From: Stylophora pistillata
Lineage: Eukaryota
Length of the DNA: 64,000 nt
Direction of reading: 5' to 3'
Assembly: GCF_002571385.2 (NCBI RefSeq)
Contig: NW_019217977.1
Span: forward strand, 192,434-256,433
Under the pieces are notes generated by a model. It was not told the origin of the DNA. It searched no databases and was given only the letters and a program-made list of their open reading frames with translations. Position 1 is the first letter of the stretch. Each line of letters opens with the position of its first letter. The translations under genes and the position numbers were made by a program. Below are positions 1 through 64,000 of this stretch, piece after piece.

Positions 1-3000
1 GAAATGTTCTCGGGTACCTGATCAAGAGGCCGGGGCATCATAGCAATACCCGGCATAGGGGGACCTCCTGGCATGGGAACTCCCGCAGGGGGAAGTCCTT
101 GCACGAGCTGAGCTGATCCTTCTACGCTTCGAGCCTCACGCTCCTTGCTCTTGCCTTTGCTGCTACTGCTCTTCTCACTACTGCTTCCACCACTACTCCG
201 ATGGTCCCCATCAGCGCGGTCACCTCCTCCTCCGCTCTTCCGGGAGCTGCCACTAGCACTGTGGGGACTTTGGCTGCCACTGTGCGCGCTATAGAACGAC
301 TGAGCGTACCCAGGTGTCTGCGTGTCCACTATGGCTTGAGGAGGAGGAGGAGGGGGGCCTGGGTAAGAAGGCATTTGATGATATCCGTAACTTGGCGGAC
401 CCGCAATCCACGAGATGGCTTGATGTGTAGGGAGGGGTCCCAGAGTGTCTTGGTCGCCGTCTCCCTCATGTTCGTTAATCGTAAGAGCCGCCATATCTAT
501 TAAAAAAAGAAAAAAAAAAAAAAAACAGTGCAAATTATTGGAATAGTGGAATTTGGTCACCTGAAGTAAACACTCACAAACCAAATCCCAGTGGAAATGT
601 AGTCTGAGCCAGGATCTAAGTAAGCCGTCACGGGCAAAATCACCGTCACAAGAAAACTGGCACGCACCAGATCCGGCGTTTGCAGTTTTCATGGAAACGG
701 CTTTGAAGCGTTTCGCATTTCTCGTTGCGCTCCCGTGTATTTCGCGAACGGCATTTTTGCATGCTATTTATGACGCTCGTCTCCCCTCACTGAAGGCTCG
801 GCACAGATTTGGAATTACCAATGCCGGAATAAAGGAAAACCCGAGGTTCAAAAACAATATTTTCATCTCCACGTTAAACAAGCCTTATCTTTGTCCTGCA
901 CTAGCGGTAAGAAGAGGAAAGCATCTTTCTCTACGCCTTGTTATTACTAAGTATTTGAGCATTCACTGGCAACAAAGCTAAAGGTAAATTAGCAATTGCT
1001 GATCCAAAGTAATAACATTTACAAAAAGCCAAAGGGGAGCTGACCAGCTCCCCAACCCCTCTGATAAACTACACGAGGAGGCAGGAGAAACAAAGACTTA
1101 CTTCCACAAAGATCGCCAAAAACATAATAACACTGCTCTGAGAACGTAATCTTGTTAACCGTGTGTCGAATAAAACCAGCCTGATAAACAAACAAATGCA
1201 GACAAAATTTAGGCGTAAATAAACAACAGCAAGGAACAACTTGATCCGACTCCATACACACAAGCCCAAAACGACACTCACCTTCAAAAGATTGCAAGCA
1301 TACTTTCTTGCTTCACGTCTGTCTTGAAAACCCTCTACATGCGAGTATAGCCAGTCTACTACATCAGATCCTATGACACAAAGGAAAATAGCACTGTTTA
1401 ACACAAACATTTCTCAGAGTCCCAGTACTATGCTATTGGTGCGACAACGCTGACTGGAAACAGCTTTAAAAAATATACCCACTGCCAAACCTCAATGCCT
1501 TCATCAAAAGAGTGCCTTCCCGCAGCATCTCACTCCCAATGCTTTTGGGGTTTAAAGGGTTCCTGCCATCTCCCCACTGTAAACCACAAAACCCAACCCC
1601 CCCCCAACCCCTTCTGCTTCAGCATGTGAAAAAATTATGAACATTACGGTTACACAAATAGCATTGACCCTTAATAATCTAACATCAGCCTGCTGAGCGA
1701 GTGATTGATATTCTCAATACTGTTCTCTATACATTTCCTTAGGTGTTGACATGGAGAATTCACTTAACAATCAAGAGCTTTTTTCAGTTGGTGATCATTT
1801 CCTTTATTTTCATAACCTTAGACTGTGATTCAAAGGTGATACAGTTTGGAGAATTCAAATTGCCAGTCACTCTTAGGAGTTAAGAGAAACTGTTTTGCAC
1901 ACTTACCTATAAATGCACTAGGGATGGTTATCTTGAGCCACATTCTGTCCCTAATATCAAGGCCAGAGTCTGGAGCTGCCATTGTTTTAACTATAGAGGT
2001 CATGTCTGAGTTCACTGAGAGTCCCTCTCCCTCTTGAAGTTCAGTATATCCTATAACAGGAGGTGAAAAGAAGAGCTAAATAAAGTCAACTGCACTCCAA
2101 TGACACCTTATGGACTAAACTTTAACTTACAAGGTCCATTATCACCCTCTCATTGTTACTCATTGATTACCTATGTTTTAATTTGTTGTTTTAAACTCAA
2201 GGAGCAAATTGTTCCCTTTTATTGTCTACCTATAACCCTTTCACTCCCAGATCTTTATTTTTTGTACTTCTCTCTACAGTCTGCCATACAATCCTTATGA
2301 TGTTAGTTTCGAGAATTTGGTTTGAGATCAACATATTAACTCCTTATTGATATTTTTCTTTATTCTCATCACTTGTCTGCTTGATACTGGATAGATATTG
2401 TGGGGAAAAATTTTGTTGCTATCACTCATGAGAGTTGGAGGAAATGAGAAAGTAGGTAAGTGTCCCACATAGCAACTCACTGTCTGATTCTGGTAGAGAA
2501 CTTGTCATAGAGGAGCTGGTTGATGTCATTGTTGTGATCGACTGACTGTTTGGTTGTTTTCCATATTGAGTAGTTGGTCCAAACTCTGGAATAAGTAATT
2601 GCAACTAATTTTAAAAGGAGAACACTTTGAAAGCATAATAATATCCAATACAACAAGTTAAATAAATGACCTTTGAAAAGAACGCTGATGTTTACTTACG
2701 AGTCATTGCCGTGGTGTGTTGTACCCAGGCTGATGTATCTATTGGTCGCACAGGTTCACCTGGACATGAAAGTTTTAAATTACAATTACAACCATGAACA
2801 CAAAATTTATCCAAGTTATGTGTCAGGCCACCCTCTGGTAGAATCCAGATGCCACAGGCATCTAACATTAATTTTGCCTTAGGGCAACTCATATAACTTT
2901 GCTGTTGAGAAAGATCTAGAGAACTGGACACCCTTGATTTATGTTAATGTACTGACTGGCTTTAGGCACTCTGTGATTTATGTAAGAAAGAGCATTTGGT

Positions 3001-6000
3001 TACCAATGTATGGCAAACTCTCTATAAATCCCAGAGCCATTTTTAAAATTCTTTCAAACCATTAAGACTAAAAATAACTTTACAGATATCTTTGACACAA
3101 AATCAGTCTTGTGGATCCTAAGAAAATGAAAGTGATTGAAAAGGAAACTACTGTATTGACAGACTTCAATTTTTGAAACTAACCAAAATAAATGACAACT
3201 TGTACTGCATGAGCACAAATCATCGCACTATGAAGTATCAGTGGTCTTGACACTGATAAATGTTTAATGCAAAAACCAAAGATGATGAAGCACTAATGAT
3301 GAATGACTATTCAAGGGAAGGATGAATGTTAGCCATGTTATAAACTCAAATTAAGATAATTATACTTACTTGGAGGTAATGTGAAGTATCCTTTAGGTGT
3401 AGGATCCCAGCACTTGGCAACAGTCAAAGTTATGGGACTGAAATTGATACTCACACAATTATACATATGCCCTTCGAGACAGAATATTATTAATAATTTA
3501 ATTACAGTAATATGTAGTCTTGATATGTTTATAATTACTTTCATTTATACATTTGTCTGATACCACCAACATAGAATTGATTAAATCAGGGTTATTTATA
3601 GTTGAAAGCAACGGAAGTGGTGCAAGTGAAAAGTCACTGACTTCTTGCCTTTGTTAGCCAGTTGCTTTGTTCGAAATGTCACAGCATAGTTTATTGGTTT
3701 TAAAGCCTTTCCAAGACAGCCAACATCAAGCAAAAAGTCCATGTGATAAGCTTGTACAACAGCAACTTTTGTGGCATTAAAAAAGAAACATCTGGTACAG
3801 ATGGAAATTATGACTTATTTTTCATATGAACACATTGCAAAGATGATTAACACTTAGCAAATACCTCAAATGGCATGTTATTTTAAGCCTGAATTAAGAA
3901 TTGAAATTGTTTTGATTAAGAACTACTAGAAAATAAAAAAAAGGGTTATTCTTACCCAGGTTTATGGACCATTTCCCTCAAAACCCGCACTGCATCATCA
4001 TTGCTCATATTTTCAAAATTTACATCATTGACCTATCAAAGATGAAAACCAGAATAGGCCCAGGAAGTTTTGCAAAGTGATTAAATTCGATGAAGGTTAT
4101 ATTAGGATAAAAGGACCAAAAGAATTGGAGGGCTATGATTAAGATTTTGAGATATACTTCACATACTTGCAAAAGCATATCTCCAGGCTCTATTCTTCCA
4201 TCCAAATCCACTGCACCACTGTTGAAGAAAAAAAAGAAGTTAAAATTACTTTCCTGTACGATTCTAAGTTGTTATCAGTTTTTTTAATGTACTATTTCAA
4301 ATACCAAAATATGGAACACATTCTTTTGATTATTCTTGTAAAGTTGCTTAAAAGACACGATTTTTTCTTTTCCCTGAAAGCAAAGAATTTGTTCAAAGTT
4401 TTCAGTGTGAGGTAATTTTGTTCAATTAACACTCACCCTTTCATGATAGAACCAACATAAATTCCTCCATCTCCTCTTTTGTTACTTTGACCCACAATAC
4501 TTATTCCTAGAAAATTTACTTTTTCTGAAAAAGAAAAACACAATGGCATCTTAAGATTTTTGCCTTTTGACTTCAAACAAACAAAGTGAATTTAAAAAAG
4601 AAAAGTAATCAAAAGGAGCAGCATGTCCCTTTTGGATGTCTTACCCATATTTAGTGTGACTGTTATGATGTTGAGTGACATGGTGGATTCTGTTATGGTA
4701 CTAAATGATGAACACTGTCAAGAAAATGAAAACAGTTCATAAAATATAAAGACTGAAAATTAGAGAAAAGACGCAAAGGTATGCTTGCTTAATTTGATAA
4801 AGTTATGGCAATTTAAATATTTTTAGTAATCATAAGGCTTAGCCATGCAAGTATAAGAGTTAAAATATTTAATAGAATTCTTCACATTTCAGTTATAATG
4901 TACTGTACTTGTCCTACTACAGTCTGTCAAGTGCTAATTGAATTCCAAAAATTGTTACACAGGCAAAAGCAAACAGGAAATTCATCATGAGTGGACCCTA
5001 AGAGTTGGTTAACTCCTTGATAACTTAATGGGGAACTTGAACTTTTCAGTCATCTTTATGGCCAACATAAATAAATCATTCTCAGCACTGCGATAATTGC
5101 CTTCATTTTTGACACTGGGAGGAAAACCTCTCAGAACACAGAGGAAAAGGTTTAGATAATCACCCTTTGCACTCTTGGCATCCTTGGTCGTCTTCTTCGC
5201 CTTCTATGTCTTCCTCTAAGAAGTTGAGAACCTTCAGTAGTACTGGAGAACCTCGAAACACTGCAAACACATTTTCATTGGTCAATTCCTTTTTATTCTA
5301 TTTACCCACATGACACTGTCAACATTAACCCCTGCAACTTTTCCTTGTAATATTCGTACTTGAGAATACTCAAACTTAACAGGTAGAAGTTGTTATCTTG
5401 ATCTGACACCAAATTCTTGTAACTACTTCAGAAGGAAATGTCTAGCAGCTAGAGGGGAGAATTAACAATCAGGCTCCGGTTGTTCAAAGGGCGGATAATG
5501 CTATCCAATGGATAAATCGCTATCCAGCGGATAAGTGTTACCAAAACGTACTGTGCTATCCACTGGATAGAGATTTATCCAATGTATAGCGTTATCCATC
5601 CTTTGAACAAGCGGGGCCAGGTCTTGGGAGTTAAAGTATGCATGTCTAGATTCCTCTGGAGAAGTCGGAATGTTTTCTTTGCCCCCTGCATATGAAAAGA
5701 CCAATAACCAACTCTCTCTAAGAAACTGCTATCATATTTTGTACTCACCTGCTTTGATCATCTGAAGAATCCATATAGCTTGTTGATTCAATATCACTAC
5801 TCATCATGGATGCACTCTCATACCGATCACCTTCGTGTCTTCCTCCTTGCCTATGTCGCCCATGTACCACTGAAACACAAATACATTTCCCACAACAAAA
5901 GATTAGATTATCAGCTCAATATTTTTTGCACTTAATTAATAGTTGATGAAGTCAAAGCCCATATCAACTACTGTATAGAGAAATCAAGAGCAAATGAACT

Positions 6001-9000
6001 TAACTGTTTAAGGGTAAATCTACTAGTCCTAAAATGCTAAATAGCAACACTTGAATTTTCTGTTATAGATGGTAGTAAGAGATTGCAGAAGACGTGAACA
6101 TATGGTAAGAACATCAGTGGCACATGAGGCGCAAATTTTTTGTTCTTACCACAAATTACTAAACAGACACATGTTTAGTAATGTTCTTACTCTATTACTA
6201 AACAGACACATGGCAACTTGGAATCTAATTAGATGGAATAGATAGCAGTCAGCATAGCCAATCAGATTGTAGCATTTGTGATGGAACATTAATAGACTCG
6301 TACTCATACAGAAGCTAGTGGGAAACGAAAGAAGGCAATGAGAGGGCACAAAACACAAACAGCAGTGCAGAGGGAAAAATTTGAAAATAGAGAAAAAATT
6401 TTAATTACCTTCATTTCTGTTGATATGTTTTTCCCTCCGCCTTGACCCTCTTCTGGAACTAACCACGGAATCTGCTTCAGAGTCAAAATCACCTGCTGTT
6501 GAGTGCCCTCCATGGGGACTAAAGGTAAATATCACAAAAATTATAAAAGAAGGATCTTAAAATAGTTATCTTAGGAGAGGGAAAACAAAACATTTGGGTC
6601 TACATTATAATTTAAACTCCTGTCAGCTCTGATTTTGCAGTCTGGTGCTTCCCAACTGAGCTACAAACGAATAAAATGGGTAAGGTTCTAAAGAAACTGT
6701 GGTGCTGCACCAGTGTGGGGTATTACAAGTTTTGAATTAATATTCAGATGATAATAGTGAAAAGATAAAGATAACTTTAACTTACTGGAAAGAAGGTGGT
6801 CTGGAGTCTCCAATACCAACTGTTCTGGGCATTGGAGGGTGCATGTCAGATGATGCTGATATGACTGACTGCTGATCATCTCTGCCTGTGTCTGACACAC
6901 TACTTGTGTCCGACGTGACAAGCTGCAACAACAATTGATGACTACTGATCAGGCTCCGCTTGTTCGAAGGGTGGATAACTCTATCCACTGGATAAATCGC
7001 TATCCAATGGAAAGTGCAGTACATTTTGGAAACACTTATCCACCTGATAGCAATTTATCCNNNNNNNNNNNNNNNNNNNNNCATAAGTTCTAAAGTAGGA
7101 ACCAACTTGACACCCAAATTAGTTAATATATTCTCCACATATTTCCTCTGGAACTAACAAGAAGAATTTATTTACCAATCAAGATCTTTTTTGGTTGATG
7201 ATCATTTTCTTTAATCTTGTGATCTTAATGCATGATTCAGGGGTGATTTGGAAGGAGAAATTAGATGCTAGGTACTGTAGGTGGGGGTTCAAAGGTTAGT
7301 AGGCAGAACAGAATGATATCAAAAAAGTACCGAAGGATTAACAATGCATGTTTGAGCAAGACTACTATTTTGATAAGAGCTGACAAAAATCAGTGTTTTA
7401 ACACTGAATGAAAATTGCATAAAAGAAAAAATTGACAACATAGTTACTGGAGCACTGCCCTCTCTTCATCTCTCCATCAACTACACAAAGTTTAATTGTC
7501 CTTAATATCACCAATCCTATTACCCACCAATTATAGCAAAGTTTCTTCATTCTTGTATGTGATTTGCCTCTTAATTCTTGAATTTTCAAACTTTTTCCAA
7601 TACTTAATTACATTGCCAAAAATGTCAGAAATTAGAATTCTATGGAGAAGTCTTCACTCACAAAAGCCTAAATCTGACAGCAGATGAACTAATTAGATTT
7701 TTAGTCAGTGATTTCTTTTGCTCCAGGATACGAATGTAATCCTTACACACAGCACATTCTTTGCAAATAGAGACGGATTTTATTCTATTAACAATATACC
7801 TCCCGGGGACGAATACAAAATTTAGGTTCTTTCAATTGTACACGAACCATGCACACATTTCAAAACAAGAAAATGTCCATGGCGTGATTTCCTTTATGAC
7901 AAATCAGAAGGAAAATATTAGAACGATTCCTCTGAGGCAGACTTCAGCAATTAACATTCTCATTTAAGGCTTGCCTTGTCAGTTTAAGAGCTTTTATTAT
8001 TGTCACAAGAAAGTAATTAAATCACTTGGTGAACAATACAGAGGCAGTAGGATATTCTGCGCTTGTTCAAAATATTATCATCGATCATTCAGTGGTTTGC
8101 GTTTCCATGATTAAAAGCCACCACACAAATTGGATTTATCAACAAAGCAAAGGGTAAAGCTCCTTAACAAAGAACTAAAACCATGAGGATTATGAAACAA
8201 AGCTTAACGTTTTAAAAGTAGGAGAAAAGCATTACTGAAAATCTTTCACTTTCCTTCTTGTAATATTATTATCCAGAAATTTAACGAACTTATGATGAGG
8301 TCTCCTTGGAACCATCAATTATATTTTTGCTAACAACAAGCAATAAAGGATAAAAAAACAGAAATAAGTATTTTTGATACCTTAGACTCAAAATATCTGC
8401 TCAAATAGAAATCATAAGGGAACACCTAACTAGTACGTGAAGAAAGACTTTTTTCCCTCTCAGGCCACCATCATTTGATCAAAAAAATGTAATTGTTTAA
8501 ATCTCTCAAAAGGATGCTAATGAGGTATGCCAACAAGGCCATTAGCACTTCCATCTATGAGTGAAATACCTGGACTACATGACAAAGCAGAACTGTCGGT
8601 CAACCCAACAAAACCAGCTGGAAAATTTTCATCATGATATGCTACACAAAAAAAGAGTCATATCCAACAGAAAAGAACAAACCTTGAGTATTTATAGGGT
8701 GTCTAAAATACTAAAATATCAATCTCTGCTGTGAATTGACTAATCCATGCTTAATCCTGCCATTCCATGTGATATGAGCGTGAATTGCGAGTTTTCAATA
8801 CTGGTAATGAGTAGTTACCAAAACATCTGTCTTAAATGTATTTTACTTGGTATCACATCACTCATGCTGTTATCAGTCAATCGCTGGGTGGCCAGTCATT
8901 CACAAATCCGAACGAAAACCAAAAAAAAACATTTTGGCGATAAAAATTATGAACAAACGAGAAAGGAGATGCTATTTGGCGCGTTCATTCCACTGCTTGG

Positions 9001-10764
9001 CCTTTTCATCTTACAGCACAGTAATAACGAAATCGATCTCGAAATGAGTCATACGATTAAAACCACAGAAGTTTAACTATAATGGATTTATATCAAAAAG
9101 AGTGCATCTGAGAAAAAGGGAGGGAGAATCAACAACAACTGAAAGAGGAAAATTTCTCGAGAAAGAGAAGATTTGAAGAGTATCAAAGTAAAGACAAAAA
9201 ATATTTAAGTTGATAGATGGTTTTCTAATTGCAAGTCTTGTAACAGCACTTCTCTTTAAATATCGCAGAGCATCTTAAGCATTGGTTTAAAACTTAACTT
9301 GAGTAAATTACTTTGCTTTCTTTTGCCAAACAGAAGAATGTAAATTACCGGCTTCTGTTTGCGTAGGACAAGTGAAGGTTGTAACGCGATCGAACAAAAA
9401 ATCGTTCGCAGAGCTACATGGCAAAAGAGCATACTTTTTACGTATAAGGAACAGTTACTAGTTCTTCCGTATAAATCTAGATTAAATCTTGGTTTTGAAC
9501 AATTGACTCAGTAGGAACTCAGTGTGACATAAATTAAAGATGAGGTTTCGTACAATCAAGAAAACCTGATTATTGAGAGACAATCGACAAGCCAATATCT
9601 TTCTGGAGATAAAATACGACTAGCGACATTTCTGATTTGAATGTTGTAGTGCGGCGATTTCCACCAAAAAGAAAAAAAACTTAAAAGAAAGGGTGACAAA
9701 TCCAGGACGAAATGTGTTTATATTGAGGGCTAACTCTTTGTCGTTCGATAGCGTTCCAAATAATGGCCGTAAAACAAGATCATACCAAGAAGTGTATAAA
9801 CACAACGTTAGGCGCCAGACGGATATGCGTCCTCAAACCAAGCTGCCAAGGATGGAAATGCAAGGGAAAACGAGAAAAAAAGTTTCCCCGGGTAAAATAA
9901 GGGTTAAAAAAGGCAATCGCCTGCTATGCACGATCACGATCAAGTTACAGTCCAAGATAAGTGTTCCCTGCTACGAAAATATATCAACAAACCAGATCTT
10001 TTGGCTGGCTTCGTTCGGTAGTCCATTTGGAGGTTATGTTTTTTTTAAAAAATTCCATGACAGACAGCTTACCCAAGCAACGACCCTTCCATTAAAGCAA
10101 GGCAAATTCATCTCTTCATCGCTTATCTCCTCTTTGACCACACTGCAATAAGAATTAGAAATTATCAACTGAAGATATCGGTTACAGGCAAGCGCGCTAT
10201 CAAGAGTTTAGCTGGAATGCATAAAATCTGCGCGAAGAAGCGACAAAAAGACTTCGCCTTAGGTTGCTGGAAATAGAAGAAAATTGTTTGAACAAGCGGT
10301 AGGTATACAAAAGCGATAGACACAAGAGTCTTTAATCACAGCGCTACTGTAAGCTTACACCTTATGCGCTCGGTATGAGAAGCCGGGAATATTTGACAGC
10401 AATATTCTGGAGCTCGTAGCATTCGAATGGATTCCTGTGTTTTTTCAAAACAAACGCAATTCAGAATACGCTATACAAATATAAACCCTTTTAAAAATCA
10501 AAGGTGTTTCGCTCGGGAAATGACTTTGGGGCGAGAAAGACAACGTAAACACTGCAAAGAAAGAAATCTACATACAGCGTACAGGAGGTACACATCAACT
10601 CACCCGAAATCATCATCCATACTTTTGAAAAAGAACTTGTAACTCGGCCGATTGAGAACATTTTTAAAATCTGAAAGAGTTACTTCTGAGGGACTTTTAG
10701 GCAGCTTCACTAGGTACGGCGTATCTTCATCGTCGATGTGGTAAATAACCTTAGTTTCGTCCAT
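1..10764 (-). CDS. DVL: Dishevelled (DIX-PDZ-DEP Wnt signal transducer), 3' end outside window
   Basis: Exons in transcript order: 10764-10604, 10142-10073, 6922-6786, 6518-6409, 5869-5749, 5260-5164, 4714-4645, 4524-4437, 4218-4167, 4032-3956, 3437-3370, 2759-2700, 2585-2481, 2050-1907, 1370-1282, 1180-1102, 496-<1. All GT-AG and phase-consistent. DIX: [20 protein letters not shown]...[17 protein letters not shown]...[14 protein letters not shown]: [23 protein letters not shown]...[18 protein letters not shown]: [29 protein letters not shown]...[13 protein letters not shown]. Confidence 0.98.
5473..5617. mobile_element. Palindromic MITE (PIF/Harbinger-like) with CAG target-site duplication; related copies at 6953-7060 and 32741-32977
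   Basis: TIR GCTCCGGTTGTTCAAAGG...CCTTTGAACAAGCGGGGC, internal TATCCAnTGGATA palindromes, CAG on both flanks. Confidence 0.85.
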
Positions 10765-12244
10765 TTTGATCAATACACTCTTCACCACACCAACAAGAAC
10801 AAGAACTCCTGTTGCATGGCTGGGATGTCAATCACAGTTGAGTCACATGAGTGGTGTCGGCCAATCAAAGAGCGGTGAAACACAATCAAGTTAGACAACA
10901 ACACATTATCACAAAAAAAATAATGTTCCCGCGAATCTTAAGTAAAAGCAGGTCTTGGTGGACAAAGATCGATAGAACTCGGCGGAGAATTTATGGATCA
11001 AGCTGATGGTAAGTGCTGTACTCGTTAAAATACTCTTACCAAATGATTGAGAAATCTACTCCACACGAGTCATGACTCTTTCCGCTGTTAGTAGTTTCAG
11101 CACAAAGGACTTCCGACCGCCGTTTTCAGTTAAAAGTCAAATGCCGCAAAGATCAGTGAATCGCAACACTTCATGCATGATTGGATATGTGAATGAGCGA
11201 GTTGTACGGATTTAACGAATTTAATAGCATTACGGTGCGGTTAAAACTTGTCTCTGATCATACATCATAAAGACAAGAAACAGGAATCTGTCAGTGAAGA
11301 AATCTTTGGTATTTGTTACTTTCTGTAAGCTCTTAATAAAATAACACTCGTCTAAAATACCACAAATGTGTGTTTATTACCTAAAGGTTGTTAATGAAAG
11401 GCAAACCCTCCCACACCGGCGTATTTACCCTAGCGTGTTAACTGAAAGCTAAGTTGAGTACTAGAGAAAATTAAATCAACACAATACAAACTTCGTCACA
11501 GCCTGGTTTTTGAGGTCAATTGATCCGATTACGTTGCACCTAAGATTCTAATCACGAGCCGGTTTCCTGTTGGATGACTACCACACAGGAACTGTCTGGA
11601 ACCCAAAATTTCAATGAAAAGTTTAAACGTGGACACCTGTTTACTTATTAGGGAATTCCATCAGTCATTTCAACTTGAAAGTGGTATTGTGACAGAGGTT
11701 TTCAATACGTCGTACTAGTTTGATTCAAATTCTGGGCTGTAACTAATCATTCCCGTGAATCATGATGTCTGCATCTTTGGGAAGGTTAAATTCCCAGCAT
11801 AGAGCAAACATATTTTGTGAGAAGCAATTGAATTTGAATGTATAATTTCCATGGATAAAAAAACGCCTTGGGCTAAGCTGACCCCACAGACAGTTATCTT
11901 AAATATACATCCCTCCTTCTCCACATCCTCCAATTTCCTGAGGACGAGCATCTTGACAACACTCATTTGCTTATTGAATTATATTACACTTCAGGGATAA
12001 TTTGTGGTTAACAGGGCTAATTATTAGGTAAATGATAAATCTGGGCTGTAGACTCTTTTTTTCACAAGTACAGAAAAATAGAGCATAGTTGCAACAAAAT
12101 GCAAAGCAAAATGTTTATTATTCTTCCACCTCTGTTAAATTTAGAGACTAATAAAAAGCATAGTTCATCAATGGGAATGGCCATTCCCCTCAATTAACTA
12201 TGTGAAGAGTTAAAAACAAATTTGAATTTCTCCCCCATGGTTTT

Positions 12245-12267
12245 TTGTTGTTGTTGTTGTTGTTGTT
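12245..12267. repeat. (TTG)n microsatellite just downstream of the SIX6OS1-like stop
   Basis: About 7 TTG units seen directly. Confidence 0.9.
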
Positions 12268-12279
12268 CATTTTAAAGAT

Positions 12280-15200
12280 TTAAAATAAGGCAAATGCAGG
12301 TCTGTTTGGGCTTTTAGCATTACCAGGTTGGGTAGTTGTGCCAAAAGAGAAAGTGAAGCCTTCTGGGCTTTTTGATTGGTGGGTAAAATCTGCATCTCCA
12401 AAGATTGAACAACCACTTGCTACAGGTGACAGGTTTGTGCCAAAGAGTCCCATGCTGCTTCTACTCTCTGTAGTTACTGATGGTTCAAAGAGGTTTGCAG
12501 CAGGCCTGTCTAAATTAAACTTGCTAGCTGACCCTGCAAAAAGAAAAAGTCAAAAGAAAACTACTCTAGGTACTGGTATCATAGCAAGCATTTGGGACTT
12601 GGTAACAAACACTTAAGTAAGGTGACAGTTACTGTAGTTACTGTTACTCCCCTAAGAAGTTGGTTTAATATGTGTTTTATTCTGTTGTGATGTTTAACAA
12701 CCAGGAAAAAAAACAGGAGAATTGTTATGATCTATCACAAGGGTGAATTCCAGTAATTACCCAGTGTTTGTAATTTAACTTTCTCTTTGGGCACAGATCA
12801 ACTCTCCAGGTTTTCCCCTGATTATACCAGGACATTGTTACAATATTTTTCATGTAAAAAAAACTTTGCTAATCATATTAATTTAACACTTGTGTTAGGC
12901 CTCCACAATACAACAAAATTATTATATTGTCTATTATTCAATTGGAATCTCTGGGTTATTGTTAATTAATTCTCTTACAGAGATATGATTTAATCTTATT
13001 GTAAGAGAATTAATTTCCATGTGAAAATGACATTGCAATGACCTTTCTTTCTTTCTTGTTGTAGTAAACCAATTAATCAGGGTATGAACCAAGAAAAATG
13101 AGTTTTCCATTAAATTTTATCATTCCCTTGCAAGACATTGGGTGATGATAATTAATAACTCTAAGAGTACAAGAAACACATAATATTACCATTTGAAATC
13201 CCTTTCAAATGAAACTGTCATCAATTTTTAATAATTTTTTAAAAAAGCTAAAATAAACATTAAATGCTGAGAGGATCAGAATAGCACATCTTCACTGGTA
13301 TGATAATTCTTCTTAGGAAGATATATTTAATTTGTCACATAAATACAGGGTTTAAAGATTAATCTTTGATGGACAGTAGCCTTGATATGGTAGATATCCA
13401 TATCACAGAGTTCGCCAAGTGTCTTCTTATTATTATGATAAATCCCCTGGTGACATCACGCAACAAAAAATGGGTTTTTACAATCCTAAATCCTGCTGAA
13501 CTTTCAGCAGGAAAGACTTAATAATGTCACACAGTGCAAACATAATAGCCAAAGGTAGATGTCATGCGATCAGACTTATCCATTATTTCTATCATGAATA
13601 CAATCTCAATGCTCTTTGAATTACAAACCAATTGATCCTGAGGTATTGCTTGTCTCTTGCATGTTGAATAGAAAAGGTGTACTATCTGCACTTGGCTGAA
13701 AAAAAAAATTGTAGATCAGAAATTTTTCTTTTTTGAGTATTGTTTTATACTTTGACAATTTCGTTAGTCATCAGAGATTATCGATCTTTACTTATATAAT
13801 AACTTGTATTTGTAGAAGTCCTTATTACTTTTTGTTTAAACTCTAAATCAGGAATATTGAGAATGCATTGTTCACCTTTTTTTTTAATGGAGTGTCTTAA
13901 AACCACAACCTAAGTAATCACAATAGTCAATAAGAACAGAGGGAAAAATCACAAGAGTTCAATGAGAATTAAGGTAAAAACATGCAAACTGCCACGAGCA
14001 TTGGAAAGTGAGTGTGACCTAGTTGTGATTGGTTTTGGTTAAAAAAGACATCTTTATGATTTAGAAGTGGCACATCTTTTCGAGATCAACTTAAAGCACA
14101 GTAGAGCAAAACGAATGCAATCCTGGATTCCTTTCAACACTCAAATTGAAACTCACTCAGAGTAGTAGCTCTTGGATACCTGATTGTTTTCCCCATCCAC
14201 AGAGCCATGGTTAAACATTGGACGACTTTGAAAGAAGAAACCATCTCCAGGTGATTTGGTGAGCTGCTGGATCATATCTGTGTGCACTTCAAAGTTAAAT
14301 GGACTTTTGACAACTTCTGGGGTTGAAATGGAACCACAGTTTTGCTGATCTGTTGATGTTGGTGTTGTAGGAAAGACTGTCTGTTCCTCGTCACCATGCA
14401 GAGTAGTTGATGTAGTTTTATTAGTCTTAGCTGTTTTGTATGAAATATTAATACATTTGACTTTATTCAACTGGATTTGATAGAAAGCCGAAGAATAGTT
14501 AATAAATTGATGGAGAATGTTTTGAGTAGTCACTTTAAGGTCTGTCAACCATTTTTTTGAATTTAATAGTGGCAGAAATTCAAAAGTTCATCCTCTACAT
14601 TTTTTTACAGCTACAACAATCTTAATGGTAACCATTACAATTTCCTCAAATGTTATCAATGTATTATATTCTACAGAGTTGTAATTGGACAGTGTAATTG
14701 GACAGTTGGCTGTATTTGGACACCTATACTGGGACATTTGAAGCAACCAATGATACCAAGTCCATTGAGCTAAATCCACCAATCACAGAATTGACTACAA
14801 TAACCATAGCAACAACTGCTTACCCTACAAATCTAGGCAATTTCCAACATGGAGGATTTTTTTACTTTAAACAATGCCTAGCTACCAGATATATTGTCTC
14901 AAAGTAGATGGAAATTGTAATGGTTATGAGTAATTGGTAACATGACTTTGTATTGTCTAATTCAGTCCATAATCATACTTGTGATTGATAAATCAAACTC
15001 CCAATTCGAGGTCATCAGTTTTGTAATCACTCAAAACATATTATTGTAGACTGAGTTGGACTCCATTCAGTCCTGTTACCATTATATATTGAGGTATTTT
15101 GTATATGGATGATTGATAAATTACACCACCCTCTATTTGCCAATGTATCACCTAAAGACTGAAGGTGTTGGTCTGTGTAGCTCTCCTCATAAGCTGAACT

Positions 15201-18200
15201 TGTTTGATCATCTGTGCAATGCCTTCTCTGCTGATTTGGAGTGACTGATAAGTGCTCAGGAGAATATTTCTTCATTGGTACAGCCTCTTTTGGCTGGCAT
15301 AGCACATTTTGGTCTTCATATGACTCCACTTCCATATTTGACACAATGCTCTCTTGTTTTGAGGACTGATCAAAATCTGAGTGCTCAACTTGCTGTGATA
15401 TTGTCACTGGGGTTTGAGGTAGAGAGGTATTTCCATCTGGGGAATTGTTCTCTTGATGACTCTCATCCACACATTTTTTGAACTCTGCTTGTTTGATGTT
15501 GGCTATCTTAGTAGTGATCCTTTCTATGCAGTCTTCAGTTTTTCTTCTTTCAATATTCAGCTGAGCTCTTTATATCGTCAAAGAAAATAACTTTGAACTG
15601 GAGGCCTCCAAAGTGACTATACTTTCCACTGATAGACTGTGCAACAGCACGATTTAACCCATATAATAGTTGATGTTCAGCTTATGTAATAATGTTAACT
15701 GATTTTGAGTAATTCAGAAGTGGGTAATTTATCTTGATTTCTGATTGATAAGAAGTGTTGCACAAGGATTATTTTTAGAAGGATACAGTTGGATCATGAG
15801 TGGAATAGCAGATGTGATTCCTTTCTTTAGTGATTCTGAAATTAGATCGATAAAGATGCTTTGTTGTGTTTGTGTAACTTTTTAGTCCCTAACATCAGAT
15901 TAAATATTCTCCACAGTGTTCTTCATACCTCGCCCTCCTATGGTACTAACAAGGAGAATTTCTCTAACTGTTAAGATCTTTATTATTATTATAGGTGGTG
16001 ATTATTTTCTGTATTCTCATAACAGAAGTGTTAGATTCAGCAATGATACTGTTTGGAGAAATTAGATGCTCTTCACTTTCAGGGGTTAGATAGACAAATC
16101 AGCACGGTTTTGATATTGGAAAGCCATCCTAACAATACCATCACCAAATGACACATTTATATTACCTTCTATGGTCGTCTTTTCTTTTTCCATAATGGAA
16201 ATATCTTCTTCCATTTGCTGGATAGTGGATCGTATTGTCTGCACTAGGAAAAATGAAATGTGAACAACAAATTAACAATTTCCAACAGCAATATGGTATC
16301 TTTCAACATTTCTATAATCCCTGGAAGTAAATGAATATGGTGACTGTTGCTGATAACTTACATTCTTCTTTGGTTTCTTTGGTGTTGATCTTTATCTTTG
16401 TGAGCTCCTGAGCATTTTCTTTACTTTCATACTGCCTTTTATATCTGTCCCATATTGCCTTGTACCTGTTGAGGATGCTCTGGTTTTTTGACCTAAATGA
16501 AAATTAAGGCTAGGATGAAATTCCAGTTATAACTGAAGCAAATTGTAAATGATTTACACCATTTGGAATTATATTTTCTCCCACCTGGCCTTCTCAAGTT
16601 TACCAACCACTGTTTCTTTCTTTTTCTCCATGGCCTCCTCGTGTTCCTGTAGAACACAATTGGTTCGTTTCAAGCTGGGTGGGGAACAAGAGAATTAATT
16701 GTTGTCAACTTTCAAACGTTTGCTAACTATTTCGTGTTTTTCAGGGAGCAAGTTATAGGATAGTGACTGGTTAGTATACTTTGTTCTGAAAGGGTGGCAC
16801 ACAGTGTGGTAAGAAGATCAGGGGCATCCTAGGCTAATTTTTAAAAATTTTCAGATTAGAATTTGCAAAACAACAATAAGCAATTATTGGATGAAGTTGA
16901 GCATGCTGGGGCGGATGCAGGGGTGGATCGGTCAATCCCCCTAAATTATCCCTCAAAATGCTGGAAATCATGTTTCCAAAGACCTAATTTTCAAAATCTC
17001 CTTGGGGAGCATGCCCTTGGGCAATTCTCCGAACCCCCCTTGACTAAATCCTGGATCCGCCCCAGACATGATAACATTAATTATCAAAACCAAGGTCAGG
17101 GTTATCAACCAAAGCCGAAGGTTGAGGCATAGTTAATCTATGGTTGAGGCAGATAACACAGTAAAAAGGTTTCATTGATAATTCATGATATCATGCAAAA
17201 CCAAATTCAATAATTGTTTTATGGTATATCTTTTAAACAATCTGCAAAAGAAGATACTCTTCTCAGAGTTTACAAAAGGTTGAGAACACTACACATGCAC
17301 ATAAGGCTAGGAAACTAGGCAGACTTTGAATTCAATGTTATAAATGCAATATCCACCAGAAATATTGCCATCTCATGTCAACTTCATATCCTATTGTATA
17401 TTGATCGAATGCCCTCAACCAATCAGATTTTCCATGATAAGTCTAATGTATGATAATATTAATTAAGAGTTGAGCATTTGCACCCATAGAGCATTTCCAC
17501 TGTTTTTATGTAGACTACAACGTTACATCACTCTTTACCTGGCACATATCTCCCTGTTTTGTGCAAATTGTTTGTGCAGCTGCTTAGCTTCTTCATCAAG
17601 TTGTGTGGTAGACTTTTCCAATTCCTCAATTTTATGATTTTTCTCCTCAAACTGCTTCAAGAGGGCTAAATATTTGATAAGAGTTAACACTTATGTACCA
17701 AATTCTTGTGCAGCAGAATTGATACAAGTATAGAAATCATAGCTCGAGATTGATTGTAGAGGCTGGGAAATAAAAAAAGCTTTTTCTAGACTTTCAATTT
17801 CTGTGGAGGGGAGATGCAACCAGCGAAAACATTTATTGCAATCTGTGGAACCCTTTATCCAGCACTATTTTTTTTTTTTACTCACATTAAAATACAGGTT
17901 ATTGAAAAATAACTCTTCCATAAATATTAAAGCTAAAAAAAGAAGATGCCTTGAAATACTCTCACTAAGTTTTTCTTAATCCTGTTAATTCTTATTCACT
18001 ATTTTAACAGCCAATTTTCCTTTTTATTTTAGCCCCTCTGAATTAAACTCCCAAAACAATTTCAAATTTCCGGTATAAATATGAAGAAGATTTAAGAATT
18101 TGCGACGCACCATTTATTTAGTATATTTTCTTACCTGCATAACGCTGTTTCTCTGTCTCAATAAGGCGGACTTGTTCAGAATTTTCCAACTCTGTTTTAA

Positions 18201-18616
18201 AGAGAAATTTCGTCAAGACAGAGTTAGTCAAAACAAACACTGCACAACGATTACGTAACACAATGTAGCAATTGTTTGAGTTGTTAAGCAAAGAAGTTTT
18301 GAAAGCTTCATTTTCATTATGTGGAGACATACAGATCATTCGTCTACCACAAGATTATCTCAGATTATCTTTCAAACACATTAACAAAAAACTTTCTTTT
18401 CTCTTTTGTCACGAAATGATAGGAATTTCTAGGGAGTTATTTTTAAGTAATTTACGCTGTGTCTACATGTCCGGCAGTCGATAGGTTTTTAAAAAAGATC
18501 TTTAAAACACTTTCACCTGCTCTTTGAATAAGCTGATCAATTCCCGGTGAGCACTGCTGGTGCTGTGCAAGGGGTTGTTGAGGAATCAAAGGAAAATTCG
18601 ATTCTGAGGTCTGCAT
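12280..18616 (-). CDS. SIX6OS1: SIX6OS1/C14orf39-like synaptonemal complex central element protein (~539 aa)
   Basis: Exons 18616-18517, 18191-18135, 17665-17539, 16674-16585, 16492-16362, 16243-16166, 15835-15787, 15567-15152 (donor uncertain), 14430-14180, 13695-13629, 12533-12280 join into one 1620-nt frame. The N-terminal coiled coil contains LDEEAKQLHKQFAQNREICASLKRTNCVLQEHEEAM and YKAIWDRYKRQY, resembling human SIX6OS1 as I recall it (DEEID...CRNWKPTCDVFRKHEDYM, YKEVLKQYQLKY). A disordered S/T/P/Q-rich middle is followed by an F-rich end, PEGFTFSFG...AFALF*. Confidence 0.78.
16909..17062. mobile_element. GGGCGGATCCAG-TIR MITE
   Basis: TIRs GGGCGGATGCAG / CTGGATCCGCCC with CTG/CAG flanks. 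Same family as 20043-20212. Confidence 0.8.
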
Positions 18617-18749
18617 TTTCAACACAGACAGTATTTAAGTGCAGCTAAATGTACACTGTAGACATTTCCTTCTCCCGCTTTTCCTTTTTTTTTCCTCATC
18701 TGTTTCTCTGACGACACTGCTCGGTAAAGTGGTATCCGCTCTCGTTTTA

Positions 18750-18813
18750 GCGCCAAAATTTCCCGCCTTTTTTAGGAAGACCAAACGTTAATGATTAAGG
18801 AGAGCTCTTCAAA
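18750..18813 (-). promoter_or_regulatory. E2F sites and CHR-like element upstream of the SIX6OS1-like gene
   Basis: GCGCCAAA (18750-18757; TTTGGCGC on minus), TTTCCCGC (18759-18766) and TTCAAA (18808-18813; TTTGAA on minus), 135-200 bp upstream of the ATG. Confidence 0.5.
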
Positions 18814-19066
18814 AGGTTGAAAATGATAAAAAGATTGAAAGAAAGACAGAATAAAAGAAAGTATATAGAAAAAAGATGAAGAGTAATCTTAGTTCACCGC
18901 GGAATTGGTTCAATTACCCGCTAGTAAACCGGATACGTGACAGCTTCTTTTGAGTTATTGAGAAATCCCGAGGAAACCGCAATATTCAACATTACCCGGC
19001 TCAAAGAGATTTAGACGAATCATTAATGAAGATTCTATTTAAAAAGAGGATCAGAATAATATTAAT

Positions 19067-19384
19067 ATACGTTATTACTCGACTCGGGCAGTCAGAGGGG
19101 CCAATAACTAAAATCAACCAATCAAAATGCACTGTTGCCGGTCAAAATCCTCTCAGTATTGGACCGGGCACTGTCCCGAATGGTCCCGAATGATACCGCA
19201 CTTGTGTCCCTTTGAACTTCAGTCGTATAATAAATCTATTAACCAAGCTTGCTCGGGACCGTACTGGAAGAATATCGGCCCTCGGTCTTTTTTGTACGGA
19301 CCTCGCTGCACTTGGTCCGTACTGTCAAGACCTGGGGCCGATATTCTCCCAGTACGGCCCTCGCGCTTAGTTAATAAGATATAT
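19067..19384. mobile_element. Non-autonomous DNA transposon / MITE
   Basis: GC-rich island with TA-ended imperfect TIRs (TATACGTTATTA / TAATAAGATATA) and an internal palindrome CCGTACTGGAAGAATATCGGCCC / GGGGCCGATATTCTCCCAGTACGG. Confidence 0.65.
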
Positions 19385-20042
19385 GTATTGCATGTTTGCA
19401 TATTTACCGTCATTCTTTCGGTTTCTGTGGAGGACTGGATAGAAGATCGAACAAAGAACGGAACCGGAAGTTAATGAAAATATAAATATAAAAAATGTTA
19501 CAGAGATACAAAACGACACAATTAATCCCTTAATCCCAAAGAGTGATTATCAGCTAATTTCTCCTTAAGACATCACACCTGGATTTATCATTGAAAGGTC
19601 ATGAGAATGAGAGGAAATGATCGCCAACTAAGGAAGTCTTGGGTATTAAAAAAATATACATCTTCGTCTGTAACCGGAAATTTATAGAGCCAGCGTGGAA
19701 AACGTGCATTTTTATGTCAATCACGATAACTGGAAATACCCAGATCCCTAAAAGTGGACCTAATGCATTGTTGGATTCCAGTCGTTTTTCCCCACAAGGA
19801 CACATAAATTGTGATATTTTCACATTCCTCAGTCTAGCTAGTGTGTCATTTTTATGCCTGAAATTAAGTTAAATGTTTCAATTTCCAATGAGTTTGCTGA
19901 TAGGTTTTTGACCAATCAGGGTCCCTATAGTATCTCAGTTATTATGTAATGTTTGTTTCCCAATATCGTTTGAAATGAGTTCATTTTTCCAGCTCTGAGC
20001 CCTGAGCAAAGCGGAGGATTTGTCCAAATACGGGAAGTCCTG

Positions 20043-20212
20043 GGGCGGATCCAGGATTTAGTCAAGAGGGGTTCGGAGAATTGTTCCCCTTCTGAGGGGT
20101 CCAAGATTTTGAAAATTAGGTCTTCGGAAACATGATTTCCAGCGTTCTGGGGGGAAAATTTAGGGGGCTCGACCGAACCACCCGAACCACCCCTGGAAGC
20201 CTGGATCCGCCC
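20043..20212. mobile_element. GGGCGGATCCAG-TIR MITE, inverted relative to the 16909 copy
   Basis: TIR GGGCGGATCCAGG / CCTGGATCCGCCC; about 40 nt near-identical to the reverse complement of 17020-17062. Confidence 0.8.
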
Positions 20213-21027
20213 CAGGAAGTCTTAAACTGAGGACGATGCGACGACTTTCGAATCAACGATGGGCTAAGAATGCATGAAAGAGCTGAATAAGCCATTTCCA
20301 AGAGTCCTCGGGGCTCTGTCTCACACGAGGGTAAGTAAGAAGCTTTACTTCGTTCTGAGAGCATTTCACCTTTTAGCCATTCACGTGTAGAATTCTCGAA
20401 AAAGGTGGGAAATTTCGGTGCTAAGATAAGAACGTATATATCAATTTGTAGTTTCGTCAGGGATAACGACACAAAAAAGTGAAGGAAACGGTTACATTGA
20501 AATACTTTTTCTTTATTCCATGCAATATAAACTGTTTTTTGTCTTCAAGAGGAAGGTTTTCCTTTTCAACTAATTATTCGAAAAAAAAAAGAGTTTATTG
20601 GACCTCAAAATTCGGGCAGAAGGTCTCACAAAGGCTGACATATGTATTTCCCTCAAATCTAATGGGTCAAACCGGACATTAGCGGGCAAGAATTGAAGTT
20701 CTTCCGTCCATATTCAATTAAAAAGAAAATATGTGCAAAGGCCGTGAAAATAAATTTTTTTTCCTTTTTTCAACGGATTTGAACGTTGGACTAAAAATGA
20801 GTGAAAATAAAGTAAGCCTAAATGTTCGATATTTTCAGATATTCAAGATGAAACTTTGAAACTTCATTAAGATTTTATAGGCACTACTTTGAGAGGAAGA
20901 ATTAATTTATGGGAATTTTTTTCCCAGGTTCATAACAAGGAAACGAAGGGGAAAAAACGGGAAAAATGGAAAGAGTAGAAATAAGAAGAATGAGAATTTT
21001 GTAGTCCATGACTCATCGCGGTCGCGC

Positions 21028-21036
21028 TTTATATAT
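21028..21036 (+). promoter_or_regulatory. TATA-like box upstream of GNB
   Basis: TTTATATAT embedded in CpG-rich sequence about 300 bp upstream of the GNB ATG. Confidence 0.35.
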
Positions 21037-21326
21037 GGGAGGGCCTCAGCAAGATTTCAGGGTCCGCGCCTTCGTTTGCAATCCGCCGAAAAGGAACCAC
21101 TCCCAACGATTGTAGCGAGCGATTCTTCTACATGTTATAAACGTAGTTTTCGACGAAAGAGAGTTGTGGACGCCGTTTAAATAGTACATGCAGTTCTCTG
21201 GGCCGGTGGTGATTGTGAATTAGCGGCGTTTGGAAGGATTGGAAGTGGCTACAGGCGTTTGCGTTTACTTGGCCCAATTTTGCCTTGTAACTTTCGGCGC
21301 AAGTTTCAACTAAAAATCGATTCAGA

Positions 21327-31170
<9,844 letters not shown>

Positions 31171-32211
31171 GCTCCCCCTCTTCTGTCCTTATTCTTCCTA
31201 TCTCTGAGAGCAAAGTTTTAGTGGTTATATTTTATACATTGTGATATAAGTTGTGGTTCTTATTGGACGGTGCACAACTTTAAAGGTGCTCTTGTGAACG
31301 TTATCATTGCTCCCTCCACTAAAGTCATTGTATTTTAGATCCTACACTTTAAGACAGATTTGTGACTCTTTGCTTACATCTCATGAGAGGGGCTTGGTGG
31401 GCCACCTTTTATCGCAAAAAATGCATAGATTTTTGCCACAAAAGTTGCGCATTGTAACAGAATCACCAGTGTAAAAAAAGAAATTGTTGCGGAATAGTCT
31501 ATAGGATAAAAGAGAAGTCATGATTTATGTGTTTGGTTTACTTGAATAATTTACCCCCCCAAGCCAATATGAATGAAACTTTAAAACAAAATTCTATAAA
31601 AGAAAACTACGAAAAATATTTCTGGCTACTATAATGCGCACATGTTAGTATCATTTTTCTCGTTTCCTTTCTTTGTATCTGCGCTTGTCGCTCCTGTAAT
31701 TATGAATAATATTGACCTACCCTGTTGACGTATCATGATGCTTAAGTGTAAAAAAAGATTTAAATGCTTGCAGAAGGCCAGCTGGAGTATTGGACTGGGC
31801 TGTTTCACTCAAACTTTATGTTGAAATTCATTATTTCTTTAATCAAAGCACAAACCATAAAATGATATCAGTTTTTTAAAGAAAACATATTGACAAAAGC
31901 AGTTAATTTCAAGCAGAAGAGAAGCTCTCTGTCTGCGCCCTATCATGTTATTAAAAATATTCCTTTTTTTTGAAAAGTCAGTGTAATTGTGAGCTCGTTT
32001 TGCTTCTGAAACCTTAAGCAAATTTTGGAGAATACTTATTAAAAAGAGAACTGAGTTCATGTAACTGTCCCAGTGCAATTATTCCAGCTTTGGCTGCAGT
32101 CACTCCATAGCTTAGTAAATCATAGGGTTTGTAACTGTTAGCAGTCGAAGGCCAAGACGTGTAATTCTGGTCGTAAAACTGACTTTATATTGTCATTGTG
32201 AAATGTGAGTC

Positions 32212-32217
32212 AATAAA
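32212..32217 (+). terminator. Probable GNB polyadenylation signal
   Basis: AATAAA about 1 kb after the stop codon, followed by a GT-rich element (GTAGTTTGTGTTGGTTG). Confidence 0.55.
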
Positions 32218-33518
32218 GATGAAGTCTTCAATGTAGTTTGTGTTGGTTGATGACTGAACCTGGCCGTGGCTGGTCACGCAAGCGGACATGGCGCGTTGCG
32301 TGAATGATCCGTGAGATGTGCAAGGAAGATTTGTCGATTTATCGTGTATTAGATTCTCGACACAATTATTTAGTTAGGTTAGGAGAGCTAACTTCCTTAT
32401 TGCGCTTCCCTTCGTTTCCGAAGCTGCAATCTCGGACTCCTTCCAATTATAAATTTGTGAAAAGGGTTTTATTTCCTTGCATCACGTTTTCATTACGGAA
32501 TGAAATAATGGTGTTATTGTAGAATGTGATACTCCCTTCTGGTTACTTACATAGCCACACCCGTTGGCAAGCAGTTGGTAATCTGTTGATGTACTTCACT
32601 TTTACAAATGCGTTACCTCCAGGGTTTGTTTTTGACAATTATTTTCGGGTTTACTGCAAATGGGTAACTTATTACTGTTGGCCTAAAGCTGTTCTTCACA
32701 ATTACTCATTTCCAATTCATCATTATTAATAATAGCCTTGGGCCCAGTTGTTCGAGGGCTGATTAGTGCTAACCCAGGTTTAAATTTAAATCCAGGTTTC
32801 AACAATTCTCTGCTCAAAAGTGTGTTTGGGATGATTTTTCCCATTTTATTAGACCATTCAATTATCAAATTGAAGACAAGTAGAATTAAAATGAATCTTT
32901 TTTTAAACCTTTCAGATCTGAAATCAAATTTCACACTAATCCTTGGTTATTTTAACCCACCTTTGAACAACCTGGCCCAGGGCATTAAAAACTGAGTCCA
33001 ACAATTCTGAATGGTGGTCAGCAAATTCCCCAATCACTGAAAGATACTTCATAAACATTCTGCTCATGTCGGAAGTTAAGAAACGAGGGTAACTTATCTC
33101 TGTGGCCAGATTAGAAAAAAATCACCCCTTGATCCTAATATACCATCAATCACATTCTCCACACTGTTCTCTATACATTTCCAAAGGTGCAGACAAAGAG
33201 AATTTGATTAACAATCGAGAGCTTCTTTAGTTGGTGGTCATTTCCTTTATTCAAATTTGCTTCATGTTTAACTCAGAGGTGACAATGTAAAGAAATTAGA
33301 TACTAGTCACTATTACGAGTCAAAGGGTTAAAGTCCATAATGAAGTTACAAGGCAAATCAATCACAATTCATTTGTTGTATTTTCCTTTCTTTAACTTTA
33401 GTGAAAATTCTTGTTATTTGATGCACTGTCTAACACATTTCTTTTCCCATCCCTTGGCAAGCCATCTTGACAAAGCTTCACACTTCACACTACATTTGCT
33501 TTTATCTTGTCTTTTGGC

Positions 33519-45683
<12,165 letters not shown>

Positions 45684-45837
45684 TTTTCCTTCAAAAAGAC
45701 AATTCACGATAAGTTTCCTGTTAGATCTTAAAATATGTCACTACATCATTTGCTATTAAAAAAAAAACCTTTTAAAACTTTTCCTCATCATTGATTAAAA
45801 AAATAATAAGTAGGAAACAGGAAAAAAAAAATAGAGA

Positions 45838-46049
45838 TTAACCCTTAACAACCTAGCCTCACTATGCATATTCTCCATACTGTTCTCTATACATTTCCTA
45901 AGGTGCTAACAAGGAGAATTTGTTTAACAATCAAGAGTTTCTACAGTTAGTGATCATTTTCCTTATTCTCATGACCTCAATGAGTGATTCAGGGAGGATA
46001 TTGTAAGGAGAAATTACATGTTGGTCACTCTTAGGCATTGAAGGGTTAA
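45838..46049. mobile_element. TTAA-flanked (piggyBac-like) MITE, representative of the dominant ~200-bp family
   Basis: TTAACCCTT...AAGGGTTAA ends. Other copies at about 1665-1882, 2234-2435, 5325-5635, 7100-7298, 15900-16088, 19525-19640, 24680-24815, 25645-25805, 26900-27010, 30137-30327, 33125-33330, 35900-36380, 36857-37060, 38276-38470, 39907-40120, 52026-52230, 53966-54140 and 58118-58310. Confidence 0.8.
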
Positions 46050-47096
46050 CATTATGTAAAAGCAGAGAGAGGAGAATTTCTTAAAGGGTGAAAGGAAGTC
46101 ACCTTCTCCAGCCAGGGCAGGGGATGTGGATAAACAACGTCTCAAAGCATAAAGCTGACAAGAGGATAAGACAACTCTTCCCACCAAGGTCTGGGAGGAC
46201 GTTAAGAAAATCATTCCATTCCGCAAAACAAACACCTGGATTCAAACTCTAAATCCAAAAAGAAAATTATCTTGATATTACTGCAAAATTTTCCCTCCCA
46301 CTTGAAAAAACTGATGCAAGAAATGGAAAGGAAACAACGCTTTGATGGATTGCTGGATGTTGACTAAATGATACAAATTTATAACCCAGTAGATATCCCT
46401 TCTCAAATACATAACACATGTTTCACTGACTTAAATAAAATTACCTAGTCTAAATATCCAAGGGGACTTTGCAATTCAAAAGTTACAATTTTTAAAATTT
46501 TAAAATAAGAGGAAAATAATTTCTGCACAATTAAACACAGTGATTCTGCATTTTATTTTTCCTTTTTTTTTTTGGATGGCTTAGTAACTTGCTGATGCTG
46601 GTTACATCATCCTGGTTTTTCCGCAAGATCCCAAAGTTTCTTGGAGTGGCAAACTAATAAATTTAAATTTGCAAAGGAAAATGAACAGACTGTATTCAAA
46701 GCCTCCTGATCAGACGTCAGCGTTGTTTAAATAATGAACAAATAAGAGCAACTCGGAAAAGCTGCAAATGAAGAGTTTTGGAATGCAGACGTGCAGTGAA
46801 TCAGGTGATGTCTGTTTTGAGGTGTAAGAGGAAATAGAACGCTTAATAAACGAAGATTTGAGCGGCAAGTTAAGAATTTAAATCACAAAACAAAACTCGC
46901 GTTTCTATTTACAAAAGGATTTATTTTTTGATCGAAGAAATAGTTTGTTCTCCGGGGGAACTCTGGGATGTTGATGGAATAATCCATCCAGGCAAATGAA
47001 GAAAACTCTGAACTACCTTGAACATTTTTCATAAAAAGGCATAAACGCTTGCAAATAAAAACGCATATAGGTATATAGAAGGAGAAACCAACTTAC

Positions 47097-47170
47097 CGTT
47101 CACTGGAAGGAATATATACGAAGATTCACGGACTGTGCAAAGTGGAATAATCTCCGACTGGTGCGTGTGG
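47097..47170 (-). other. Probable non-coding first exon of enolase
   Basis: Strong minus-strand donor CG|GTAAGT at 47096 next to the CCAAT-containing promoter, with an acceptor just upstream of the enolase ATG (45718-45720). The 5' boundary is a guess. Confidence 0.55.
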
Positions 47171-47437
47171 AGACTAATAAGCACTCTTCGTTACGTTACA
47201 AATAAAACAAAGGATACCATTGGTCAAAAGAACAGTAGATAAAACATAAACCAATCAGAGATGATTTTATATAGTGCCATTGTAGCTTCTCCCACAAGCC
47301 TTTGCAAGTAGAAATGCAACCAAACTTCTTTCCCCGAATTTCGAAAGTCTAACTAAAATGTGTTTTTAAATGACTATTTTCTGCGCAAGAATGATCGAAT
47401 AGCCTTTGAAAGGTGGTAGGAAATATTAATTAACAAG
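47170..47437. promoter_or_regulatory. Bidirectional ENO/SPEN promoter
   Basis: Head-to-head genes with under 350 bp between the ENO 5' donor and the SPEN ATG. Opposed CCAAT boxes (ATTGG ~47219, CCAATCA 47251) and a ZNF143/Staf-like site CTCCCACAAGCCTTTGC at 47289-47305. Confidence 0.6.
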
Positions 47438-50400
47438 ATGGTACGGGAAACCCGCCACTTGTGGGTTGGAAACCTTCCGGAAAACATCAGAGAAGAAGAA
47501 ATTGTCAAGCACTTTACTCGGTAAGACTCTTAGCGTCGATTTTTGGCGCGGATGTGTTTATCTCACTTGTGTTTGCTTTAAAATTCGCACCTTGGCCGTG
47601 TTAATGCCGCTCTTTAACTTGATTTTATCGTTTGAGGATTATTTTTCCGTATCGTGAATCAATACGCTCGGTTTAATTTTTGGCTCTTCAGCTATAGCTC
47701 GGCTTATATGTTTGTGTGTTATGGTAATGTGAAAAAGTTGTAGTAACGCTACAAGATTATCTACGTTTTAGCACGGTTGATCTTTAAATTGTCTTTTAAT
47801 CTTCTCCACTTTATTTTAAGATTGATTTAGACACAGATAAAGATGTTTTTTATTATTGTTTGGAAGTCCATCTTCACCCATACGACTTGCTCGCCATCTG
47901 GTGATAGAAAGTTCCTGGTGTTGTTAGAACGGTTGTTAAAATTACTTGTTTTGGTCCCGCCTTATTCAGAGTTGTTCGCGTTGAATTGCAAAATAAATCA
48001 ATATGCCCGCATTGAGACGTTAGAATTAAGAATTTAAAAGAAGAACTGTAGATACAAAACTGTGGAAAGTATAAATTTACTTCGAATAGAGAAAAGTGAT
48101 TTTCGATTTCTTTAACACCCGCCCCGTTTTTGGCTTCCCGGAAGTTTCGTGTTCCACGTCACCAAATGTTGGTTTCGCTTTTTTCATGTGCCGGTTAAAT
48201 TGTTTATTCGCCTCTTGTTATCTCGTAGATATGGCCGAGTGGAAAGTGTCAAAATCTTGCCTAAACGTAGCGCAGAAGGAGGAAGAGCTGCTTTTGTAGA
48301 TTTCGTGGATATTCGGAGCGCTACCAAAGCTCACGAATCTGTGAATCGAATCGGTGACCGCGAAATGCGAACAGATTACAACGAGCCGGGCAATGCGGGT
48401 AATATCTCCCGGCTGCACGGGCATACGGACCCTCCCTCGAGACCTACGAGTAACACAGCCCCAGGATCGCCCGCACAAAGACGACGATTTGAAAGAAGAC
48501 CGGAGGGGTAAGTGAAAAGGTTCATGAGATATTTCATATGTGTAAGGGCTTTTTAGTGGTGACGGCCTCTTGTGGATAATTAAACGTTATCTTCAAATGC
48601 GGTGAAGTTTAGAAGAAAATACTGTAAGTATTTGGGACAAGATGTATTGTGTGGCATATGGTATGGTTTCTTGAAATTATGAAGACAGTTTTGTTGAAAA
48701 AATTAACATCCTTGCAACTTCCTTACTTGACTTCATACTGGGAAATTGTGGTACACAGAATACAAATAATTCCTGAACAAGATCTTGTAGTCTCATCTCT
48801 TTTGGCGTTCTCCCTCTGTAAAACAAGGAGTGCACTGCAACTCATGTAAAATGAAGTGGAACTTTTTGGAAAAGAAAGTATGGTTGAAAGGAGTACAGCC
48901 CTGGATGAAATGGTACCTGGTCAAGATGTCAACTAAAATGGGTCTAAGGGTATGAAACTGGACAAATGATTTGCGACGTCTTTGATTATTGATGATATTG
49001 GATTAACAACATTTGAGGAGAAATGTTACTTGTACAACAGCTACACTAATGCCCATCAAAGAAGATAGTCTTGGGTGACTGACAAGGAACAAGTGAAAAG
49101 TGTCAAGATTGTATGGTTAAGGAGGGGATCTCCCGTGAAGAGAAGACAGTTCTTAGTATTTTGGATCAAGATTATTTGTGACTTCCTAAGTACATCAAAC
49201 TCATGGCTTCAATTTCAAGTTTGTGAATGAATTTACCAAGTTGATTTGTGTGGCTTTTATCTTGTGTGGTGTCAAGTTCCAGTTCATAGATGCAGGAAGA
49301 TTACCTATTCCACTTGTCAAGGCTTTTTAAGGATCACAAGTTGTGGGTTTAGAGATGTCTTTCCTTGAGTTTACTACAGATGGTGTCACCAAATACTGAT
49401 GTTTGTGGTGTTTAAACATTTCAGGTGGAACTATGGTTTTGGAGTATGGTGATCTTTCCTGAAGCATGCGGTTTTGTGAATGTCTTTCAGAGCTTTTTTA
49501 GATATTTTTCGACATGATCTTTCAAGTAACGTTGGTCATACCCTGTTCTAACATTGTTTCAACTATTCATCTTTTGAAGTGTTCACATCTCTTACTAACA
49601 TAAACTTTGTCTGTACTTCAACAAAATTCCCAAATTACTGACCTTGTTTGTTCGATCAGGAATGACTTGTTGTTTTTGTTTGTCCTAACAATAACTTGGA
49701 GTTTTGACTTGCCTTACCAAGATTTAAAGCAGTTCCATTTGAGAGAGAGAATTTGGCATTTAGTTTAGAAAGCATGATGTTGACAACATCAGTGGAAGTT
49801 CAAGATTTAGACAATGGTTTATGCAAAGTCTGGATAACAGATGTTTTTGGAGAGGTTCTAGACATGCGTGGACAAGAAAGGACATTGAGGAATATAGGAT
49901 TGTTTGCAAGCAACTTGAATAAACAGCTTCCGTGGATGTGTGGTTATCAATGGAATAAAGTTCATCATTAATGAAAGGTGTGGTGAAGTTTTCCCATGAA
50001 AAGTGGTATTGAATCCATCAAGTGTTTCTGGCTTTGAAATTCCAAGATTTCATCTTTGGTCAACCTGACTTGTTGCATCTCGTATTTGATCTTGTCTCAG
50101 TGTAACATTGTTGTCTTTGAGCATTTTCACCATCTTCTATATTCTGTTTGGATCAGATCAAGTGAACTTGTGAAAGTCTATTGAAATAAATCTTTGTAGA
50201 GAACCATTCAACCTTTTGATTGTCTCAAATTCCCTCAGTCATTATGTGGAGTGTAGGGAGTGTTTTGTGGCTTAAAAGTTTTATGGTCTTCATGGGTTGT
50301 AAGTGTTATCTCATTGAAGCCAATGGAAATCAGTGGGGATGACCTTAATGTAAAAAAAATATACAATGAAGAGTTCTTGTGAAGTTTGGTGTTCTTGGGC

Positions 50401-53400
50401 AAGAAGCCCAGTTAGGGTTATATTCGGTCAGGTTAGTATTTTATTCACTCGAATTTACACCTGGTTTACCTGTTCATTACTTTTAAAGAACATTGTTGTC
50501 TTAAACACCTTTGGGAATGAGTAATTTTTTACACTGACCACATAAGGTTTTAAAATATGATGCTTTTCTCACACAACTTGAAAAGAAGGTGGATGAAAGA
50601 TAATGGAGGAAATTTTGAAAAAGAAATACATTGTAATCACAAATAGTTATTTTTTAAACTAATGCTATTATTGAAATAATGAAGAAAGTTAATTTAGGTT
50701 TATTTTTCACAGCAGTGGACCTGATGGGCGTTATAATGGTCGATCACAAGCCTTTTACCAAGAAGATTATAGTGAAGATGAAACTGGATCCTCTAGGGTA
50801 TCTGCCAAAGGAGGAGGCACTACAAGCCGGTCAAGACCTCGCAGTAGTGGAGATCATCGACGTCAACCTTATAGTCATGAACCCCGTCGAAATACCCACA
50901 AGTTACCTGGTGAGTTAATGAATGCATATCATGGAATAGCGAGCATGTCTCTTGATTGTGTACATGATATAACTTGCATCCTGTGACATGCAAATTGCTA
51001 CCTTATTAAAATTCAAATGTCTGTAGTTTTGCAAGTAATCTGTTATCATATTGTGGTCAGTTAGTTGGTACAATAGACTCCGGTACTGGCAGAAAATCAT
51101 CTTGTTGTTTAGCAGTGGCAAGAAGACTCTTTTGTGGTCTGTGAACAGTTGACAATGAACTTTGAGAGTTTTTGAGAAAGTTGTGTCTATGCCTAAAAAA
51201 AAACTCAAGTGTGAGCCAGTATTAACAAGACAACATCTGTCATCATTCTTTGTTTAGAAGCATATCGTGATCAAGAGCCCAGTCCAGATCACACCAGTGG
51301 TAGTGAAAGTGGAAGTGAGAGCAGCCACAGTGGGAGTCAGTCTGCCAGTTCAAGTGGCAGCAGCAGTAGCGAGGAAGATAGCAGAGCTGGAAGTGCTCAT
51401 GGGAATGCACCACCTCCTGGAGAGGTGCCACAGAGTACAACCAGAACATCATCACTTTGTTTGAGGAATATTTCATTGAGATCAGGAGGTAGGTATTAAG
51501 TAATAAATAGTTTCAGAGGAAAAACTAATTGTATGTAATTTTTGTTTAGTCAAGTTGTAGTATGAAGTAAATTGCATCAACTACACTTTTGATATCTATA
51601 CTTTATTAGAGCAATTTTCAATTAACTGTTGAAAATAATCTGTGAGTACTTTAGTTTAACTAAACCTTGCTCTGTAATTGGTCCTGTTTTGCAGCTAAGT
51701 AAATATCCACTATTTTTCTTCTCCAGTTTGGTGAACAGTTGTCAAGTATTATAGCATTTTAAAGATTATGTTGATCATATGAAACTAATCTTTCCTGTTT
51801 CATTTTGTAGATAGTGGTGTCCGCGATGGTCTTTACCATGAGTTTAAAAAGCATGGGGATGTGACACGTATTTCTGTAAATGGGCAGGGAACCAGCAGAT
51901 ATGCTATTGTACAATTCAGAAGGTGAATAACATACTCACTGCATGAACTTCTCTTTTTTAATAAACTTCTGAAGCTATCATGGTTTTAGTTGAGGAGACC
52001 AGGCTTACTAGCAAATTGTAGAGTTTTCACCCCTTCACTCCCAAGATTTCTTTAATAATTCTTATGTCTGCCATAAAATTCTGATGTTAGTTTAGAGAAT
52101 GTGGTATTGGATCAACTGCTAGTCCCCTGATTGATCTTTTTCTTTATTCTCATCACTTGTCTGCTTGATATTGTATTGCTATTGTAAGGAGAAATTCTGT
52201 CTTGGTCACTCATGGGAGTTAAAGGGTTAAAAAAGAGCTTGTTCAACCAAGGAGTTTAATGTGTGGAATCACAAGAAGGGTGCCTTTTTCATGTCTTTCT
52301 TTCTCTGGTCTGATATTGTAGACTCACTCGGAATCCCACAGCTGCCATAATACTTTTCTTTTTGGCACACAGTGCAGATAGAAATAACTGTTGTAACATC
52401 AAGGGAAGAATCATGCTGGGTTTACTCACAGAAATGTTGTTTTGATTGTTGTTAGACCTGAAGATGCTGAGAGAAGTCTTGAAATTTGCCGTGGCAAAAT
52501 GTTCCTTGGTTCTGAGATGGATCTTCAGTATTGGCAAAGTTAGTTTTAGGATCAGATATTTTATAGAATCAACCATAGTTAATGTGTTGTGTGTCATGCA
52601 TTCTGCTTAGGAGAAGAATGGCCTAGCTTACCATAAAGTCTCTATAGCTCAGTTGTTAAGGCCCAAACTACATATCAGAATGTTGTAGGTTTGATTCTTA
52701 TTGGGAGCACTCGTTAGTTGTTCTTTTCACTTATGCCTGTCATTGCCTGAATAACATCATCTTTCAATTTAGAAGATTGGAGTTATGTGATTCCTCTGGA
52801 CTTGCAACGTGTTTATTTTTTTTTTTTCTCAGTCATATTCTTAGAAGAGGAATAGAATAGTTTGATTGTAATACATTTCTTTTTCGCAGATGATCGATAT
52901 GAGAGCAGTGACCACTCTCGCCATCGCCCACATGCCAGTTCCTTGATGGATGAGGATTTTGATCCCGGTTGTACTCGTACTCTGTTTGTTGGGAACATTG
53001 AGAAGTCGACAACATATGCCGACCTCAAGGAAGCATTTGAGAGATATGGTGAAATTGTGGTAAGTGTACTCATTTAATTGTGTGGGGGGGGGGGGGAGAG
53101 GACATTTACTTCAAGGTGACATTTCAGGAGACTGAAGAGGTTCATATGCCTGGAAGAATGGATCCAAATAGATGTATCCCACATGCAATGCTCCCACAAA
53201 AACTGCTTGGTGAAAGTTGTAGACAATGAGGGCAGCTGCAAATCAATTCAAATGAACAACTTCAGGCCTATTTGTTTCCAAACGCTGAATGTGGCAGTTT
53301 TTGCAAATTTTGAAGTTAGAAGTAATCTTTGCAAAAAGGGAAAGATTACTTCTAACAAGAGCTTTGAGTGAGGTGAAAGTTTTGCCAACAAAATGATGCT

Positions 53401-56400
53401 GGGTTGACTGTTAAAATTCTCCAAGAAATTAAATTTGTAACTAAAAGGCAACATAGATGCATTCAAGCAATCCTTGCAATTTTCAGTCAAGAACTGAATT
53501 GGATGAAGAAATAAAAAATTCCTTTTTAACATAAAGATGGTTCAGTAAGGACTAATGAAGCCTCCTTCATTGTAGGATGTTGATATCAAGAAACAGACAG
53601 GAAACAATCCATATGCATTTATTCAGTTTGTTGAACTCAGCAGTGCCATCCAAGCTCGTCGACGAATGGACAGGGAATTTGTAGGAAGGAACAGAGTCAA
53701 GGTACCTTTCACTAGAAATGTTGAAATTTGATATTCAAAAGCCTCCTGGTACCTTGAGTGAAGCGTTCTCTCAACTGGTTATGAAAGACGAAGTGATATA
53801 AGAGACAAGAATGTGAAATTTCCCCATGAAAAGAATGGAATGAGCAAATGTTCCATTTTGTATTCTTGTCACACTTAAGGCATGCATCCAGGGGTCATAT
53901 TGTGATGCGCAATTAAAACTCTACAACCCAAGTTTGCCAAACTATAAGGGTTTTTATCACACTTTTAACCCTTGAACTCCTTAGAACTGATNNNNNNNNN
54001 NNNNNNNNNNNNTTGGTGTCAAGAATCTGGTGTTAGATCTAGAAAACACCTTCTTCCTGATAGGCTTGAGTATTCTCATTACCTGTTTACTGGATAGGGC
54101 TGCTATAGGGAGAAGTTACATGTTAATCACTTCAGGGCGTTGTTGAAATGTTAAGCTTGCATCACAGAGACTTATTTTGAAGCAGATGTCCAGCTCTATC
54201 ACCTATGATAGTGAAACCACATTTTGAAAGTTTCTATCATGCCAGGGAAAATAGAACATTTTCAATCATCTTTAGGGCAGCCAAACTGTTTCTCATTCCT
54301 CTTGAATCATTTGTGTTTCAGGTTGGATTTGGCAAGGTGTCCCCCATAAACACCATCTGGGTAGGGATGCTGGGTGATCTGAGTGAGCAGCAGATTGAGA
54401 GACACTTCAGTCGATATGGGCGTGTCACTAAGGTGGTGGTGAATTATCACAGAGAACAGGCGCTGGTGAGTTTTGACAGCGTGGAATCTGCCAGCATTGC
54501 CCAAGCAGAGATGAAGGGCAGGAATATGTTTGGAAGGCGTGTGAGGGTAAGAATGGAAACCTCAAGTAAAAAAAAAAAAAGATTCTATCTATAAGAACGA
54601 CTACTCATGAGGTGTTCCCTATTTTGTCTTTATGATTCAGGTTGAGTTTGTAAGTCGCGAAAGCCGACAACTTTTTAACGACGCCTTGCAACGTTCTGCT
54701 CCGTCTGACAGCAGCAGTAGTAACCGAAGATACGAACCTTCATCCCCTAGAACACGAGGCAGAGGCAGCGGCAGCGGCCCCGGGTATTACGATCATCGAT
54801 GGGAAAGAGGCCGAGGAGGGCGCGGGACTATGAGACGCGAGATGTCCAATCACCGACCTTGGCATAGAGGCGGCGGTAACTAAGACTATCCTGAGGGTAG
54901 CGGTTATCACCAGAGAGGCCATGCTCGTTACCGCTCGTCGTACGAGATGGGTGGAGACGAGTCAGATGACTATGATCAAGAACTGCGGGAATATAACTTC
55001 AGTCGGCAGAGAGAGAGGGAAAAAGAACAAGGCCGACAAAGACATGAGAGAGGCACACGAGACAGGGGGGATAGGGAAGATGCTAGCTACAGTGCAAATG
55101 AACGCTTCTATCAAGACAATCAAGACCGCTGGCGGGAAAATAGAAGTAGTTCGGGCTCTTTCGAAGAACCACGTGATCGTAAAGAAACACGTTCCCGTGA
55201 ATTACCGGTCGAACCCGACCGAGAAAGAGCTGGGTATAGTGAAGATGATGAGCGAGCTGCCATGCATAACAAACCGTCAATTCGCGACGTTGAGCAGGAA
55301 GAAAAGCGACCGAGGAGAAAAGAGAGAAAGAGAAGGAAACCTCCATCGCCAACTCCTGAAGCAGCGGACGGAGAGAAAGAAATCGTAAGTGGAGGTGAAG
55401 AATCTGCTGAGAACCGAGGTCTTGAGCAAAAGGAGCCGAGGAAAGGTCGTCGGGATGGTGATACTGAGACTGCTGCACAAAAGAGTAAAAAGGTAGAGGC
55501 AGCAGATCGAGTCTGGGACGAGCGACGAGTGGACGGTAATGGTACCAGGGCTTTAGAAACACTTGTGAAAGACGGCGAGACAGAACTTGCTCCTGCATCG
55601 CCTCTACCCGAAAAGAGCCTCAGAAAAAAGGAGAAAAAGGATGTAAAGAAACGGAAGAAACACAGGCGTATCCGAGCTTCGTTGGGCGAAGAAGAGGAAG
55701 AGCGGGAGCGGCAGGAAGAAACTGCGCTCACTGCCGAGGAAGCAGCTGGCAGGGAGGCCTCTGATGTGACCTTGTCTGTCATTAAACCAAGAGACCACGT
55801 TGTTACCACTGACTCACACACACCTGAAATCATGGACGGCGATGTTCTTGAAAAAAAGAGATTTGATCAACCTGAATTTGAGAGTCAGAAACCTGTTAGA
55901 CGTCATTCTACTGAGGATAGGCCGCCTAAGGAAGAAAGGGATTTTCCACGCGAATCTGGGAGCCGGTCACCTCGGAAGTCGCACAGAGACGAGCGACGGC
56001 GTGACTGGGAGAAGACAGATGGTGTGAGGCAAAAACGACGACGGACGNNNNNNNNNNNNCCCCGAGAAGCTTCTGAAGGTTTCCCGCCCACCGAGATTTT
56101 GTCAAGATTAGGCCCATCTTCAGACGGGCTTCCCGCACAGGTGGTTAAATCATCATTTGATATAGCGGCGCCGACATTACATTACGATGGAAACCGTTCG
56201 GTGCCTTTGGGATCATCCCCTGCTACTCTCAGTCCCATTCCCCCTGCTGGTATACCGCTAAACCCAGCGGTTGTGGCACCACCCAACGTTTCGACACCTC
56301 CATTAGCAGTGCACTCTCCTGGGCTGCCTATTGGGGTTCCTGTGGCACCAGATTTGGGATCTCCCCAAGGTTTACCCCCTCCTCCCCCACCACACCCAGA

Positions 56401-57553
56401 CTACAACCTTTCGTCGGCCGTCCCACAGCCGTCGAACACGGACACGCTGTTGGACCTGTTGCGGCGGTATCCAGTCGTCTGGCAGGGGTTACTGGCTCTG
56501 AAAAACGACTCTGCAGCTGTGCAGATGCATTACCTGGCTGGTAACGGTCGCTTGGCCGAGGTATCCCTACCGCAAGCTCCCGCCAATGGGGTAGGAGGTG
56601 TCCCTCCTCCCATTCGAATCGCTCAGCGGATGAAGTTGGAACCGTCACAGCTGGAGGGTGTCATAAAGAGAATGCAGGTATGGGGCCGTGACACAACGGT
56701 AGACTACGCATAAACTGGGTCATTTTTTTCTATCGTGTAAAACCTCTGGTAGGAGACCATAACTTGTTAGTTTATTGAGATGGAATTGTACAGAAGAGGC
56801 AACAATAATGTTAGGATATCAGAGAAGATTCAAACGGAATGCAATCAACGAACTGGAAAGTTTAGGCTGAATTTGTCGAGATAAACATTCCTTGACGTGC
56901 CTATTTTTTTTATTAGAAGCATTAAAAAAAGTCACGTTTTGGTAACTTGGAACAAACCCTGAGGAGACGCTGAAAGCAAATCTTAACACGCGACGTTCGG
57001 TTTTTTTTCTTTTACTTTTGTTCTTTACATATCTCACGTTGAAAGTGTTTTTTGAGTATTGGCCAACTCCTGAGAGCGTCTAGTTGTATTGAGATTTAAT
57101 CGCGCTTTCTACGTCGCATGAGCTCACCGCAGTGTTGTCGATTTTCTCAACAGTCGGACAAAGATCACTGTCTTTTGTTGGCACTGCCTTGTGGCCGAGA
57201 TCCTTTGGATGTCCACGCGCAAACACGCGCATTGAAGAGCGGTTTCATCAATTATCTGCAACAAAAACAAGCGGCAGGGATCATCAATGTGGCACGACCA
57301 GGCAGCTCTCAGGTGAGCGAGGTTTTTAAAGAATACTAAATTAAAAGAAAAATAACTTGTTGGTCTTATTTTTATTGTATCATTATTTTATTTATTAATT
57401 TTTTATTTTTTATTTGTCCCTCAGCCCAGCTACGTTCTTCACATTTTCCCACCGTGCGACTTCGCTCAGGAGCACTTGGCCCGAGTCTCCCCAGACCTCT
57501 TGGACAGCGCTGCGGACAGTGGGCACTTAATGGTTGTGGTAGCCTCTGTATAA
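47438..57553 (+). CDS. SPEN: SPEN / split ends / SHARP (4 RRM + SPOC), with one in-frame TAA at 54881-54883 and a 12-N gap
   Basis: Exons 47438-47520, 48229-48507, 50713-50909, 51258-51488, 51811-51922, 52456-52538, 52890-53059, 53576-53701, 54322-54546, 54641-56677, 57154-57312, 57425-57553. The N-terminus MVRETRHLWVGNLPENIREE...YGRVESVKILPKR is SPEN-diagnostic RRM1. RRM3: TRTLFVGNIEK. SPOC: LLRRYPVVWQGLLALKNDSAAVQMH...IRIAQRMKLE...FINYLQQKQAAGIINV...LHIFPPCDF...HLMVVVASV*. Confidence 0.95.
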
Positions 57554-59381
57554 GTGAATGACATTTGAGCGAGGTAGCTTGTTCAACTTGAATGAATCCT
57601 CTCTACTGTGAGGAAAAGAACTCCAAATGGAAGGGAGAAGCATTCAAGGTTCTGATGGGGTGGGATCCTTAAAACTGCAGCAACCTCGCGACTGGGTCTT
57701 TTTTTATTGCTACCCAGGAGACAGTGTCGATTGGATGGATACAAACAAGATCTGTATTTCTGGAACCGTAAAGGAGTTATCGACCGGAGAGGCATGATAT
57801 CTTTCGTCTGATTGGCCAGAGCAGAGACGCCGCAGTTACAAACAGCGCTAAGCGTTTAGTAGAAGAAACATATACGTTTCTGTCATGTTTGAGACTTCGA
57901 CGCCACGTAAAGGAGGCGGGAAAGTTTGCAGCTTAATTTTGCATCCGTTTAGTTAATTTTCAGTTAGAGGAATTAGTTAATACAGTTGTCACAGTAGTGG
58001 AGAAATTTAGAATTGTATTTTCTTAGTCTTATGAATTTGCCGTGAGTAGTTTTATTTTTATGAATAATTCGCTGTGATGCGAGTGCCGTATCAAATGTAT
58101 TCCGTGGTTAATGCGTTTTAACCCTTCGGTCATTAAGGAGTGACTAGCAACTAATTTACCTTCACAGTATTACCCTTGAATCACACATATTAAGGTCACG
58201 AGTATAATGGAAATGAGCACCAACTAAAGGAACTCTCAAATGGGAAACAAATTCATTGTAAAGAATAGTGTGGAAAATTTTTTTGGAAACTGATTGTCAG
58301 GGTGTTTAGTGTTCACCAAGGTTTAGGGCTTTCAGCAAGGTGTCTTCATTGAAGAGTATAACTTGATTCTACAATAGTGAAGTAAGGCCTCGCGAAAGTT
58401 CTAAAAGTAACTAAGTAGAAATTTTGTTTCTGTCAGATTTTTGTCCTACTATCCTGAAAGTAGCTGCCCTAAACGCTAGGAGGGCGTATGGGCATGACTG
58501 ACTGATTCTTGAAAGGAGAGTATCGTATTTGCAGCATGAAGAAAATGTTGTTTCCAGTTTCGTTTGCTGTTGGTTTTTATTTGTATATTTGTTTGTTCGT
58601 ATTTATATTTTGTATGTTTGATGTTTTGTTTTGTTCTTGTTTCTGTTTTTTATTTTTTGTCTTAGGAGTAAGGTCCTAAGAAGTGGTAATTTATCAAGTG
58701 TTCAGTAGTTTAATTACCATAAATTAACGCAACTACCTAACTGAAAAAGAGCGAATCCTACGCACAGCTTCTCAACCTCCTTCCCCAAAATAGTCTTGCA
58801 TCCAGACCCTTCACAGCCAAGTGTGTTATGTTTACACGTTAGGATCTGGGTACGAGACCGCTCCGGAAGTACGTTATTTGAAGTATACAAATTGAATACT
58901 TGTGAAACCGGTTGGCAAGCTGTAAGAGCTTTCCACGTTTCCCCAAAGTACTTTTTCTCTACAAACGGGTAAGTGCAAAGCTTGTTTTAATTCTTCTGGA
59001 TTTATGAGTAGCAATTTTAAATAAAACTAGTTTTATGTCTAGAGGTGTAAAGCAGGACTTAGTTACCTGATATCAATGTCGTTTTAAATATAACAGAGCC
59101 AGTCGATCTTGTTTGTATATTTTAAATTATTGAAATTAGGAATAAAACAAGATCACCGCAGTTTGCCTGGTTTGTTTCTGTCATTTGGGTTGATTTGCGA
59201 GGAACTGGAATCAATAGACTGAGTAACCGCGTCAACTTGTTGTTGCGTAAGCACATGCGCACTATCATGAGAGCTCGAGCGATGTAAATCAGTCTGTCAA
59301 CTTGATGATCCGTCATTAATCCGCGAGTTGCAAGTGGAAGCTTACAGTTTTGTCGGAAACGAATATTACTTCTTCGTAACG

Positions 59382-62300
59382 ATGTTTCGAGGTGCTTTTG
59401 CTGATTTTGAGGAAGATCCATTCTTCAGGTAAATATAGCATGGACTAATTAAGGCATCGAAATCGTAATGTTTTCGTCATGCGAAAGAAATAAGATTCTT
59501 TAGTTTGTCCACATGACTCCTGTCTGTTAACGTACAGCGCAGCGTAAATTTACGCGTATAACTTTTCGATCAACACAGTAGAGTTATCTTATCGCAGAAT
59601 GTTATTGAATAAGGGGGTTTCCGTTGCAAGGCTAAACCTTAATTATTGGGACGAAAACAAACAGAATAAAGAAAACAATGTAAAGACTCGTTTTGGCATA
59701 ATTACCCCCGGTTTACTAGGGAATAAAACGACTCGATTCTGGGTTAGCATACAGCTAATGTATATTTTCAGAATAAACAAGTAGAATTTTGAACTTGAAC
59801 ATGTGGTCAATTGTTTAAGTAAAAGAAGATTCTTTTGTCAGATTTCGCTTTTCGCATGGCTGTACAAGTAAAACTGAAATGCTTGGTAAACACCTTGCAG
59901 GAATCACTTGCAGTATTTATGTGAAACGCAATTACAGTAATTAAGGTGATTGCTCGGTATACTGTGCGTAACATGTAATTAGGCGAATAAGCATGCTGGC
60001 ATTCCAAGAATCTGGAAAAGTTTTTTTTTTTTTAATCAAGGGACATGTTAAACAGGTACGACTGGAAGCACAATAATCAATATTTGTAATGTTGGTGTAC
60101 AAATGATCCCCTTTTAATAAGAATATTAAAAGGAATTGATTGGAAGTGTGCACAAAGCCCTTTACCTTGAAAGTTCTAAAGTTTTGAGTAGATGTCATTT
60201 AAAGTTGCGTGAATTTTTTTAGAAATTATATACTACTTTATTCCATACACTGAATAGTTTCTGAGATATTCCATACACTGAATGTGTATGTGAACTTTAT
60301 TCCATACACTGAATGTGTTTGTGAGATAGACTCATGGATGGTGTGCAATAAACTGAAACTAAACAGAGAAAAGACAGAGCTATTGATCTTGAGCGCACGA
60401 CACCGTCCACCCCCATTAGTAGAGTATGTTGATGTGTCTGGTGAGCGGATCGAGCCATCTCCCTCTGCAAGAAACATTGGAGTTATGTTCGAANNNNNNN
60501 NNNNNNNNNNNNNNNNNNNNNNNNNNNNNNNNNNNNNNNNNNNNNNNNNNNNNNNNNNNNNNNNNNNNNNNNNNNNNNNNNNNNNNNNNNNNNNNNNNNN
60601 NNNNNNNNNNNNNNNNNNNNNNNNNNNNNNNNNNNNNNNNNNNNNNNNNNNNNNNNNNNNNNNNNNNNNNNNNNNNNNNNNNNNNNNNNNNNNNNNNNNN
60701 NNNNNNNNNNNNNNNNNNNNNNNNNNNNNNNNNNNNNNNNNNNNNNNNNNNNNNNNNNNNNNNNNNNNNNNNNNNNNNNNNNNNNNNNNNNNNNNNNNNN
60801 NNNNNNNNNNNNNNNNNNNNNNNNNNNNNNNNNNNNNNNNNNNNNNNNNNNNNNNNNNNNNNNNNNNNNNNNNNNNNNNNNNNNNNNNNNNNNNNNNNNN
60901 NNNNNNNNNNNNNNNNNNNNNNNNNNNNNNNNNNNNNNNNNNNNNNNNNNNNNNNNNNNNNNNNNNNNNNNNNNNNNNNNNNNNNNNNNNNNNNNNNNNN
61001 NNNNNNNNNNNNNNNNNNNNNNNNNNNNNNNNNNNNNNNNNNNNNNNNNNNNNNNNNNNNNNNNNNNNNNNNNNNNNNNNNNNNNNNNNNNNNNNNNNNN
61101 NNNNNNNNNNNNNNNNNNNNNNNNNNNNNNNNNNNNNNNNNNNNNNNNNNNNNNNNNNNNNNNNNNNNNNNNNNNNNNNNNNNNNNNNNNNNNNNNNNNN
61201 NNNNNNNNNNNNNNNNNNNNNNNNNNNTAGTTCATGCATTCATTACATCTAAGCTAGATAACACCAACTCGCTACTATACGGACTGCCCAAATTCCTGAT
61301 AGATCGCTTACAAAATGTCCAGAATGCCGCAGCTCGTGTCGTCACTCATACAAGAAAGTACGACCATATCAAACCTATCTTAAAGCAGCTGCACTGGCTC
61401 CCAGTTAGCCAGCGCATAGATTACAAGATACTACTTCTGACCTACAAAGCGCTCAACGGCCAGGCCCCTAGTTACATCACTGAACTGTTGAAGCCTTATG
61501 TAACGACCAGAAATCTGAGGTCCTCCTCTAAAAATTTACTTAAAGTACCATCTGTTAAGCTAGCAAGTTATGGTCATAGGTGTTTCTCTTTTGTAGCACC
61601 GACTCTATGGAACTCTCTTCCAAACAACATAAGAGTGAGCGGCTCGCTATCACATTTTAAGACCTGTATAAAGACATACCTTTTTAACAAATTTTATAAT
61701 TAGACTACTCCTTACTGAGCTATTTAATTATATAAGTAGTAAGTTAGGCCGCTAGATAGTTAGCTAGTAAATTAGTTGATTAGTTGGTGAGCTAGTTAAT
61801 TGGCTAGGAAATTAGTTAATTTCAGTATAAGTTTCAAGTTTTTACTCTCATTATTACAGACTACCTTATTAGCTAGTTTCTTTTACTCATGTTTTAGAGA
61901 TTTTTATGGTTTTTTAATCTTATCGGTCCGATTTATAAAATTACTGTACAGCGCTATTGGATAGTGATAGAAATAGCGCTATATAAATACCGTACTATTA
62001 TTATTATTATTATATTTCCACCTGGGAGAGGGTAGCTATGGCATTAATCTTTGAGTGTTCATCTCGAAATTGCATCATTGAATAAAATTTTGCATTCTGA
62101 TTGGTTAACGAAGCAAGGTATTTAGTGTGGAATTGGGAGTTGAAAATGAGGCTAAGTGATATTGTTTCATGTCTGCGTAAACATAACTTTATTTAAGTAA
62201 TACTGTTTCCTTTTTTCTCATTTTTATTCAATCATGCGATTCAAGGAAAGTTCATCACTTGACTCGTGAATTCCACTTTAAATTGCACTTGAAAACCAAT

Positions 62301-63277
62301 ATATCACATTCATTGCTTCACAATTCGTGCGATATCGGTTTTCGTGTGCAATTTAATGTGGAATTCACAAGTCAAGTGATAAATTTTCCTATAAAATCTA
62401 ACAGGTAAGTGCAGTGAAATATCAATAAGAGAATGCCATATCTATAGACAATCATGTGCTGTTTTGTTTATTAAATAAACACCATAGGCCTTCACTGACA
62501 AATAAATTTGACAAACAACTTTGGATTGAATATGGTGGACACTGCCATTCCTTCATCAACGTGACAGATTGGTGCAAAAAGCAAGCGATGTGTCAGCAGC
62601 TGATTTTTGACATCAAACACATTAAAAAATTTTCGTAATTTTAAACATACTGTATGCAGTTACAGCTTTTATCAGGGCTGGAAATCTGTATAGAGACATA
62701 GCAGTTTTGTATGATGCATGATCCTCGCAGTAGAGAGCGCTATTTATGCAATAGCGAAAATCAGACCTGATTTTCGCTATTGCATAAATAGCGCTCTCTA
62801 CTGTGAGGATCGTGCATCATATGTATCTATAACCGCAGTTCAAAATATATGAATTTCATATATTCATCATATCACATAGCAGTTTATGTGAAAAAAAAAA
62901 AAAGGATTGCTGTATAGTTAAGGAGGCACTACTGAGTCACTACAACCTTGCAGCATTATGTTAGATAAACTCATTGTGTTAAAAAAAAGTGCTGTGTGGA
63001 GTGTTTTCGTTTTTCGGTGAACATAAATTGTACCATTTCTTTCAGGGAACACCGTCAGAGAATGGCAACTCTATTGAATGGATTCCATGACCCATTTTTG
63101 AGGTTTCATCAGCACTCTGGCTTCCCTTCAGCTCTTCCTGCCCCCAGTGTCAGAGGACAACATCACAGGTCAAGTCCAGGCAATCATCAATTAGCTCCAA
63201 GAGATATGCATCGCAGTATGTTTGGTGACATGTTTGCAAGCATGAACTCCATGATGGCTAATATGCACAGGAGTTTT
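59382..63277 (+). CDS. MLF: Myeloid leukemia factor (MLF1/2 family), first two exons, continues beyond window
   Basis: Exon 59382-59428 encodes MFRGAFADFEEDPFF (compare MLF1 MFRMLNSSFEDDPFF). Exon 63046-63277 encodes EHRQRMATLLNGFHDPF...MFGDMFASMNSMMANMHRSF, the Met-rich MLF pattern. Splice phases match. Confidence 0.88.
60299..62012 (+). mobile_element. 5'-truncated L2-type LINE (RT C-terminus, 3' UTR, (TAT)n tail) in MLF intron 1
   Basis: WMVCNKLKLNREKTELLI before the N gap. After the gap: VHAFITSKLDNTNSLLYGLP...LQNVQNAAARVV...LHWLPVSQRIDYKILLLTYKAL...APTLWNSLP, stop at 61703. 3' stem AGCGCTATT/AATAGCGCT (61950-61980), then TATTATTAT tail. Confidence 0.9.
60494..61227. other. Assembly gap; smaller gaps at 7061-7081, 34235-34242, 53992-54012 and 56048-56059
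   Basis: Runs of N. Confidence 0.99.
62244..62390. repeat. Palindromic MITE-like element
   Basis: ATCACTTGACTCGTGAATTCCACTTTAAATTGCAC pairs with GTGCAATTTAATGTGGAATTCACAAGTCAAGTGAT. Confidence 0.65.
62711..62820. repeat. Near-perfect 54-bp-arm palindrome
   Basis: 62711-62764 is the reverse complement of 62767-62820 with 2 mismatches and a 2-nt spacer. Confidence 0.95.
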
Positions 63278-63612
63278 GTAAGTGAAGTTATCAAATCAAC
63301 CACAATTTTTCTCTGTCTATAACCCTCACTCTCTTTTCCTGAAGATTTTTCTTCAGGTATTTCTTCCATCTTGACAAGTTCTCTTTCAAAAATTTCTCCA
63401 AGTATACTGATCTTTAAATTCAGAAATTCATCTCTTTCGCACTTTGCATAAAATGGCATAGGAAAAAGGTAGACCAGTTATTAGGCAGTCAGAATTGAGG
63501 ATTTAAGATTCCCATTCATTGAGAAGTGTCAGAAAAATAAACTGTTACTGAAGTTCCATGAATAAGCCCCCCAGGTGCTTATTTAAAATTTTGGCTAAAG
63601 GAGGGCACTCAT

Positions 63613-63730
63613 TGAGCATTGCCGTGCCCACACTATGGAACACTCTTCCAGCCAGCTTGCTCAGTGTGAATTCTATTGCAAGTTTTAAAACTCAAGACTC
63701 ATTTATTCAAACTAGCTTTTAATTATTTCT
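63613..63730 (+). mobile_element. Short L2-type LINE 3' ORF remnant
   Basis: SIAVPTLWNTLPASLLSVNSIASFK..KTHLFKLAF resembles the end of the 61228-61703 RT ORF. Confidence 0.6.
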
Positions 63731-63792
63731 TAGATATATCATGTACATGGTTTAAATATAGTATTGTGTATACATTTTTCTTTTCTTATATT

Positions 63793-63900
63793 TAACAATT
63801 ATTTGCCGAAGGCGAGGTGAATATTGTCAAATAATCCCAGAGACAAATTTGAGGGGATTATTCAACAATATTCACCGAACCTGAGGTGAATAATTGTTTT
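63793..63900. repeat. Palindromic MITE-like element
   Basis: AACAATTATTTGCCGAAGGCGAGGTGAATATTG pairs imperfectly with CAATATTCACCGAACCTGAGGTGAATAATTGTT. Confidence 0.6.
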
Positions 63901-64000
63901 AGTATAATTTCAGTGCTGAACAACAGAGATATTTCTAAAATCATAACGTTTTAGTAACATTTATTAGCATTTTATTTTAACATTTTATATAAACCGCCTG

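What the first reader, a model, noticed from the sequence alone, without database searches (positions are those of the whole stretch)
12280..18616. Hidden 11-exon SIX6OS1-like meiotic gene in an apparently cnidarian genome
Seen: eleven short GT-AG exons join in phase into ~539 aa; the ORF track shows only fragments. Established: SIX6OS1 is a fast-evolving synaptonemal-complex central-element protein with an N-terminal coiled coil and an F-rich C-terminal tail. Inference: the C-x3-K-x-T-x2-V-x3-HE-x2-M motif, the Y-K-x5-Y-x3-Y pattern and the terminal GFTFSFG...F-x-L-F* make this an orthologue. That would place both the coiled coil and the aromatic tail before the cnidarian-bilaterian split. 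No Six6 gene is adjacent in this window.
Basis: partly seen in the sequence, partly recalled or inferred. Interest (0 to 1): 0.8.

Follow-up and report, generated by a model that had tools for sequence, protein, structure and literature searches.

The report
Coral SIX6OS1-like meiotic gene, already annotated
The eleven-exon gene is real and is most likely the stony coral Stylophora pistillata's version of SIX6OS1, a protein that helps zip chromosomes together in meiosis. It is already in the public annotation as an unnamed protein, and a 2026 paper has already reported SIX6OS1 in a sea anemone, so it adds a name more than a discovery.

Summary
Observation confirmed. Eleven GT-AG exons on the minus strand (18616 down to 12280) join in phase to 1620 nt, or 539 aa. 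The translation is letter-for-letter RefSeq XP_022793501.1, [quoted passage not shown]. So the gene is not hidden; it is only unnamed.

It is single-copy. The same 11-exon structure is found in Pocillopora, and there are orthologues in six coral genera. RNA contigs confirm four junctions.

Interpretation probably right (about 0.8).
- Pfam S6OS1 (PF15676) is the best family hit for the two pocilloporid proteins, but below the cut-off (18-20 bits against 27). It is absent in the four other corals.
- ESM-Atlas nearest clusters are chordate SIX6OS1, both for the whole protein (0.95) and for the tail alone (0.90).
- AlphaFold gives helices 24-244 followed by a disordered C-terminal half, the published SIX6OS1 layout.
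- 16 of 18 tail phenylalanines are invariant across corals.

No vertebrate or Nematostella sequence could be fetched. Profile-profile comparison, reciprocal best hit, SYCE1 binding and germline expression are therefore untested.

No Six gene is linked: the Six cluster lies on another contig, and the neighbours are a WD40 gene and Dishevelled.

Novelty is low. Williams et al. (Sci Adv 2026) already reported cnidarian SIX6OS1 binding SYCE1. This is a new member of a known kind. The scan had not noted it before.

The parts
18517..18616 (-). Exon 1 (100 nt), with the ATG at 18616-18614. Encodes residues 1-33, an N-terminal unstructured lead-in and the start of the first helix.
   Evidence: donor GTGAAA. 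Residues are conserved in six corals. It lies outside the stretch laid, so no RNA was tested.
18135..18191 (-). Exon 2 (57 nt, phase 1).
   Evidence: 93% nucleotide identity to the Pocillopora exon. Residues 34-52 are nearly invariant. RNA depth was 0 in the four runs.
17539..17665 (-). Exon 3 (127 nt). Coiled-coil core, with LEKSTTQLDEEAKQL invariant in corals.
   Evidence: The donor junction 17539|16674 is seen in an RNA contig of X1.
16585..16674 (-). Exon 4 (90 nt). Carries the C93...HE..M110 motif together with the end of exon 3.
   Evidence: Both of its junctions are seen in RNA contigs.
16362..16492 (-). Exon 5 (131 nt). Carries Y135, Y142 and Y146, all invariant in corals.
   Evidence: The acceptor junction is seen in X1, X2 and X6.
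16166..16243 (-). Exon 6 (78 nt).
   Evidence: Orthologous exon of the same length in Pocillopora.
15787..15835 (-). Exon 7 (49 nt), encoding ESLKKGITSAIPLMIQ. This is the exon that a 10-exon reading misses.
   Evidence: 96% nucleotide identity to Pocillopora. G200, S203, I205 and P206 are invariant.
15152..15567 (-). Exon 8 (416 nt). Contains the end of the helical domain (to about residue 244) and then the fast-evolving disordered linker.
   Evidence: dN/dS of the linker is 1.47.
14180..14430 (-). Exon 9 (251 nt). Linker plus the conserved tail block SPFNFE.H..IQQL.KSPGDGF.F..RPMF.
   Evidence: The donor junction 14180|13695 is seen in X1 and X6.
14157..14179 (-). 23-nt extension used by RefSeq isoform X2 (alternative donor GTGAGT at 14156-14151). 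It shifts the frame and removes the Phe-rich tail, giving 470 aa.
13629..13695 (-). Exon 10 (67 nt, phase 0), encoding PSADSTPFLFNMQETSNTSGSI.
   Evidence: Both junctions are seen in RNA contigs of X1 and X6.
12280..12533 (-). Exon 11 (254 nt, including the TAA at 12282-12280). Phe-rich end of the tail: NLF, GLFG, SIFG, GFTFSFG and the terminal AFALF.
   Evidence: The acceptor junction is seen in RNA contigs. All Phe except F505 are invariant in corals.

Best explanation

Shown here: an 11-exon, 539-aa protein. Residues 24-244 form two long alpha-helices under purifying selection. These are followed by a rapidly evolving disordered linker (245-384) and a disordered tail (385-539) whose phenylalanines are almost all invariant among corals.

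Inferred by analogy with mouse, human and Nematostella:
- In meiotic prophase the helical N-terminal half binds SYCE1. In mammals the N terminus of SIX6OS1 opens the SYCE1 dimer into a 1:1 complex, and downstream helical sequence makes a second interface.
- This helps to initiate and stabilise the SYCP1 lattice between homologous chromosomes.
- The aromatic tail acts as a set of short linear motifs that contact other components of the synaptonemal complex or the recombination machinery.
For: - Gene reality.
- Family: Pfam PF15676 S6OS1 is the best-scoring family for P0004 (E 9.7e-4, residues 49-250 against profile 2-189) and for P0002 (E 2.6e-4). The same profile matched nothing else in the whole 398-Mb genome in six frames, so it is not promiscuous for coiled coils.
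- ESM Atlas, whole protein: nearest clusters are 'Protein SIX6OS1', score 0.95, 205 of 256 features, 9 of the 10 best hits with a family share it.
- ESM Atlas, tail 350-539 alone: nearest are S6OS1 fragment clusters, score 0.90, 178 features.
- AlphaFold2: helices 24-146 and 149-244 (pLDDT mostly above 90 over roughly residues 30-190), with the rest disordered. This matches the published description of a helical region 1-261 and an unstructured C terminus with conserved patches (PMC5095591).
- 16 of 18 tail Phe are invariant in corals.
- dN/dS is 0.24 in the helical part, 1.47 in the linker and 0.50 in the tail, which fits a fast-evolving synaptonemal-complex protein with constrained modules.
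- A cnidarian SIX6OS1 exists and binds SYCE1 in yeast two-hybrid assays (PMC13693662).
Against: - The Pfam scores (18.2 and 20.1 bits) are below the curated 27-bit cut-off. They come from two closely related pocilloporids. The four other coral orthologues gave no S6OS1 hit, and neither did single exons.
- Coiled-coil composition can inflate such scores.
- Atlas similarity is a language-model measure without an alignment or E-value, and its error rates were not measured for parts of proteins.
- No vertebrate or Nematostella SIX6OS1 sequence could be obtained.
- No SYCE1 was identifiable by six-frame HMM.
- Nothing here shows germline expression. The RNA seen is low-level, partly unspliced, and comes from whole-colony libraries.
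Confidence: 0.78

Rival explanations
1. A cnidarian- or hexacoral-specific coiled-coil protein with a disordered aromatic tail. It would be unrelated by descent to SIX6OS1 and would resemble it only in composition and layout. Its function would be unknown, perhaps still meiotic or nuclear.
For: - The Pfam hit is below the cut-off and absent in 4 of 6 orthologues.
- Neither the word-based searches nor the profile of six corals reached any protein outside Scleractinia.
- PDB sequence search gave nothing.
- All database names are 'uncharacterized' or 'hypothetical'.
Against: - Two independent kinds of comparison, HMM and language-model features, both pick SIX6OS1 first among about 25,000 families and 7.7 million clusters.
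- The tail alone also picks it.
- The length, the position of the helical domain and the disordered Phe-rich end all match the published description.
- SIX6OS1 is now known to exist in Cnidaria (PMC13693662).
Confidence: 0.15
2. An FG-type nuclear-pore or TPR-like nuclear-basket protein. The coiled coil would anchor it at the pore and the Phe-rich tail would be an FG-repeat region.
For: - Exon 11 gives a weak Nucleoporin_FG match (E 0.012, 16.9 bits against a cut-off of 32.2).
- The Acropora millepora orthologue is auto-named 'nucleoprotein TPR-like'.
- The tail is 11.6% Phe and contains GLFG, SIFG and FSFG.
Against: - There are only about nine Phe motifs, with no repeat array.
- On the full-length protein the Nucleoporin_FG match disappears and S6OS1 ranks first.
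- Atlas neighbours are SIX6OS1, not nucleoporins.
- No nucleoporin or TPR domain was detected.
Confidence: 0.04

Closest known systems
Vertebrate SIX6OS1 / C14orf39 (Pfam PF15676 S6OS1), a synaptonemal-complex central-element protein that binds SYCE1
   Same: - Similar length: 539 aa against 574-587 aa.
- An N-terminal helical half of about 250 aa, then a long disordered C-terminal half with conserved aromatic patches ending in Phe.
- Single-copy gene.
- Best Pfam family and nearest Atlas clusters (PMC5095591; PMC7467691).
   Different: - The profile score is below the family cut-off.
- Going by the Pfam alignment, the coral protein has about 48 extra N-terminal residues.
- The gene is not head-to-head with a Six homeobox gene; here it sits between a WD40 gene and Dishevelled.
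- Binding to SYCE1, localisation and germline expression are untested in the coral.
Nematostella vectensis SIX6OS1 (Williams, Gardner, Nowotarski and Gibson, Sci Adv 2026, PMC13693662)
   Same: An anthozoan cnidarian protein identified as the SIX6OS1 orthologue. It interacts with Nematostella SYCE1 in 4 of 4 yeast two-hybrid assays.
   Different: It is from a different order (Actiniaria against Scleractinia). That paper does not mention corals.
FG nucleoporins (Pfam PF13634 Nucleoporin_FG)
   Same: A disordered Phe-rich segment with FG, GLFG-like and FSFG-like motifs.
   Different: There is no repeat array and the score is far below the cut-off. There are no nucleoporin domains, and the full-length comparisons point elsewhere.

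Membership tests
SIX6OS1 (Pfam PF15676 S6OS1) | Match to the family profile at or above the curated gathering score of 27 bits | tested here: not met
   P0004 scores 18.2 bits (E 9.7e-4) and P0002 scores 20.1 bits (E 2.6e-4). S6OS1 is the best family for both, and the match is collinear from profile position 2. The four other coral orthologues, single exons and the six-frame genome scan give no hit. The match is significant by E-value but sub-threshold by the curated score.
SIX6OS1 (Pfam PF15676 S6OS1) | Architecture: an N-terminal helical region of about 260 aa followed by a long unstructured C-terminal region with conserved patches (PMC5095591) | tested here: met
   AlphaFold2 with the coral alignment gives helices 24-146 and 149-244 at high confidence, with residues 245-539 disordered. 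The conserved tail blocks have 16 of 18 Phe invariant.
SIX6OS1 (Pfam PF15676 S6OS1) | Nearest relatives by an independent similarity measure are SIX6OS1 proteins, with no better match to another family | tested here: met
   ESM Atlas, whole protein: 0.95, 205 of 256 features, 9 of 10 best hits with a family. Tail only: 0.90, 178 features, 8 of 10. This is a language-model measure with no alignment.
SIX6OS1 (Pfam PF15676 S6OS1) | Reciprocal best hit or profile-profile homology with vertebrate or Nematostella SIX6OS1 | not testable with these tools
No vertebrate or Nematostella sequence was available by reference.
SIX6OS1 (Pfam PF15676 S6OS1) | Direct binding of the N-terminal helical region to SYCE1 (PMC7467691; PMC13693662) | not tested
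   Coral SYCE1 could not be recovered. The six-frame PF15233 scan gave only a spurious hit in a 2727-aa open frame. No complex job was sent.
SIX6OS1 (Pfam PF15676 S6OS1) | Meiosis- or gonad-restricted expression and localisation to the central element | not tested
   Only whole-colony poly(A) runs were laid. They showed low depth and partly unspliced contigs. No gametogenic-versus-somatic comparison was available.
SIX6OS1 (Pfam PF15676 S6OS1) | Head-to-head linkage with SIX6. This is the origin of the name in vertebrates and is not a property of the protein. | tested here: not met
   Four SIX1_SD genes cluster on contig C156, whereas the window is on C194. The flanking genes are a WD40 gene and Dishevelled.
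FG nucleoporins (PF13634) | Extended array of FG repeats matching the profile above its cut-off | tested here: not met
   16.9 bits against a cut-off of 32.2, on exon 11 only. There is no hit on the full-length protein.

The most novel reading that the evidence does not exclude
The Phe-rich C-terminal tail is an ancient functional module of SIX6OS1, not just the helical SYCE1-binding half. Its blocks are SPFNFE.H..IQQL.KSPGDGF.F..RPMF, F.FN.Q, FSFSFG and a C-terminal F-x-L-F. On this reading the module was inherited from the cnidarian-bilaterian ancestor. It would act as a set of aromatic short linear motifs, possibly FG-like 'stickers', that tie the central element to other factors or give it condensate-like cohesion. 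That would give a defined, mutable target for a region whose function is still only speculated on in mammals.
Probability: 0.45. Interest if true: 0.5.

Novelty: new member of a known kind. Interest (0 to 1): 0.3.

Why it matters
It gives a name and a testable function to a gene that six coral genome annotations leave as 'uncharacterized' or 'hypothetical', or mislabel as 'nucleoprotein TPR-like'.

[quoted passage not shown] The 2016 discovery paper placed the origin of SIX6OS1 in cartilaginous fish.

The coral alignment also shows which tail residues are constrained, namely nearly every phenylalanine. This is useful for designing tail mutants in Nematostella or mouse.

It could serve as a marker of meiotic prophase in studies of coral gametogenesis.

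The evolutionary point itself is no longer new.

Tried and rejected
- **First gene model.** My first 10-exon model (522 aa) was in frame but missed the 49-nt exon 7. It was corrected after P0002 showed the extra 16 residues.
- **Exon-by-exon Pfam scan.** No S6OS1 hit. It gave only chance-level coiled-coil families and a weak Nucleoporin_FG match on exon 11.
- **Whole-genome six-frame scan with PF15676.** Nothing; the exons are too short for this profile.
- **Full-library phmmer with exon 8.** Only three hits, all coral. This did supply P0002.
- **Three word-index searches.** Only Scleractinia came back. The candidate list was saturated by coiled-coil words, and the tail-only search had just 203 candidates. 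This says nothing about absence elsewhere.
- **PDB sequence search with the coral profile.** Only chance coiled-coil matches.
- **Rfam on 11-20 kb.** Nothing.
- **SYCE1 by six-frame HMM.** A spurious hit in a giant coiled-coil open frame. No SYCE1 protein could therefore be handed to complex prediction, and no complex job was sent.
- **The look-up of encoding contigs for P0004.** Records of the window's own genome are withheld.
- **Reads.** The four runs did not show six of the ten junctions and had zero depth on exon 2. Exon 1 was outside the 6000-base stretch allowed. This is low expression in whole-colony libraries, not evidence against the exons.
- **Rejected readings.** A pseudogene is rejected: the frame is intact and dN/dS is below 1 in the structured parts. 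A paralogue family is rejected: there is a single locus.
Full report
**What is there**

The finding lies on the minus strand. Reading the three minus-strand frames and locating splice sites gave first a 10-exon, 522-aa in-frame model. A full-library phmmer search with the largest exon, given by reference, returned a 537-aa Pocillopora damicornis protein, P0002. It carries 16 extra residues (SLKKGITSAIPLMIQL) between my exons 6 and 7. Those residues are encoded in the window at 15835-15787, with a proper acceptor and donor.

With this exon, and with the acceptor of the next exon moved 2 nt upstream to 15567, the model has 11 GT-AG exons:

| Exon | Window coordinates (minus strand) |
|---|---|
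| 1 | 18616-18517 |
| 2 | 18191-18135 |
| 3 | 17665-17539 |
| 4 | 16674-16585 |
| 5 | 16492-16362 |
| 6 | 16243-16166 |
| 7 | 15835-15787 |
| 8 | 15567-15152 |
| 9 | 14430-14180 |
| 10 | 13695-13629 |
| 11 | 12533-12280 |

Together they make 1620 nt, or 539 aa.

**Identity with a public record**

The translation is identical at every residue to P0004, which is XP_022793501.1, [quoted passage not shown]. So the window comes from the stony coral S. pistillata. The gene is already in RefSeq, unnamed.

An older model, P0011 (1290 aa), fuses it to the downstream Dishevelled gene. RefSeq isoform X2 (P0010, 470 aa) uses a donor 23 nt further on (GTGAGT at 14156-14151), which shifts the frame and removes the tail.

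**A note on procedure**

No typed or joined model was sent to any search tool. The exons were joined only inside scripts. This was done to check phase, to compare with database proteins and to compute substitution rates. All later full-length searches used the database protein P0004 by its id.

**Is it a real gene?**

- The genome holds a single locus for it.
- The Pocillopora locus L002 has the same 11 exons in the same order, all GT-AG. The exon lengths are identical except for exon 9, which is 245 nt against 251 nt.
- Orthologues exist in Stylophora, Pocillopora, Oculina, Desmophyllum, Porites and Acropora.
- Nei-Gojobori dN/dS between Stylophora and Pocillopora is 0.48 overall. It is 0.24 in the helical part (24-244), 1.47 in the linker (245-384) and 0.50 in the tail (385-539). 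These are point estimates without confidence intervals.
- Contigs of coral poly(A) RNA-seq runs show junctions e3/e4, e4/e5, e9/e10 and e10/e11 at exactly the predicted bases.
- Logan-derived proteins P0012-P0014 span residues 352-539 contiguously.

The other six junctions were not seen in the four runs laid. Several contigs run unspliced through introns, and depth on exon 2 was zero. Exon 1 lay outside the 6000-base stretch that could be laid. I take this as low expression with pre-mRNA background in whole-colony libraries. Those exons rest on the RefSeq model and on residues invariant across six corals.

**What the protein looks like**

AlphaFold2 with the six-coral alignment predicts two long helices, 24-146 and 149-244. 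Their pLDDT is mostly above 90 over roughly residues 30-190. Everything from 245 to 539 is predicted disordered.

Across the corals, invariant columns make up:
- 47% of the helical part
- 7% of the linker
- 30-40% of the two tail blocks

The tail is 11.6% phenylalanine, against 1.4% in the helical part. Of its 18 Phe, 16 are invariant in every orthologue that covers the column. Conserved blocks are SPFNFE.H..IQQL.KSPGDGF.F..RPMF, F.FN.Q, FSFSFG and the C-terminal AF.LF.

**Is it SIX6OS1?**

Evidence for:
- On the full-length proteins, Pfam S6OS1 (PF15676) is the best family for P0004 (E 9.7e-4, 18.2 bits, residues 49-250 against profile 2-189) and for P0002 (E 2.6e-4, 20.1 bits, 49-173 against 2-126).
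- The profile is not promiscuous. It hit nothing else in the 398-Mb genome in six frames.
- The ESM Atlas puts the whole protein next to chordate 'Protein SIX6OS1' clusters (0.95, 205 of 256 features, 9 of the 10 best).
- The tail alone (350-539) lands next to 'S6OS1 protein (Fragment)' clusters (0.90, 178 features, 8 of 10).
- The architecture agrees with the original description: a helical region 1-261, and an unstructured C terminus with conserved patches (PMC5095591).

Evidence against, or missing:
- The Pfam scores are below the curated 27 bits.
- The two proteins that hit belong to one family (Pocilloporidae), and the four other corals do not hit.
- Atlas scores carry no alignment.
- I could not bring any vertebrate or Nematostella SIX6OS1 sequence into the session. 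All three word-index searches stayed within Scleractinia. So there is no profile-profile test and no reciprocal best hit.

As I recall the human sequence, those motifs would sit about 17 residues earlier than in the coral. The Pfam alignment implies an offset of about 47. At most one of these registers is right, and I could not decide between them.

Overall I put orthology at about 0.8.

**Mechanism (inferred)**

In mammals the SIX6OS1 N terminus (1-67) binds the SYCE1 core (25-179) and converts its antiparallel dimer into a 1:1 complex. Downstream sequence within residues 1-262 binds SYCE1 177-305. Both interfaces are needed for synapsis (PMC7467691). Nematostella SYCE1 and SIX6OS1 interact in yeast two-hybrid assays (PMC13693662).

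By analogy, the coral's helices 24-244 would bind coral SYCE1 in the central element. The invariant aromatic tail would provide short linear motifs for further contacts.

None of this was tested here. SYCE1 could not be recovered, so no complex prediction was run.

**Context**

Four Six-class genes cluster on contig C156, whereas this window is on C194. The neighbours are a WD40 (G-beta-like) gene upstream and Dishevelled downstream, and the order is the same in Pocillopora.

**Novelty**

Gómez-H et al. (2016) wrote that SIX6OS1 first appeared in cartilaginous fish (PMC5095591). Williams et al. [quoted passage not shown] The evolutionary inference is thus already published, and that paper does not mention corals.

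What remains is a correct naming of an unnamed coral gene, together with the observation that the aromatic tail is constrained and is itself SIX6OS1-like.

Verdict: a real feature, probably read correctly, and a new member of a known kind. Interest is modest.

Noticed in passing
window about 10806 down to below 40, minus strand: A Dishevelled gene (DIX, Dishevelled, PDZ and DEP domains) lies directly downstream on the same strand and probably runs off the window start. An older gene model (P0011, 1290 aa) fuses it to the SIX6OS1-like gene. The order WD40 gene, SIX6OS1-like gene, Dishevelled is conserved in Pocillopora damicornis (L002).
   Followed up: partly
window 14151-14179, minus strand: RefSeq isoform X2 (470 aa) uses an alternative donor 23 nt downstream of exon 9. 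This shifts the frame and removes the whole Phe-rich tail. It may be an unproductive or NMD-targeted isoform. The RNA contigs laid here showed only the X1 junction.
   Followed up: partly
window 15565-15567 and 15787-15835: A tandem AG-AG acceptor sits at the start of exon 8. Skipping the 49-nt exon 7 and using the downstream AG would keep the reading frame (522 aa). This is hypothetical and was seen in no record.
   Followed up: no
window 16906-17065 (intron 3): A 160-bp element has 16-nt inverted ends (16906-16921 and 17050-17065), which looks MITE-like. RNA-contig depth there is 370-1950, against below 20 for the gene, with many different flanks. It is therefore a very abundant dispersed repeat. 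Rfam gave no match.
   Followed up: partly
window 15887-16085 (intron 6); also 1704-1886, 7131-7271, 24655-24814, 33151-33315, 38275-38473, 39906-40122, 45825-46049: A roughly 200-bp interspersed repeat has at least eight copies in the window. It is also present in the Pocillopora locus.
   Followed up: no
window 14202: RNA contigs from two independent runs (X1, and X6 at depth 49) both break at 14202, inside exon 9, and continue with unrelated letters. They also run unspliced past the exon 9 acceptor. This is unexplained. It could be a chimeric contig, another allele or another transcript.
   Followed up: no
window 54947-56713, plus strand: A 588-aa open frame in a GC-richer stretch carries a SPOC domain (E 4e-8). 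This is consistent with the SPEN-like gene that another first-stage note places here.
   Followed up: partly
G000 contig C156, 183-289 kb: Four Six-class homeobox genes (SIX1_SD domain, E 1e-41 to 5e-48) cluster within about 105 kb on another contig.
   Followed up: no
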